Positions 1-64,000 of a DNA stretch of 64,000 nucleotides are shown here, piece after piece (position 1 is the first letter of the stretch; each line of letters starts with the position of its first letter). Source of the stretch: a bacterium (lineage in GTDB: Bacteria; SAR324; XYD2-FULL-50-16; G965216635); contig OZ253454.1 in assembly GCA_965261475.1 (NCBI GenBank), positions 543,813 through 607,812 on the forward strand. Reading direction: 5' to 3'. The notes below the pieces were generated by a model. It was not told the origin of the DNA and did no database searches. It was given only the letters and a program-made list of their open reading frames with translations. Made by a program: the position numbers and the translations under genes.

Positions 1-216
1 GAAAATATTCAGAAAATTTTAGAAGATTGTCATAGCAGTCTAAGCAATGTTATCAAAGTTACTATTTTTTTAAAGAATATAGAGGATTTTCAAACTGTTA
101 ATGAAATTTATGAAGAGTATTTTTCCAAGACACGACCGGCAAGAAGTTGCGTAGAGGTTAGTTGTTTACCAAAAAACGCACAAATAGAAATAGAACTTAT
201 TGCTTATGAAGACTAG
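1..216 (+). CDS. RidA/YjgF-family protein, C-terminal fragment (gene begins upstream of the window)
   Basis: Frame 1 from position 1 reads ...VIKVTIFLKNIEDFQTVNEIYEEYFSKTRPARSCVEVSCLPKNAQIEIELIAYED*. The RPAR..VEV..LP..IEIE C-terminal pattern is typical of RidA (YjgF/TdcF). Stop TAG at 214-216. Confidence 0.6.
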   Translation, partial: ENIQKILEDCHSSLSNVIKVTIFLKNIEDFQTVNEIYEEYFSKTRPARSCVEVSCLPKNAQIEIELIAYED

Positions 217-1654
217 TCTAACATTGTTTTTACTGCTAGCACCTAGCTTTGTTTTAGCAACAGCTCAAAGCGGAGCACAGTTAGCTTTTCCATTAAGTTT
301 AGCTACTTACCAAGATCAAGGTGAGGGTTTAATAGAGATTCTGAGGTCTAGAATTGTGTTTGAGCCTTTTAATATTGTTGTTAGTCTGATTTTTCTATGT
401 GCTATTATTCACGCCCTTTTAGCGAATAAAATTACTCAAATTTCCCGTAGAATTGCCAAGAGACACAAAGCTAAGCATTTCAAAGAAGGTCATAATGTTA
501 GTATTTTATCAGAGTTTTTACATTTTTTTGGCGAAGTGGAAGCTGTTTTTGGTATTTGGGTGTTAGTTTTAGCAGTGTTTTTTATTTTATCTAAAGGATG
601 GCATAGTTTTGTGGATTATATCTCTAATGTTAATTATACAGAGCCAGTTTTTGTAGTAGTAATTATGGCGCTGGCTGCTACCAAACCCATTATTAGTTTT
701 GCTGAAAATAATCTTAAATTTTTTGCATCTTTATTTGGTGGAGGGACAGCTGCTTATTGGTTTTGCATTTTAACTTTAGCGCCTTTGTTGGGTTCATTTA
801 TCACAGAGCCAGCTGCTATGACTATAGCGGCACTTCTTTTAGGTAAACAATTTTACGATAAGAAACCTTCTAGGAATTTTGCTTATGCAACAATAGGTTT
901 GTTATTTGTTAATATTTCTGTAGGTGGTACTCTCACGCATTTTGCTGCTCCCCCTGTCTTGATAGTTGCAAATATTTGGAATTGGGGTAGCATTTACATG
1001 GCAACAAATTTTGGTTGGAAAGCTATACTCGGTATTCTTACTTCGAATATTATTTATTTTCTAATTTTTAGAAAAGAATTTAAAAAAATGAGTGCTGTTT
1101 CTGAAGCAGACATAACAGTAAGAAGTCCTTTTATTATAACTTTGATCCACATTTTATTTATTGTCTGGACTGTATTTACTTCTCATCATATTCCTTTGTT
1201 TACAGGAGGTTTTTTGTTTTTTCTTGCTTTTGCAGTAGCTACTAAAGAATTTCAAGCTGAGATTAATTTAAAATCACCTCTTTTGGTAGGATTTTTTCTC
1301 TCAGGATTAGTGATACACGGAGGTTTACAAGGTTGGTGGTTAGTGCCTATACTTACTAGATTAACGGAAACTCAACTTTTTTTTGGTGCTATGTTACTGA
1401 CAGCTTTTAATGATAATGCGGCTATTACTTATCTTAGTTCTTTAGTTCCTAATTTTGCAGACACTATGAAATATGCAGTTTTAGCTGGTGCTCTCGCAGG
1501 TGGTGGGTTGACTGTAATTGCAAATGCTCCTAATCCTGCAGGACAATCTATTTTAAGTAAATACTTCAAAAATGGCGTATCTCCTGTAGGTTTAATGTTA
1601 GGAGCTATTTTACCAACTCTTGTTGTTTCTTTTTATTTTTTAGTATTTTCTTAA
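206..1654 (+). CDS. Polytopic inner-membrane protein, probable transporter (family not resolved)
   Basis: 482-aa ORF. ATG at 206 is the likely start; the track ORF starts at TTG 200. N-terminal signal-like segment, then at least 10 hydrophobic helices with Gly-rich motifs (GGGLTVIANAPNPAGQ). No soluble domains recognised. Confidence 0.7.
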   Translation: MKTSLTLFLLLAPSFVLATAQSGAQLAFPLSLATYQDQGEGLIEILRSRIVFEPFNIVVSLIFLCAIIHALLANKITQISRRIAKRHKAKHFKEGHNVSILSEFLHFFGEVEAVFGIWVLVLAVFFILSKGWHSFVDYISNVNYTEPVFVVVIMALAATKPIISFAENNLKFFASLFGGGTAAYWFCILTLAPLLGSFITEPAAMTIAALLLGKQFYDKKPSRNFAYATIGLLFVNISVGGTLTHFAAPPVLIVANIWNWGSIYMATNFGWKAILGILTSNIIYFLIFRKEFKKMSAVSEADITVRSPFIITLIHILFIVWTVFTSHHIPLFTGGFLFFLAFAVATKEFQAEINLKSPLLVGFFLSGLVIHGGLQGWWLVPILTRLTETQLFFGAMLLTAFNDNAAITYLSSLVPNFADTMKYAVLAGALAGGGLTVIANAPNPAGQSILSKYFKNGVSPVGLMLGAILPTLVVSFYFLVFS

Positions 1655-1809
1655 AATTTATGAAAAAATTTGAGGTTGACCAAATTAAAAAAATAAGCTA
1701 TCCTTTTTAGGAAGAATTGCTTATCTGGGTTATTTTATTTGATTGTTAAGAAAAATACATTGGTTTGACGTAGCAGTAACTGAGTTTGTTGTGGGAAAAA
1801 GTTGCTTGT

Positions 1810-1881
1810 GCGAGAATAGCTCAGTGGTAGAGCACAACCTTGCCAAGGTTGGGGTCGCGGGTTCAAATCCCGTTTCTCGCT
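1810..1881 (+). tRNA. tRNA-Gly (anticodon GCC)
   Basis: GCGAGAA acceptor stem pairs with TTCTCGC. D-arm AGCTCAGTGGTAGAGC. Anticodon stem CAACC/GGTTG with loop TTGCCAA. T-arm GGTTCAAATCC. Short variable loop. Confidence 0.9.
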
Positions 1882-1890
1882 CATGTATTT

Positions 1891-1961
1891 GGCGACGTAG
1901 CCAAGCGGTCAGGCATGGGTCTGCAAAACCCCGAACGTCGGTTCGAATCCGACCGTCGCCT
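1891..1961 (+). tRNA. tRNA-Cys (anticodon GCA)
   Basis: GGCGACG acceptor pairs with CGTCGCC. Anticodon loop CTGCAAA, as in E. coli tRNA-Cys (TTGCAAA). T-arm GGTTCGAATCC. Discriminator T. Confidence 0.85.
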
Positions 1962-2012
1962 GGTGAGTGTTTAATTTTTTGTATTATTAAGTTCTTACTA
2001 TTAAAAGTTATT

Positions 2013-2288
2013 ATGTTGCAATTTTTACTTGTTATTCATTTGATTATTTCTCTTTTTTTGATACTGATAGTGCTTTTGCAAACAGGCACTGGAGCACAAC
2101 TAGGGGCTGCTTTTGGAGGATCTGGGCAAGTCAATCAAATTAAAACTCCAGAAAATTTTATAGGAAAATTAACTACGATTTTTGCAGTTGTATTTATTGT
2201 TTCTTCTATTTTTCTAGCTATTTTTTCTTCTAATGAAACCTCTGTTTTTAAGGAGCCTGCTCCTGTAGAAACCCAGCAGCAGCAATAA
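2013..2288 (+). CDS. secG: Preprotein translocase subunit SecG
   Basis: MLQFLLVIHLIISLFLILIVLLQTGTGAQLGAAFGGSGQ... is the canonical SecG signature (LLQ.GKG..LG.AFGGG) with two TM helices. The track ORF 1743-2288 is an artefactual 5' extension that runs through both tRNA genes. Confidence 0.9.
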   Translation: MLQFLLVIHLIISLFLILIVLLQTGTGAQLGAAFGGSGQVNQIKTPENFIGKLTTIFAVVFIVSSIFLAIFSSNETSVFKEPAPVETQQQQ

Positions 2289-2332
2289 ACTATTTTTGCA
2301 GTGTAATATATTCGGGGGTGTTTCTTAGTATT

Positions 2333-3064
2333 ATGAAAAAGATTTGTTCTATCTTGTTTTTTTGTTGTTTTCTTTTTCAAGAAGCTATTGCTACTGGTAT
2401 TAGCTATAAACAAGTTATACTCAATGTACTTTATTCTCAAAATAGAGTAGTACAATTTTTTGCTAAATTAAAAACAACTACCTACAATATCCAAGAGGAA
2501 AAATTTACTATAGAAAATACTTACAAACAAGATATTTTGTGGGTAAGAAATGAATTTTTGTCCGTAGAGATTTTTTCTGAAAAAGAACAATTACTATACT
2601 TATCCTTAAATGACTCTCAAAAACAAACTGTCAAAAATTTTGCACAGCATCTCTCTTTTTTTGAGTTAGATGTAGAAAATTTATTTACTGGTTTTTACGC
2701 TAAGACAGAAGCAAAACTTTTAAAATACTACGAGAGCTTGGGAGTTAATTATTTTTATTTTAGTATAGTAGAAGAGGATGGAAAATTTTATTACAAACTA
2801 GGTAAGAATTTTGCTTATGTTCTTTTAAACAAAGAAAATTATAGAACAGAGAAATTAGTGCGCTCTATTTATTATAATGGTAAAAAACTTATTTTGACGG
2901 TAGTATTCAAAGATTGGCATCCTCAAAAAGACAAGGTTCCTCAAGGTATAGAGTACTATCTCAATGGCAAACTTTTTAAACAAGATCGTATATTCTTTTT
3001 ACAGTTTAAGAAACTAGTTCCTATCAGGGACGAGATAAAATTGAAATATGTAAAATATTTTTGA
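2333..3064 (+). CDS. Hypothetical secreted/periplasmic protein
   Basis: ATG at 2333 gives MKKICSILFFCCFLFQEAIA, a classic signal peptide. The track start at 2318 is GTG. No recognisable catalytic motifs. Possibly a LolA-like beta-barrel, judged from size and composition only. Confidence 0.6.
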   Translation: MKKICSILFFCCFLFQEAIATGISYKQVILNVLYSQNRVVQFFAKLKTTTYNIQEEKFTIENTYKQDILWVRNEFLSVEIFSEKEQLLYLSLNDSQKQTVKNFAQHLSFFELDVENLFTGFYAKTEAKLLKYYESLGVNYFYFSIVEEDGKFYYKLGKNFAYVLLNKENYRTEKLVRSIYYNGKKLILTVVFKDWHPQKDKVPQGIEYYLNGKLFKQDRIFFLQFKKLVPIRDEIKLKYVKYF

Positions 3065-3067
3065 TAA

Positions 3068-4042
3068 ATGAAGCAGCTCTTTTTTGTATTTTTGTTTTGT
3101 ATTTTTTACACTAGTATTCTCTTTGGTACTAGTATTTTTGATGGCATTATTGTCACTGTAGGTAAACAAAGTTTGACAAAAAGAGAGCTTGCGTTATCTT
3201 ACAAACAGTTAGCACAAGAGAATTTACTCAAAAATATAGCTGCGCCTAATCAAGAGCAAAGAGCAATGCATTTAAGAGATTTGATTTATGAATTACTTTT
3301 TGTCACAGACGCTAATCAAAATAAAATATTTGTTACTCTCAAAGAAATTAATGCAGCAATAGAAAAATTTAAAGAAAATAACAAGTTCAGTGAAGAAGAT
3401 TTTGCAAAACTACTGGTTACCTTAGGAATGGATTTAAATTACTTTCAAAAACAATTTAGAAATAAAATTTTATCAGAAAAAGTAATTCAAAGCCAAATTG
3501 TACAAAAAATAAACATAGGACAACAAGATATTCAAGAAAGATTTCAAGCACAATATCAAAAACAAGAAACTTTTTATTATTTACAACACATATTTAAAAA
3601 TAATACTTCTGAGCAAACAAAAACAGAGTTAGCAATTATTAGAAAACTTGCTATTGCAAACAAAAATTTTGGAGAAATTGCAGCTAAGCATTCCGAAGAT
3701 GCAGCAACTGCGAGTAATAAAGGTATTTTGCCTGCTTTGAGAAAAAAAGATATGCTTTTAGTAATGGAGCAAGCAGTAATAAATCTGCAAGAAGGTGGAA
3801 TTAGTCTTCCTATACGAATAGCATCTGGCTATCATTTGTTCTACCTAGATCGCATAGAGAGCAAACAAACAGGAGCAAGTCTCACTGAGGTAGAAGATAA
3901 AATTTATCGGGAGCTTTACGCAGAAGAATACAAAAATAGTTTGCAAAAATATATACAAAATTTACAAAATAAATATTTAGTTGTTGTGAAAGATCAATCT
4001 TTAAAGCAAATACTCATAGATTATGCGCATTTTGAATTTTAA
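3068..4042 (+). CDS. SurA/PrsA-like periplasmic peptidyl-prolyl isomerase (parvulin type)
   Basis: Signal peptide, then an N-terminal chaperone-like region and a parvulin block (...AAKHSEDAATASNKGILPAL...LQEGGISLPIRIASGYHLFYL). Lies 4 nt after the previous gene. Confidence 0.7.
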   Translation: MKQLFFVFLFCIFYTSILFGTSIFDGIIVTVGKQSLTKRELALSYKQLAQENLLKNIAAPNQEQRAMHLRDLIYELLFVTDANQNKIFVTLKEINAAIEKFKENNKFSEEDFAKLLVTLGMDLNYFQKQFRNKILSEKVIQSQIVQKINIGQQDIQERFQAQYQKQETFYYLQHIFKNNTSEQTKTELAIIRKLAIANKNFGEIAAKHSEDAATASNKGILPALRKKDMLLVMEQAVINLQEGGISLPIRIASGYHLFYLDRIESKQTGASLTEVEDKIYRELYAEEYKNSLQKYIQNLQNKYLVVVKDQSLKQILIDYAHFEF

Positions 4043-5987
4043 GCAGTATTTTTTGTGTATTTTTTTTTTTGTTACACCAGGTCTTTTTGCACAATCTTTA
4101 CTGAGTGAAACCATTGAAGATATATCTACTACAGATTTTTATCTACATTCCAAACTAGAAAAAATAGCAGAACTTTTGCAAGATAGAGTTGATTTGAAAG
4201 AACAAGATGATTTAGCAAATCAAAAGTTAATTTTACTCCTAGACGCAGCAACTAAACTTTTAGCTAAATCTAAGACTCAAGAAGCACTAGCCCTATTAAG
4301 AAGTTTTTCCACTACTCCTATACAAAAAAATGCTATTTTTGAGTCTTATCTATTTTTGACTTCCTATCTTAGTTTTATTTTAAATCAATACCAAGAAAAC
4401 TATATTTTTAGCAAAAAATACTTAGAGAATTTTGGAGATTATACGGAGTCTTATACTATTTTATATTTTCATCTTTATTCCTCTTTAAAAACAGATCAAG
4501 ATTTTGTGTTTGAATCTGTGCTAAGAAATAAAGATTTTATTTCTCAGGTGCCTGTTATTTTCAATCAACCTATTAGAAGGTTAATTATTAAGTATGCTCA
4601 AGTTAGCAGAAAATATGATTTAGGAATTCAATATATCCTCAAAGAGGAGCAAGAGGCATTGCTTTTAGCAATTATTGCCAAAACCTATGATTCTAGATTA
4701 CTCAAAAAATATAATAAAGTTTTTACAAGTCCAAAAATAAAAAATGAAATTTTTTTTCGTCAAACAGAGTTATTATATTTGAACAAAGATCTAGCACAAG
4801 TAACGCAAAATTTATTGGAAGTGTCTCAAAACCAAGGAAGATATCAAGCAAAATTATTAAAAAAATTTTCTGATTTAGAGAAAAAAATACAAACAAAAAA
4901 GAATCTTATCAAAATAGGGATTTTAATGCCATTTTCTATTTTTAATCCTACCGTCAAAAAGATTGTCTTGCAGATACAAACTAGTATCAATATTTTTTTT
5001 CAAGAGCATCAAGAAGATTATGAGTTTTTATTTGTTGACACAGCCTTAAATCCAGAAACAACAAAAGAGGGCTATAAAAAATTAGTGGATGCAGGCGTGA
5101 TGGCTATTATTGGTCCAATTTCTAGGTTGAACTCTGAGGTTATCTTAGCATCAAGTACCTTCAATCAAATACCTGTGTTTTCTTTAACTACTAACGAAAA
5201 TATAGGAAAGAATTATCCTTATTTTTACCGTTATCAAAGGAATAAATTGAAAGAAAATAGGCTCCTAGCCAATTATGTTGTGGATTATTTGCAAAATACA
5301 AATATTATAGCTTTTTACGATTCAAAAAAAACTTTAGCTAATGTTTTGAGCTTTCAAGATGAATTAAAAAAAAGGGGGATCAATTTAATAACTATAGAAA
5401 AAGTAGAATTTGATAATCTCAATATACAAAATAGTTTTAGGAAAGTTACTGGTATTTATAGGTATCTTAATCGCTATGAAGAAAAAATATACAAAGTTTT
5501 AGAGGAGCAAAATACAACACCTCTAAGAATTGATGCGATTTATTTACCTTTTACTGCAGATAAAATTAACCTGATTAGTTCTTTTTTAGCTTCTTATAAT
5601 CTGCAAGATGTTAATCTACTGACCAATGCAGTAGTTAATACTCCCGATATTTATAATTATTCTTTTCGTAATCTTTATTTTGCTGATAATTTTTATTTTC
5701 AACAAAAAGGAGAATTATTAGCAAAATATACAAGATACCATCGGCTGACTGATGCTGGCACACAGCCACTAATTTATGGGACTATTGTATATGAATTATT
5801 AAAAATGTTAGATGAGATCTTTTATAGGTTTGAAATCAAAAGAGCAGATGATTTAAAATATCGTTTAGATCAAATCAACTCTTTTTCTTTTTTAGAGACT
5901 CCGCTTAACATAGATAAAATAGGGGAGCTCAGTAAGGAATATAATATTTATCGTTTTTCTAGGAACAAAATATTCCCCGTTTTTTAA
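4023..5987 (+). CDS. LppC/LpoA-like periplasmic protein: N-terminal helical/TPR-like region plus C-terminal type-I periplasmic-binding-protein fold
   Basis: 654 aa with signal peptide MRILNFKQYFLCIFFFVTPGLFAQ. The C-terminal half (IGILMPFS...VDAGVMAIIGPISRLNSEVIL...IPVFSLT) resembles the LivK-like domain of penicillin-binding-protein activator LpoA. Overlaps the upstream gene by 20 nt. Confidence 0.5.
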   Translation: MRILNFKQYFLCIFFFVTPGLFAQSLLSETIEDISTTDFYLHSKLEKIAELLQDRVDLKEQDDLANQKLILLLDAATKLLAKSKTQEALALLRSFSTTPIQKNAIFESYLFLTSYLSFILNQYQENYIFSKKYLENFGDYTESYTILYFHLYSSLKTDQDFVFESVLRNKDFISQVPVIFNQPIRRLIIKYAQVSRKYDLGIQYILKEEQEALLLAIIAKTYDSRLLKKYNKVFTSPKIKNEIFFRQTELLYLNKDLAQVTQNLLEVSQNQGRYQAKLLKKFSDLEKKIQTKKNLIKIGILMPFSIFNPTVKKIVLQIQTSINIFFQEHQEDYEFLFVDTALNPETTKEGYKKLVDAGVMAIIGPISRLNSEVILASSTFNQIPVFSLTTNENIGKNYPYFYRYQRNKLKENRLLANYVVDYLQNTNIIAFYDSKKTLANVLSFQDELKKRGINLITIEKVEFDNLNIQNSFRKVTGIYRYLNRYEEKIYKVLEEQNTTPLRIDAIYLPFTADKINLISSFLASYNLQDVNLLTNAVVNTPDIYNYSFRNLYFADNFYFQQKGELLAKYTRYHRLTDAGTQPLIYGTIVYELLKMLDEIFYRFEIKRADDLKYRLDQINSFSFLETPLNIDKIGELSKEYNIYRFSRNKIFPVF

Positions 5988-6171
5988 ATAATTATATTTT
6001 TAATTGTAGCTAATTCTGTCAATGTCAAGGCTAGAGTTCTACAAGTTAAGTATTGCTAGTCTTAAAACTTGGTTTATAATGAGCTTGGATAAATAAAATT
6101 GTATTTTTTTTATAAAGCTGGTTAAATAATTTTTACCTTATAAAAATAACAATTAATTTTTTTTAAAAATT

Positions 6172-7515
6172 ATGAATAATAAAATGATTTATACTCTAAA
6201 GGATAAGCCTCCTTTTCGTTTGGCATTAGTTGGTGCAATACAGCATGTATTGGCTAGTTTTGTGGGGGTCATTACTCCTACCCTAATTATTGGTGGTGTA
6301 TTAGGGCTTGGCAGTGAAATTCCTTATTTAATTAGCATGGCTTTGATAGTATCTGGTGTTGCTACTTTTATTCAAGTCCGTAGAGTAGGTCCTATTGGCT
6401 CGGGGCTACTCAGTATTCAAGGTACTAGCTTTGCTTTTTTGAGCTCTGTGCTAGCAGCAGGATTTATTGCTAAATCTAAAGGTGGAGGACCTAATGAAAT
6501 TATGGCACTTATTGTAGGTGTTTGTTTTTTTGGTGCCTTTATAGAGATTGCATTAAGCCAAGTATTGCCTTATTTAAAAAAAATTGTTAACACCACAGTC
6601 ACTGGCGTTGTTATTCTTACCATTGGGCTCTCTTTAATAAAAGTAGGCATTACAGATTTTGCAGGAGGTGTAGGAAGTGATGATCTAGGAAGTTATAGCA
6701 ACTTATTTTTGGGATTTATAGTTTTAATAGTGATTTTATCGCTTACTTTAGTTAAAAACAATACTCTAAAAATATCTTCTATATTTATAGGCATGCTGGT
6801 AGGTTATATTGTGGCAATTTTTATGGGAAAAGTCAGTTTTGCTGCATTTGGTGCACAAGAATTGATTGCTATACCTATTCCATTTAAATATGGGTTTGCT
6901 TTTGATTTAGCTGCTTTTATACCTATTGCGTTTATTTATTTCATAACAGCTATTGAAAGCATGGGAGACTTGACTGCAACTTCCTTGCTATCTGACGAAC
7001 CTGTAGCAGGTGATGTCTATATGAAAAGAATTAAAGGCGGTATTTTAGGAGATGGAGTAAATTCTTTGATTGCATCTGTGTTTAATACTTTTCCTAACAC
7101 AACGTTTAGTCAAAACAATGGAGTAATACAAATGACGGGTATTGCTAGTCGTTATGTAGGCTATTTTATTGCTGCTATTTTTGTAATTTTAGGGTTGTTT
7201 CCTGTTATTGGAGGAGTAATGCAAACTTTGCCAAAATCTGTTTTAGGAGGAGCAACGATAGTGCTTTTTGGCTCTATTGCTGTTGCAGGAATTAGAATTT
7301 TAGTTACTGAAAAAATAGATAAAAGAAAAGCAATTATTATTGCTACTTCTTTAGGGTTTGGTATAGGTGTTTCTGTTGTTCCTGATATTTTTAATGTTAT
7401 TAAAGAAGCGGGCGTAGTAGGAAAACTGATCTATTCTGTTTTTAGCTCAGCTATTACTACATCTGGCATTACTGCTATTATTTTGAATTTGTTTTTACCA
7501 CAAATTACAGAATAA
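6172..7515 (+). CDS. NCS2-family nucleobase permease (xanthine/uracil/urate permease)
   Basis: 447 aa, about 12 TM, typical NCS2 organisation and motifs (PbuX/UraA/UacT-like). Sits at the head of the urate-catabolism genes. Confidence 0.85.
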   Translation: MNNKMIYTLKDKPPFRLALVGAIQHVLASFVGVITPTLIIGGVLGLGSEIPYLISMALIVSGVATFIQVRRVGPIGSGLLSIQGTSFAFLSSVLAAGFIAKSKGGGPNEIMALIVGVCFFGAFIEIALSQVLPYLKKIVNTTVTGVVILTIGLSLIKVGITDFAGGVGSDDLGSYSNLFLGFIVLIVILSLTLVKNNTLKISSIFIGMLVGYIVAIFMGKVSFAAFGAQELIAIPIPFKYGFAFDLAAFIPIAFIYFITAIESMGDLTATSLLSDEPVAGDVYMKRIKGGILGDGVNSLIASVFNTFPNTTFSQNNGVIQMTGIASRYVGYFIAAIFVILGLFPVIGGVMQTLPKSVLGGATIVLFGSIAVAGIRILVTEKIDKRKAIIIATSLGFGIGVSVVPDIFNVIKEAGVVGKLIYSVFSSAITTSGITAIILNLFLPQITE

Positions 7516-7606
7516 AAGATAGTATAAGTCAATCTTTTTAATTGAACTTAAATTAACTCAAGTCAAATATATTTTTTTTGAGTATTGTTATATTGACTCT
7601 TGTTTG

Positions 7607-7622
7607 TGTATCGCAAGATACA
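7607..7622 (+). promoter_or_regulatory. Inverted repeat with GNRA-type loop (TGTATC-GCAA-GATACA) in the permease-uraD spacer
   Basis: 6-4-6 palindrome 19 nt before the uraD ORF start. A TTGACT hexamer at 7593-7598 sits 8 nt upstream. Candidate operator overlapping a promoter for the uraD-hiuH-puuD-puuE genes, or an RNA hairpin. Confidence 0.35.
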
Positions 7623-7640
7623 AAATAGATAAAAATACAA

Positions 7641-8144
7641 ATGCTACTTTCTTTTAATCAATCTAAAAAAACAGCAATGACAAGGTTTCTTGATTGTTGT
7701 GCTTGTAAAAAATGGGCGCAAAAAATGCTTATCCATTTGCCATTTGCTAGTTTAGATGAGTTATGCGAGGTAGCAGAATCTGAGTGGTTTGCACTAGAGC
7801 AAACAGATTGGCTTGAAGTTTTTAAAACACACCCCCAAATAGGTGAGGTCAAAAGTAGTGCTCAAAAATCGGTTTCTACAACCCATATTAGATGGAGTAG
7901 GGATGAACAAGCGCAGTTAAAACAATCTCATAGGTTAGTGCTCGCTGAGCTAACAAAACTAAATCAAGAATATTTAAAAAAATTTAGTTTTATTTTTATT
8001 GTTTGCGCTACTGGTAAAAACGCCAAAGAAATGCTGAGTATTTTAAAACTCAGATTAAAAAATTCTTATCAAACAGAAATCCAAAATGCTGCTGTGGAGC
8101 AGCATAAAATAACTATAATACGTCTTAAAAAATTGATACTATGA
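7641..8144 (+). CDS. uraD: 2-oxo-4-hydroxy-4-carboxy-5-ureidoimidazoline (OHCU) decarboxylase
   Basis: ...DWLEVFKTHPQIGE... (HPxIG motif) and FIFIVCATGKNAKEMLSILKLRL...ITIIRLKKL match the UraD/PucL family over the full length. The true start may be the internal Met (MTRFLD..., nt 7677). Confidence 0.8.
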   Translation: MLLSFNQSKKTAMTRFLDCCACKKWAQKMLIHLPFASLDELCEVAESEWFALEQTDWLEVFKTHPQIGEVKSSAQKSVSTTHIRWSRDEQAQLKQSHRLVLAELTKLNQEYLKKFSFIFIVCATGKNAKEMLSILKLRLKNSYQTEIQNAAVEQHKITIIRLKKLIL

Positions 8145-8485
8145 GAAGTCAAATTACTACACATATTTTAGATATTGCTGTTGGCAAACCAGCCTCAGGA
8201 GTAAAAGTTATACTCTTTATTAAGCAAGAAGAGTCTTGGAAAGAATTAGCTCATAGTTTTTCTGATATCAATGGAAGAATAGAAGATTTATTGAGTAGTG
8301 ACATTCAAATATTATCTGCTACCTATAAACTAGTATTTTTTCCAGGAGATTATTTTCAAAAGAACAATAGAAAATGTTTTTACCCGAGTATTAGTGTTTG
8401 TTTTGAAATTATAAACACTAAACAACATTACCATATACCTCTACTATTGAGTGGATTTGGCTATAGCACTTATAGGGGTACTTAA
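8141..8485 (+). CDS. hiuH: 5-hydroxyisourate hydrolase (transthyretin-like)
   Basis: ITTHILDIAVGKPASGVKV... N-terminus and the C-terminal YRGT tetrapeptide (YRGS in most HIUases). 114 aa. Start overlaps the uraD stop (ATGA). Confidence 0.85.
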   Translation: MRSQITTHILDIAVGKPASGVKVILFIKQEESWKELAHSFSDINGRIEDLLSSDIQILSATYKLVFFPGDYFQKNNRKCFYPSISVCFEIINTKQHYHIPLLLSGFGYSTYRGT

Positions 8486-8511
8486 CAAGTTTTACAAAGA
8501 AAAACAAAATA

Positions 8512-9723
8512 ATGTTAGATTTATTGGTAGTAGATTGGGCAAGTTGGCTCAATTTAGCTCTTCGTTGGTTTCATATTATAGCTGGCATTGCTTGGATAGG
8601 AGGATCTTTTTATTTTATTTGGCTAGATCATAGCCTACTACTTCCAGAAGAAAAAAACGAGCAAGAAAAAGGAATTTTAGGGGAAGTTTGGTCTGTGCAT
8701 GGAGGTGGTTTTTATCGCTCTGTTAAGTTTTTAAAAACACCAAAAGAATTACCAGAAAAGCTGCATTGGTTTAAATGGGAAGCATATACTACCTGGATTA
8801 GCGGTTTTTTACTTTTTATTCTAATTTATTATTTAAACGCACAAATTTATTTAATAGATCTAGATAAATTCCAACTTACTTCTAGTCAAGCTATTTTGAT
8901 TAGTTTGGCATTATTGATTATTAGTTATTTGATTTATGATTTGTTATGTAGGTTTGTACAAGAAAAATTTCCTATTATTTTCGGTGTAAGCTGTTTTTTC
9001 TTTATTACAGCACTAGCTTATGCTTTAGTACAAGTTTTTTCAGATAGAGCTGCGTTTTTACATTTTGGTGTAGTTATTGGCAGTATTATGGTTGGCAATG
9101 TATTTTTTATCATTATTCCTAACCAAAAAAAAATTATGAATGCACTTTTAAAAGGAGTCACTCCTGATAGTTTGTTAGGAAAAATGGGAAAAAATCGCTC
9201 TGTCCATAATAATTATCTTACGCTTCCTGTTATTTTTACTATGATTAGCGGGCATTATCCGCTAACTTTTTCTCATCCTTTTAATTGGGTTTTGTTAGTG
9301 ACTATTACTTTTTTTGGAGCTTTTATTAGGCATTATTTTAATCTCAAGCACCAAAGAAAAAAATCTCTTTGGGTCCTTGTTATTTCTTTTTTTACAATGC
9401 TTGTTGGTATTTATCTAATAGAAACCACTAGAGACGAAGAAACAGTAGCAGGATCAGAGATTATAAAAATAGAACAGGTGCAAACAATTTTTGCTAACAG
9501 ATGTCTAACTTGCCACCGCGCCAATCCTACTTTTACGGGATTGAGTGAACCTCCCGGAGGAATTAGTTTTGAAAAATATGCAGAAATCCAAAAGAGAACA
9601 AAGGAAATTTACGAACAAGTTGTGCTCGCTAAAGTTATGCCATTAGGGAATATCACAGGAATGAGCGATGAAGAAAGAAAAGTTATTGCTAAATGGATAA
9701 ATCAAACCAATCAAACAAAGTAA
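8512..9723 (+). CDS. puuD: Membrane-bound urate hydroxylase PuuD (cytochrome c type)
   Basis: N-terminal membrane domain WLNLALRWFHIIAGIAWIGGSFYFIWLDH plus C-terminal haem-c motif (ANRCLTCH = CxxCH), the PuuD architecture. Confidence 0.8.
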   Translation: MLDLLVVDWASWLNLALRWFHIIAGIAWIGGSFYFIWLDHSLLLPEEKNEQEKGILGEVWSVHGGGFYRSVKFLKTPKELPEKLHWFKWEAYTTWISGFLLFILIYYLNAQIYLIDLDKFQLTSSQAILISLALLIISYLIYDLLCRFVQEKFPIIFGVSCFFFITALAYALVQVFSDRAAFLHFGVVIGSIMVGNVFFIIIPNQKKIMNALLKGVTPDSLLGKMGKNRSVHNNYLTLPVIFTMISGHYPLTFSHPFNWVLLVTITFFGAFIRHYFNLKHQRKKSLWVLVISFFTMLVGIYLIETTRDEETVAGSEIIKIEQVQTIFANRCLTCHRANPTFTGLSEPPGGISFEKYAEIQKRTKEIYEQVVLAKVMPLGNITGMSDEERKVIAKWINQTNQTK

Positions 9724-9726
9724 ATT

Positions 9727-10659
9727 ATGAAAGATTACGATAGAGATCTGAGAGGCTACGGTCAAACACCACCTAAAATAGAGTTGCCCAAACAAGCACG
9801 TATTGCAGTGCAATTTGTGCTTAATTACGAAGAAGGAGGTGAGAATTGTATTTTACATGGAGACCAAGCATCAGAAAAATTCTTGTCTGAAATTGTAGGG
9901 GCAGATGCTAGAGATGCTGTTCGTCATATGAACATAGAATCCATTTATGAATATGGTAGTAGGGTAGGATTTTGGAGAATTTTACATATGTTCCAAGAAA
10001 GAGGATTACTTGCTACTATTTTTGGAGTTGCTATGGCAATGGAAAGAAATTCTAGAGCAATAGAAGCTGCTATGAAACAAGATTGGGAGATAGCATCTCA
10101 CGGCTATAGATGGATAGAGTATCAATATTTTAGCAGAGCAGAAGAAAAAGAGCATTTAGAAAAAGCCATCGAGATTCATACGAAAATCACAGGAAGCGCA
10201 CCTCAGGGGTGGTACACGGGTCGCACTAGCCCCTATTCTAGAGAGTTAACTGCAGAAAATGGTAGTTTTTTGTATAATTCTGATAGTTATGCTGATGAGC
10301 TTCCTTACTGGGAAAAAATAAAGAATTTACCACCACAGCTTATTGTACCTTATACTTTAGATGCCAATGATATGAGGTTTGCTACTCCTCAAGGATTTAA
10401 TAGTGGGGAACAATTTTATCAATATTTAAAGGATTCTTTTGATTATCTTTGGATGGAAGGAGCAACAATACCTAAAATACTCTCTGTTGGTTTGCACTGT
10501 CGTTTAATTGGAAGACCGGGAAGAGCATTGGCATTGGCTCGTTTTTTGGACTATATTACAGCTAAAGAGAAAGTATGGGTTTGTAGGCGTGTAGATATTG
10601 CTAAATTATGGCGGACACAATTTCCTTATCAAAATCAGGATGAATTTTCTAAATTTTAA
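9727..10659 (+). CDS. puuE: Allantoinase PuuE (polysaccharide-deacetylase-family, metal-independent)
   Basis: Very close collinear match to Pseudomonas PuuE (...FVLNYEEGGENCILHGD...HGYRWIEYQY...GWYTGRTSP...). Confidence 0.9.
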   Translation: MKDYDRDLRGYGQTPPKIELPKQARIAVQFVLNYEEGGENCILHGDQASEKFLSEIVGADARDAVRHMNIESIYEYGSRVGFWRILHMFQERGLLATIFGVAMAMERNSRAIEAAMKQDWEIASHGYRWIEYQYFSRAEEKEHLEKAIEIHTKITGSAPQGWYTGRTSPYSRELTAENGSFLYNSDSYADELPYWEKIKNLPPQLIVPYTLDANDMRFATPQGFNSGEQFYQYLKDSFDYLWMEGATIPKILSVGLHCRLIGRPGRALALARFLDYITAKEKVWVCRRVDIAKLWRTQFPYQNQDEFSKF

Positions 10660-10662
10660 AAT

Positions 10663-11955
10663 ATGAAAACACTAAAAAAAGATTATTGGATGCCTTTTAC
10701 GGCAAATAGAGATTTTAAACAAAATCCTAGATTGATTAAAAGAGCCCAAGGGGTTTATCTTTGGACTCAAGATGATAGAAAGATTATTGACGCATCTTCT
10801 GGGTTATTTTGTGTAGGATTAGGTCATTGTCGCCCAGAAATTTTAGAAGCCGTTACAAAACAAATGCAAATTTTAGATTATTCCTCTCCTTTCCAAGCAG
10901 GGCATAATATATCTTTTGAATTTGCAGAAAAACTAGTGGCAAAATTACCAGAAGGCATTGAAAATGTATTTTTTACAAATTCTGGCTCTGAATCTATTGA
11001 TACAGCTATTAAACTTGCCACTGCTTATCATAGAGCAAATAAAGAACCTGAAAGAACTCAGCTAGTTAGCAGAGAAAGAGCCTATCATGGTGTTAACATT
11101 GGCGGAACCTCTTTAGCTGGTATTACTAAAAATAGAGAGGTTTTTAGTGGCATTACTCTTTCTGTTTCTTTCTTGCGGCACACTCTAACTAACGAAGAGC
11201 CTTTTTGTGTTGGGGAACCACAAAAAGGAGTAGAATTGGCAGATGATTTAGAAAGAATTGTTAGTGTAGTTGGTGGCAAAAATATTTCAGCGGTTTTTGT
11301 AGAACCAGTAGCAGGCTCTACAGGATTTTTGATACCTCCGAAAGGTTATTTACAAAAATTACGTCAAATTTGTGATAAATATGGTATTTTACTGGTTTTT
11401 GATGAAGTAATTACAGGTTTTGGACGCCTTGGTAGTTTTTTTGCTGCTGAAACTTTTGATGTTATACCAGATATTATGATTATGGCAAAAACCTTGACTA
11501 ACGCTGCGATTCCTATGGGAGCTGTTGCTTGTAAAAAAGAAATTTATGATTGTTTGATAGAGCAAGGAAAAGGAGCGATTGAGTTCTTTCATGGTTATAC
11601 TTATTCTGGACACCCTGCTGCTTGTGCTGCTGGTTTAGCAACTTTAGAAATTTTTGAAAAGGACAATATATTAGCAAATGTGAGAGATATTTCTCCATAT
11701 TTTATAGAAAAAATTATGAATCTTAAGTCATTATCTGCAATTCAAGGCATACGCACTATGGGTTTAGTGGCTGGTATAGATTTTCGTTCAGACGGTAGCC
11801 CAGGGCAGTTTGGATTGGCTATTTTAAAAAAGTTCTTTCAAGCTGGGATGCATATTAAATTTACTGGCGATACAGCATTGATTGCGCCGCCCTTGATAAG
11901 CAAAAAAGAACATATTGATGAAATATGTGATATATTTTTCCGTGTGCTTAGCTAG
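10663..11955 (+). CDS. Class-III (omega) aminotransferase, beta-alanine/omega-amino-acid--pyruvate transaminase-like
   Basis: N-terminus DYWMPFTANRDFK matches the omega-amino-acid:pyruvate transaminase signature (MPFTANRQF). PLP fold over 430 aa. Sits 4 nt after puuE. Confidence 0.8.
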   Translation: MKTLKKDYWMPFTANRDFKQNPRLIKRAQGVYLWTQDDRKIIDASSGLFCVGLGHCRPEILEAVTKQMQILDYSSPFQAGHNISFEFAEKLVAKLPEGIENVFFTNSGSESIDTAIKLATAYHRANKEPERTQLVSRERAYHGVNIGGTSLAGITKNREVFSGITLSVSFLRHTLTNEEPFCVGEPQKGVELADDLERIVSVVGGKNISAVFVEPVAGSTGFLIPPKGYLQKLRQICDKYGILLVFDEVITGFGRLGSFFAAETFDVIPDIMIMAKTLTNAAIPMGAVACKKEIYDCLIEQGKGAIEFFHGYTYSGHPAACAAGLATLEIFEKDNILANVRDISPYFIEKIMNLKSLSAIQGIRTMGLVAGIDFRSDGSPGQFGLAILKKFFQAGMHIKFTGDTALIAPPLISKKEHIDEICDIFFRVLS

Positions 11956-12161
11956 GGTAATAAAATTAGCGCTACAAAAATTTTGAGCTCTGTTCTCTAA
12001 AATTCGCAAAACCCATGCTCTTATGCTGCCTCAGACCTAATGTAAAAGAAAGCTATTTTGTTGTTTGTATCCTAACAATCGCTGTTTGATATTGACGGTG
12101 AAAAATAATATTCAATATTTTAGTGCTTAAATCAAGGTTAGCATAAGGCTAAATTTTTGAG

Positions 12162-13865
12162 TTAGCTCATCAGAGTTGCTGTTTTTTTTTGCAGGTATGG
12201 AATAAGAAAAAAATTTAATTTTTTAAGTAATTCGGTAAATTTAGTTTCAAACTCTTTTTCTCCTCTTAAATACAAAGATACTTTATCCTCTGTGCCTGAG
12301 TTTCTAACAAAAATAGCTCCTTTGATTTTTTCTTCCTTTTTTAAAAACCAGTATTGCAGGTCAGGACTATGTGTAATTTGTTTTTTTTCAAGGCTAAAAC
12401 TTGTATCTAGTAAGTTTTTGGTAGTTTTTTCCATAAAATCTGTTAATTTTTTGATAAAATTTTTGTTTAATAAAACAAACTTATCCACATTGTAGATAGC
12501 CAAATCTTGAAAAATTCCATCGAGATATTGGCTTGTTAATTTTTGAAAGAATTGTTTATCAGGTTTTTTACCACAATTCTTAAAAATACTTTCTAAACTT
12601 TTTAGCGATGCTAGAATACCGTCTCCTGTAAAAAAAATATCTTTTTTTGAGATTATATAATTTTTAGAGCCTATTTTACCGCTTCTAATTTTTATTTTTG
12701 TAGGAAAAATAAAATGCCCTGATGCTTCATAACCCAAAGAAAAATTTTTTTTTGTTTCTATAGCTTTTTTTAGCAACCATCTATCGCCTATAGGTATAAT
12801 ATCGTGTTTCCAACCCATTTGCTCTGCGTAAATTTTTATTTGTAAATCGCTTTCTATCGTATGATAAAATTGAATATGTTTGTTTTTACTGTTCAAGGCA
12901 TTAAGAAAATGAATAGCTAGCGTATCACCACTAAGACAGTAAATTTTTTCTTCTAAGTGGTTGTACTCTAATCTCATAAACCTGTCACCATCTCCGTCAA
13001 AAACAAATCCGCTCAAAAAAAGTTCTCCACAAATTACTTGAGGATTGTTTTTGCCTTCTCGAAACATTGAATTTAGTATTCTGTTTTTGTTTAAGTTGTC
13101 ATTGATTAACATATCTTTGCTAGCGATTGTTTTGATTCCTGCTAATTCTGTAATTCCGCAATGATCGTTGATTGTACCTTGAGTATTTAATAAATTAACT
13201 TTTTTAAATTTTATTTGTTTAATAAGATGTTTTAAGGTTTGGGATACAGCACCATTTGCGCAGTCCACCATCAAAATTGTTTTAGGAAATTTTTTGGTAG
13301 AAATATTTTTTAGAATATGCCTAGAGTATTTTTTGATTGCTTTGGTATTCAGGTCCTTGTAATTTACTGCATTGATATTTTCTTTGATAGGGTAAGGGGT
13401 ATTATAAAGTAGTGTTGTTAGTTCTTGCTCTTGTATTGGTAATAATTTTGCTCCATAGGGAGGCAAAAATAGTTTGATACCGTTTTGATTATGAGGGTTA
13501 TGAGAAGCAGTGATCATTAAAGCACCAGATCTATTTCTTTTAACTAAGTAAAAGGAGACTAAAGGGCTCGGCACTATATTCAAAAAACGAAGTTTCATAC
13601 CTGCTTTAACAATTCCATTGAGCAGAGCCGTAGTATAACGCAAGGAAGAGTCTCTAGTGTCTTTACCTATCATAATGTAATCGCCTTCTTTTGCTAATTT
13701 ATTTTTCTTTAAAAAAATGCAAAAAGCATAGGCATAAAGTTCAAAAAATTCTGGAATCAGAATATTTTGTTCTTCAAAGATTTTTACCGGATCCCTTTTT
13801 GTTTTGATGCTTTTAACTTCTATATATCCTCTGATGCCATCAGTGCCTTGTAATATTTGTTTCAT
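12162..13865 (-). CDS. Alpha-D-phosphohexomutase family protein (phosphoglucomutase/phosphomannomutase)
   Basis: GTDGIRG N-terminal motif, active-site TASHNP, domain-IV RNSGTE loop. 567 aa, with insertions relative to GlmM. Confidence 0.8.
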   Translation of the reverse strand: MKQILQGTDGIRGYIEVKSIKTKRDPVKIFEEQNILIPEFFELYAYAFCIFLKKNKLAKEGDYIMIGKDTRDSSLRYTTALLNGIVKAGMKLRFLNIVPSPLVSFYLVKRNRSGALMITASHNPHNQNGIKLFLPPYGAKLLPIQEQELTTLLYNTPYPIKENINAVNYKDLNTKAIKKYSRHILKNISTKKFPKTILMVDCANGAVSQTLKHLIKQIKFKKVNLLNTQGTINDHCGITELAGIKTIASKDMLINDNLNKNRILNSMFREGKNNPQVICGELFLSGFVFDGDGDRFMRLEYNHLEEKIYCLSGDTLAIHFLNALNSKNKHIQFYHTIESDLQIKIYAEQMGWKHDIIPIGDRWLLKKAIETKKNFSLGYEASGHFIFPTKIKIRSGKIGSKNYIISKKDIFFTGDGILASLKSLESIFKNCGKKPDKQFFQKLTSQYLDGIFQDLAIYNVDKFVLLNKNFIKKLTDFMEKTTKNLLDTSFSLEKKQITHSPDLQYWFLKKEEKIKGAIFVRNSGTEDKVSLYLRGEKEFETKFTELLKKLNFFLIPYLQKKTATLMS

Positions 13866-13874
13866 TTTTTATAT

Positions 13875-14522
13875 TTATTTTGTTTGAAATTCTTGCTCTA
13901 TTAAAATCAATAAATCGCCTTTATCCCATGATAAAAATACATTTTTTTGGATATTTTCATTAGAAATACTTACTAAACCCGCTAGAGATAAATTTTTTTT
14001 CTGTATCTCATATTTTAAACCACAGCTACTAATATTTTTGATATTCCCATAGAATGGGAATAATGAAATACGAGTTCCTAGAGGTAATACAAATTTTTTT
14101 TGTCTATCACTTGTCAATATTATTTTTTCTGTAGGGCTAAAGCAATTTATTTTTTGAAATTTTTTTTGATACTTTTTGATCAAGTTTAGATTCCAAAATA
14201 AATGATCTACGCGTGAGCCCACTAACCCTATAATCTTTACTCTAAAGATTGAATTTTCTAGCAAATAAACCAATGCTTTTTCAGCATCTGTGGTATTTTG
14301 ATCCTCTAATTTGATGAATTTTGTTTTAGGGGAGTTAGGTATACTTTGGAAAGCATCTAAATCTCCAATAACAATATCAGGGTCTAAGTTGTGTTCTTTG
14401 ACCCAATGATAGCTACCATCAACGCAAATACATAAATCACACTTCTTCCAAAAAAAATTCAAGTAATCTTTGTTTAATTGATAGCCATCAAGAATTACCA
14501 AAGCAGTTTCTTGTCTTTTCAA
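13875..14522 (-). CDS. Thiamine pyrophosphokinase
   Basis: 215 aa with the TPK catalytic motif (...IVIGDLDAF...) and overall TPK-family organisation. Confidence 0.65.
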   Translation of the reverse strand: MKRQETALVILDGYQLNKDYLNFFWKKCDLCICVDGSYHWVKEHNLDPDIVIGDLDAFQSIPNSPKTKFIKLEDQNTTDAEKALVYLLENSIFRVKIIGLVGSRVDHLFWNLNLIKKYQKKFQKINCFSPTEKIILTSDRQKKFVLPLGTRISLFPFYGNIKNISSCGLKYEIQKKNLSLAGLVSISNENIQKNVFLSWDKGDLLILIEQEFQTK

Positions 14523-14590
14523 TGTACTTTTTACTTAAAATATTGTCTACTTATGATAGATTGTCTTGCTATAAAAATAAAGCATAAATT

Positions 14591-15691
14591 ATGAGAAGTT
14601 ATAGACCACAAGAAATTTTGGTAGAAACAGAAGTTTTGCATACAGATTACGTACAGAAAATTTTAGCTAAGTTTCCTCAAATTAACCCACAAGTTATTAC
14701 CAATAATAATTGGAAAGAAAGATTTTTAACAAATAAAACTTCTCTAACAAAAGGAAAAAAAATTCTTTATCTAAAAAATTTTTTGGGCGTCCCCATCAAA
14801 CTTTGTCCTGGATTTTCTTTAGATGCTGTTTGTTGTAATTACTATGTTTTAGATTTTATAGAAAATTGTCCTTTAGAATGCAGCTATTGTATTTTACAAG
14901 CAATTCATAATCAGCCCACTATTGTAGTGCATGCCAATGTAGAAGAAATTTTACAAAAAATTGGTTTGGTTTGCACTAAAAGACCAAATACCAATTTTTC
15001 TATCGGCACAGGAGAGCATTCTGATAGTTTAGCTATGGACGATATTTTAGAACTTAATCCTATGTTGGTAGAATTTTTCTCCCAATTACCAAATGCTAAG
15101 CTAGAACTAAAAACTAAAACAAATAAAATAGAACCTCTGTTGGCACTTCAACACAAAGGCAATACTATTGTTTCTTGGTCTTTGAATACAGAATATCTTT
15201 CCAAGACACAAGAGCACAAAACAGCAAGTGCTAAACAAAGAGTGTTAGCTGCTAAAGAGCTTATAAAGGTTGGCTATAAGGTAGCTTTTCATTTTGATCC
15301 TATGATTTATTATAACGATTGGCAAAGAGGTTATAGTGAAATGGTAGATTTTATTAGGGAGCAAATTTTACCACAAACTATCGCTTGGATTAGCATTGGC
15401 ACTCTACGCTATGTTCCTTCTTTAAAAAAAATTGCAGAAGAGAGATTTCGTAAATTAGATTTATTTTGTGGTGAGTTTACTAAAACTGCAGATGGTAAAA
15501 TGAAGTATATTCGCCCTATTAGAGAAATGCTTTATCGATATATGTCCAAACAATTACAACAAAAATTACCACAAGTCCCAAGGTATCTTTGCATGGAACA
15601 AAGTAATGTTTGGGAAAATGTTATGAAGTATATTCCGTCTTCTCCTCAAAAAATGGAAACTGACATTCGTGCTAGAGTGTTCGAGAGTTAA
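14591..15691 (+). CDS. Spore-photoproduct-lyase-like radical SAM protein (SplB family)
   Basis: CPLECSYC is a CxxxCxxC radical-SAM cluster motif near residue 90, as in SplB. 366 aa. Confidence 0.65.
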   Translation: MRSYRPQEILVETEVLHTDYVQKILAKFPQINPQVITNNNWKERFLTNKTSLTKGKKILYLKNFLGVPIKLCPGFSLDAVCCNYYVLDFIENCPLECSYCILQAIHNQPTIVVHANVEEILQKIGLVCTKRPNTNFSIGTGEHSDSLAMDDILELNPMLVEFFSQLPNAKLELKTKTNKIEPLLALQHKGNTIVSWSLNTEYLSKTQEHKTASAKQRVLAAKELIKVGYKVAFHFDPMIYYNDWQRGYSEMVDFIREQILPQTIAWISIGTLRYVPSLKKIAEERFRKLDLFCGEFTKTADGKMKYIRPIREMLYRYMSKQLQQKLPQVPRYLCMEQSNVWENVMKYIPSSPQKMETDIRARVFES

Positions 15692-15694
15692 CTA

Positions 15695-17095
15695 ATGGAA
15701 TTAGATTTATCAGGAATTCGTTTTCTTTTTATTTCAAAGGATATTGTTTTTTTAAGAACTAAAAAGAATGAGCTAAAGAATAACTATAATGCAGAAGTTT
15801 TAGTTAGCAATGATTTTGAACAAGGCGCATCTATTTTAGAAACAGAAAATCCTCAAGTTGTAGTTTGTCTTTTTACGAACAAACAAGAAACATTATCTTT
15901 TATTCGTATATTTCAAAAACTAATACCGCAAGGAATACTTTATTTTTATTTTGAAGACGATACTAGAGCAGATATTTTGTCGACTCCAGAGTTTATTTTT
16001 TATAAAAATAAGATAGGTTTTTTAACTACCCCAATTCAATGGGAAAAAGTTTTTGCAAAGATCCATCAAAAACTTTCCTATAGGTTAACAGGTGTAGCTA
16101 ATTTAACTCCAGAAATTAAACAGTTGCAGTATTTTCTCTTGTTTCGCTCCCATAAGATGCAAAGAGGATTAAAATTTTTACCCAAGATGGCTAGTACAGA
16201 GTATAGTGTCTTGATTACAGGAGAAACGGGTACAGGTAAAGAAATGGTAGCTCGTGCTATACATTCGCTAAGCAGTAGAAAGAACAAGCCATTTGTTGCA
16301 ATTAATTGTGGCGCTATTCCAGAAAATTTAGTAGAAAGCGAATTATTTGGTTACGAAAAAGGAGCATTTACAGGTGCTACAGCTACTAAAAAAGGCAAGT
16401 TTGAATTAGCAAATAAAGGTACTCTTTTACTAGATGAAATTGGTGATATGCCCTTGTCTTTACAAACAAAGTTACTGAGAATTTTAGAAGATGGTCAAGT
16501 TTTTCGTATAGGTAGTGAAAAGTGCTTTAGTGTAGATGTGAGAGTTCTAGCCGCAACTAATGTGAATTTACAACAAAAGATTGAAGAAAAATTATTTAGA
16601 GAAGATTTATTTTATCGCCTTAATATACTTCGTATCAATATTCCCCCTTTACGCGCAAGAAAAGAAGATATTAGTCTATTAGGTTGGCATTTTTTACAAA
16701 GAGCACTTTCAGAAATCAACTATCTAGCACCTTATCCTTATTTAACAGCAGATGGAGTTGTAGCACTACAAGAATACGATTGGTATGGTAATGTGAGGGA
16801 ATTAAAAAATTTTATGACACAATTAGCTGTGTTGCTTCCATCGCAAACAAGAAAAATTGATGGTGAAATGGTGAGTGAAGCTCTAGCACAATTTTCTTCT
16901 AGCTTTAAAAATACTTCTGAGAACATAACCCAAAATACGACAGAATATTTTCAAACTCCATTAAATAAAAGTTTAGCGCAAGTACAAAATCTTTATATTG
17001 ATAAAGTGCTAGAATTACATAATAATAACAAAACAAAAGCAGCGAATTCTTTAGGGATTAGCTTACGCTCTCTCAGACAAAAACAAAATAGCTAA
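15695..17095 (+). CDS. Sigma-54-dependent transcriptional activator (bEBP) with degenerate receiver domain
   Basis: Walker A GETGTGKE, sigma-54 contact GAFTGA, arginine-finger region, C-terminal Fis-type HTH. The N-terminal 120 aa is receiver-like but lacks the phospho-acceptor Asp (VVVCLFTN). Lies 4 nt after the SPL-like gene. Confidence 0.85.
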   Translation: MELDLSGIRFLFISKDIVFLRTKKNELKNNYNAEVLVSNDFEQGASILETENPQVVVCLFTNKQETLSFIRIFQKLIPQGILYFYFEDDTRADILSTPEFIFYKNKIGFLTTPIQWEKVFAKIHQKLSYRLTGVANLTPEIKQLQYFLLFRSHKMQRGLKFLPKMASTEYSVLITGETGTGKEMVARAIHSLSSRKNKPFVAINCGAIPENLVESELFGYEKGAFTGATATKKGKFELANKGTLLLDEIGDMPLSLQTKLLRILEDGQVFRIGSEKCFSVDVRVLAATNVNLQQKIEEKLFREDLFYRLNILRINIPPLRARKEDISLLGWHFLQRALSEINYLAPYPYLTADGVVALQEYDWYGNVRELKNFMTQLAVLLPSQTRKIDGEMVSEALAQFSSSFKNTSENITQNTTEYFQTPLNKSLAQVQNLYIDKVLELHNNNKTKAANSLGISLRSLRQKQNS

Positions 17096-17215
17096 AATAA
17101 ACATTTAAATTATTATTAGACCAACCAAAAATATCACTTCAATATTATTTTAGAGTGCATTGTAATTATGTGAGGTATAAAATCTTGTATCAAAAACAAT
17201 ATCAAGTTATTAAGA

Positions 17216-18385
17216 ATGAAAACAAACTATTCTCTTTGCTATGCAGCAGCTGGACACGCTCTGATGCATATGTTTGCAGCTTTTTATTTTGTGATTGTAT
17301 TAGCAATAGAAAAATCTTGGAATATTCCTTATGAAATATTGCTTAAACTTTGGTTTCTTGGCTCTTTGATGATAGGGATAGCTGCTATTCCTGCGGGGCT
17401 GTTGAGTGATAAATGGAGTAGATCTGGAATGATTGTAATTATGTTTTTTGGTATGGGTGTGTCGTCTATATTTTGTGGATTGAGTTCGAATACTACTATG
17501 CTCTTTATTTCTTTGAGTTTTTTGGGTTTATTTTGTGCTATTTATCACCCTGTTGCAATTGCTTGGATTGTAAATAGCTCTACTAAAAGAGGTATGGCAC
17601 TAGGTATAAATGGAATTTTTGGCACCGCTGGTGTAGGTTTAGGAGGACTGGTAGCAGGAAGTTTGCTAGAACTTGGAAACTGGCAAACAGCTTTTATAGT
17701 TCCTGCTATTTTTTCAATTTTGGCAGGGTGTGGTTTGTTATATCACATACTTACTAACAAAATTGCCTACAAGAATATTCAAAACCCTAGAGAAAAAAAA
17801 CAAACAAAAGATTTCAGCACATTCAAGATAGTTATTATTTTTTTGATAAGTATTTTTTGCCTTGGTTTAATTTTTCAAATTACACAAACCTCTGCTCCTA
17901 AATTATTAGAGATGCGTTTTGCAGAAAAATTACAATTGAAAGTTTCTCAAATAGGGATTTTAGTAGCAGTTATTTATGGATTTAGCGGCATAGCCTCTTT
18001 ACTAGGAGGCTATCTCGCAGATAGATATAATTTAAAAAAAATTTATATTACAGGGATTATTTTGCAGGCACCTTTTTTATTTTTAGTTTCTCAAACTTTT
18101 AATTTTTCTATTGTAGTGTTTTTACTTTTTATTGTAACTTTTAATACTATGATTTTACCCGCAGAAAATATGCTTTTAGCTAATTTTTCACCACAAAAAT
18201 ACCATGGGCTAATTTATGGTTTTAAATTTATTTTGGCGTTTGGCTCTGCACCTGTAGCTATTTTATTTGTTGCTACATTTTTTAAAATATACCAAGATTT
18301 TTCTTATTTATTTATTCTTAGCGGGTGTTTAATGGCTATGATTTTTTTAGTTGCTTTATTTTTGCCAAATAAAAAATTAATCTGA
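17216..18385 (+). CDS. MFS transporter
   Basis: 389 aa, 12 predicted TM in two 6-TM halves. Confidence 0.8.
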   Translation: MKTNYSLCYAAAGHALMHMFAAFYFVIVLAIEKSWNIPYEILLKLWFLGSLMIGIAAIPAGLLSDKWSRSGMIVIMFFGMGVSSIFCGLSSNTTMLFISLSFLGLFCAIYHPVAIAWIVNSSTKRGMALGINGIFGTAGVGLGGLVAGSLLELGNWQTAFIVPAIFSILAGCGLLYHILTNKIAYKNIQNPREKKQTKDFSTFKIVIIFLISIFCLGLIFQITQTSAPKLLEMRFAEKLQLKVSQIGILVAVIYGFSGIASLLGGYLADRYNLKKIYITGIILQAPFLFLVSQTFNFSIVVFLLFIVTFNTMILPAENMLLANFSPQKYHGLIYGFKFILAFGSAPVAILFVATFFKIYQDFSYLFILSGCLMAMIFLVALFLPNKKLI

Positions 18386-18411
18386 ATTAGAATTTTAAAT
18401 TTTTATGAAGT

Positions 18412-21264
18412 ATGAGTAAAAAAAAATATTTATTATTGGTTTTAACCTTTATTTTGTTTTCCAATTTAATTGCACAACAAATTGTTATTCCCAAAAATGA
18501 TACTAGAGAGTATAAATCTATTTTACTAAAAAATGGGATTCAAGCTATTTTGATCTCGGATAAAAATACACAGCAAGCAGCAGCTGCTATAGATATTGGA
18601 ATAGGTAGTTTTGAGAATCCTAACAACATGGAAGGATTGGCTCATTTTTTAGAGCATATGTTATTTTTAGGTAATAAAAAATATCCAAAAACTAATGAAT
18701 TCTCTGATTTTTTATCGCAACACGGAGGCTACACTAATGCGTATACTAGCTCTAAAAATACCAATTATCATTTTAGTGTGCATTATGATTATTTAGCAGA
18801 ATCTTTAGATAGGCTAGCAGAGTTTTTTATATCCCCTTTATTTAACGAAGACTATTTGCAAAAAGAAATACAAGCAGTGCATTCTGAATACCAAAAAAAT
18901 CTTTTGTTTGAAGACAAAAGAGCTTTTGCTGTGCTCAAAACAATTAGTAACCCAGACCATCCTTTTGCTAAATTCCACACTGGTAACTTGCAAACTTTAT
19001 CTGCTATTTCTAATATTCGTGAGCAGGTCTTACTTTTTTATAAAAAATATTATATTCCAGATTTAATGAAAGTAGCAGTTATAGGCAGGGAAAGCTTGGC
19101 TGATTTAGAAAAACTAGTAAAAGTAAAATTCGGTAAAATACCTCAGAGTCAAAGTAAAATTAAATTGCCTCTTAAGCGTTACAATAAAAGAGTCTACAAC
19201 AAGGAAAATACTCCAGCATTTGTACAAATTCAATCTTTGAAGAATATTCGTAAACTGAATTTGATCTTTGAAATAGATTCTACAAAAAAATTTTTTGATA
19301 AAAAAGCAACCTATTATGTAGCGAGCCTTGCAGGTAATGAAAGCAAAGGAACAATACTCTCTTTTCTCAAAGAAAAAGGATGGGCGGTATCCCTGACAGC
19401 TGGTGTGTCTATAGAACATATTAAAACTGATTTTTTTAGCTTAGATATAGAATTAACTCTTGAAGGAGAAAAAAATATTAAGCAAATTATCAAGGTTGTT
19501 TTTGACTATTTAGCTTTGATCAAAGAAGCAGGTGTAGTAAAATGGCGGTTTGAAGAAATGAAAGAAATTGCGAATTTAAATTTTCATCATAAAGATATTT
19601 TTTCTCCTTTATCTTTGGTGAGCTATCTTTCTGCTCAAGCCCAGTATTATAAACCTAAAAATCTTCTGAATGCTAGTTGGAAGTTTGGGAAGTTTGACAA
19701 GCAAGCTATCTATCAAGTTTTAGACCAACTAGTAGTAGATAATTTAAAAGTTATTTATACAACACCACACAACATTCCATTACCTAAAAAAGATAAATGG
19801 TATAGTACTTCTTACAGAATTTATCCTATTACCCCTAGTGATAAATTTTATTGGAAAACAAGCAAAAACAAAAATAAGAATTTATTTTTGCCAATAAAAA
19901 ATACCTACTTGCTGTCTAAAATTCCTCGTATTTCTCAAGGAGGTCTAAAAGGTGTATTGCAAAAATTGCCTTTTAAAAAAGTAGCAGCCTATCATGTCAA
20001 AGATACTAGTTTTCAAGTACCAAAAATTAAGTTATATTTAGATATTTTAACTCCCGATGCTTATTCTAACCCCAAAAATTCAAGTTTTACTAGAATTTAT
20101 GCTAGTCTCCTGCGAGATACTTTTGCTCAAGAATTATATCTAGCGTCTCTACTAGATTATAGCGTCAAAATTCATTCTGGCGTTACAGGATTGTCTTTAG
20201 AGTTAACAGGATACCCTGAAAAAATGGAATTTTTTACTTTGCAAGTATTGAAAATTCTTACTAAAACTAAATTTACAAACGAGCACTTTAATTTATTTCG
20301 ACAAAAAATCAAGGAGTATTGGGAAAACCTCAATCTTTCTCCAGCTTATAGGTTAGCAACCTATGAGTTTCAGCAATTTACTAAAAAACCATTCTGGTAT
20401 TACGAAGATTATCTATCGGTTTTAGATACCCTATCTTATCAAGAATTTGTTGATTTTCAGAGCAATTTTTTTCGTTCTTTAGCAATAGAATTTTTTGTTT
20501 ATGGCAATATACAAAAAAAAGAGGCTACATATTTTATAAAAAAAATTTTAGCAAATATAGAATTTATTCCTTTGAGCACAAAACCTACAGAAAGCATTAT
20601 TCAGTTACCTCGAGGTGCTAATTATTTTTTTCAAAGACAATCTCAAGACATCAATTCAGCTATTATTACTTCGTACCAAGCTCAAGAAAAGACAGCAAGT
20701 GTTGAGGTTAAGATGAATTTATTAGAAAATATTATTAAAAGTAAATTTTATGATTTTATTCGTACTAAACGTCAACTAGGCTATTTGGTTTGGTCGTACT
20801 ATACAGGTATCAGACAAAGCAATTCTTTTTTATTTGTTGTACAATCTGCTGTAGCTAATCCCTCGAGCTTGCAAGGTCAAATTAACGAATTTTTAAATAG
20901 TTTTGAGCAAGAACTAACAGATTTAAATAAGCAAGAATTTACGAACATTGTAACCGGCTTGCATCAAATCTATGAGCAAAAACCAGAAAATTTTGCAGAT
21001 TCTAGTAATTTTTATTATAGTGCTATTCAACAAAAAGATTATCTGTTGAAAAGAAAAAAAATTTTACAAAAGGAACTACAAACAATCAAGAAGCATGATT
21101 TATTAGAGTTTTATAGAGCATTATTCCTTGATCAGAATACTAGATTTTTTGCGATACATATTTTAGGGAAGGATACAAGCAATACAAACAATCTGATTGA
21201 TAGTAAAGAAATTATTGATAGAAGTATTTTTAAAAGTAGTCAAAAATATATCTCTATTCCTTAA
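18412..21264 (+). CDS. M16-family zinc metallopeptidase (pitrilysin/insulinase-like), secreted
   Basis: Signal peptide. Inverted zinc motif HFLEHMLF (HxxEH) about 75 aa in. 950 aa with both active and inactive M16 halves, like protease III. Confidence 0.85.
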   Translation: MSKKKYLLLVLTFILFSNLIAQQIVIPKNDTREYKSILLKNGIQAILISDKNTQQAAAAIDIGIGSFENPNNMEGLAHFLEHMLFLGNKKYPKTNEFSDFLSQHGGYTNAYTSSKNTNYHFSVHYDYLAESLDRLAEFFISPLFNEDYLQKEIQAVHSEYQKNLLFEDKRAFAVLKTISNPDHPFAKFHTGNLQTLSAISNIREQVLLFYKKYYIPDLMKVAVIGRESLADLEKLVKVKFGKIPQSQSKIKLPLKRYNKRVYNKENTPAFVQIQSLKNIRKLNLIFEIDSTKKFFDKKATYYVASLAGNESKGTILSFLKEKGWAVSLTAGVSIEHIKTDFFSLDIELTLEGEKNIKQIIKVVFDYLALIKEAGVVKWRFEEMKEIANLNFHHKDIFSPLSLVSYLSAQAQYYKPKNLLNASWKFGKFDKQAIYQVLDQLVVDNLKVIYTTPHNIPLPKKDKWYSTSYRIYPITPSDKFYWKTSKNKNKNLFLPIKNTYLLSKIPRISQGGLKGVLQKLPFKKVAAYHVKDTSFQVPKIKLYLDILTPDAYSNPKNSSFTRIYASLLRDTFAQELYLASLLDYSVKIHSGVTGLSLELTGYPEKMEFFTLQVLKILTKTKFTNEHFNLFRQKIKEYWENLNLSPAYRLATYEFQQFTKKPFWYYEDYLSVLDTLSYQEFVDFQSNFFRSLAIEFFVYGNIQKKEATYFIKKILANIEFIPLSTKPTESIIQLPRGANYFFQRQSQDINSAIITSYQAQEKTASVEVKMNLLENIIKSKFYDFIRTKRQLGYLVWSYYTGIRQSNSFLFVVQSAVANPSSLQGQINEFLNSFEQELTDLNKQEFTNIVTGLHQIYEQKPENFADSSNFYYSAIQQKDYLLKRKKILQKELQTIKKHDLLEFYRALFLDQNTRFFAIHILGKDTSNTNNLIDSKEIIDRSIFKSSQKYISIP

Positions 21265-21907
21265 AATCTCTGTAGAATTTAACCAAAATTTGCTCCCATA
21301 ATAACACAACTTTTTTTGTTAATTGCTCTTTGCTAGGAGTATCAGAGAAACGATAATAATTATTTGCAAACCAAACAAGCTCTTTGTTTTTTATATCTAC
21401 CAAACTTATTCTCAAAAAAATTAGATTGTTTTCTGCACAAGTTTTACAAGCCCAAAATAAAATTTGGGGCAATAAAAGTAGTTCTCCATATTTTATTTGT
21501 GAGATGGATTCTACAAGATCTTTGTTTACTCTAAAAGAAAAATAAAAATCTTCTAGGAATAACTTGTTTTGATTTTGAAAATTTTTTCTTTTTTGTGGCT
21601 CAAAATCTGCTTCGTATGTTATTTTGAGTATAGTAGATTTAGCTAGCGAGTCTTTAATTTGTTGGTCTAAAACTTCAGTAATTTTGTTATCTACTTCTTT
21701 TTCGCTAAAAACTTTAAGTAATAAAATTTGTTTTTCTCTTAAAAAGTTTTTTTGTTTTTTTGGGCTAATAGATTCTTTTTGACCTGTGAGCTCATTTAGC
21801 TGTAATTCTCTATCTAGGGGCTCTACCCAAGTTGAAGCTGCATTATAGACACAAGCCCCAAAAAATAAATTACACAAACAAACAACAATAATTTTTTGTT
21901 TAAACAT
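21254..21907 (-). CDS. Hypothetical exported protein
   Basis: 217 aa. N-terminal signal or lipoprotein-like peptide (MFKQKIIVVCLCNLFFGAC). Start overlaps the murG stop by 8 nt. No recognisable domain. Confidence 0.55.
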   Translation of the reverse strand: MFKQKIIVVCLCNLFFGACVYNAASTWVEPLDRELQLNELTGQKESISPKKQKNFLREKQILLLKVFSEKEVDNKITEVLDQQIKDSLAKSTILKITYEADFEPQKRKNFQNQNKLFLEDFYFSFRVNKDLVESISQIKYGELLLLPQILFWACKTCAENNLIFLRISLVDIKNKELVWFANNYYRFSDTPSKEQLTKKVVLLWEQILVKFYRDFKE

Positions 21908-23009
21908 TTATTTGTTTTTGAAAGAAATGGACAATTTTAGAATAAATTTTTTCGCTAGCGTTTCCTTGATAATAATTAGTCGCTAGTTTTTCTCTTGCTT
22001 TTAATTCTGTTTTATTTTTAAAAAGTGTTTTAATAATTTTTACTAATTTATTGCCATTGGCATCTTTTTCTTCTAGTAAAACACACCCTCCATATTTTGT
22101 TAATTGCAAGGCATTTTTTTTTTGATGGTCTCCGCTAGAGTTGGCGATAGGAATCAGTATACCAATACGTCCTGCTGCCATCATTTCAAAAACACCAGCA
22201 CCAGAGCGACAAATAAAAAGATTGGTATTTTGATAGATTGTTACCATGTCGTCAAAAAAAATTTTTACCGAGTAGTCAAAATTATTTTTTTGATAATAAT
22301 TTTGTAATTTTTTATAATCTCGAATACCACTTTGGTGCACTATCTTAATTTTTTGCTGCAGAACTCCTAACTTGGATAAGGCGGCAGTTACAAAGTTGTT
22401 GACTATTTGTGAGCCTCCACTACCTCCTAAAATTGTGATTTGAAATTTATCTTTGTTTTGATGGCTGTTATTTTTCCAAAGAGCATGAATTGCAGGACGA
22501 ATGGGATTGCCTACGATGACAGGTGTTTTAAAAAAATTGTAATTATCGCGATACACTAAAAAACTTAAATGAGCATATTTTCCTAAAAAACGATTCGTAA
22601 TGCCAGGATAAGCATTTTGCTCTTGAATAAAAAATTTTTGTTTTAATAAAATACAAGCAAGCAAGAAGGGACCAGAGGAGTAGCCTCCTACACCCAACAC
22701 AAAATCTGGTTTCCAACGCAAGATCCAAAAAACAGAGCGAAGCATAGCAATTGGAATTAATATTAGTGAAATAATTTTTTTAAAAATTCCAGCTCGGTAA
22801 AGCCCTATTGCAGGTAGTGTATGCAAAGTATAATTGCTTTTTGGGATAATTTGTTTCTCTATTCCTTTTTTGGTACCAATAAACCTAATTTGACATTTTG
22901 GATGTAGTTTATAAAAATAGTGAGCTATTGCTAAACCAGGGAAAAGATGTCCTCCTGTACCTCCTCCCGCTATAACTATAGATTGAAATTCTTTTTTTAA
23001 TATACCCAC
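21900..23009 (-). CDS. murG: Undecaprenyldiphospho-muramoylpentapeptide beta-N-acetylglucosaminyltransferase MurG
   Basis: N-terminal GGGTGGHLFPGLAIA signature. GT28 fold, 369 aa. Confidence 0.85.
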   Translation of the reverse strand: MGILKKEFQSIVIAGGGTGGHLFPGLAIAHYFYKLHPKCQIRFIGTKKGIEKQIIPKSNYTLHTLPAIGLYRAGIFKKIISLILIPIAMLRSVFWILRWKPDFVLGVGGYSSGPFLLACILLKQKFFIQEQNAYPGITNRFLGKYAHLSFLVYRDNYNFFKTPVIVGNPIRPAIHALWKNNSHQNKDKFQITILGGSGGSQIVNNFVTAALSKLGVLQQKIKIVHQSGIRDYKKLQNYYQKNNFDYSVKIFFDDMVTIYQNTNLFICRSGAGVFEMMAAGRIGILIPIANSSGDHQKKNALQLTKYGGCVLLEEKDANGNKLVKIIKTLFKNKTELKAREKLATNYYQGNASEKIYSKIVHFFQKQINV

Positions 23010-23195
23010 AAAATATTAATTTTTTTTGATCTAGAGTGTCTCTAAGTTCTATATTAACTCAAGTTTATATGTCATAAAAGCAATATTTAATATCTACTTA
23101 CATATGCTAACAAGTCTAGTTGTATGTTGTAACTGATAGGGCTCTACTAACAAAAATTGTAGATTGATAGCATTAGTGCTAATAATTAGTTAGTA

Positions 23196-23912
23196 TCAAA
23201 TAGTGTAAAATAAATTATAAGAAGTTTTCCTATCGTAAAAATCTTCTTTTTCTATTTTTTTTAATAAATGAATAACAAAATAAGTTATAGGAATTAAGAC
23301 AATTTCTATCAGTAATTTAGCGACGATAATAGTGATAAGTAGATTCCAAAATATCTCCCAAGAAAATACTCTAAGTAAAGTAGCAATAAAAATAAAAACA
23401 AAACTATCTAAAAATTGTCCGATTAAACTGCTACCGATCATACGAAGCACCAACCACTTGCCTTCAGTAACGACTTTGAGTTTTGATAAAACTATAGCGT
23501 TGGCAAATTCTCCACAAAGATAAGCTAAAAGACTAGCAATCATAATTCCTCCGCTAGCAACAGCCCCTAAAATCAAGTTGTAGGAGTTTTGACCTACTTG
23601 CTCTTGCCAGTGTTTTTCAGCAGGAAGCAGCCCCACAAAGTAAACAGAAAGTACAAAGATTACGGATGCAAAGAAACCTATCCAAATAATTTTTTTTGTT
23701 TGTTGGTATCCGTAGACCTCGGTTAGTAAATCTCCAATAATATAACAAAGAGGGAACAAAAAGGTACCAGCGTCTATAATAAACGCAAACCCAAAAACAC
23801 TTATTCCTAAATCTACAATTTTTGCTGAAGATAGCAAGTTACTGGTAATTAATGATGCTACAAAAAGCCCACAAAGTAAGTTTAAATATTTGTATTGCTT
23901 CTTTGTATTCAT
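23196..23912 (-). CDS. Queuosine-precursor transporter (YhhQ/Vut_1 family)
   Basis: 238 aa, 6 TM, conserved DAGTFLFPLCYIIGDLLTEVYGY block. Confidence 0.75.
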   Translation of the reverse strand: MNTKKQYKYLNLLCGLFVASLITSNLLSSAKIVDLGISVFGFAFIIDAGTFLFPLCYIIGDLLTEVYGYQQTKKIIWIGFFASVIFVLSVYFVGLLPAEKHWQEQVGQNSYNLILGAVASGGIMIASLLAYLCGEFANAIVLSKLKVVTEGKWLVLRMIGSSLIGQFLDSFVFIFIATLLRVFSWEIFWNLLITIIVAKLLIEIVLIPITYFVIHLLKKIEKEDFYDRKTSYNLFYTI

Positions 23913-23919
23913 GTCTTTG

Positions 23920-24954
23920 CTAGGGTGTAGGATTGGAATTTTTACTGTGTAATAATTCTATTTTTTTCAAGATTTCATCAGTGAGTTTCAAATCAATAGC
24001 AGTTATATTGCTTTTTAATTGTTGCATAGTGGTAGCTCCTATAATATTTGCACCTACAAAGAATCTGCTATTGACAAAAGCTAGTGCCATTTGTGCTGGA
24101 TCTAGGTTGTACTCTTTGGCTAACTTACAATATTGCTCTGTCATTTGAATTCCCATGGGATTGGTATATCTTTGAAACTCTGGATATAGAGTTAGTCTAG
24201 CAGTTGGTGGTTGTTGTTTGTGTAGATATTTGCCACTCAACACTCCAAAAGCCAAAGGCGAATATGCAAGTAAATCTATATTTTCTCTGTAAGAAAATTC
24301 TGAAAGACCTACCTCAAAAGTCCTATTTAATAAGCTGTAAGGGTTTTGTATAGAAATAATTTTTGCTAATTTGTGTTGTTTACTAAGAGTTAAAAACTGA
24401 CTAACCCCCCATGGTGTTTCATTAGACACTCCAATATAACGAACTTTTCCTTGTTTGACCAAAGCATCTAAAGCTGTAAGAGCTTCTAAAATATCTGGAG
24501 TCTGTGCTTCGTTTTTATCTGGACAAAAATCTAATTTAGCAAAAATATTTGTTGTTCTTGTTGGCCAATGAAGTTGATAAAGGTCAATATAATCGGTTTG
24601 CAATCTTTTTAAACTAGCTTCTGCTGCTGCAAAAATTTGTTGTTTTGTCAATTTACTTCCAGAGCGAATATAAGGAATTCCTTTTCCTACCACCTTGGTA
24701 GCTAACACTACCTTTTTTCTGTTTTTTCGTTTTTGAAACCAATTACCAATAATGGTTTCTGTAGCACCATAAGTATGTTTTTTTGTAGGTACAGAATACA
24801 TCTCAGCAGTATCAAAGAAATTAATACCTTGTGCTAAGGCGTAATCCATTTGCTCAAACCCTTCTGTTTGTGTATTTTGTTCTCCATAAGTCATAGTACC
24901 CAAGCAAATCAAACTAACTTTTAAATTAGTATCTCCTAGCTTTTTATATTTCAT
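23920..24954 (-). CDS. Aldo/keto reductase (Tas-like NADPH-dependent oxidoreductase)
   Basis: MKYKKLGDTNLKVSLICLGTMTYG...FFDTAEMY. 344 aa, AKR catalytic tetrad region. Confidence 0.85.
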   Translation of the reverse strand: MKYKKLGDTNLKVSLICLGTMTYGEQNTQTEGFEQMDYALAQGINFFDTAEMYSVPTKKHTYGATETIIGNWFQKRKNRKKVVLATKVVGKGIPYIRSGSKLTKQQIFAAAEASLKRLQTDYIDLYQLHWPTRTTNIFAKLDFCPDKNEAQTPDILEALTALDALVKQGKVRYIGVSNETPWGVSQFLTLSKQHKLAKIISIQNPYSLLNRTFEVGLSEFSYRENIDLLAYSPLAFGVLSGKYLHKQQPPTARLTLYPEFQRYTNPMGIQMTEQYCKLAKEYNLDPAQMALAFVNSRFFVGANIIGATTMQQLKSNITAIDLKLTDEILKKIELLHSKNSNPTP

Positions 24955-24982
24955 AAATTGATTTTATAGACAATATTTTATT

Positions 24983-25064
24983 TGCGAGTAGGGAGATTTG
25001 AACTCCCATAGCTTTCGCTACTGCCCCCTCAAGACAGCGTGTATACCAATTCCACCATACTCGC
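24983..25064 (-). tRNA. tRNA-Leu (anticodon GAG)
   Basis: On the minus strand: GCGAGTA acceptor, anticodon stem CTGTC/GGCAG with loop TTGAGGG, long variable arm (class II), T-arm GAGTTCAAATCTC. Confidence 0.85.
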
Positions 25065-25318
25065 ATCATCATTTTAGTATGACTAGTTTTTTTAAAAAAT
25101 CAACTCAATGAACTTGAAAGTAGTTTTTATTCCAATTTACGCTCTTAATTTAGAGTAGTTCATCATCTATGCTATAGACTACAAGCATATATTTTAAATA
25201 CTATCGTTATTTTGGTTTTATTTTTCTTTAGAAATTTTACCAGTAGAACGGTAAGGAACTTGCTTAGCCTAGTTTGTCTACTAGGTAGAATATATGTGTT
25301 ATTTTTATAAAATTATCT

Positions 25319-25350
25319 AATCCTAATGTGCTCTTAGGATTTTTTATTTT
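25319..25350 (+). terminator. Rho-independent terminator-like hairpin (plus-strand orientation)
   Basis: AATCCTAA (25319-25326), 7-nt loop, TTAGGATT (25334-25341), then TTTTTATTTT. Confidence 0.5.
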
Positions 25351-25362
25351 GGTTTGTAGCGG

Positions 25363-25602
25363 TTAGACGATATCTTTTAGAGTAAGTCCTCGTTTTTTTA
25401 GATATTGCATTAAACCTAGTTTATCTATACAGCGCAATGCATGACAAGAAATTCTTACTTTGATAAATTTATTTAACTCTCCTACATAAATTTTTTTCCA
25501 ATGCAAATTAGGCATTTGCCTCATTTTTGTCTTGTTATTAGCGTGGGAAACCTTATTCCCTACCAAAGGGCGTTTGTTAGAAATACGACACTTAGTTGAC
25601 AT
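25363..25602 (-). CDS. rpmB: 50S ribosomal protein L28
   Basis: MSTKCRISNKRPLVGNKVSHANNKTKMRQMPNLH... matches the 78-aa E. coli-type L28. Confidence 0.9.
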   Translation of the reverse strand: MSTKCRISNKRPLVGNKVSHANNKTKMRQMPNLHWKKIYVGELNKFIKVRISCHALRCIDKLGLMQYLKKRGLTLKDIV

Positions 25603-25755
25603 TTGATAGTTACAAAATGTATTTTAGAAGGCTATTAGCAACTTACTTACGACAATTACGATTGTTAATAAAAATTATATTTTTGTCAAGGCTTTAGTTG
25701 CTTTTTTTTTATTAATTTTGTAGATTTACAACATATAATTTAGTAATTTAGCATC

Positions 25756-26097
25756 GTGAAAAAAAAATTAATTTCGTGGGAAGATTTTGAAAAAATAGAT
25801 TTTAGGATTGGTACAATTACAAAAGTAGAAGTTAACAAAGCAGCTCGAAAACCAGCTTATAAATTATGGTTAGATTTTGGAGTACTAGGAGAAAAAATTT
25901 CTTCGGGGCAATTTACAACTCTCTATAAACCTCAGGATTTAATTGGTAAACAAGCTATTTGTGTTATGAATTTTCCCATCAAAAAAATAGCAGGTTTAGC
26001 ATCGGAAGTATTAGTTACTGGCTTGTATGGTAAAGATGGAGACATTGCGCTTGCCACTCCTGATAAATTTGTACTTAACGGCTCAAAATTAGGATAG
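25756..26097 (+). CDS. tRNA-binding protein (CsaA/YgjH, Myf domain)
   Basis: 113 aa. FEKIDFRIGTI...KLWLDFG matches the OB-fold tRNA-binding domain of CsaA. Confidence 0.75.
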   Translation: MKKKLISWEDFEKIDFRIGTITKVEVNKAARKPAYKLWLDFGVLGEKISSGQFTTLYKPQDLIGKQAICVMNFPIKKIAGLASEVLVTGLYGKDGDIALATPDKFVLNGSKLG

Positions 26098-26101
26098 ATA
26101 A

Positions 26102-26728
26102 ATGGGAGAAGTAACACAGATAAAGCATCCCCTATTGTTACATAAACTAGGGTTGATGAGAAAAAGAGAAACTACTTCACAGGATTTTCGTATGCTATTG
26201 GAAGAAATTTCTGTGTTTTTAGCTTATGAAATTACTAGAGACGCTCCTAGTGCATTACACAAAATTAAAACTCCACTAGAAAGCATGCAAGCGCCATTTT
26301 TAATAGAAAAATTTGTATTGGTTTCTATTTTGCGAGCCGGAGAAGGTTTGTTGAGGGGGATGATGAAAATACTACCTAATGCCAAAGTAGGGCATATAGG
26401 AATTTACCGTAACCCTGATACATTACAGGCAGTAGAGTACTATTTTAAAATGCCTAAAGATTTAGAAAATAGCAAAATTATTTTATTAGACCCTATGCTT
26501 GCTACTGGGAATTCTGCTGTTTATGCTATAGAAAGGTTAAAAAAACTCATCAATCTTCCTATCAAGTTTGTCTCTTTGTTATCATCACCAAATGGTATCA
26601 AATATTTAACCAGCAAATACCCTGATGTAGATATTTTAACTGTTTTTGTAGATAGAGAGTTAAATCAACAAGGTTATATTTTACCAGGTTTAGGTGACGC
26701 AGGAGATAGGATGTTTCATACAAAATAA
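26102..26728 (+). CDS. upp: Uracil phosphoribosyltransferase
   Basis: 208 aa. PRPP-binding LLDPMLATGNSA and the conserved C-terminal YI.PGLGDAGDR.F. Confidence 0.9.
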   Translation: MGEVTQIKHPLLLHKLGLMRKRETTSQDFRMLLEEISVFLAYEITRDAPSALHKIKTPLESMQAPFLIEKFVLVSILRAGEGLLRGMMKILPNAKVGHIGIYRNPDTLQAVEYYFKMPKDLENSKIILLDPMLATGNSAVYAIERLKKLINLPIKFVSLLSSPNGIKYLTSKYPDVDILTVFVDRELNQQGYILPGLGDAGDRMFHTK

Positions 26729-26733
26729 CCAAG

Positions 26734-27888
26734 GTGGATAAGTATTCTGTAGAAAACCTTGAATTAGCTCAAAAAAAAGTTTTTTTACGTGTAGATTTTA
26801 ATCTACCATTAGATACAAACAATCAATTTTCAGACCTCACAAGACTAGTAGCAAGCTTGCCTACTATACAATATTTATTGGAAAAAGGAGCTAGCATAGC
26901 TATTTTTTCACACCTTGGTAGACCTCAGGGTAAAGAAACTAGGTTATCTTTAGAGCCACTAGCTACAATTTTAGCAAAAAAATTAACAAAAAAAGTTTTT
27001 TTTTGTCCTAGCATGAGTATAAGGAATATCAAAGAAGCTATCTCAAATAACAAAATAGTTTTGGTAGAAAATACAAGGTTTGTCCCAGAAGAGCAAAATC
27101 CAAATCAAGAATTTTGTAGAGCATTAGCTAGACTCTTTGATCACTATGTCAATGATTCTTTTGGCACTGCCCATAGAAAAGAAGCTTCAAATTATGCTAT
27201 TGCTCGTTGTTTTAAAACACCAGCGTGTGGCTTGCTGATCAAAAAAGAGTTAGCAAATATGTCTTTTTTACTCAACATTCCGCCGACGCCATTTATAGCT
27301 ATTTTGGGCGGCTCAAAACTTAAAGATAAAATAGCTGCTATTCAAAATTTAATCAATTTGGTAGATAAATTACTTTTAGGAGGTGGGATGGCTTATACTT
27401 TTTTACAAATACTAGGAAAACCAATAGGTAGATCTATTGTAGATAAAGAGCATTTTTCTACTGTAGAAAAACTATTAAAAAATTACCAAGAAAAAATTAT
27501 TCTTCCTCAAGACCATTTGGTAGCAAGTAAAATAGGAGCCGAAACAACCTATGTCCAAGAAATTCCTACAAACAAGATGGGAGTGGATATTGGGCGGCGA
27601 ACTATCTTGCAATACGTAGAGTTAATTCACACAGCAAAAACTATTTTTTGGAATGGACCGCTGGGAGTGTTTGAAGTTGCTGCTTGTGCTAATGGCACTT
27701 TTTCTGTAGCTAGGGCGGTTGCGTCTAGTGATGCTGTTCAATTTATTGGAGGAGGAGATTCTATTTTAGCAATCAATAAATTAAATTTAGTTAATAAAAT
27801 TCGTCACCTCTCTACCGGAGGTGGTGCTGCAATAGAATTTGTTTCAGGTAAAATTTTACCAGCTATTGAAGTGTTGAAGGATTTATAA
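26734..27888 (+). CDS. pgk: Phosphoglycerate kinase
   Basis: VFLRVDFNLP N-terminal motif and full PGK two-domain length (384 aa). GTG start as called. Confidence 0.9.
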   Translation: MDKYSVENLELAQKKVFLRVDFNLPLDTNNQFSDLTRLVASLPTIQYLLEKGASIAIFSHLGRPQGKETRLSLEPLATILAKKLTKKVFFCPSMSIRNIKEAISNNKIVLVENTRFVPEEQNPNQEFCRALARLFDHYVNDSFGTAHRKEASNYAIARCFKTPACGLLIKKELANMSFLLNIPPTPFIAILGGSKLKDKIAAIQNLINLVDKLLLGGGMAYTFLQILGKPIGRSIVDKEHFSTVEKLLKNYQEKIILPQDHLVASKIGAETTYVQEIPTNKMGVDIGRRTILQYVELIHTAKTIFWNGPLGVFEVAACANGTFSVARAVASSDAVQFIGGGDSILAINKLNLVNKIRHLSTGGGAAIEFVSGKILPAIEVLKDL

Positions 27889-28008
27889 AGTATTCAAACT
27901 TGTAATAAATTGTAAATTAATGTAGCAAACAATATGAATATACTATATTATAGTGCTTATGCTTATTGAATTTTAAGTCTAGATAATAAATTAAGGAGAT
28001 TAAATATA

Positions 28009-29076
28009 ATGTCACAAATTAAAAGAGATTTACAAACTCGCTTAGATCAAGACGGAGTTTTGTGCGCTGAAGGATTTTTGTTCGAGATTGAAAGACGAGG
28101 ATATTTAGCATCTGGTGCATTTGTACCAGAAGTTGCATTAGATAATCCATCTGTTTTACGTAGCCTACATAAAGATTTTCAACATGCTGGTTCTGATGTA
28201 GTAGAAGCATTTACTTATAACGGGCACCGTGAAAAAATGTGCGTGTTAGGCAAAGAGCATTTACTACAAAAACTCAATCAAGCAGCACTAGCAATTGCCA
28301 AAGATGTAGCAAATGATGTACCTAGTGGAGATGAACCGAATTTATTTGCTGGTAATATTTCTAATACTAATATTTGGCATCCCACTGATCAAAAAGCACA
28401 AGCACAATGTATTGCTATGTTTGATGAAATGGTTGGCTGGGCTACTGATGCTGGTGCTGATTTTATCATAGGAGAAACTTTTTATTATGCTAGCGAGGCG
28501 TTTGCTGCTTTAGATTCTATTAAAAAAAGCGGACTACCGGCTGTTGTGACTCTTGCACTTATGAGCGAAGATAAAATGAAAGATGGTTGGTCAGTGGTAG
28601 ATACTTGCGTTGAATTAGAACAACGTGGTGCCATTGTGGTAGGTATGAATTGTTTTCGTGGACCAGAGACAATGATGCCTTTTATAAAACAGATTCGCGC
28701 TAAAGTGAAATGTCATGTTGCGGCTTTACCAATTACTTGGCGTACAACTAAAGAACATCCAACTTTCTTTAATCTACCAGATAATAATGGTTGCACTTGC
28801 CCTGCTCCGCATGGCAGATCTTTTCCAACTGCGCTAGATCCATTATTTTGTAATCGCTATGAGATTCGTGCTTTTGCTGAAGAAGCATGGAAGCTCCAAG
28901 TGCGTTATTTAGGTGTTTGTTGTGGTGCAGCCCCTATACATATTCGTGAGGTCGCAGAAGTTATGGGTAGAACGCCCAAAGCAAGTAAATATCGCGAAGA
29001 TATGTCTCGTCATTTTCTCTACGGTGATAATCAACGTTTACAAAAACATATTACAGAATATGGTGATTTTGCTTAA
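28009..29076 (+). CDS. Betaine--homocysteine S-methyltransferase (BHMT, Pfam S-methyl_trans)
   Basis: Collinear similarity to vertebrate BHMT: GFLFEIERRGY.., LHKDFQHAGSDV, VRYLGVCCGAAPIHIREVAEVMG (vertebrate [22 protein letters not shown]). Strong AAGGAG SD 10 nt upstream. Confidence 0.85.
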   Translation: MSQIKRDLQTRLDQDGVLCAEGFLFEIERRGYLASGAFVPEVALDNPSVLRSLHKDFQHAGSDVVEAFTYNGHREKMCVLGKEHLLQKLNQAALAIAKDVANDVPSGDEPNLFAGNISNTNIWHPTDQKAQAQCIAMFDEMVGWATDAGADFIIGETFYYASEAFAALDSIKKSGLPAVVTLALMSEDKMKDGWSVVDTCVELEQRGAIVVGMNCFRGPETMMPFIKQIRAKVKCHVAALPITWRTTKEHPTFFNLPDNNGCTCPAPHGRSFPTALDPLFCNRYEIRAFAEEAWKLQVRYLGVCCGAAPIHIREVAEVMGRTPKASKYREDMSRHFLYGDNQRLQKHITEYGDFA

Positions 29077-29285
29077 GGTTTTTGTAGATTGATTGTTTAG
29101 TTAACAATTTATTTGGTATTTAACTTGAGTATTAGCACTGATAGTATATTACAATATAGTACTGAGAAAAATAAAATTTTTAATAGAAAATAGATTGTTA
29201 GTTAACTAGATATTTTCTGTTAATTTTAATTTATTTTAATACAACAAATTAAATTCTAGGCTATTGATTTTTAAAATTATAAATT

Positions 29286-30029
29286 ATGCAAAAAATCTAT
29301 ATTGTTGGTAATTGGAAAATGCATCTTTCCTATCAAGAGAGCACAGAATTATTGCAAGGAATTATTGCTGATTATAAACCTCATTTAAAGATAGAATTAG
29401 TAATAGCACCACAATTCCCAATGCTTTTTGCTTTAGCAAAAATTGCAAAAAATACGGATATTAAAATTGCATCTCAGAATTGTGCTAGTGAGATTAGTGG
29501 AGCTTATACAGGAGAAGTGTCTCCTATTTTATTACAAGAAGTTTGTAATTATTGTATTTTAGGGCATTCTGAGCGCAGAAATATTTTTAAAGAATCTACC
29601 ACAGAGATAGTTAAAAAATTTTTTCTCATACAAAAATATCAGATTAAATCTATTTTTTGTGTTGGAGAAACTTTAGAGCAAAGAGCATCTGGTAAGCTAG
29701 AGGAGGTATTAACGCAACAACTCATGCCTATACTTACTACTGAGAGTAAGGATTTTCTAATAGCCTATGAGCCTGTGTGGGCAATAGGCACTGGTAAAGT
29801 AGCAGATGTAGAGCAAATAGCTCAGGTGCATCAGTTTATATTTGAGTTATTAAATAAAAAGTTATCTGCTCAAGTAGTACAAAATATTCCAATTCTCTAT
29901 GGAGGTAGTGTCAAGCCTAGCAACGCCCAAGATTTATTAGCAATAAATAATGTAAACGGATTATTGATTGGCGGCGCTAGTCTCAAGAAAGATGATCTTT
30001 TGGCGATTATAAATTCAAGTATGCAATAA
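29286..30029 (+). CDS. tpiA: Triosephosphate isomerase
   Basis: IVGNWKMH start, active-site AYEPVWAIGTG and GGSV motifs. Confidence 0.9.
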   Translation: MQKIYIVGNWKMHLSYQESTELLQGIIADYKPHLKIELVIAPQFPMLFALAKIAKNTDIKIASQNCASEISGAYTGEVSPILLQEVCNYCILGHSERRNIFKESTTEIVKKFFLIQKYQIKSIFCVGETLEQRASGKLEEVLTQQLMPILTTESKDFLIAYEPVWAIGTGKVADVEQIAQVHQFIFELLNKKLSAQVVQNIPILYGGSVKPSNAQDLLAINNVNGLLIGGASLKKDDLLAIINSSMQ

Positions 30030-30047
30030 ATTTATATAGTAGTAAGT

Positions 30048-31382
30048 ATGATGTACGATTTTTTAGTTATAGGAGGAGGCTCTGGAGGAATTAGAGCATC
30101 TCGTTTGGCTGCTTCTTTTGGAGCAAAGGTTGGGATAATAGAAAAGGATAAACTAGGCGGTACTTGTGTGAACTTAGGATGTGTGCCTAAAAAATTATTT
30201 ATGTATGCTTCGGAGTTTGCCAATCTAAAAAAAATAGCCGCAGGTTATGGCTGGAGTATCAATGCAGATTTTAACTGGCAAACACTTATTAAAAATAAAA
30301 ATCAAGAAATTCAAAAACTCAATCAAATTTATGAGGAAACGCTGACTAAGTTTAAGGTAGATATTATTCGTGGTAAAGCAGAAATTTTAGCAAAAAATAA
30401 AGTACAAGTTAATGGTAGAATTTACTATAGCAAAAAACTACTTCTTGCTACAGGCAGTTATCCTTCTTTGCATCAAATTGATGGTATTGAGCATGCTGTT
30501 GTGTCAGATGATCTGTTTTATTTAGAGCAATTACCAAAATCTATAGCAATTGTAGGCGCGGGATATATTGCTATAGAATTCGCAGGTATTTTTTGCTCTT
30601 TGGGTGTAAAAACTTTTTTAATACACCGTAATCAAACTTTATTAAAAAATTTTGATCAAGATGTTGTGAAGCACTTAATTTTTGAAGTAAAACAAAAAGG
30701 GGTTAATTTTTGTTTAGAGCAAACTATTAAAAGAATTGAAACAAATGGAGAGCATAAAATTATTTATCTCAGTAGTGGAGAAAAAAAATCCGTAGATCTT
30801 GTTTTTTATGCTACTGGCAGACAACCCAATTTAATAGGAATGAATTTAGATAAACTAGGGATTAAATTAGCACAAAACGGAGGCATAGAAGTCAATGAAT
30901 TTTTTCAAACTTCTAATAAGGATATTTATGCTGTAGGAGATGTGATTGACCATATCAATCTCACACCTGTAGCTATTAAGCAAGCGATAGTTGTTGCTAA
31001 TTATTTATTTAATAACAAAAAAATACCACTGGATTACGAATATATACCTACTGCTATCTTTAGTCAACCAAACCTAGCATCTGTGGGTTATACAGAAGCA
31101 GAAGCTAAAGACAAGTTTGAAATAGAAGTGTATAAAACATTAGTTACTCCCTTAAAGTATAGTATTGCTAATTACAAGGAGAAAGCGCTTTTAAAGTTAA
31201 TTGTAGTAAAAAAAACTCAAAAAATTATTGGAGTTCATATGGTAGGACCCAGTGCTGGGGAGGTAATTCAAATTTTTGCTGTCGCCCTGAGGGCTGGTTG
31301 CACAAAAGAAGATCTAGATAAAACTGTAGGACTGCATCCTTCTTTAGCTGAAGAATGGGTAACTATGCAGTTGACTCCATAA
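30048..31382 (+). CDS. gor: Glutathione-disulfide reductase
   Basis: FAD motif GGGSGG. Redox-active disulfide GGTCVNLGCVPKK, which is the glutathione reductase form. C-terminal HP..aEE dimer-interface motif. 444 aa. Confidence 0.8.
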   Translation: MMYDFLVIGGGSGGIRASRLAASFGAKVGIIEKDKLGGTCVNLGCVPKKLFMYASEFANLKKIAAGYGWSINADFNWQTLIKNKNQEIQKLNQIYEETLTKFKVDIIRGKAEILAKNKVQVNGRIYYSKKLLLATGSYPSLHQIDGIEHAVVSDDLFYLEQLPKSIAIVGAGYIAIEFAGIFCSLGVKTFLIHRNQTLLKNFDQDVVKHLIFEVKQKGVNFCLEQTIKRIETNGEHKIIYLSSGEKKSVDLVFYATGRQPNLIGMNLDKLGIKLAQNGGIEVNEFFQTSNKDIYAVGDVIDHINLTPVAIKQAIVVANYLFNNKKIPLDYEYIPTAIFSQPNLASVGYTEAEAKDKFEIEVYKTLVTPLKYSIANYKEKALLKLIVVKKTQKIIGVHMVGPSAGEVIQIFAVALRAGCTKEDLDKTVGLHPSLAEEWVTMQLTP

Positions 31383-31408
31383 AAATTAGTGGTAGTTTTT
31401 TGTAAGAA

Positions 31409-32593
31409 TTAACGATTTTGATAGTAGCAAAAAAGCTTTCTGAAAGCTCCAATGGCGTTTTTAGCAAGTTTGCGTTCTACAGCATAAGACAAGCGAAAAT
31501 GACCTGTTTTACCAAAACCTGAGCCAGGAACTAATAAAATACCAAATTTTAAGGCGTTTTGAACAAAAGCAAGATCGTCTTTTTCTAAAGCTTTGGGAAA
31601 CATATAAAAAGCGCCTTGAGGTTTTACTATTTGATAACCAATATTAGTTAACTCTTTGTATAAGAAATCTCTTAAATTACAATAGTATTTACAATCTACT
31701 AAAAGATGATCTATTTCTGGTAAAATAGCTTGTAGGCAAGCAGGTGCGTTGACAAAACCTAATGTACGGTTAGAAAAGATTAGAGCATCCATCAAGAGAT
31801 TTTTTTGTGTTATTTGTGGATGAATAGCTACATAACCAATTCTTTCTCCCGCTAAAGATAAATTTTTTGAATAGGAGGTAATTAAGATAGTATCTTTGTA
31901 ATGTTTAAAAATGGCAATGTGTTTTTTGTTGTCGTAAATGATTTTGGAGTAAGGCTCATCAGAAACAAGGTAAATAGGTTGTTTATTTTTTAATGAGTGC
32001 TTTTTTAAAATTTTGCTTAATTTTTCAATGGACTCCGGAGTATAAACTACTCCAGTAGGGTTATTAGGGGTGTTTAGTAAAAAAATTTTTGTTTGTTTTG
32101 TGATACTTTTATCTATAGCCTCTAAATCCAATTGGAAGTTTTGCTTGCTAGCAACTAGTTTCAGCACTCCAAGGTTATTTTTAGCGTAAAAATGGTATTC
32201 TGGAAAACAAGGACTAGATACTAAGATCTCTTGTGTTTCATTTAGCAGAGAGTGAAAAACAACATTCAAACCACCACCGGCACCGCAGCATAAAAGAACA
32301 GAGTTTTCGTCAAATTCTAATAAGTGTTGCTTTGTTAGTTGTCTTGCTAAAAATTGTCTAGTTTTTAAGATTCCTGCGTTGTGGGTATAGCAGTGTTTGT
32401 CTTTTTGGGAGCTTTGTAGATGTTGTATCCAAGCTTTAATTAGCTTTGATGGTGGCTCTAAACAGGGGTTGCCTAAAGAAAAATCAAAAACATATTCTTC
32501 ACCTAATTTTTGTTTTAGCTCTTTACCAGACTCAAACATTTTACGAATCCAAGAAGAGCTTGCCATGCAATCTAGAATTTTTGTAGCTATCAT
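31409..32593 (-). CDS. Class I/II PLP-dependent aminotransferase (alanine/aspartate aminotransferase-like)
   Basis: 394 aa. N-terminal ...FDFSLGNP... and SYSKNLSLAGERIGY (PLP-lysine region SxSK). Confidence 0.75.
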   Translation of the reverse strand: MIATKILDCMASSSWIRKMFESGKELKQKLGEEYVFDFSLGNPCLEPPSKLIKAWIQHLQSSQKDKHCYTHNAGILKTRQFLARQLTKQHLLEFDENSVLLCCGAGGGLNVVFHSLLNETQEILVSSPCFPEYHFYAKNNLGVLKLVASKQNFQLDLEAIDKSITKQTKIFLLNTPNNPTGVVYTPESIEKLSKILKKHSLKNKQPIYLVSDEPYSKIIYDNKKHIAIFKHYKDTILITSYSKNLSLAGERIGYVAIHPQITQKNLLMDALIFSNRTLGFVNAPACLQAILPEIDHLLVDCKYYCNLRDFLYKELTNIGYQIVKPQGAFYMFPKALEKDDLAFVQNALKFGILLVPGSGFGKTGHFRLSYAVERKLAKNAIGAFRKLFCYYQNR

Positions 32594-32607
32594 TCTATAC
32601 GAAAAAA

Positions 32608-32691
32608 TACCGAGGGTCGGATTTGAACCGACACGAGCTTGCGCCCACTAGATTTTGAGTCTAGCGTGTCTACCAATTTCACCACCCCGGC
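32608..32691 (-). tRNA. tRNA-Leu (anticodon CAA)
   Basis: Minus strand: GCCGGGG acceptor, anticodon stem CTAGA/TCTAG with loop CTCAAAA, long variable arm, T-arm GTCGGTTCAAATCCGAC. A T-run follows the 3' end. Confidence 0.85.
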
Positions 32692-32711
32692 GAGAATTTT
32701 TGAAAAATAAA

Positions 32712-33095
32712 CTAAGCTATGACAGCTTCTGCTCCAGTAGCTTTTAGTTTTTTAACAATTTCTTCTGCCTCTTCTTTGTTTACTCCTTCTTTAATTTTTG
32801 TGTTATCGCTAGCAGATTCTACTAAGTCTTTAGCTTCTTTTAATCCCAAAGTAGGATTTAAAGCTCTAATTTCTTTGATAACAGCAATTTTATTTGAACC
32901 AAAAGTTTTTAAAATTATATCAAATTCAGTTTTTTCTTCGGATTCTTCAGCAGGAGCACTGCTAGCCTCAGGAGCAACAGCTACCGCAGCAGCATTAACT
33001 CCAAATTTTTCTTCTAATTCTTTGACTAATTTTGATAATTCCAAAACAGACATGCTGGAGATATGTTCAATTAGTTGATCTTTTGTTATAGCCAT
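32712..33095 (-). CDS. rplL: 50S ribosomal protein L7/L12
   Basis: [33 protein letters not shown]... with Ala/Glu-rich hinge and conserved CTD ([10 protein letters not shown]). Confidence 0.95.
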
Positions 33096-33236
33096 TTTAT
33101 TTATATTGTATAGTAAACATTCGAATTAACTACTTATTATCATTTATGAAGATTGTATTTTACTGACTACAATGTCCTTGATAAATAAAATAAATAGTAA
33201 TTAGCGGTTAAGCTTAAAATTTCAAAAGTTTAAATG

Positions 33237-33764
33237 TTATTTATTTTTAGAGATTTTTGCTAACAGTCTTACAAAGCTAGCAGGTACCTCATTAACAGTT
33301 CTAATAAAATTGGTTAGCGGAGCATTCATTAAGTAGAGTAACTTGCTGAGTAACTCTTCTTTGGTATCCAATTTGCTCATAGCTACCACTTCATCTTCGC
33401 TGAGGAAAGTTGTTTTTTTATTTTCTAAAAAAAAGCCACTTACTATTTGACATTGCTCCATATCTTTGAGTTGTTCGCAAATAAGTTTTGCTAAGGACAC
33501 CATATCTGCACTAGTATAAACCAGAGCTCTAGGATCAGATAAATCTTGCCTAGCTTCTGCAAATAGGCTAGAAGTAAGTGCTTTTTTTGCAATCCTATTT
33601 TTAAGAACCTTGAGTGAAGATTTTTCTATTGCAAGTTTTTTTCTAAACTCTGTGATTTCAGCAACATTAGTACCTTTGTAATCTAAAAGTATTCCAGCAG
33701 AAAGGTTTGAAAAAATTTTGCTGTACTCAGCTAATAATTTTTCTTTATTTTTACGAGTTATCAA
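33237..33764 (-). CDS. rplJ: 50S ribosomal protein L10
   Basis: 175 aa L10-family protein directly upstream of rplL. TTG start as called, preceded by AAGAGGT SD. Confidence 0.85.
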   Translation of the reverse strand: MITRKNKEKLLAEYSKIFSNLSAGILLDYKGTNVAEITEFRKKLAIEKSSLKVLKNRIAKKALTSSLFAEARQDLSDPRALVYTSADMVSLAKLICEQLKDMEQCQIVSGFFLENKKTTFLSEDEVVAMSKLDTKEELLSKLLYLMNAPLTNFIRTVNEVPASFVRLLAKISKNK

Positions 33765-34001
33765 AATACCTCTTTATTTTATGTTATGATCTTCCAAAAC
33801 AAATTAAAAAAGACAATAAAAAGCAAAAGAAAAAGTACTTGTAAACTACAAGCGAAGGACTTTTGCGCTATCATTAGGTAGGATATTAAACCTAACATTG
33901 TCACTTGTTAGATACCGACTGTCTTCAATAACACAGTTCTAAGAAGATGTTCTGTATATGTAAACATAAACCAGCAAGAAAGTCAAAGAAAAATTAAGAT
34001 T
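33765..34001 (-). promoter_or_regulatory. rplJ upstream region: promoter and probable L10(L12) autoregulatory leader
   Basis: 237-nt untranslated region 5' of rplJ containing small hairpins (e.g. AGCG..CGCT). Position matches the conserved L10-leader cis-regulator of other bacteria. I could not verify its structure by eye. Confidence 0.35.
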
Positions 34002-34841
34002 TTACTCTTTTGGTCTAATTCTTAAAAATACAGGAAATCTAGGAATTCCATTTTTTGTAAATGATTGATAACGAAAGGTAATTTTGCTACCAATAGGCGG
34101 AGGGTTTTTTCTTTGCGTATCTGTAAGCCCACTACCGATAAAAAAAATTACTCCATCATCGTTTTCTACTTTTAGAGAGCCTACCATATTTTTTAACCTG
34201 CCTTTACCTTTTTTATATCCTAAGACTTTGGCTTCTGCATCTAGATATTGTTTGAGTTTTAATAGATCATTGCTACGACCGTGTTTATAAAAAGCACTTT
34301 TTTTATGTAACATTAAACCTTCACCGCCTTTAGCAATAATTTTTTCAAATTGATGCATTAATACTACATTATTTTTTACTGATGATTGTTCAACTACTGC
34401 TAGATATGAAGAATTAGCTTGATGTACAATAGTTCGTATTTTTTGCGCTCTAGTTTCAAAATTACTTTTTTCTAGTGGTAAGTCAAAAACCCATAGTTTG
34501 AGTGATTTCCACGCTTCATGCGCGTCTTTCTTATTGACTATAGACGATATTTGAGCAAAATCACCCCTTTTAGACCATAGTTCTCCATCTAGTGTTTCTT
34601 GAGGAAAATTGGCTGTAAACCAAAAAGGTGCAGCGAATATTTTTGAGTTACGAGATCTTAGATTTTTGCCATCCCAGCGAGCCCGTACGCCATCTAGTTT
34701 TTCGCTAACTAAATATTCTCTAACATCTATATCAGCATGGTAGACTTTAGCTAGCATTAAATTTTTTTTATCAGATCCAAATAACGATGTTATGAGCGTT
34801 AATGAAAAGATAAAAAATAGTAGTAATTTTCTAATTTTCAT
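34002..34841 (-). CDS. ligE: LigE-type minimal ATP-dependent DNA ligase, periplasmic (signal peptide)
   Basis: Start at internal Met (MKIRKLLLFFIFSLTLITSLFGS is a signal peptide). Motif I KLDG (SEKLDGVRA), motif III LDGELW, motif IV EGLMLHK, motif V LLKLK. 279 aa, NTase plus OB domains only. Confidence 0.8.
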   Translation of the reverse strand: MKIRKLLLFFIFSLTLITSLFGSDKKNLMLAKVYHADIDVREYLVSEKLDGVRARWDGKNLRSRNSKIFAAPFWFTANFPQETLDGELWSKRGDFAQISSIVNKKDAHEAWKSLKLWVFDLPLEKSNFETRAQKIRTIVHQANSSYLAVVEQSSVKNNVVLMHQFEKIIAKGGEGLMLHKKSAFYKHGRSNDLLKLKQYLDAEAKVLGYKKGKGRLKNMVGSLKVENDDGVIFFIGSGLTDTQRKNPPPIGSKITFRYQSFTKNGIPRFPVFLRIRPKE

Positions 34842-34955
34842 ATATTGGTATTTTTTGTTACAACTTAGCTTATCTTCGTCAATTTTTTTATCATTTTTTA
34901 ATCTAAAATTGATCTTTATGTTTTTACCAATTAGCATGTGATACGTTTAATAATT

Positions 34956-36671
34956 TTAAGATTGTTTTTCTTCGACTAAAGTTAATCTGATCCATTCACT
35001 AAGTGTAGTTTTGCCAGATAAAACTTTTTCAGCACAGTGGTAGATTAGTGTTTTCATTCCTTCTCTAATAGCTATTTGTTTAACTTTTTCTGCGTAGAAG
35101 TTTTGCGATATAGCTTGACGAATCTCAGAGCTATTGTTGAGTATTTCATAAATTCCATCTCTACCAGCATATCCCGAATGAAAGCAATTTTGACAACCAT
35201 TACCCTTATATAGTTGACCTTTGAAGTTTTTAAGTAAATCCTTTGGAAAACTTTCTTGCAGTAGTTCTTCTTTGCTAATTTTATAGCTTTGTTTACAGTC
35301 ATTACAAATAGTGCGAATTAGTCTTTTAGCGATAGCTGCTGTAAAGGTGCTAGCTATAAGAAAAGGCTCTATGCCCATATCTATGAGGCGAGTAATGGTA
35401 GAAGCGGCGTCGTTAGTATGTAGTGTGCTAAAAACTAAATGTCCTGTTAGCGAGGCTTGGACAGCTATTTCTGCTGTTTCTTCGTCTCTTATTTCTCCTA
35501 TCATAATAACATCAGGGTCTTGTCTTAAAACAGAGCGCAAACCATTAGCAAAGGTTAAACCTATTTTTTCGTTGACCTGTACTTGACCTAATCCTTCTAA
35601 TTGGTATTCTACAGGGTCCTCAATGGTAATAATATTTTTTTCATTGCTATCTAATTTTTCTAAACAAGCATAAAGCGTAGTTGTTTTACCGCTGCCTGTA
35701 GGTCCAGTTATCAATACAATTCCATGTGGTTGCTGAATAAGTTGTGTAATATTTTTTTGCATTGCTTGATCTAGTCCAAGGTTTTCTAGGGTTAGAGTAT
35801 CTATCTTGTTATCTAAAATACGCAGCACCACCCTCTCTCCGTGCATGGTAGGTAAAATAGAAATACGAATATCTATTTTTTCTCCTCCTAGATGAATTGT
35901 GATCCTCCCGTCTTGCGATTTACTTTTAGTAGAAATATCTAAATTAGACATTACTTTTAGGCGATTTACTGTGGGGTTGTGTCCGTATTTTGGAAATTTT
36001 GTAATCTCTTGCAAACTGCCATGTATACGAAATCTGACTACGCTGTTGCTTCGTTCTGGATCTATGTGTATGTCAGAAGAGCTTCTTTTAACTGCCTGAA
36101 AAATTAGAGAATTGACTAAACGAATCACTGGCTCTTCGTTTCTACTATCTAATAATTCTGTAATTTCTTCTAGGTTCATCTCACTAAGTTCGGTAAATTC
36201 TTTATTTTTATCTAATGTTTCTAAGGCTTCTTCTGTTGTGCCTGTTCTGTCGTAGATGGTGCTTAGAGTTTCTTGAATAACTCTAGCAGGCGTAAGAGCT
36301 AAAACTGGCTCTGCATCAAAGTGCTCTGCTATCCACTGATAGAGATCTTCGTTGATAGGCTCTGTGACTGCAATATATAATTTTTCTTTTTCTTTTCTAT
36401 AGGGCAAAAGCAAAAAATCTAAAGCCTTATGATAAGGTATTAGTTTGGTGAATTTTTGTATAATTTGTGAATTTTTTTGTTTTAAGTCTTGTTTATATTC
36501 TAATCCTAGGTATTTTGATAAAAGTTTGAGATATTTAGTTTCGGTAATTGCACTATTTTTTTTTTGTAATTCTGCTAAATTTAATTTTCCATCGGGAGAA
36601 TAATAAGTTAGTAACTCCGTTTCAGATCTGTTTGTTAGCTCTGATAAACTTACTAAAAATTTTTTATCCAT
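34956..36671 (-). CDS. PilB/GspE-family secretion/pilus-assembly ATPase
   Basis: 571 aa. N-terminal GspE_N-like domain. Walker A GPTGSGKTT, Asp/His boxes, tetracysteine motif (CNDC...CQNC). Confidence 0.85.
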   Translation of the reverse strand: MDKKFLVSLSELTNRSETELLTYYSPDGKLNLAELQKKNSAITETKYLKLLSKYLGLEYKQDLKQKNSQIIQKFTKLIPYHKALDFLLLPYRKEKEKLYIAVTEPINEDLYQWIAEHFDAEPVLALTPARVIQETLSTIYDRTGTTEEALETLDKNKEFTELSEMNLEEITELLDSRNEEPVIRLVNSLIFQAVKRSSSDIHIDPERSNSVVRFRIHGSLQEITKFPKYGHNPTVNRLKVMSNLDISTKSKSQDGRITIHLGGEKIDIRISILPTMHGERVVLRILDNKIDTLTLENLGLDQAMQKNITQLIQQPHGIVLITGPTGSGKTTTLYACLEKLDSNEKNIITIEDPVEYQLEGLGQVQVNEKIGLTFANGLRSVLRQDPDVIMIGEIRDEETAEIAVQASLTGHLVFSTLHTNDAASTITRLIDMGIEPFLIASTFTAAIAKRLIRTICNDCKQSYKISKEELLQESFPKDLLKNFKGQLYKGNGCQNCFHSGYAGRDGIYEILNNSSEIRQAISQNFYAEKVKQIAIREGMKTLIYHCAEKVLSGKTTLSEWIRLTLVEEKQS

Positions 36672-38169
36672 TTTTTTTATATTGGAAAGTTGCTATAGAA
36701 ACTATACATAAAAATAATATATAAAACAATAACCAGTCATTGAACACAGAGTTTTTCTGCCAAGAAATAACAGCAAAATTGCTTAAGTCAAAGTTTTTTT
36801 CCATTGTCCAGTACCATATGTCACTAATTTTTTGTACTAATAAAAAGTAATACTGTGCTAATCCTAATGGAATAAAGAAAAATCCTGCTAATACGGTAGG
36901 TAAATATATAAAACCCATAAAAAAAATATGAAAAGGGTTGTTTACAAAACTCAGTAGATTTAATTTATGAAAATAGATTAGAGTTAAAGGGGCAGTAAAA
37001 AAGTTAATGAATAATGTGAGCATGGCTGTTTGGAAAAATTTTTTGTATAAAAGAAGCAAAGATGCAGGCGAAAAATTTGTCCATTTACCAAAAACTAAAA
37101 TTGCGAATACTGCTAAAAAAGAAAATTGAAAACTCAAAGAGAAAACAATAGCAGGCTGCAGTAGAATCATCAACAAGGCTGTAATACATAAAACATAAAT
37201 AGCAGGTATCCAGTTAAATAAGTGACGTATAGCTATCCAAATAGCTAGCATTACCCAAGCTCTCACAGCAGTAATAGGGAAAACTATAAAATCTAGGTAA
37301 AACCAAACTACTAACACAGAAAGTAAATCTGATTCTAAGAGGCTAGATTTTTGTTTTTTTATGAGTAGCAATAGTATGTTAAGCAATTTACTGAGTAAAA
37401 AATGCACCCACAAAAAAATCATTCCAATATGTAGTCCAGAGATTGCAAATAAGTGAAAAATACCTAATGCAGAAATTTTATGACGCAAATCTCTAGATAA
37501 ACTACTTCTATCTGATAGTGCGATGCCTTGATAAATTTCTTTTGCTTTTCCTGCTAAGTAATAGTTACTTTTGTTTTTCCAATCTTGCCATAGCGAGCTT
37601 CTTTTCTCCCTTAGGATTTTATGTTTTGTAGAAAAGAATTTTGTTTGTGGTGTACTTTCGAGTAGCCAATTATTTTCTTTATAGGTTATTTTAGGGTAGA
37701 TAATGCGAATTTTTTCTCCAGCATAAACAGGAATATATTGTTTTTTGGTAGTTAAGATAGCTGATGCAATGGTATATTTTTGTTCTTTACAAAAAATCTT
37801 TATTTGTGAAAGCAATAAATATTTTTGAGTTTTTTTGTTGATATTTGCCTCTAAAAATTCTGGAGTTTGTTTACATAGCTGTAATTTTGTAAGTGTAATT
37901 TTTGGAAAAAGAAAAGCATAATTAAGGACCAAACAAGCAATCAATAACCCTATAAAAAACAATCTTTGGGGACAAAAAATTATACCACACAAACAACATA
38001 GTAAAAAAATAATTAGCTGGTAGGTAAACCAATTAGCAGATTGATAAAATACCCAAAAAAAACTAGAGCAAAGAATAAAAATTAGTAAAAATCTCCAATC
38101 TCTACAACAAACAAGTATTTTTAACAAAAATTGACACACATTTATGCTATTGAAGAGGCTCATCAACAA
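36664..38169 (-). CDS. comEC: DNA internalisation channel ComEC/Rec2, short form without metallo-beta-lactamase domain
   Basis: 501 aa. N-terminal TM and OB (DUF4131) region, then competence domain with ALGIFHLFAISGLHIGMIF. The protein ends without an HxHxDH beta-lactamase domain. 3' end overlaps the pilB-like start by 8 nt. Confidence 0.8.
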   Translation of the reverse strand: MLMSLFNSINVCQFLLKILVCCRDWRFLLIFILCSSFFWVFYQSANWFTYQLIIFLLCCLCGIIFCPQRLFFIGLLIACLVLNYAFLFPKITLTKLQLCKQTPEFLEANINKKTQKYLLLSQIKIFCKEQKYTIASAILTTKKQYIPVYAGEKIRIIYPKITYKENNWLLESTPQTKFFSTKHKILREKRSSLWQDWKNKSNYYLAGKAKEIYQGIALSDRSSLSRDLRHKISALGIFHLFAISGLHIGMIFLWVHFLLSKLLNILLLLIKKQKSSLLESDLLSVLVVWFYLDFIVFPITAVRAWVMLAIWIAIRHLFNWIPAIYVLCITALLMILLQPAIVFSLSFQFSFLAVFAILVFGKWTNFSPASLLLLYKKFFQTAMLTLFINFFTAPLTLIYFHKLNLLSFVNNPFHIFFMGFIYLPTVLAGFFFIPLGLAQYYFLLVQKISDIWYWTMEKNFDLSNFAVISWQKNSVFNDWLLFYILFLCIVSIATFQYKKNG

Positions 38170-38260
38170 TGTAGAAGTAAAATATCAAAAAATTTACTCT
38201 TGCACTACTGTTATGTTGATGTTTGAGAACTAGTGAGCATAAAAAATTAGTCGCTCATAA

Positions 38261-39418
38261 CTATTGAAAATGCTGACACATTTTATTGAAAAATTGTATA
38301 CCTTTTTCTAATTGGTCTAGTTCAATATATTCGTCTGGTTTGTGGGCTTGTGATACATTTCCTCCTCCTATGACAATACTAGGAATTCCTGCTTTTTGGA
38401 AGGCGCTTGCTTCTGTAGCGTAATCTGCTTTTTTACTCGTTGTTTTCTCGCTAAACTTGCAAGCGAGCTCAAAAATTTCTGTGTTTTCGCTGATAGCAAA
38501 GCTAGCATAGTTATCTATTGCTAGTTTTGCTCCACACGATAAGTGTTTAATTTGTAGTTTTCTATTCATTGTAGCTACAAAATCAATAATTTGTGCAATG
38601 TTTTGCTCGTTTTTTTTCTCGTCAATAGCACGTATTTCAAATTTTATTTGACAGGTTTGAGGGACAATATTTAAACTAGTTCCTCCTTTTATTATTCCTA
38701 CATGAAAAGTGCTATATGGCACTATAAACTGAGAGTCTTGGTAGCGTTTGTTTTCTTTACTGAGCTTTGTAAAAAAATTAAGAAACTCTATAGCGTAAAA
38801 AATAGCGTTAACTCCTTGTGTGAGATAGGCAGAGTGACATGATAATCCTTGAATTACTAAAGAGCAAGTAGTTTTTCCTTTGTGCGCTATAATAGGAAAA
38901 AATTCTGTAGGCTCTCCGATAAAACACATTTTAGGTGTTGTAGGACAAATTTTTGGTAGTTTTTTTAGTAAATTACGTATACCTAGACAACCTACTTCTT
39001 CGTCGTAGGAAAAACACAGATGCACTGGTATTTTTAGTTCCCTATAAAAAGGTGCAAATGTTAAGATTAACGCCAAAAAACTTTGCATATCGCAAGTTCC
39101 TCTGCCGTATAATTTACCTTGTTTTTGACTTAGAGTAAAAGCTGGTTTGCTCCATTTTTGATCCTCTATAGGTACAACATCTGTATGCCCTGAGAGCACA
39201 ATACCTGCTTTATCTTTTTTGCCAAAACTAGCCCACAAATTAGCTTTATCTTTTGTTTGATTGTAGTCTCTAACACAACAATAACCTAACGGCTTTAAGA
39301 TAGATTCTATATAGCCGATTTTTGCTAAATTAGATAGATTACTAACAGTTTTGATAGCTATTAGTTTTTCTAAATGGATAATGCTGTTTTTTAGTAAGCT
39401 GTAGTTGTTGTATCTCAT
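38261..39418 (-). CDS. M20-family metallohydrolase (acetylornithine deacetylase ArgE / DapE-like)
   Basis: ...GIVLSGHTDVVP... metal-binding motif and full M20 length (385 aa). Confidence 0.75.
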   Translation of the reverse strand: MRYNNYSLLKNSIIHLEKLIAIKTVSNLSNLAKIGYIESILKPLGYCCVRDYNQTKDKANLWASFGKKDKAGIVLSGHTDVVPIEDQKWSKPAFTLSQKQGKLYGRGTCDMQSFLALILTFAPFYRELKIPVHLCFSYDEEVGCLGIRNLLKKLPKICPTTPKMCFIGEPTEFFPIIAHKGKTTCSLVIQGLSCHSAYLTQGVNAIFYAIEFLNFFTKLSKENKRYQDSQFIVPYSTFHVGIIKGGTSLNIVPQTCQIKFEIRAIDEKKNEQNIAQIIDFVATMNRKLQIKHLSCGAKLAIDNYASFAISENTEIFELACKFSEKTTSKKADYATEASAFQKAGIPSIVIGGGNVSQAHKPDEYIELDQLEKGIQFFNKMCQHFQ

Positions 39419-39760
39419 GTTATTCTGCAGACTCTAAATTTGTTTGTATGAGTTAAAAAATCGCTTTTATTTTATTTTTGCTATCAAGTTTGTTAGTAAT
39501 TATTGTTAATCCAATTTTGTAGACATGTACAAATAATAAAATATTTTTTTTGAGTTGCAAATTTTTTTGTCTGACAAACATATTAAGACAAATATGATAG
39601 TTGTTTTGTTTTGAGTTTTGCTGATTAGATTATTGACTTACAGTTATTTTGCCAATTAAAATTTGTTTACTTAATTTTTATTTTTTGTAAAAATAATTTA
39701 TCTTGTAAGTGGTTATGTGGCTTTTTCTTAATTTGTAGACAATCATTAAATTATCTTGTT

Positions 39761-40798
39761 TTGAAAAAACGAATAAATTTGTTAAAATTTTTCCAAGGTA
39801 AAAAATTATTACTTGGAGTAGTTGCTGTAATTTGTTTATTTACTTTGGTGTGTATCACATTTGTTTTATATCCTTTTTTTGGCAGCAAAGAAACCAAGAG
39901 TTTTACTATTCCGCTTGGTGCTAGTGCCAAGCAAACATCCTTGATCTTAGAAAAAGCAGAAGTTTTACCTTTTCCTTATTTGTTTGTTATTTTTACTGTA
40001 GTTTTTGATTATGCTGGCAGTATAAATGGCGGTGATTATGAAATAAATAAAAAATTTTCTTTGCTAGAGCTTTTAAATATTTTACAAACCGGGCGTCAAA
40101 AAGATGTTGTAGTTAAAATTATTGAAGGTTTATCAGCTAAACAGATATTTAAAATTTTACGAGCATCGAATTTAAAAAATAGTGGAAATTATAAAGTTTT
40201 TTTTAACGATTTAAAATTTATTGCAAGTAATAAATTGTCTTTAGAAGCTAAAAATTTGGAAGGTTTTTTATTCCCTGATACCTATCATTTTTCTAAATTT
40301 GCTACAGAAGAGCAGGTTTTAAAAAAAATTATTGCTAATTTTCATAAAAAGATAGCAAGCTTAGCAAAAAATCAAGATTATTCTCCTTATGAATTGCTAA
40401 TTTTAGCCTCTATTATAGAAAAGGAGACTTCTGTGAAAGCAGAAAAAAAAATAGTAGCGTCTGTGTTTTTTAACCGCTTAGAAAAAAATATTAGATTACA
40501 AACTGACCCAACTGTTATTTATGGAATTAAAAATTTTAATGGCAACTTAACAAAAAAACATTTGAATGAGCTTACTCCTTATAATACCTATAGAATTAGA
40601 GCTCTACCTCCCACGCCTATCTCCAACCCTGGAATAGATGCCATTGAGGCTGCTTATTTTCCTGCTCAAACAGATTTTCTTTATTTTGTGGGTAAAGGTA
40701 ATGGTAGATCGCATTTTTCTGTTACTCTTAAAGAGCATAATAGAGCTGTTTTGCGTTATCAAAAAAGAAGAAATAAAAATTATAAATCTTATCAATAA
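39761..40798 (+). CDS. mltG: Endolytic murein transglycosylase MltG (YceG family)
   Basis: N-terminal TM anchor and YceG-like domain (...TIPLGASAKQ...PGIDAIEAAYFP...), 345 aa. Confidence 0.8.
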   Translation: MKKRINLLKFFQGKKLLLGVVAVICLFTLVCITFVLYPFFGSKETKSFTIPLGASAKQTSLILEKAEVLPFPYLFVIFTVVFDYAGSINGGDYEINKKFSLLELLNILQTGRQKDVVVKIIEGLSAKQIFKILRASNLKNSGNYKVFFNDLKFIASNKLSLEAKNLEGFLFPDTYHFSKFATEEQVLKKIIANFHKKIASLAKNQDYSPYELLILASIIEKETSVKAEKKIVASVFFNRLEKNIRLQTDPTVIYGIKNFNGNLTKKHLNELTPYNTYRIRALPPTPISNPGIDAIEAAYFPAQTDFLYFVGKGNGRSHFSVTLKEHNRAVLRYQKRRNKNYKSYQ

Positions 40799-40811
40799 AG
40801 TTGGTACAGCA

Positions 40812-41693
40812 ATGGAAAAAATACAAAAAATTTTCTTAGAAAAAGGGAATGTTTACAAGCCGTCTCGTACAGCTAGTGTTAAAGTTTTAGCAAACATAAA
40901 AATTACAGCGCAATCTAGTCTTGACGATGTTAGGCATATACTCTTGGATATGTCAGGTATTGGAATGAAGTTTTATGAAGGACAATCTATTGGTGTTATT
41001 CCAGATGGTGTAGATACTAATGGTAGAGCTCACAGAGTAAAACTTTACAGTGTTGCATCTAGTAGACATGGAGAAGATGGCAAAGGCTATATACTTGCTC
41101 TTTGTGTAAAAAGAGAGCTTTCTATAAAAGATGGTGCAGTTTTGAAAGGTCTTTGCTCTAATTATCTTTGCGACGCCAAAAAAGGAGACCATATCCTCAT
41201 CACAGGACCTATAGGAAGGACTTTTTTATTACCAGAAGACACTGCTACTAATCTTTTAATGTTTGCTACAGGCACAGGCATTGCTCCCTATAGAGGTTTT
41301 TTGCAATATATTCAAAGTTTAACTAATCCGTGGAGAGCAAAATGTCTGCTTTTTATGGGTTGCAAAACACAAAAAGAAGCGGTATACTTTAACGAAGAAA
41401 ATGATGATTTTACAAAATATTCTTTTTTGCAATACCATCTTGCTCTTTCTAGGGTAGATAAAACCGCAGATGGTCACAAAATGTATATACAACACAAGGT
41501 GCTAGAGTATTTAGATGAGATTTGGGAATTAATCATAAAAAATCATTTTGCCCTTTATATTTGTGGTTTAAGGGACATGGAAGAAGGCTTAAATCAAGTA
41601 TTTTTGCAAAAAGCAAAGAAGGAAGGATATGATTGGAGAGAATTAAAAACCTTCTTAAAAAGAAGTGGTCGTTGGAATATAGAGGTTTATTAA
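40812..41693 (+). CDS. fpr: Ferredoxin--NADP+ reductase (plant-type FNR)
   Basis: Start at MEKIQKIF (nt 40812). The track ORF's 5' part overlaps mltG. FAD motif RVKLYSVAS, NADP glycine motif LMFATGTGIAPYRGF, C-terminal ...NIEVY. Confidence 0.8.
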   Translation: MEKIQKIFLEKGNVYKPSRTASVKVLANIKITAQSSLDDVRHILLDMSGIGMKFYEGQSIGVIPDGVDTNGRAHRVKLYSVASSRHGEDGKGYILALCVKRELSIKDGAVLKGLCSNYLCDAKKGDHILITGPIGRTFLLPEDTATNLLMFATGTGIAPYRGFLQYIQSLTNPWRAKCLLFMGCKTQKEAVYFNEENDDFTKYSFLQYHLALSRVDKTADGHKMYIQHKVLEYLDEIWELIIKNHFALYICGLRDMEEGLNQVFLQKAKKEGYDWRELKTFLKRSGRWNIEVY

Positions 41694-41702
41694 AGTAATT
41701 AA

Positions 41703-43610
41703 GTGGATATTTTTAGAAAAAAAACATCTAAAGTGTTTTTTGCAATTTTTGCTTCTTTTTTTATGGGCGTGTTTGGGTTTGGTGTTTTTCAATTTTTTAG
41801 CAACCCAAATAATGTAGCGACTGTTGGAGCTACAAAAATCAAATTGTCAGAATTTTTGAATACATATAATTCGCTTGCTCGTGATAGGAATATAGAGTCA
41901 CAACAACAAGATTTAGCGCTTAAAAGACAAGCTTTAAATCGAGTTGTGGCAACTAGTGTTGTTCAGCAAGATGCAAAAAAAGCAGGTCTTTTTGTATCAG
42001 ATACAGAAATTAGACAGTTAATCGCCAATACTCCAAGTTTTATTTCTGAGCAAGGAGAGTTTAACCTCTCTGCTTATCAAAGTTTTCTTGCTCAACAAGG
42101 ATCTTCTGCTGCTGATTACGAAAATAATCTAAAAGTAAATATCCTACACAATAAATATTTGCAGCTCTTTTTTCCTATAACTAAAATCTCTGACGATTTA
42201 GCAAATTTTTTTCAAACCAGATATAATAAAAAAGCTCTCACTCGTTACTTTCAAGTACCAAAAAGATTTTTGGCAAAAACTCTACAGGTATCTGATGCTA
42301 AAATCAAAGAGTTTTACGACAACGCACAGCAAAATTATCGTGAACCATCTAGCTATTCTGCTAATTTATTTTACATAGCTAAAAATAAAGTCGCTATCAA
42401 TATTAGCGAAGAAAGTGTCACAAATTATTTAGAAAAAAACAAAGCAGAATTCGTTCAAAAGGCAAGTTTTAAAAGCAGTCATATTTTGTTTTCGTTAGAC
42501 GGAGTTAGTTCATCTAATGAACTTAGTGCGGTTAAGGAGCAGGCATACGATGTTTATCAAACACTCGTATCAGATAAAAATAAGTTTGCAGAGCTTGCTA
42601 AGCAGTATTCTCAAGATCCTATCAGTGCTAGCCAAGGTGGAGATTTAGGTTGGATAGTGTATGACAGTTTTGCTCAAGAGTTTGAAGATGTTGTAAAGCA
42701 GTTATCAATAGGAGAGGTTAGTGAGCCTTTTATTACAGCTATTGGTTATCATATAGTTTACCTAGAAGATACCAAAGAAGAAGTTTTTAATTTATCTCAA
42801 GCGCGAGAAGAGGTCAGATTGTTGCTTGAACAAAAGCAATTTAATAGTTTTGTGTCTATATTATTGCAAAAATTAACAGAAACCAAAAGTTATTCTTCGC
42901 CTAATTTACCACAAGAACAAGTAGCGGCAGACCATGATATTACTTACAAAATGAATACTTTGGTAACCTCAGAATCTAAATACCAAAATATTGCATTAAA
43001 AAAAATATACGATGCTTTACAAAAATTTGCAGAGCAAAATGTTAATATTTTTGATGTAGCACCCTATTTAAGTTTTGATGACTTATCTGATGAATCTGCA
43101 GACGGAGTTATTGTTTATCAACTGTTAGCTATAAATTTAGGAGCAAAATTACCATTTGAGTATGTTAAGAAACAAGTTACAAAAGATTTAGAGCATATAG
43201 AAAATGCAAAATATCTTCAAAATCAAGTTAGTGAGTTAAATAAACAATACAAAATAAAAGATGATTTTGACAAACTAATCAAAGAATGGAAAATAGCAAA
43301 TGTTGAGAATGTAGATTTTGTTTATGCTGTCCCAGAAACTAGTGCTTTGTCGTTAAAGTTAAAAAATAATGCTTTTAGATTACAACCAGAGCAGTTGCGT
43401 TTTTTTATAGACGATAATAAACTCTACTCTCTAGTATTAGATGGCTTCACTCAAGATAGTAGTACTGATTTTCAATCATTTTCTAAAGAAAATTTCGAAT
43501 TAGATAAAGCAAATGTATTGATCAATAGATTTGTAAGTAATATTCTAAGCCAAAGCAAGATTTCTTATAATTCAACTTTTTTAAAACAATATAACATACC
43601 GAAGCAATGA
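41703..43610 (+). CDS. ppiD: Periplasmic folding chaperone PpiD (membrane-anchored SurA_N plus parvulin domain)
   Basis: 635 aa. N-terminal TM. Parvulin block (KASFKSSHILFSL...GGDLGWIV...IGYHIVYLED). Confidence 0.8.
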   Translation: MDIFRKKTSKVFFAIFASFFMGVFGFGVFQFFSNPNNVATVGATKIKLSEFLNTYNSLARDRNIESQQQDLALKRQALNRVVATSVVQQDAKKAGLFVSDTEIRQLIANTPSFISEQGEFNLSAYQSFLAQQGSSAADYENNLKVNILHNKYLQLFFPITKISDDLANFFQTRYNKKALTRYFQVPKRFLAKTLQVSDAKIKEFYDNAQQNYREPSSYSANLFYIAKNKVAINISEESVTNYLEKNKAEFVQKASFKSSHILFSLDGVSSSNELSAVKEQAYDVYQTLVSDKNKFAELAKQYSQDPISASQGGDLGWIVYDSFAQEFEDVVKQLSIGEVSEPFITAIGYHIVYLEDTKEEVFNLSQAREEVRLLLEQKQFNSFVSILLQKLTETKSYSSPNLPQEQVAADHDITYKMNTLVTSESKYQNIALKKIYDALQKFAEQNVNIFDVAPYLSFDDLSDESADGVIVYQLLAINLGAKLPFEYVKKQVTKDLEHIENAKYLQNQVSELNKQYKIKDDFDKLIKEWKIANVENVDFVYAVPETSALSLKLKNNAFRLQPEQLRFFIDDNKLYSLVLDGFTQDSSTDFQSFSKENFELDKANVLINRFVSNILSQSKISYNSTFLKQYNIPKQ

Positions 43611-43906
43611 GTATTAATAACACTGTTAGTAGTTTAGGTCTTGAGATAGATAAACTAATACAAAAGGTCAATAAACTAAAAAAAGATAATCAATATCTAG
43701 TGGACAAGAATAAGGAGTTAGCAGAACAAATAAACAATTCTTCTAGTGAGCGAGGTGATACGGGAGATAGGCTCACACACTATTTAGAGCGGTTAAAAAC
43801 TGTAAATCATGAAGATGCAGAACCAGAAATTCTGAATTCACAACACAATAACGAGTCTCTAGATGAAAATTTGCAAGGAATTAATCCGCAAAAAGATTAT
43901 TTATAA
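43607..43906 (+). CDS. Small coiled-coil protein (ZapB-like?)
   Basis: 99 aa. N-terminal heptad-rich helix (LEIDKLIQKVNKLKKDNQYLVDKNKELAEQ), acidic tail. Start overlaps the ppiD stop (ATGA). Confidence 0.45.
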   Translation: MSINNTVSSLGLEIDKLIQKVNKLKKDNQYLVDKNKELAEQINNSSSERGDTGDRLTHYLERLKTVNHEDAEPEILNSQHNNESLDENLQGINPQKDYL

Positions 43907-44085
43907 AACCAATCTTGGCTTTACCTCTTGGCTGAAAAAACTTTGATATTACGGGTTGCTCTAGGCTAGAGTAAGAATACTAATTTGGAAAAAAGCAATA
44001 TTCTTTTATTTGAGATATTTGCTTGTAGTATTTTGCTATGGTAATGCTGTTTAGCTAACTCTCGTCACTTATTTACCTATTAAAT

Positions 44086-45090
44086 ATGAGATTATTTTTT
44101 GTTTTTTTTGGGTGCTTGCTAGTTAGTTGCAATTATAATTATCACTTAGGCACAATTTTAGAAAAAGATGGTAAATTCGAGGAGGCAAGTACAGAATACT
44201 CTCGTGCTTATTTTCAAGATTTATCTAATCAAAAATACCAAGTCGCTTATAAGAGAAATGCCTTAAAAGTTGTAGAAGTTCTAAAAGTAACTTACCAAAA
44301 ACAACTGACCAACAAAAATTTTTTTTCTGCTTATAAAATTTTAGAAAAAGCTACTCAATTAAATACTAAGAGTTTATTTTTTCAGCAAGAGCTCAAAAAA
44401 TGGCGTTTCTTATTGCTTTCTGGAAAAATTGACTATTCCAAAGGAAAGCATTTAAATGAGTTGTTTGCTGGTGATAAAATTTATCCTATAGTTCGTTTTA
44501 ACTCTCCTTTTTCTAGGAAAACACTAGAAGCGACTATCAATGTCAATGGAGAGTTTTTTTTAGAGGATTTGCTTTATACACCTGCTACACATAGCTATAT
44601 GCTTTATACTATAGATAGTATTGGTTTTAAATATTTGCCTTTCCAAGAGAAAAACACAGCCTTTATTGATAGTGATAATTTTGCATATTTATCTCTTATT
44701 AATTTTTATAAACCAACTCTTATGCAAGATCAAAAAGAGTTTATAAACTACAAGATCCAACAAAAATTACAAAACAATTTTTTTGATGAATCCTATTGGT
44801 ATCCGAAGAGAGGTATTACATATAGCTCTAAAATAATCAAACAAAAAATTTTTATTCGTTCTTCTAGTGCGCAAACTAGTTTTTTACCGCTTTTTATGTA
44901 TCAAAAACAGCAAAGAATTTTTTTAGATTTTGGTACTATCACTTTACGTAGAAAAGAAAGGTCGTTTATTTGGGGGGTTGCACGAAAAAAAGAAAATCAA
45001 GAAACCACTTATGCTGCAATAAAAAATAATTATTACTATCGTATATACGAAAAAACTCTAGAAAATACATATCATTTTGTCCGTCAATAA
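44086..45090 (+). CDS. Hypothetical lipoprotein
   Basis: Lipobox-like N-terminus MRLFFVFFGCLLVSC. 334 aa, no recognised domain. Sits 8 nt upstream of leuS. Confidence 0.6.
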   Translation: MRLFFVFFGCLLVSCNYNYHLGTILEKDGKFEEASTEYSRAYFQDLSNQKYQVAYKRNALKVVEVLKVTYQKQLTNKNFFSAYKILEKATQLNTKSLFFQQELKKWRFLLLSGKIDYSKGKHLNELFAGDKIYPIVRFNSPFSRKTLEATINVNGEFFLEDLLYTPATHSYMLYTIDSIGFKYLPFQEKNTAFIDSDNFAYLSLINFYKPTLMQDQKEFINYKIQQKLQNNFFDESYWYPKRGITYSSKIIKQKIFIRSSSAQTSFLPLFMYQKQQRIFLDFGTITLRRKERSFIWGVARKKENQETTYAAIKNNYYYRIYEKTLENTYHFVRQ

Positions 45091-45098
45091 TTAGCAAT

Positions 45099-47525
45099 AT
45101 GCCTTATAATCCAAAAAGAATTGAACCTAAATGGCAAGAATATTGGAAAAAAAATAAAACGTTTCAAGCTAAAATCGATAAAAAAAAGAAAAAATTTTAC
45201 TGCTTAGATATGTTTCCCTACCCTTCTGGCAGTGGATTGCATGTGGGGCATCCAGAAGGCTATACAGCTACGGATATTTTTTGTCGCTACAAAAGAATGA
45301 GAGGTTGGAATGTTTTGCATACTATGGGATGGGATGCCTTTGGACTACCAGCAGAACAATATGCAATCAAAACAGGAATTCATCCTGCTAAAATCACTAA
45401 AAAAAATATTGATTACTTTAGGAAACAAATTCAATCTTTGGGATTTTCTTATGATTGGGATCGAGAGTTAAACACTACAGATCCTAATTATTACAAGTGG
45501 ACCCAGTGGATTTTTTTAAAACTTTATAAAAAGGGGTTAGCTTATCAAGAGGAAGCTCCGGTTAATTGGTGTCCAAACTTAAAAGCAGTACTCTCTCATG
45601 AGGAAGTTGAAAATGGACTTTCTGTGGAGGGCAGTCATCCGGTTTACCAAAAGAACTTAAGGCAATGGAAATTAAGAATTACAAAATATGCTGACGCATT
45701 ACTAGAAGGTTTAGCAGAGTTAGACTGGCCACCAGCAATTATAGAGATGCAAAAAAATTGGATTGGTAAATCTTGTGGAGTCAATGTTAAATTTGGTGTT
45801 CAAGATAGTGAATTATTTTTTGATGTTTTCACAACTAGGGCAGACACACTTTTTGGAGTTACTTATTGTGTGCTATCTCCAGAGCACCCACTTTTAAAAA
45901 AAATTATTTCTTTCAAATATCAAGCACAAGTTACTGCCTATCAAAAGCAGAGCGCTAGTAGAAGCGAAAGAACAAGAATGGCGCAGCAAAAAGAAAAAAC
46001 AGGTGTTTTTACTGGTAGTTTTGCTATTAACCCGATCAATAATTCTGTTATTCCTATTTGGATTGCAGATTATGTACTTATGGGTTATGGCACAGGAGCA
46101 ATTATGGCAGTACCAGCGCATGATCAAAGAGATTATGAGTTTGCAAAAAAATTTAATTTGAATATCAAAGAAGTAATTGCAGGTGGCAATATTACAAGAG
46201 CAGCATATAACAAAAAAGGTCAGCTTATAAATAGCGGTTTTGTGAATGGTATGAGTAGTGATAACGCAATTCGAAAAGTAAGAGCTTATTTAGTCAAAAA
46301 TAACCTTGGGGTTGAGCAAATAAATTATAAGCTCAGAGATTGGCTTTTTTCTCGTCAACGCTACTGGGGAGAGCCTATTCCAATCTTATTGGATGCCAAC
46401 TACAATTCTTACCCTTTAGCTGAACACGAATTGCCTTTATCTTTGCCTCAAACAGATTCTTTTCTTCCCCTAGCTAATGGAGAAAGCAGCTTAGCAAAAA
46501 TAAAATCTTGGGTAGATGTCAGCAAAGATGGCAAAGAATTTAAAAGAGAGACTAACACTATGCCGCAATGGGCTGGGAGTTGTTGGTATTATTTACGTTT
46601 TGTTGATCCTAGTAATTCTAAGCAAGCTTGGTCTCAAGAAGCAGAAAATTATTGGATGCCAGTAGATCTTTATGTAGGCGGTTCAGAGCACGCTGTCTTG
46701 CATCTTCTATATGCAAGGTTTTGGCACAAAGTACTGTATGATTATGGTTTGGTGCATACCAAAGAACCTTTTAAAAAATTGGTAAATCAAGGTATGATTT
46801 TGGGTCCAGACGGACAGAAAATGTCTAAATCTAGGTGCAATGTTATTAATCCTGAAGATATTATTGACGAATATGGAGCAGACTCTCTAAGGTTGTACGA
46901 GATGTTTATGGGTCCTTTAGAAAAAACAAAACCTTGGCAAACTAATGGAGTAGAAGGCATTTTTCGTTTTTTAAATAAGGTTTGGATTAGTTTTTTAGAC
47001 ATTGAGAGCAATTTACTTCCCTCTATTCAAGATATTAGCCCTAGCAAAGAAGATAAGGCTAAACTACATTACGCCATTAAAAAAATTACTAATGACCTAG
47101 AAGAGCTGAAGTTTAATACTGCTATTTCTGAGCTGATGGTATTTATAAACTATTTTTCTAAAAGAGAAGTAAAAGCTCGAGAAGTAGTAAAAACTTTTAC
47201 ATTGCTACTTTCTCCTTTTGCCCCTCATTTAGCAGAGGAGCTTTGGGAATTACTTGGTTATAAGAATAGTCTCGCCTATCATGTTTGGCCAAGTTATAAT
47301 GATAAATATCTAGCAAGCAAGATGTATATTTTACCAATTCAAATTAACGGCAAGGTACGCTTTAAAATAGAGGTAGCTAAATCAAGCACTAAAGAGCAGT
47401 TAATAGATAGGATCAAAAAAGAAAATAGTTTGCAAAAATACTTTAGAGGGCAAGAGATTAAAAATGTAGTTTTTGTGCCTGAAAAGATTATCAATTTTAT
47501 TGTTGTCTCAGCTAGTACAATTTGA
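45099..47525 (+). CDS. leuS: Leucine--tRNA ligase
   Basis: 808 aa. HIGH region (PYPSGSGLHVGH), KMSKS, editing domain, typical LeuRS N-terminus MPYNPKRIEPKWQEYW. Confidence 0.95.
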   Translation: MPYNPKRIEPKWQEYWKKNKTFQAKIDKKKKKFYCLDMFPYPSGSGLHVGHPEGYTATDIFCRYKRMRGWNVLHTMGWDAFGLPAEQYAIKTGIHPAKITKKNIDYFRKQIQSLGFSYDWDRELNTTDPNYYKWTQWIFLKLYKKGLAYQEEAPVNWCPNLKAVLSHEEVENGLSVEGSHPVYQKNLRQWKLRITKYADALLEGLAELDWPPAIIEMQKNWIGKSCGVNVKFGVQDSELFFDVFTTRADTLFGVTYCVLSPEHPLLKKIISFKYQAQVTAYQKQSASRSERTRMAQQKEKTGVFTGSFAINPINNSVIPIWIADYVLMGYGTGAIMAVPAHDQRDYEFAKKFNLNIKEVIAGGNITRAAYNKKGQLINSGFVNGMSSDNAIRKVRAYLVKNNLGVEQINYKLRDWLFSRQRYWGEPIPILLDANYNSYPLAEHELPLSLPQTDSFLPLANGESSLAKIKSWVDVSKDGKEFKRETNTMPQWAGSCWYYLRFVDPSNSKQAWSQEAENYWMPVDLYVGGSEHAVLHLLYARFWHKVLYDYGLVHTKEPFKKLVNQGMILGPDGQKMSKSRCNVINPEDIIDEYGADSLRLYEMFMGPLEKTKPWQTNGVEGIFRFLNKVWISFLDIESNLLPSIQDISPSKEDKAKLHYAIKKITNDLEELKFNTAISELMVFINYFSKREVKAREVVKTFTLLLSPFAPHLAEELWELLGYKNSLAYHVWPSYNDKYLASKMYILPIQINGKVRFKIEVAKSSTKEQLIDRIKKENSLQKYFRGQEIKNVVFVPEKIINFIVVSASTI

Positions 47526-47673
47526 GGCTATACTAGTATCAATATCACTCTAATGATAATTTCAATTTGCTACAATTTTGTTATTTGTATTATCCTTAGA
47601 TAAAAAAAATACTGTATAGAATCAGAGTAAATCATCTTATATTTTTTAGTTAAGTATTGAGTTTCTCAAATAT

Positions 47674-49545
47674 ATGCCAAAAATATCAATATATTCCTTA
47701 GCCTTTTTTCTTTTTTGCTCTTTTTCTTTGTTTGGTTTGTACTATCAAACAATTATTTTTTATAGTTTAGACTACGAATATTCTGTTCGCAATTATCAAT
47801 CATTTTTTATAGGACTATGTTACCAAATAGAAGTATCAGCAATTTTTAGTATTTTAAGCTTATTTGTTTCTTACTTTAGTCTGAAGATACAAAAAATTTA
47901 TATGCTCTTGTTGGCGGCTGTGTATTTTTTTATTTTTTATATTGATTTGCGTTACCTCTTACAATTTAACACTCACTTTCCTTTTTCTATATTGCAATAT
48001 TTAAAAACAGGAGAGGTATATCAAAGTTTTTGGGTAGAGCTTTGGCGCTTAGAATTTATTTTTTTTTGCTTGTTCCCCTATTTACTTTTTATTTTTTTGT
48101 TATTCTTTTTTTCCTTTCAAAGGAAGGTAAATTTTTGCCAAACAATTTACAGTTTTATTATATTATTTTTTATAGGTGTTATTCCTGCAAGTTACGCTAA
48201 TTCTTATTTAGGAAAGAGTAAACAAAACCCGTTGTCTACACAGGTTTTTATCTATTTTTGGGATAGCAGAACAATAGTATTGGAGAAAATAGCAACAAAA
48301 CCAATAAATCAATTAGCTGTTATCCAACAATATCTATCATCAAATACAAAGCTTTTACAAAAATCTACTTATCCGTTAGTAAATCAAAGTAAAAATAATA
48401 ATTGTTTTGAGCGGCAAAGTGATTTAAAAAAAGTTTTATGCTCTTTAGATAAACCTAATATTTTATTTTTAATGCTAGAATCTTTTAGAGCTAGTGATAT
48501 AGGAGCTTATGCTGGTAAACTGCCTCTGACGCCTAATTTTGATTATTTAGTCAAAGAAGGTATTTTGTTTCGTAATTTTTTTGCTAACGGATTTCAAACT
48601 AAACATGGTGAGGTAGCTAGTTTATGCTCTATAATGCCGTCTTATGGCAGAGCATTACTAGAGGGTTATTATCAAAATAATTATCTTTGCCTACCAGAAG
48701 TGTTAGCTAACCAAGGTTATCATACTTCTTTTATACACAATGGTGATTTAGCGTTTGATAATCAGTATTCTTTTTTCAAAAACAATGGTTTTCAAAAAAT
48801 TATAGATAAGTTTGATTTTAGCTTTAATACAGAAGTTTTAGGTTGGGGATATTCTGATGAGGCTCTATTTCAAAAATGGCTGATAGAGCTTCAAAACACA
48901 AAAACTCCTTTTTTTTCTGTAGGGCTTACTTTAACTACTCACCATCCCTATGATATTCCTCAAGATTTTGAGCATCGTGTCTCTCACTTGAATTTAGGCA
49001 ATAATAATCGTGCAAAATTTTTTAAATCTATTGCTTACACTGATTATCAACTAGGAAGGTTTATTGAGCAAATCAAACAAACACAATGGTATAAAAATAG
49101 TCTAATATTTATTTTTGCTGACTCGTCTCACTACATTACTCCACAACAACCAACTAGTAATATTTTAGAAAAAATTCGTATCCACCACCAAATTCCTCTT
49201 TTAATTTTGAGTGGAGGCACTAAGCTAGCACAAGAAGTAGATAATTATGCTAGTCAAATTGACTTAGCGCCTACTATCATAGATTTATTGAATATTCAAG
49301 TAGCTACTCCTTGGGTTGGTAAATCTTTATTAGCAGATAGAGAGTTCCTTGCTTTTGCCAATAGACCAGCGAATCATTGGAGCATTTTTAGCAAAGAAGG
49401 CAGCTTGTCTATTTTTCCTTCTGGAGATGTAGCGCTACAAGATTTATCTAAAAAAAGAAAAAACTATTTTATTTCACTAGCTAACAGTTGGATAATTTCT
49501 CAAAAATGGCTACTACAAAATAATAAAATTTGGGGAGAATTTTGA
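47674..49545 (+). CDS. Sulfatase-superfamily membrane protein (LTA synthase / phosphoglycerol- or phosphoethanolamine-transferase-like)
   Basis: Five N-terminal TM helices, then an alkaline-phosphatase-superfamily domain (LFLMLESFRASD...FQTKHGEVASLCS). 623 aa. Confidence 0.65.
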   Translation: MPKISIYSLAFFLFCSFSLFGLYYQTIIFYSLDYEYSVRNYQSFFIGLCYQIEVSAIFSILSLFVSYFSLKIQKIYMLLLAAVYFFIFYIDLRYLLQFNTHFPFSILQYLKTGEVYQSFWVELWRLEFIFFCLFPYLLFIFLLFFFSFQRKVNFCQTIYSFIILFFIGVIPASYANSYLGKSKQNPLSTQVFIYFWDSRTIVLEKIATKPINQLAVIQQYLSSNTKLLQKSTYPLVNQSKNNNCFERQSDLKKVLCSLDKPNILFLMLESFRASDIGAYAGKLPLTPNFDYLVKEGILFRNFFANGFQTKHGEVASLCSIMPSYGRALLEGYYQNNYLCLPEVLANQGYHTSFIHNGDLAFDNQYSFFKNNGFQKIIDKFDFSFNTEVLGWGYSDEALFQKWLIELQNTKTPFFSVGLTLTTHHPYDIPQDFEHRVSHLNLGNNNRAKFFKSIAYTDYQLGRFIEQIKQTQWYKNSLIFIFADSSHYITPQQPTSNILEKIRIHHQIPLLILSGGTKLAQEVDNYASQIDLAPTIIDLLNIQVATPWVGKSLLADREFLAFANRPANHWSIFSKEGSLSIFPSGDVALQDLSKKRKNYFISLANSWIISQKWLLQNNKIWGEF

Positions 49546-49646
49546 TGGTAAGTAATTAACATTGATTATATTGTGAGTTATTAGTCGCTCATTGTGGTCT
49601 GCTAGCAAAACATATTGATCAACCAAGCTTTGTATATTCTAAAAAG

Positions 49647-50327
49647 CTATTTACGAATCCACCCTCTCCATTGAAAAATACTAAAAATTACATTATTGAG
49701 TGCTGTCGCTAAATATGTCAAAGCAGCAGCTTTTAGGATTTCCTGTGCTAGAGGTATTTGCTTCTTGTTGATATATTTTCCTGCTTTTAGCATTGGCAGT
49801 GCTTTTAAAAAACTAGCGTCCCATTCTAAGGGCAATGTACAAAAGTGAATTATTATGTTAATCAAAGATGCTCCAAGGTAAAACAACAAGGCAAACAATC
49901 CGCTAATTGGACGAAAAGCAAATAAAAATGGTGTAATCATTAGCATAATAGTGCTTATAACTCTTAGGCTTTGAAAAATTTTTAATAAAAAAAATCTTGC
50001 TCTTAGTAGGATGCTACCTGAGTAGTCTTGCATCGCATGACCCACCTCGTGGGCTGCTATGACTATAGCGCAAAGAGACTTTCCGTGGTAGTTTTGAGGA
50101 CTGAGAGCGATAACTTTCTTTACTGGATCGTAATAATCACTTGCTTTTTGTTCTATTACTTTGACTTTTAGAATAGATAATTTTTGTAACAAATGCTTGG
50201 TAAACTCGGCGCCTGTGCCTTGAATATTATCTAAATTTTGTCTGTTTTTTGCAAAAACTTTTTTTACCCAGTATTGTGGAAGCAGCGTCAGAATTAAAAA
50301 CAGAATTATTCCTAAAATTTGAAGCAT
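49647..50327 (-). CDS. Membrane zinc metallopeptidase (YugP/Zn_peptidase_2-like)
   Basis: 226 aa. HEVGH (HExxH) motif flanked by TM helices. Confidence 0.6.
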   Translation of the reverse strand: MLQILGIILFLILTLLPQYWVKKVFAKNRQNLDNIQGTGAEFTKHLLQKLSILKVKVIEQKASDYYDPVKKVIALSPQNYHGKSLCAIVIAAHEVGHAMQDYSGSILLRARFFLLKIFQSLRVISTIMLMITPFLFAFRPISGLFALLFYLGASLINIIIHFCTLPLEWDASFLKALPMLKAGKYINKKQIPLAQEILKAAALTYLATALNNVIFSIFQWRGWIRK

Positions 50328-50335
50328 AATAAAAT

Positions 50336-51358
50336 ATGAATGTGTTAAGGTTTGTTTATTTTGTTTTATACCTTTTTTTTCGTATATTTTGCAAGTTTCA
50401 AAAACCTTACAAGGCGCAACTTCCTATTATTTCAGTAGGTAATATTCTTGTGGGTGGTACTGGTAAAACTCCTTTTGTTAGCTGGCTCATAGGTTTTTTA
50501 AAACAAGAAGGATTTTCTCCTATTGTATTGACTAGAGGTTATCGCTCTGTTGGCAAAGGAATTAGAGTGCTAACCAATATCCAAGATAAAAAAACAGAAG
50601 TAAATGTTTACGGAGATGAGGCTGCTATGCTTTCCATGTTACATCGCACAACACCTATTATTGTTTCTGCAAATAGAATAGCTAGTTTAAAAAAATATTC
50701 CTTTTTAGGTGATATAGCTATTTTAGATGATGGTATGCAACAGTTAAAGATCAAAAAAGATTTAGACATAGGGTTGGTAGATGCTTTAGTAGGCTTTGGC
50801 AACAAAAAGCTGTTGCCTCAAGGAAGATTGCGAGAGCCTATGAGGGAGCTGCAAAGGAATGATTTTTTTTTGCTTTCTCGTTGCAACTTACAAAAAAATA
50901 AACAACAATTGACTAGTATTACTACAGAGCTTCCTAAAGATAAAACCTACTACAAGTTGAACTTACATGCTAACAGTTTAGTGAGTTCTAAAAATTTACA
51001 AAACTACAGCATCCAAAAATTACGAAACCAGAATGTTGTTTTATTTTCTGGGATTTCTAATCCGCAAGGTTTTAAATTTTTGGTAAAAATTTTTTTGGGT
51101 CCAAAGGGAAGAATTCTGCAAACTTATAATTTTTGTGATCATTTTCAATATACTAAAAAAGATTTAGAGCGTATTTTTGCTGTGGAATATTTGACGAAAG
51201 CCTTGTTTCTAACAACCGAAAAAGATTTAGTAAAATTATTTTACTTTCAGGATATTTTACCAGAATTTTTTATTTTACAAACAAAGTTAGAGCTTCCTGT
51301 AGCTTTGATAAGACACTTAAGAAAATTTCTAAAACAACATAAAAATAAAAAAATATAA
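50336..51358 (+). CDS. lpxK: Tetraacyldisaccharide 4'-kinase
   Basis: P-loop ISVGNILVGGTGKTP and length (340 aa) typical of LpxK. Confidence 0.85.
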   Translation: MNVLRFVYFVLYLFFRIFCKFQKPYKAQLPIISVGNILVGGTGKTPFVSWLIGFLKQEGFSPIVLTRGYRSVGKGIRVLTNIQDKKTEVNVYGDEAAMLSMLHRTTPIIVSANRIASLKKYSFLGDIAILDDGMQQLKIKKDLDIGLVDALVGFGNKKLLPQGRLREPMRELQRNDFFLLSRCNLQKNKQQLTSITTELPKDKTYYKLNLHANSLVSSKNLQNYSIQKLRNQNVVLFSGISNPQGFKFLVKIFLGPKGRILQTYNFCDHFQYTKKDLERIFAVEYLTKALFLTTEKDLVKLFYFQDILPEFFILQTKLELPVALIRHLRKFLKQHKNKKI

Positions 51359-51675
51359 TGAAATTTGAAAAATTTAATGAAATTTTTGATATAATAGAGC
51401 AAAGAAAAAATTGTGCTACTACAGAAAATTCTTATGTATCAAAACTAAAATCACAGGGTATAGATTCTGTATTAAAAAAAATAGGAGAAGAAAGTGCAGA
51501 AGTTATTATGGCTGTCAAAGATAAAAAAAAATCAGAAATTATACACGAAGTAACAGATCTTTTTTTTCACCTATTAATTTTGCTTAATTTTGAAGATATA
51601 ACACCTCAAGAAATAGCCAATGAGTTAGCACAAAGACACATTAAGAAAAAAACAAATGATACAAAGAGAAAATAA
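51358..51675 (+). CDS. hisE: Phosphoribosyl-ATP pyrophosphohydrolase
   Basis: 105 aa MazG-like. ...KIGEESAEVIMA...EVTDLFFHLLILL matches HisE. Start shares 1 nt with the lpxK stop (TAATG). Confidence 0.8.
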   Translation: MKFEKFNEIFDIIEQRKNCATTENSYVSKLKSQGIDSVLKKIGEESAEVIMAVKDKKKSEIIHEVTDLFFHLLILLNFEDITPQEIANELAQRHIKKKTNDTKRK

Positions 51676-52510
51676 ATTGTTATTAGCGATTCCTAAAAAA
51701 GGCAGATTAAGTCACGATAGCGAAGCAATTTTACAACAGGCAGGAATACAGTTTAAGAAAAGTTTTCGCAGCGATATTGCTTTTTGTCAAAAATTACCAT
51801 TGGGGATAGTTATGTTGCCAGCTAAGGATATTACTAGCTATGTTGCAAGAGGAGAAGTAGATTTAGGCATTACAGGAGAAGATTTAGTACTAGAATCAAA
51901 ACTAAATGTTCACAAAAAAATATCTTTAAACTATGGTAAGTGCCAACTTTGTGTGCTAGCTATGACAAAAGATGTATTACAGGTAAAAGATGAGGTAGTG
52001 GTTGCTACTTCTTACCCCGTACTCACCAAAAAATTTTTTCAAAAAATATCTCAAAAGGTCAGCGTTATAGAGCTTTCTGGATCTGTAGAAATAGCTTGCG
52101 CCTTAGGACTTGCGGATCTAGTGGTAGATTTAGTAGATACAGGAGAGACTATTAAAGCTATGGGTTTGCAAATTTTACATGTTATTTTAGAATCTGAAGC
52201 CTGTCTGATCGCTAACTCTCGTACCAATCATCCAAAGTTGGTAGAAAAAATTTGTTTGCGTATAGGTGGGGTTTGCAAAGCTAAAAAATATTGTATGATT
52301 GAGTATAATATTCAAAGAAAAAATTTACTTCAAGGGGAATTGCTTACACCGGGTGGGATTTCTCCTACTATTATGCCTTTAGAGCATAAAGATTGGGCAG
52401 CTGTGAAAGCTTTAATTGTTAAAGAAAATTCTGTTGACATTATGGAAAAATTAGAAAAAATAGGAGCAAAAGATATTCTTATTTGCGATATTCAAAATTG
52501 CCGAATGTAA
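51656..52510 (+). CDS. hisG: ATP phosphoribosyltransferase, long form with C-terminal regulatory domain
   Basis: LLLAIPKKGRLS N-terminus, 284 aa including the HisG_C domain. Overlaps hisE by 20 nt. Confidence 0.85.
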   Translation: MIQRENKLLLAIPKKGRLSHDSEAILQQAGIQFKKSFRSDIAFCQKLPLGIVMLPAKDITSYVARGEVDLGITGEDLVLESKLNVHKKISLNYGKCQLCVLAMTKDVLQVKDEVVVATSYPVLTKKFFQKISQKVSVIELSGSVEIACALGLADLVVDLVDTGETIKAMGLQILHVILESEACLIANSRTNHPKLVEKICLRIGGVCKAKKYCMIEYNIQRKNLLQGELLTPGGISPTIMPLEHKDWAAVKALIVKENSVDIMEKLEKIGAKDILICDIQNCRM

Positions 52511-52516
52511 ATCAAA

Positions 52517-53065
52517 ATGCTTATAGAAGGTGGAATTCTAAAAAAAATTTATATTGAAGTTATTGAAGAAAAAGGACTACGTCCTACCAAAAGTAGAATT
52601 CGTGCTAGTGTTTTTGATATACTAACTCATAAAATTACTTTTACTGATTGCTATTTTTTTGATCTTTTTGCTGGTAGCGGAGCTATGGGTATAGATGCGA
52701 TAAATCGTGGGTTTACCAAAAGTTTTTTTTTTGAGAATAATAGGAGAATATTTAACGCTCTGAGACGAAACTTAAATAATCTGCCAAAAAATTTTGAAAC
52801 AGAGCTTTATTTTGGAGATAGTTTTCTTATTTTACAAAAACTTTCATTTTTAAAAAATATTGCTAAGGTTTTCTTTGTGGATGCTCCTTATACTTTTATT
52901 TATGAAAAGGAACTGCTAAAATTGATTAGAGAAGTTTCTGTAGCTGGTGACATATTGATTATTGAAAAGGATCAAGATATTACAAAAATTTTAAATGAAA
53001 ATAATATTTGTGTTTCAAAACTTAAAAAGTATGGCAAAATTTACTTGCATTTTATGGAATTTTAG
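52517..53065 (+). CDS. rsmD: 16S rRNA (guanine966-N2)-methyltransferase
   Basis: 182 aa. SAM motif FDLFAGSGAMGIDA and catalytic VDAPY (D/N-PPY-like), the RsmD architecture. Confidence 0.75.
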   Translation: MLIEGGILKKIYIEVIEEKGLRPTKSRIRASVFDILTHKITFTDCYFFDLFAGSGAMGIDAINRGFTKSFFFENNRRIFNALRRNLNNLPKNFETELYFGDSFLILQKLSFLKNIAKVFFVDAPYTFIYEKELLKLIREVSVAGDILIIEKDQDITKILNENNICVSKLKKYGKIYLHFMEF

Positions 53066-53792
53066 AAAAAAAATAGCAGGGTTATTGTTATTGTTTTTAT
53101 TATTCTACAACAATCTTTTTGCTACTGGCTCTTTAATTACATCTCGTAACTATTATTTTTTTAAAGAACCAAGTTACACTAGTCAAAGATATTATATTCC
53201 TAGACATCAAGCTTTTAATGTTTTAGATTTATACAAAAACAAAGAAGGTCAATATTTTTTTCTTGTCAAAGCTAATGTCATCAAAAAAAAAGAAAAAAAA
53301 ATAGGGTTTGTTTTTGTGAATACTACTTTAAAAAAAGATGCTATTGTTCAAGTATTTCAAAAAATACCTGAAAAAACGGCAGATATTTTAAATTATTATA
53401 ATCTAGCATCTTTAGAATTAAAATTTATAGCAGAGGCAGGTGCATCAAAAATATTCCCCTTTCAAAATTGGTATAAGGTTACGTATAACTTTGATGTTCC
53501 AGAAGAAGTTTGGGTCTCGGAGTCTGTAGCTATTTATCGTTTTGATAAATCTGCTCTGTGGCTTTCTACAAAATTCCAAGAGTTAGCTGCAGAAGGTATA
53601 GCTCGCAAAAAAAAGAATAAAATATTAGCTGGTATTGTAGATAAAACCTACTCTAAAAAGGAAGTGTTATTAACCTTAGGTTTGCCACTTGAAACCAGCG
53701 AAAAAAATAATTTAGTCGAATTAATCTACAAGGATCGAAAAATTATTCTAAAACAAAATATAGTTACACAAATTATTTTAAATAAGGAATGA
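53031..53792 (+). CDS. Hypothetical exported protein
   Basis: Start likely MAKFTC...KKIAGLLLLFLLFYNNLFATG (signal peptide), overlapping the rsmD 3' end. 253 aa, no recognised domain. 3' end overlaps the tyrS start by 4 nt. Confidence 0.55.
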   Translation: MAKFTCILWNFRKKIAGLLLLFLLFYNNLFATGSLITSRNYYFFKEPSYTSQRYYIPRHQAFNVLDLYKNKEGQYFFLVKANVIKKKEKKIGFVFVNTTLKKDAIVQVFQKIPEKTADILNYYNLASLELKFIAEAGASKIFPFQNWYKVTYNFDVPEEVWVSESVAIYRFDKSALWLSTKFQELAAEGIARKKKNKILAGIVDKTYSKKEVLLTLGLPLETSEKNNLVELIYKDRKIILKQNIVTQIILNKE

Positions 53793-55051
53793 AGTTATCT
53801 CAAGAAATTCAAGAAAGAGGATTTATAGAAGCTGTAACTCATCAAACGATTTTTTCAAAGCTAGATTTAGAAAATATTTGTTTTTATGTAGGGTTTGACC
53901 CCTCAGCAGATAGTTTTCATTTAGGGCAATTGGCGGTTTTTCGTTTAATATCTTTACTTCAAAAAAATGGACATACTCCAATTTTGTTAATAGGAGGATC
54001 TACTGGTAGTGTTGGGGATCCCTCTGGGAAGGATACAGAAAGACCACTGCTTAGTAAAGAGCAAATTAGCAATAATATAGCAAAGTTACAATTACAGTTT
54101 CAAAAGTTTTTTGATTTTAAAAGAGTTAACGGAGCACAAATTTTAGATAATTATAGTTGGATGCAACATTTTAGCTATCTAGATTTTTTAAGAGATATAG
54201 GAAAATTTTTTCCTGTTAGTAGCATGATAGGCAAAGAGTCGATAAAAAGTAGATTACAAGGAGCTGGTATTACCTATACAGAATTTAGTTATATGCTATT
54301 GCAAGCCTATGATTTTTATTTTTTATCAAAAAATAAAAATTGTTTTTTGCAATTAGGAGGCTCTGACCAATGGGGGAATATTATTGCAGGGATCGATTTG
54401 ATTCGCAGGATTTCTAGTAAACAAGCTTATGGTTTGACTATGCCTTTAGTAACCACAAGAGATGGTGCGAAACTTGGGAAAAGTGAGGGTAATGCAGTAT
54501 GGCTAGATAAATCAAAAACTTCTCCGTTTCAGCTTTATCAATACCTTGTACGCTCTGATGATAAAGATATTATAAGATTGTTGAAATTGTTGAGTGACTT
54601 GTCTTTAGCAGAAATAGCAAGGTTATCAGCTTTACATGAAGCTAGTCCTCATTTACGAAAAGCACACCAAGCATTAGCAGAGAATGTAGTATTAGCACTA
54701 CACGGAGTAGAAGAATTAAAAAAAGTTCAAAAAGCCAATAGCATTTTTTACGGAGATCTTGTAGGTAAAATAGATGATAAGCTAGTTTTAGAAATTTTTG
54801 AGGATGTCTCATTTTATAAAGTAGCTGAAGACAAAATTATCAAAGGATGGGACCTAGTAGAAGCATTAGTAGTTATAGGCGTCGTGGATTCTAATAGTAA
54901 AGCAAGAAAACTAATAGAATCTGGAGGTATTTATCTCAATAATCAAAAAACTACTGTAGTAACTACAAAAATCACCAAAGAACATAGAATTTCAAAACAA
55001 TTTATTTTACTTAGAAAAGGAAAAAAAAATTATTATTTGATAAAATTTTGA
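53789..55051 (+). CDS. tyrS: Tyrosine--tRNA ligase
   Basis: Class-I HIGH-type motif (SFHLGQL), KMSKS-type KLGKS, C-terminal S4-like domain, 420 aa. Confidence 0.9.
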   Translation: MKLSQEIQERGFIEAVTHQTIFSKLDLENICFYVGFDPSADSFHLGQLAVFRLISLLQKNGHTPILLIGGSTGSVGDPSGKDTERPLLSKEQISNNIAKLQLQFQKFFDFKRVNGAQILDNYSWMQHFSYLDFLRDIGKFFPVSSMIGKESIKSRLQGAGITYTEFSYMLLQAYDFYFLSKNKNCFLQLGGSDQWGNIIAGIDLIRRISSKQAYGLTMPLVTTRDGAKLGKSEGNAVWLDKSKTSPFQLYQYLVRSDDKDIIRLLKLLSDLSLAEIARLSALHEASPHLRKAHQALAENVVLALHGVEELKKVQKANSIFYGDLVGKIDDKLVLEIFEDVSFYKVAEDKIIKGWDLVEALVVIGVVDSNSKARKLIESGGIYLNNQKTTVVTTKITKEHRISKQFILLRKGKKNYYLIKF

Positions 55052-55269
55052 TCTTATTGTAGCCTCTTGTTGAAGGTATTAGGTATTTTTATGATGGTTG
55101 AAACGAAGCAAAAGCGTAAAGTGGTGACTTTAAAAAGGTGTTTTGTGCTCTAGGTGGTAGATTAGACAGTATCAAAAATTTTAGGACTTTAATATATTAT
55201 CATAGTTAGCAAGCAACATTTCTGTTTGCTTTTAGGCTGAGCTGGCTTGCAAGTTTAACACAAAAATAA

Positions 55270-55710
55270 ATGGAAAATAGTATTTTTGATTTTGGTTTGT
55301 TGCATTTAGAATGGACGAATGTAATTTTTACATTGGTTGTCTTTTCTGCTTCTATTTTTTTACTACATGTACTACTTTTTCGACCAGTCATTAGAACCAT
55401 TCAAAACAGAGAGAATTATCAAGGATCAGGAGAAAACAAAATTATAGAATTGCAAAATAGTATTGACAATGCAGCAGCAGAAATAATTAGTTTACAAAAA
55501 AATTCTTCAAAAACAATGCTAGATTATAGAGCAAAACAAATGCAAGAGGTAAAACAAATCGCAGATGGAATTATTCAAAGTGTTAAGAAGAAACTGGATG
55601 CTGAAAACCAAGAGTTTCGCCATCAATTAAAGCTTGAGATTGATCAACTAGAGCTCAACATAGATCAATTTTCCGATACTCTAGTAGCACAATTAAAACA
55701 AAAAATATGA
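55270..55710 (+). CDS. F0F1 ATP synthase subunit b' (second b-type subunit)
   Basis: 146 aa. Single N-terminal TM then a long coiled coil, immediately upstream of and overlapping atpF. b-like paralogue. Confidence 0.65.
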   Translation: MENSIFDFGLLHLEWTNVIFTLVVFSASIFLLHVLLFRPVIRTIQNRENYQGSGENKIIELQNSIDNAAAEIISLQKNSSKTMLDYRAKQMQEVKQIADGIIQSVKKKLDAENQEFRHQLKLEIDQLELNIDQFSDTLVAQLKQKI

Positions 55711-56272
55711 AAAAAATAGCTACTTCTATATTTTGTTTTTTATTTTTATTATTTGTTATTAAAATTTTTGCTGCGACTAGTGTTATCACTAACGCTAATT
55801 GGAAAGATTTATTGCTTAAGGTTACGAATTTTCTTGTTCTTGTTAGTTTAATTTGGTTTTTTTTTGGTAAAAAAATTATTTTAGTATTAAAAAATGCAGT
55901 GCAAAGTGATTATGATATTTTTTTTACTGTTTTAAAAAAGAAGCAGGAATTAACGAACAAATTACAAGAATTATTAGTCAATATTGAGAAAGAAAAAATC
56001 AGGCATCAACAAGTAGAAACTGCTTATTTTCACGAGATAGATTTAGAGAAAGATCGAGTACAAAAAGAATCTGAAGCCTACTGTCAAAAATTAAATAAAA
56101 ATAACGCTATTGTTTTGAATCAAGAATATAAAGCAGCTAAGCAACTACTATGTAAAAAAATTTTTTATAAAGCTCTAGAAAAATTAGAACAAGATATTCG
56201 TAACAAAACTATATCTATTGCGCAAGAAAAATACCTAACCAATTTTGTTAATAAGGTTCAACAAATCAAAAG

Positions 56273-56276
<4 letters not shown>
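55707..56276 (+). CDS. atpF: F0F1 ATP synthase subunit b
   Basis: 189 aa. N-terminal TM and extended helix. Overlaps atpH (ATGA). In operon with atpHAGDC. Confidence 0.75.
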
Positions 56277-58332
<2,056 letters not shown>

Positions 58333-58336
58333 TGAT

Positions 58337-59212
58337 ATGACCAATCTCAAAGACATCCGCAAGAGAATTATTGCAATAAAAAATACGCAGAAAATTACCC
58401 GTGTAATGGCTATGATTTCTGCTGCTAAATTGTATAAAGCTAAGCGTAGTATTAGTAAAAGCAAACCGTATCATCTTGAGCTAAAAAATATTTTTTTAGC
58501 TTTATGTAAAACAGATACAGAGTTGTTAAAAAGTTTTTTTAGAGAGCCAGCTCAGCCCAAAGTCAAAACAGCAGTATTACTTTTATCATCGGATAGAGGA
58601 CTCTGTGGTGCTTTTAATTCTGCATTATGCAAAAAATTATCTGCGTTTTTAGATAAAAATCAAAATACAGATTTATTTGTAGTAGGTAAAAAAGGAAAAG
58701 AGTTTTTTAAATATCATAATAATCTTGTTATTGTAGAAGGATATTATCAAGAAAAGGAAATAGAATTAAAAAATATAGTTCCAAAAATAGCTCGAACACT
58801 AATGCAAAGCTTTCTACAAAAAAAATATGACGAAATTTATTTAGCTTTTAATTGTTTTGTTTCTTCTATTTATCAGGAGCCACAAATACAAAAATTTTTG
58901 CCTTTATTGTTGGATAGAGAAATTATTGGAGAGAAGTCTCAAGCAGCTCAGATGCAACAAGCTATTTTTGAGCCTTCTTTAAAAGCAATTAGTAATGAGT
59001 TATTGCCCGTGTATTTAGAAAATCTTTGTTACACTTGTCTTTTGGATAGTTTTGCTGGTGAGCACGCATCTCGCATGAGAATAATGGATGCTGCCACAAA
59101 TAATGCCAGGGATTTAATTACTAAATTGCAAATGCAGTATAATAGGGCAAGGCAAGCAAGTATAACTACAGAGCTTACAGAAATTATTTCTGGAGCAGAA
59201 TCTGTGTCATAG
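58337..59212 (+). CDS. atpG: F0F1 ATP synthase subunit gamma
   Basis: 291 aa. MTNLKDIRKRIIAIKNTQKITRVMAMISAAKL N-terminus and conserved C-terminal helix. Confidence 0.95.
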   Translation: MTNLKDIRKRIIAIKNTQKITRVMAMISAAKLYKAKRSISKSKPYHLELKNIFLALCKTDTELLKSFFREPAQPKVKTAVLLLSSDRGLCGAFNSALCKKLSAFLDKNQNTDLFVVGKKGKEFFKYHNNLVIVEGYYQEKEIELKNIVPKIARTLMQSFLQKKYDEIYLAFNCFVSSIYQEPQIQKFLPLLLDREIIGEKSQAAQMQQAIFEPSLKAISNELLPVYLENLCYTCLLDSFAGEHASRMRIMDAATNNARDLITKLQMQYNRARQASITTELTEIISGAESVS

Positions 59213-59257
59213 TATTGACATTTGTGTTAATAATTCGCAGATTGATAATAATCTTAA

Positions 59258-60667
<1,410 letters not shown>

Positions 60668-60680
60668 ATAAACTAGAACT

Positions 60681-61064
60681 ATGTTGAATATTGTACTTGT
60701 AACCCCGCAAAAGGAATTTTTATGCTCACCGTCTAGTGAAGTAATTATTCCTACCATCTCAGGAGAAATAGGAGTACTAGAAGGTCATGTTAACTTATTT
60801 GCTAATATAACCTCTGGGGTTTTAAAGCTCAAATCTAAAGAAAAAACCGATTGTTTTGCTATACATCACGGGTTTGCTTATATTAACAATGATACAGTGT
60901 CTATTGTAGTTAAACTTTGTGAACTTGCTCAAGAAATAGATAAAATTAGAGTTGAGGTTGCTGAAGGCAAAGCTATAAAAAATTTAAATCACCAAGATCA
61001 TAATAAGTGGGAGAATAAACTCAGACGCTCTTTAACTCGCAGGCAGCTTTTACAAAATTCTTAA
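60681..61064 (+). CDS. atpC: F0F1 ATP synthase subunit epsilon
   Basis: 127 aa. Beta-sandwich plus C-terminal helical hairpin. Operon position. Confidence 0.85.
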   Translation: MLNIVLVTPQKEFLCSPSSEVIIPTISGEIGVLEGHVNLFANITSGVLKLKSKEKTDCFAIHHGFAYINNDTVSIVVKLCELAQEIDKIRVEVAEGKAIKNLNHQDHNKWENKLRRSLTRRQLLQNS

Positions 61065-61085
61065 AAAATTTAATCTTTTTCTCTT

Positions 61086-61337
61086 ATGGCAGAGATTAGT
61101 CAAAGATATCAAGACAATGTAGCTGGAAAATTTTATGTAGATAAATCTTGCATAGATTGCGGTTTATGCTCTGAGATAGCTCCGAATAACTTTTGCCGTA
61201 GTAAACAGCAAGATCATGATGTTGTCTACAAACAACCAAGCACTAATCTAGAAGAGCAAGAATGCATACAAGCCTTTGATAATTGCCCTGTAGAAGCTAT
61301 TGGTCTAGACTCAAGACAACACAATATTCAACAGTAA
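61086..61337 (+). CDS. Small single-cluster [4Fe-4S]/[3Fe-4S] ferredoxin
   Basis: 83 aa. YVDKSCIDCGLCSEIAP...CPVEAI (Cx2Cx2C...CP) as in Bacillus-type Fdx. Confidence 0.75.
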   Translation: MAEISQRYQDNVAGKFYVDKSCIDCGLCSEIAPNNFCRSKQQDHDVVYKQPSTNLEEQECIQAFDNCPVEAIGLDSRQHNIQQ

Positions 61338-61617
61338 TTAACTAAGATTACGAATTATATTTTTATTATAATCCTTGATAATTCCGGGGTGCTCGCAAAT
61401 CCAAACCAAAGGCATTCATAGTAATATTGGTATATCAGTAAACAACAGGCAAGCTAATTGTATTTAGTAATTTTACAAGTTTTGTTTTTAGCTCTTAACA
61501 CTCAAACTATAAAAATTGATTTTATTTGTTTATTTAATGTAAAAAAGAATTATCTAGAGGCTCGTATTTGTTAAGCTATAAAATTAGTGTAAAATAGCTA
61601 TTGTTTCTTTTATATTT

Positions 61618-61638
61618 TAACTCAGTGATACTGAGTTA
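61618..61638. promoter_or_regulatory. Perfect 9-3-9 palindrome (operator-like) about 135 nt upstream of trkA
   Basis: TAACTCAGT-GAT-ACTGAGTTA. No adjacent U-run on either strand, so unlikely to be a terminator. Confidence 0.35.
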
Positions 61639-61773
61639 TTATCAGCAAAAAATAAAAGAAGTAGATTGATTATTTAAATTAGGTTACACAAAATATTTGA
61701 TAATGTTTTTGATAATTTTGTAAAATATCTCTTTTTTAGGTTATCTTCGTAAAAAATCAGGTTTAGTTTTTTA

Positions 61774-63126
61774 ATGAAAGTTGTAATATTAGGAGCTGGC
61801 GATGTAGGTTTGCATTTTATTCAATTTTGTGAACAAGAAAATATAGATTTTGCAGTCATTGATAGACAAAAACATCTATTAGAGCCTCTTTCTAAAAGAG
61901 GTATTTTAGTTTTTTGCGAGGATTTTCAAAATACTTCTTTTTTGAACAAGAAGTTTTTTAAAGATACAGAGCTTTTTTTTGCTGTAACAAATTCTGATGA
62001 GACAAATTTGATTGCTTGTAAATTAGCATCAGAGTTTGGAGTAGAGCATACTGTTTGTCGCAATCAGTATTTAGAGCTACGAGAAGCAAGGGAAAGTTTA
62101 GAAACAGAATATGGAAATTATCGCATTGTTAATCCTTCAAAATTATTAGCTAGAGAAATTGTTAGGAATATCCAAACCCCTAATTCTGTAGATCAATTTT
62201 TTTTTTTTGATAATTATCTGACTCTAATAGGTTTTAATGTTTTACCTTCTTGTTATTTACAAAATCAATCTCTTTGCTCTTTTGCAAAACAATTTCATAA
62301 AGAATCTATTGTACCTGTAGGAATTCAAAGAAAACAAGAATTTTATAATTTTAAATCAACCTTAGTACCTAAGGTAGGTGATGTAATTTATTTTTTTTGT
62401 TTTAAAAATAATATTAAAAAATTAAGAAAAATTTTAGGATACCACAGAGAAAGAAAACAAAATATAGTGATAGCTGGTGGTGGACAGAATTGTTATAATT
62501 TAATACACGCCTTAAATGATTCGAATTTTCGTTTGAATATTAAAGTGGTAGATGAAGATACTCAGCAATGCCAACATCTAGTAGAAAATTTTGATAACAT
62601 AATGGTGCTTAATTTTTCTATCTTAGATAAGCAATCCTTAGTAAGCGATGGAATAGAAGGGGCAGATATTTTTGTAGCAGCAGGTATGGACACTGCTAAA
62701 AACATTACATCGTGTTTTTTAGCTTCCGAATTATCTATCAAAAATCTTATTTGTTCTGTAGATTATTCTTTTTATCAAAATATATTCCATTATTTTGTTT
62801 TTAATAATATTCGTACAGTTTGTTCTCATTTATTAACAGCAAGATTTTTAAGTCATTTACTTTACTCTAAAAAAATTCTCAAATACTGTACTATTCAAAA
62901 TAGTTTAGTAGAATTTTTAGAATTATCAGTGGATTATCCTTTGCTACAAGGACATAAATTTACAGATTTTATTTTACCAAGTTCTGTTTCTATAATGGCT
63001 TTTTACAGGAAGAAAAAGGTTTTTTTACAAGTAATAAATTATAAATTCCAACTAGGAGATACTATTTTACTTTGTTTAGCAACAAAAGATAGGGAAGCAA
63101 CACTCAAACAATTAAAATTTAACTAA
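61774..63126 (+). CDS. trkA: Potassium uptake system NAD-binding protein TrkA
   Basis: 450 aa. Two Rossmann RCK_N repeats (VVILGAGDVG and IVIAGGGQN). Confidence 0.85.
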   Translation: MKVVILGAGDVGLHFIQFCEQENIDFAVIDRQKHLLEPLSKRGILVFCEDFQNTSFLNKKFFKDTELFFAVTNSDETNLIACKLASEFGVEHTVCRNQYLELREARESLETEYGNYRIVNPSKLLAREIVRNIQTPNSVDQFFFFDNYLTLIGFNVLPSCYLQNQSLCSFAKQFHKESIVPVGIQRKQEFYNFKSTLVPKVGDVIYFFCFKNNIKKLRKILGYHRERKQNIVIAGGGQNCYNLIHALNDSNFRLNIKVVDEDTQQCQHLVENFDNIMVLNFSILDKQSLVSDGIEGADIFVAAGMDTAKNITSCFLASELSIKNLICSVDYSFYQNIFHYFVFNNIRTVCSHLLTARFLSHLLYSKKILKYCTIQNSLVEFLELSVDYPLLQGHKFTDFILPSSVSIMAFYRKKKVFLQVINYKFQLGDTILLCLATKDREATLKQLKFN

Positions 63127-63136
63127 TAATTTGTTT

Positions 63137-64000
63137 ATGAGAAACTTTTTTAATCTCATTAAACCGCTAAGGTTATTATTGGTGTTATTATCAGGTGTAA
63201 TGATTGTTTCTTTATGTATTAGTCTATTTAAAGAATTCCCTTCTTTTTTGGTATTACGTGGGTTTGCTATTAGTATTACTTGTACTATTTTACTGAGCGG
63301 TATTTTATTTTTTATACCCCACTCACAAGATAGAATTAATTATTTTGACGGCTGTATTTTTGTTGTTATTTGCTGGTTATTAGTAACTTTGATTGGTAGT
63401 CTGTTTTATTTTTTTGCCTTACCTATTAGTTTTGTAGATGCTTTTTTTGAATCTATGAGTGGGTTTACTACTACAGGGGCAACTATTTTTAATAACATAG
63501 AAGAGTTACCAGCTGCTATTTTAGTGTGGAGGAGTATGACGCAGTGGCTTGGCGGTATGGGGATTATTGTGCTTGTAGTAGCAGTAATTCCTCATCTCAA
63601 TTTTACTAATACTAGTCTAAATATTTATCAAGCAGAATCTCCAGGACCATCGGCTACAAAACTAGAGCCTACTATTCAAGAGACAGCAAAATTTTTATGG
63701 GGATTTTATTTGGTTTTAACTATCATTCTTTTTATTATTCTACTTTTTACAAGAATGGATTGGTTTGATAGTTTTAATCATGCTCTAACAACAGTTTCTA
63801 CAGGGGGGTTTAGCACTAAAAATAATAGCATTGCCTATTTTAATAGTGTTTTGATAGAAGGAATTATAATATTTTTTATGCTGTTTTCTAGTATGAATTA
63901 TGCTCTACATTATAATTTTATTAGAACTAAATCTCTAAAAAGCTACAAAGATAGCGAATGTTTCTTTTTTTTTTCAGTAGTTCTGCTGGTAACAGCAATT
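63137..64000 (+). CDS. trkH: Potassium uptake transporter TrkH, N-terminal part (continues beyond the window)
   Basis: Open frame from ATG 63137 to the window end, not in the ORF track because it has no stop. ...ESMSGFTTTGATIF... and ...TVSTGGFSTKN... are TrkH/KtrB selectivity-filter-like motifs. Confidence 0.75.
   Translation, partial: MRNFFNLIKPLRLLLVLLSGVMIVSLCISLFKEFPSFLVLRGFAISITCTILLSGILFFIPHSQDRINYFDGCIFVVICWLLVTLIGSLFYFFALPISFVDAFFESMSGFTTTGATIFNNIEELPAAILVWRSMTQWLGGMGIIVLVVAVIPHLNFTNTSLNIYQAESPGPSATKLEPTIQETAKFLWGFYLVLTIILFIILLFTRMDWFDSFNHALTTVSTGGFSTKNNSIAYFNSVLIEGIIIFFMLFSSMNYALHYNFIRTKSLKSYKDSECFFFFSVVLLVTAI

Follow-up and report, generated by a model that had tools for sequence, protein, structure and literature searches.

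The locus studied here raises the question of whether a DNA ligase of the Lig E type, encoded directly after comEC and the gene of an assembly ATPase, takes part in the uptake of DNA. The window (the whole stretch of DNA that was analyzed, 64,000 nucleotides) comes from an uncultured diderm bacterium with a low GC content (~31%) and a small genome (~1.5-1.6 Mb). It carries comEC, a GspE/PilB-family ATPase and ligE as three intact, co-directional ORFs of the minus strand, in this order, and searches with Pfam, NCBIfam and PDB agree with the identities that the original prediction had assigned to them. The features are the following.

36664..38169, minus strand: short comEC (Pfam PF03772)
36664..36671, minus strand: 8-nt overlap of comEC and the ATPase gene (AATGGATAA), read in the sequence
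34956..36671, minus strand: gene of the GspE/PilB-family assembly ATPase (Pfam T2SSE and MshEN)
34842..34955, minus strand: AT-rich spacer of 114 nt, from the ATPase stop to the Met33 start of the ligase
34002..34841, minus strand: ligE, precursor of 279 aa (NF006592, Pfam, PDB matches, alignment)
34776..34841, minus strand: signal-peptide-like leader, residues 1-22 (MKIRKLLLFFIFSLTLITSLFG; n/h/c layout, homologue alignment)
34689..34700, minus strand: motif I KLDG with the adenylation lysine K48 (AAA CTA GAT GGC)

The ligase matches the NCBIfam profile NF006592 (PRK09125, the Lig E-type "DNA ligase" equivalog) with 362.7 bits, for a cut-off of 200, over positions 8-282 of the 283 of the profile. 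Its only Pfam domains are DNA_ligase_A_M (PF01068, NTase) and DNA_ligase_OB_2 (PF14743), at residues 73-308 of the 311-aa ORF, and Pfam reveals no accessory DNA-binding domain. It can be aligned from end to end with crystallized Lig E (4D05, E=3.5e-76; 6GDR; 8U6X). Motifs I (KLDG at 48), III (DGELW at 85), IIIa (FDLP at 119), IV (EGLM at 174) and V (LLKLK at 193) all fall in columns that are invariant among 31 homologues, the adenylation lysine K48 included. These results bear out the proposal of a Lig E architecture made from the motifs and the NTase and OB domains. The gene had been given a start at the first ATG of the ORF (34937); its 3' end and identity stand, whereas this start does not: Met33 (34841) is almost certainly the true one, being where the family model, the homologues and a second gene call (P0122, 279 aa) place the N-terminus. 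With Met33 as the start, 114 nt and not 18 separate the ATPase gene from the ligase gene, and the mature protein has the length of 4D05 (~257 aa).

Met33 opens a leader (MKIRKLLLFFIFSLTLITSLFG) that is followed by the polar stretch SDKK. Its n-region, MKIRK, has three K/R residues and no acidic residue, and its h-region is a hydrophobic core of 16 residues with a mean Kyte-Doolittle value of 2.9. Leaders occur at the equivalent position in 29 of the 31 homologues, and the mature constructs of crystallized Lig E align from residue 26-28 of the ligase onward. The signal peptide of the original prediction is thus retained as a predicted one, since the leader call is heuristic and the predicted cleavage site, LFG/SDKK, is non-canonical (Leu at -3). 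We infer from this leader that the ligase is exported to the periplasm, a compartment made plausible by the diderm markers of the window (LpxK, SurA-like, PpiD-like). Taken together, the restriction to NTase and OB_2 domains, the family score, the motifs and the predicted N-terminal signal peptide (22 residues, for an expected 20-40 aa) qualify the protein, at the level of sequence, as a Lig E.

ComEC has 501 aa when read from a TTG start, and 487 aa in another gene call that starts at 38127. TM helices at the N-terminus are followed by an OB-fold-like beta domain (~105-180) and by the Competence channel domain (218-490), the latter matching Pfam Competence (PF03772) with 125 bits for a cut-off of 23. 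The score against TIGR00361 is 85.3 bits, below the cut-off of 190. There is no Lactamase_B match to a metallo-beta-lactamase nuclease domain, and the protein stops at the channel domain. In this the window ComEC differs from the canonical succession of three domains (OB/DUF4131, Competence, metallo-beta-lactamase nuclease). The ComEC of PDB 9VC6 matches it at residues 194-451 only, in the TM region. The OB-like beta domain is predicted from structure: Foldseek searches with the AF2 model (mean pLDDT 73) retrieved OB-fold DNA-binding domains with probabilities of at least 0.99. This makes the protein one of the known "C" or "DC" profile variants, and ComECs with the Competence domain only are widespread, and dominant in Campylobacterota (PMC6299819).

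Could ComEC and the ATPase be relics without a role in transformation, in which case the cluster would not be a DNA-uptake module? The lack of a nuclease domain and the score below the TIGR00361 equivalog cut-off would fit this idea, and ComEC homologues are far commoner than demonstrated competence (PMC6299819). The window also lacks ComEA, DprA, secretin and pilin genes; as the original prediction had noted, it holds no other competence gene, according to Pfam searches of essentially all ORFs of at least 110 aa, a prepilin-motif scan and the inspection of small ORFs in the gaps. Yet all three ORFs are intact, and catalytic and structural motifs are kept among homologues that are only 38-63% identical to the window ComEC, which argues for purifying selection. 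The motif HLFAISGLH is invariant among 12 homologues of the lineage. Competence-only ComECs are also known to work in naturally transformable Campylobacterota. We thus regard decay of the uptake function as very improbable.

The ATPase (571 aa) has an MshEN-type N-domain and a T2SSE domain (PF00437, 439 bits). Its translation shows Walker A (GPTGSGKTT), DPDVIMIGEIRD, TGHLVFSTLHTNDA and the tetracysteine CNDC...CQNC; it carries the Walker A and B, Asp and His boxes and tetracysteine Zn motif of the T2SSE superfamily. The CxxC...CxxC motif is typical of assembly, not retraction, ATPases. The protein scores 596.9 bits against GspE (TIGR02533, cut-off 630.25), 530.8 against PilB (TIGR02538, cut-off 675.65) and 273.3 against the ComGA model (cut-off 300), and among structures it scores 417 bits with GspE (4PHT) and 392 with PilB (6OLJ). 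Judged by these models, it is nearest to GspE, then to PilB, and being below all equivalog cut-offs it cannot be filed as one subfamily. Its gene overlaps comEC by 8 nt (AATGGATAA), between the stop codon of comEC and the start codon of the ATPase, as had been described and as found in an independent gene call on the window locus; this is consistent with translational coupling.

A sister genome (L087) provides a second, independent link between T2SS-type components and ComEC. There, comEC is immediately preceded by the genes of GspH/I/J-like pseudopilins and, before these, of a GspG (TIGR01710, 126 bits, cut-off 89), an order indicative of a T2SS-type pseudopilus for DNA uptake. Hence, of the "PilB/GspE" label proposed for the ATPase the superfamily is right, whereas "PilB" is too specific, given the higher scores with GspE and the association of comEC with GspG-type pseudopilins. 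The same observations could suggest a genuine type II secretion system with Lig E as its cargo, which would pass by Sec into the periplasm and then across the outer membrane onto extracellular DNA; the adjacency would then link cargo and machine and have nothing to do with DNA import. The ATPase does score highest with GspE models and structures, the sister genome does encode a bona fide GspG with GspH/I/J-like proteins, and the leader of Lig E is of the Sec type, as in T2SS substrates. However, an ATPase gene coupled to comEC and pseudopilin genes abutting comEC are hard to square with pure secretion, the ATPase fails to reach the equivalog cut-off for GspE, and no gene for GspD, GspF, GspC, GspL or GspM was seen in the lineage loci retrieved. 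We consider secretion of Lig E by such a system unlikely.

We then return to the pairing of comEC with the ATPase, which is the robust feature of the locus: the two genes are adjacent, overlapping or separated by short gaps in 6 of 7 lineage loci (4-nt overlap in L085, gaps of 34-96 nt in L084, L086 and L088). The complete order comEC-ATPase-ligE recurs, with different flanks, in L084 and L085, two further species of the clade, whose proteins are 55-60% (ComEC), 75-77% (ATPase) and 63-64% (ligase) identical to those of the window. The genomes with the trio span the core clade rather than one tip group, and we propose that a family-level clade inherited the three-gene order from its ancestor and that at least three species retained it. 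The trio is absent from a more basal genome (L089). In L086/L002, which is most closely related to L085, the order is broken, with the ligase ~15 kb away, and in L087/L003 the ligase is unlinked.

No terminator-like hairpin was found between the three genes. The 114-nt spacer before ligE shows no clear Shine-Dalgarno sequence, a promoter scan of this AT-rich DNA gave 26 sites for 28.6 expected, and no cis-element was found to be shared by the regions upstream of comEC and ligE. The corresponding spacers are 77 nt long in L084 and ~139 nt in L085. Given AT-rich spacers of 77-139 nt in three genomes, co-transcription of the ligase with the ATPase is possible, not implied. Spacers of this size leave room for an independent promoter.

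To place the trio in a broader context, we surveyed the neighborhoods of Lig E in other lineages (82 loci, +/-10 kb, 1.38 Mb of flanks). Neither ComEC nor a T2SSE ATPase occurred within 10 kb of Lig E at any of the 82, and no neighbor of any kind recurred broadly in the surveyed loci. Conversely, Lig E was found near ComEC in 0 of 80 diverse ComEC loci; a T2SSE ATPase occurred within 10 kb of ComEC in 2 of these 80 unrelated loci and was directly adjacent in none. This is in agreement with a published survey, in which Lig E lacks a common synteny (PMC7470946). The arrangement is confined to the lineage of the window; Lig E in general does not show it. The suggestion that the synteny supports a role of Lig E in processing incoming DNA survives only in a weak, lineage-limited form, carried by L084 and L085 and set against the 0/82 and 0/80 counts. 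The adjacency is not unique to this genome, as two other species of the clade share it, but it is absent elsewhere and broken in part of the clade itself.

These counts bring up a less functional explanation. In the ancestor of the clade, ligE may have happened to lie between comEC-ATPase and rplJ-rplL and been kept there by phylogenetic inertia, the order having no functional meaning and Lig E acting elsewhere, e.g., on extracellular DNA in biofilms, for which a phenotype has been reported (PMC10799422). The confinement to one lineage, the breaks within it, the lack of a common synteny in the literature, and the sizeable spacer before ligE without a shared upstream motif all fit such an accident. 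So does the adjacency of ligE to the unrelated rplJ (window, L084, L002), which in this small sample is as frequent as ATPase-ligE (window, L084, L085); since both are conserved equally often, phylogenetic inertia explains these data equally well. On the other side, the trio was kept across genomes whose flanks were rearranged on both sides, and independent evidence from other species ties Lig E to transformation. Historical accident is possible in our view, if somewhat doubtful.

The original prediction described the physiological role of Lig E as unsettled; it has since been the subject of experiments, published in 2026, which showed that in Neisseria gonorrhoeae Lig E increases transformation by DNA that is nicked or has cohesive ends, with the sealing of nicks ahead of ComEC as the proposed model (bioRxiv 10.64898/2026.03.22.713542; NAR 2020, PMC7470946). 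Lig E is also part of the Haemophilus influenzae competence regulon, according to a paper citing VanWagoner 2004, and T2SS/T4P-like systems of DNA uptake are described in Campylobacter (PMC10046745). As the role of Lig E in transformation has already been shown by experiment, the locus is supportive context, not a discovery.

Considering all of the above, we think that the locus forms, probably if by no means surely, the central part of a machinery for DNA uptake, with Lig E sealing the incoming DNA. ComEC, with its OB-fold kept and its nuclease domain missing, would be the inner-membrane channel for single-stranded DNA. The GspE-like assembly ATPase, translationally coupled to it, would most likely power a T2SS-type pseudopilus for the import of double-stranded DNA as far as the periplasm. 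The product of the next gene, a Sec-exported Lig E, would seal nicks and cohesive breaks of the incoming duplex there, leaving longer unbroken single strands for ComEC to pass into the cytoplasm. Uptake by a pseudopilus and co-expression of the three genes are what we infer from the gene content and order, and the functional coupling of Lig E with the uptake genes would follow mainly from the published experiments in other species, not from the synteny seen here. More speculatively, the clade may have turned a T2SS-type pseudopilus into a dedicated DNA-uptake machine and physically joined its genes to comEC in operons, given the overlap of gspE with comEC and, in the sister genome, the row of gspG-H-I-J that leads up to comEC. 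A periplasmic ligase may also have been brought into this transcription unit, making a self-contained "import-and-repair" operon. We offer this only tentatively. If true, it would give the first evidence from genomic context that Lig E belongs to the transformation apparatus as an integral accessory, besides exemplifying exaptation from T2SS to competence outside Campylobacterota and Firmicutes.

How does this arrangement compare with known systems? In Bacillus subtilis, comG and comE (ComGA, the ComGC-GG pseudopilins, ComEA/ComEC) provide an assembly ATPase and a pseudopilus that feeds DNA to ComEC, as proposed for the window. The window ATPase has 273 bits with the ComGA model, short of the 300 required. 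B. subtilis, a monoderm, is not known to have a periplasmic ligase, its ComEC has the full DUF4131-Competence-Lactamase_B architecture, and its ComEC and ComGA are encoded in separate operons. A parallel among diderms is the Cts system of Campylobacter jejuni, which uses a T2SS-like ATPase (the GspE-like CtsE) and pseudopilins for DNA uptake (PMC10046745). Campylobacter also has, like the window, a short ComEC, the type dominant in Campylobacterota (PMC6299819), and a Lig E (PMC7470946), a likeness of gene types. The overlap of comEC with the ATPase gene sets the window apart from the Campylobacter arrangement. To our knowledge, comEC, ctsE and ligE are not adjacent in Campylobacter.

The competence regulons of H. 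influenzae and Vibrio cholerae include the Lig E gene (historically "ligA") in the accounts that cite them, and thereby tie Lig E to the DNA-uptake machinery, as the window locus does. According to the same accounts this link is regulatory, as the Lig E gene has a location of its own and is preceded by a competence regulatory element, whereas in the window it consists of physical adjacency, with no shared cis-element found. The Lig E of Psychromonas sp. SP041 (4D05), Alteromonas mediterranea (6GDR) and N. gonorrhoeae (Ngo-Lig E) resemble the window ligase in having only the NTase and OB_2 core, all motifs and an N-terminal leader; set against them, the predicted cleavage site of the window Lig E is non-canonical. 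The classic hosts of Lig E are beta-, gamma- or epsilon-proteobacteria, whereas the host of the window is an uncultured low-GC lineage outside those. Finally, in contrast to published surveys of Lig E without conserved synteny (PMC7470946), ligE of the window lies directly after comEC and a GspE-like ATPase.

Lig E, a periplasmic-type minimal ATP-dependent DNA ligase, has long been seen as enigmatic because it is exported to a compartment believed to lack DNA and ATP. In the window, a ligase gene of this type lies directly behind the genes of a DNA import channel and of a motor ATPase:

36664-38169, minus strand: comEC, ComEC membrane protein of 501 aa (PF03772 'Competence', 125 bits, its sole family match)
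34956-36671, minus strand: T2SSE-superfamily ATPase of 571 aa (PF00437, 439 bits, with an MshEN-type N-domain)
34002-34841, minus strand: ligE, Lig E-type ligase gene (NF006592, Pfam, and PDB alignments)

The ligase scored 362.7 bits in a profile search against NF006592 (cut-off 200), has an NTase and an OB_2 domain and nothing else, and aligned over its full length to three Lig E enzymes with crystal structures (4D05, 6GDR, and 8U6X). Its motifs I, III, IIIa, IV, and V are all intact and do not vary among 31 homologues. The original prediction had the identity of the ligase right, but placed its start at 34937. Met33 (34841) is the start favoured by the family model, by every close homologue, and by a second gene call, of 279 aa. 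Exact look-ups of the Met33-start ligase and of the ATPase gave no matches, the ligase being recorded only as a 311-aa ORF form. Met33 opens a typical leader, MKIRKLLLFFIFSLTLITSLFG, followed by SDKK. Its n-region has three basic and zero acidic residues, and precedes a hydrophobic core of 16 residues, whose best 12-mer averages 2.9 on the Kyte-Doolittle scale, and then a polar stretch; the crystallised mature enzymes align from residue 26-28 onward. Hence, the leader behind the earlier claim of a signal peptide is present, whereas its cleavage and the export of the ligase we infer from sequence, since the residue at position -3 is a non-canonical Leu and the leader was judged by a heuristic reading. 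The ligase of a relative with a 1.46-Mb contig (L002:9954-10000) was called from TTG, in a form without the leader. An ATG-initiated leader starting MKK lies one frame off, beside an A6/T11 homopolymer run, which makes a long-read indel error likely. The ligase call in another relative, L085, is also 5'-truncated, given an in-frame MKKFFFLCGLIF upstream.

The translation of the ATPase shows Walker A, Walker B, His-box, and CxxC...CxxC motifs, by which we classify it as an assembly ATPase (GspE/PilB/ComGA) and not as a PilT-type retraction ATPase. It falls under all equivalog cut-offs, and GspE is nearest both by profile (TIGR02533, 596.9 bits, vs 530.8 for PilB) and by comparison with solved structures (417 bits for PDB 4PHT and 392 bits for 6OLJ). 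The first reading as 'PilB/GspE' was correct as to the family, but the name 'PilB' is too specific for a protein below every cut-off. The ATG of its gene overlaps the comEC stop by 8 nt (AATGGATAA), exactly as first described.

ComEC scored 85 bits against TIGR00361, under the cut-off of 190. Its AlphaFold2 model (mean pLDDT 73) opens with TM helices at the N-terminus, continues with a beta-rich domain at about residues 105-180, and ends in a helical channel that reaches the C-terminus. The beta-rich domain resembles OB-fold DNA-binding domains (Foldseek probability of at least 0.99, a domain-level match with E about 1e-3), and the Foldseek search of the model retrieved this OB-like domain only and no full ComEC structure. 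No metallo-beta-lactamase nuclease domain was found in the protein, which implies another nuclease for degrading the strand that is not imported. ComECs of the 'C' and 'DC' profiles are a common type, and the prevailing one in groups such as Campylobacterota, Aquificae, and Chlamydiae (PMC6299819); the one in the window is a known variant. A more distant 12.8-kb short-ComEC contig (L171) was left out as repeat-laden. Its four Competence-domain genes, of which three encode 362 aa and one 503 aa, lie in repeat blocks of direct and inverted orientation, amidase fragments stand at each end, and a palindromic or chimeric misassembly is its most likely origin.

With the Met33 start, the gap between the ATPase gene and ligE is 114 nt, AT-rich, and devoid of terminator-like hairpins and of an obvious Shine-Dalgarno sequence. 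A terminator scan found none between the three genes, and a promoter scan was uninformative (26 sites vs 28.6 expected). The search for a cis-motif common to the upstream regions of comEC, ligE, and gspG (12 regions of the lineage) returned only AT-rich low-complexity matches. The three genes may be co-expressed, and the spacers before ligE (77-139 nt) allow room for a promoter of its own. As had been noted from the sequence, the window is without additional competence genes, be it for a pilus, a secretin, ComEA, DprA, or anything else, by Pfam searches on essentially all ORFs of at least 110 aa, a prepilin-motif scan, phmmer searches with the pseudopilins of a relative, and inspection of small gap ORFs. 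Set beside motifs as intact as those of the ligase, the idea that the genes are relics without any link to transformation seems to us very improbable.

The surroundings are housekeeping genes, with an ArgE-like deacylase upstream and rplJ-rplL, tRNA-Leu, and an aminotransferase downstream. A mobile element or prophage origin was rejected on account of these flanks and the uniform GC of the window (0.30-0.33). LpxK and SurA/PpiD-like chaperones in the window indicate a diderm cell. The rplJ-rplL pair (window 32712-33764, also in L084 and L002) is away from its usual rplK-rplA and rpoB-rpoC neighbours, with ligE on one side and tRNA-Leu and the aminotransferase on the other, and the 237-nt region upstream of rplJ has no Rfam L10 leader at the gathering threshold. 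Elsewhere, a compact urate-degradation cluster (6172-10659) encodes a xanthine/uracil-family permease, OHCU decarboxylase, HIU hydrolase (transthyretin-like), a Urate_ox_N-family protein, and a possibly PuuE-like member of the polysaccharide deacetylase family. The LeuRS (45099-47525) has relatives at 68-77% identity, including on contigs of 1.46, 1.55, and 2.39 Mb, and places the organism in a deep uncultured lineage. Its nearest named matches, at about 60%, are a mixture of 'Proteobacteria bacterium', 'SAR324 cluster bacterium', and Bacillales, and do not single out a phylum.

A small uncultured clade can be delimited by the short ComEC, and its loci have the following gene orders:

L084: comEC, ATPase, ligE, rplJ, rplL, aminotransferase
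L085: comEC, ATPase, ligE, serine dehydratase
L086/L002 (a single 1.46-Mb contig): comEC, ATPase, serine dehydratase, then after about 15 kb priA (minus), ligE, rplJ, rplL
L088: comEC, ATPase, CcrM-like methyltransferase, contig end
L089/L090: comEC, 276-aa ORF, ATPase
L087: infC, rpmI, rplT, gspG, gspH/I/J-like, comEC; no ATPase
L003 (same sample as L087): recO, methyltransferase, ligE

The pairing of comEC with the ATPase gene is robust, as it occurs in 6 of the 7 loci of the lineage (in five of these the genes overlap or lie a short gap apart), against 0 of 80 background loci with direct adjacency. The complete trio is found in the window, L084, and L085, whose pairwise identities (55-60% for ComEC, 75-81% for the ATPase, 63-68% for the ligase) show that these genomes are well diverged. 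They are spread across the core clade. The nearest relative of L085 is L086, where the ATPase gene and ligE are apart. Most simply, the ancestor of the core clade already had the trio, which has since been broken at least once. The ligase is less firmly attached than the comEC-ATPase pair: breakpoints are seen on either side of ligE, and its adjacency to the functionally unrelated rplJ also occurs in three genomes (window, L084, L002). The original argument that synteny supports a role in processing incoming DNA holds in a weak form limited to the lineage, and in this sample selected linkage is indistinguishable from inherited synteny. That the adjacency is a historical accident is an explanation we consider unlikely, yet one with appreciable weight next to these counts.

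Some loci of the clade carry other genes next to the ATPase gene or ligE. The 276-aa ORF between comEC and the ATPase gene in a more distant member (L089:6351-7181, L090:3394-4224) was considered as a divergent ligase and rejected, since neither Pfam nor NCBIfam gave a family match and phmmer did not match it to Lig E. The 328-aa ORF directly after the ATPase gene of L088 (L088:13550-14533), considered likewise, is a CcrM-like RAMA-domain DNA methyltransferase. Its orthologue in L087 (L087:4423-5514), at 52% identity, is about 5 kb away from comEC and has a HinfI-like endonuclease as its neighbour. The N6/N4 methylase ahead of ligE in L003 (L003:9042-9980) is a different one, just 29% identical to that of L088; the two are not orthologues, and an ancestral ATPase-methyltransferase-ligE order was discarded. 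The clade appears to be rich in restriction-modification genes.

Outside the clade, there is no general linkage of Lig E to comEC or the ATPase. We scanned species-representative genomes with a Lig E alignment and kept the best 80 of about 590 or more loci (44-56% identity), from Nitrospirota, Gammaproteobacteria, Vicinamibacteria, Desulfobacterota, Verrucomicrobiota, Bacteroidota, and others; these are the loci most similar to the query, and the classic hosts Neisseria, Haemophilus, Vibrio, and Campylobacter fall outside the sample. Neither the ATPase nor the ComEC of the window matched any six-frame ORF within 10 kb on either side of these loci, or of two closer metagenomic Lig E loci (in total 82 loci and 1.38 Mb, 57 loci being at least 15 kb). 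When all ORFs within 4 kb were clustered, no recurrent neighbour emerged, the best cluster covering 7 of the 80 loci. Conversely, Lig E is absent from 80 diverse metagenomic ComEC loci (968 kb), a background set that came from metagenomes scanned with the short ComEC of the lineage, with a best identity of 30% and no close relatives; a T2SSE ATPase lies within 10 kb of ComEC in two of them. The adjacency is thus not unique to one genome, a concern raised with the original prediction, as it recurs in L084 and L085, but enrichment outside the clade is absent (0/82 Lig E and 0/80 ComEC loci). The survey (L004-L083) also revealed Lig E-like genes, 44-56% identical to the ligase of the window, in Nitrospirales, Nitrospinota, Vicinamibacteria, Entotheonella, Poribacteria, Lentimonas (Verrucomicrobiota), and Flavobacterium/Crocinitomicaceae. 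These are well outside Proteobacteria, whereas Gram-negative proteobacteria are given as the only hosts of Lig E in a preprint of 2026 (bioRxiv 10.64898/2026.03.22.713542).

The most likely functional coupling of the three proteins is one where a pseudopilus energised by the ATPase would draw duplex DNA into the periplasm, where Lig E, exported by the Sec route, would close nicks and cohesive breaks, and ComEC would afterwards take in longer single strands. The same model was proposed by the Williamson group in 2020 (PMC7470946) and tested in 2026 (bioRxiv 10.64898/2026.03.22.713542). The role of Lig E, initially described to us as unsettled, has since been addressed in N. gonorrhoeae, where the enzyme raised transformation specifically when the DNA was nicked or had cohesive ends, and left transformation with intact DNA unchanged (bioRxiv 10.64898/2026.03.22.713542). 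The idea of a role in competence is decades old and now experimentally supported, and the three proteins are all unremarkable members of known families. What is new is the physical position of ligE behind comEC and a GspE-like ATPase gene, of which we found no report in the literature searched, and the fusion of gsp-type genes into the comEC operons of an uncultured clade. Unlike for Lig B, C, and D, published surveys stress no informative gene neighbourhood for Lig E (PMC7470946), and the window and its two relatives are a counter-example, with ligE directly after an import channel and a motor. The locus provides independent, non-experimental support for the 2026 model of nick repair before import. 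Its value is limited, as the linkage is confined to one uncultured clade, is statistically inseparable from inherited synteny, and concerns a function already addressed by experiment in N. gonorrhoeae; the host is currently beyond manipulation. It is a useful supporting observation for specialists, neither surprising nor statistically compelling.

The nature of the putative pseudopilus can be approached from the relative L087, which carries the following run:

L087:7970-11476: gspG, gspH/I/J-like genes, then directly comEC; downstream of infC-rpmI-rplT

Its major pseudopilin is a true GspG (TIGR01710, 126 bits, cut-off 89), and GspH-, GspI-, and GspJ-like minor pseudopilins lie between gspG and comEC. 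T2SS-type parts and ComEC are therefore joined by two independent physical links, the pseudopilin genes abutting comEC in L087 and the overlap of the GspE-like ATPase gene with comEC, and these point to a T2SS-type pseudopilus serving DNA uptake. The ATPase might instead work in a true secretion system, with Lig E as a cargo acting on extracellular DNA; beside two links that both lead to ComEC, we hold this to be improbable. An apparatus of the GspE/GspG type can be genomically joined to ComEC. The proposed uptake pseudopilus of the clade would be analogous to the ComG pseudopilus of Firmicutes. It would likewise be analogous to the T2SS/T4P-like transformation system of Campylobacter (PMC10046745).
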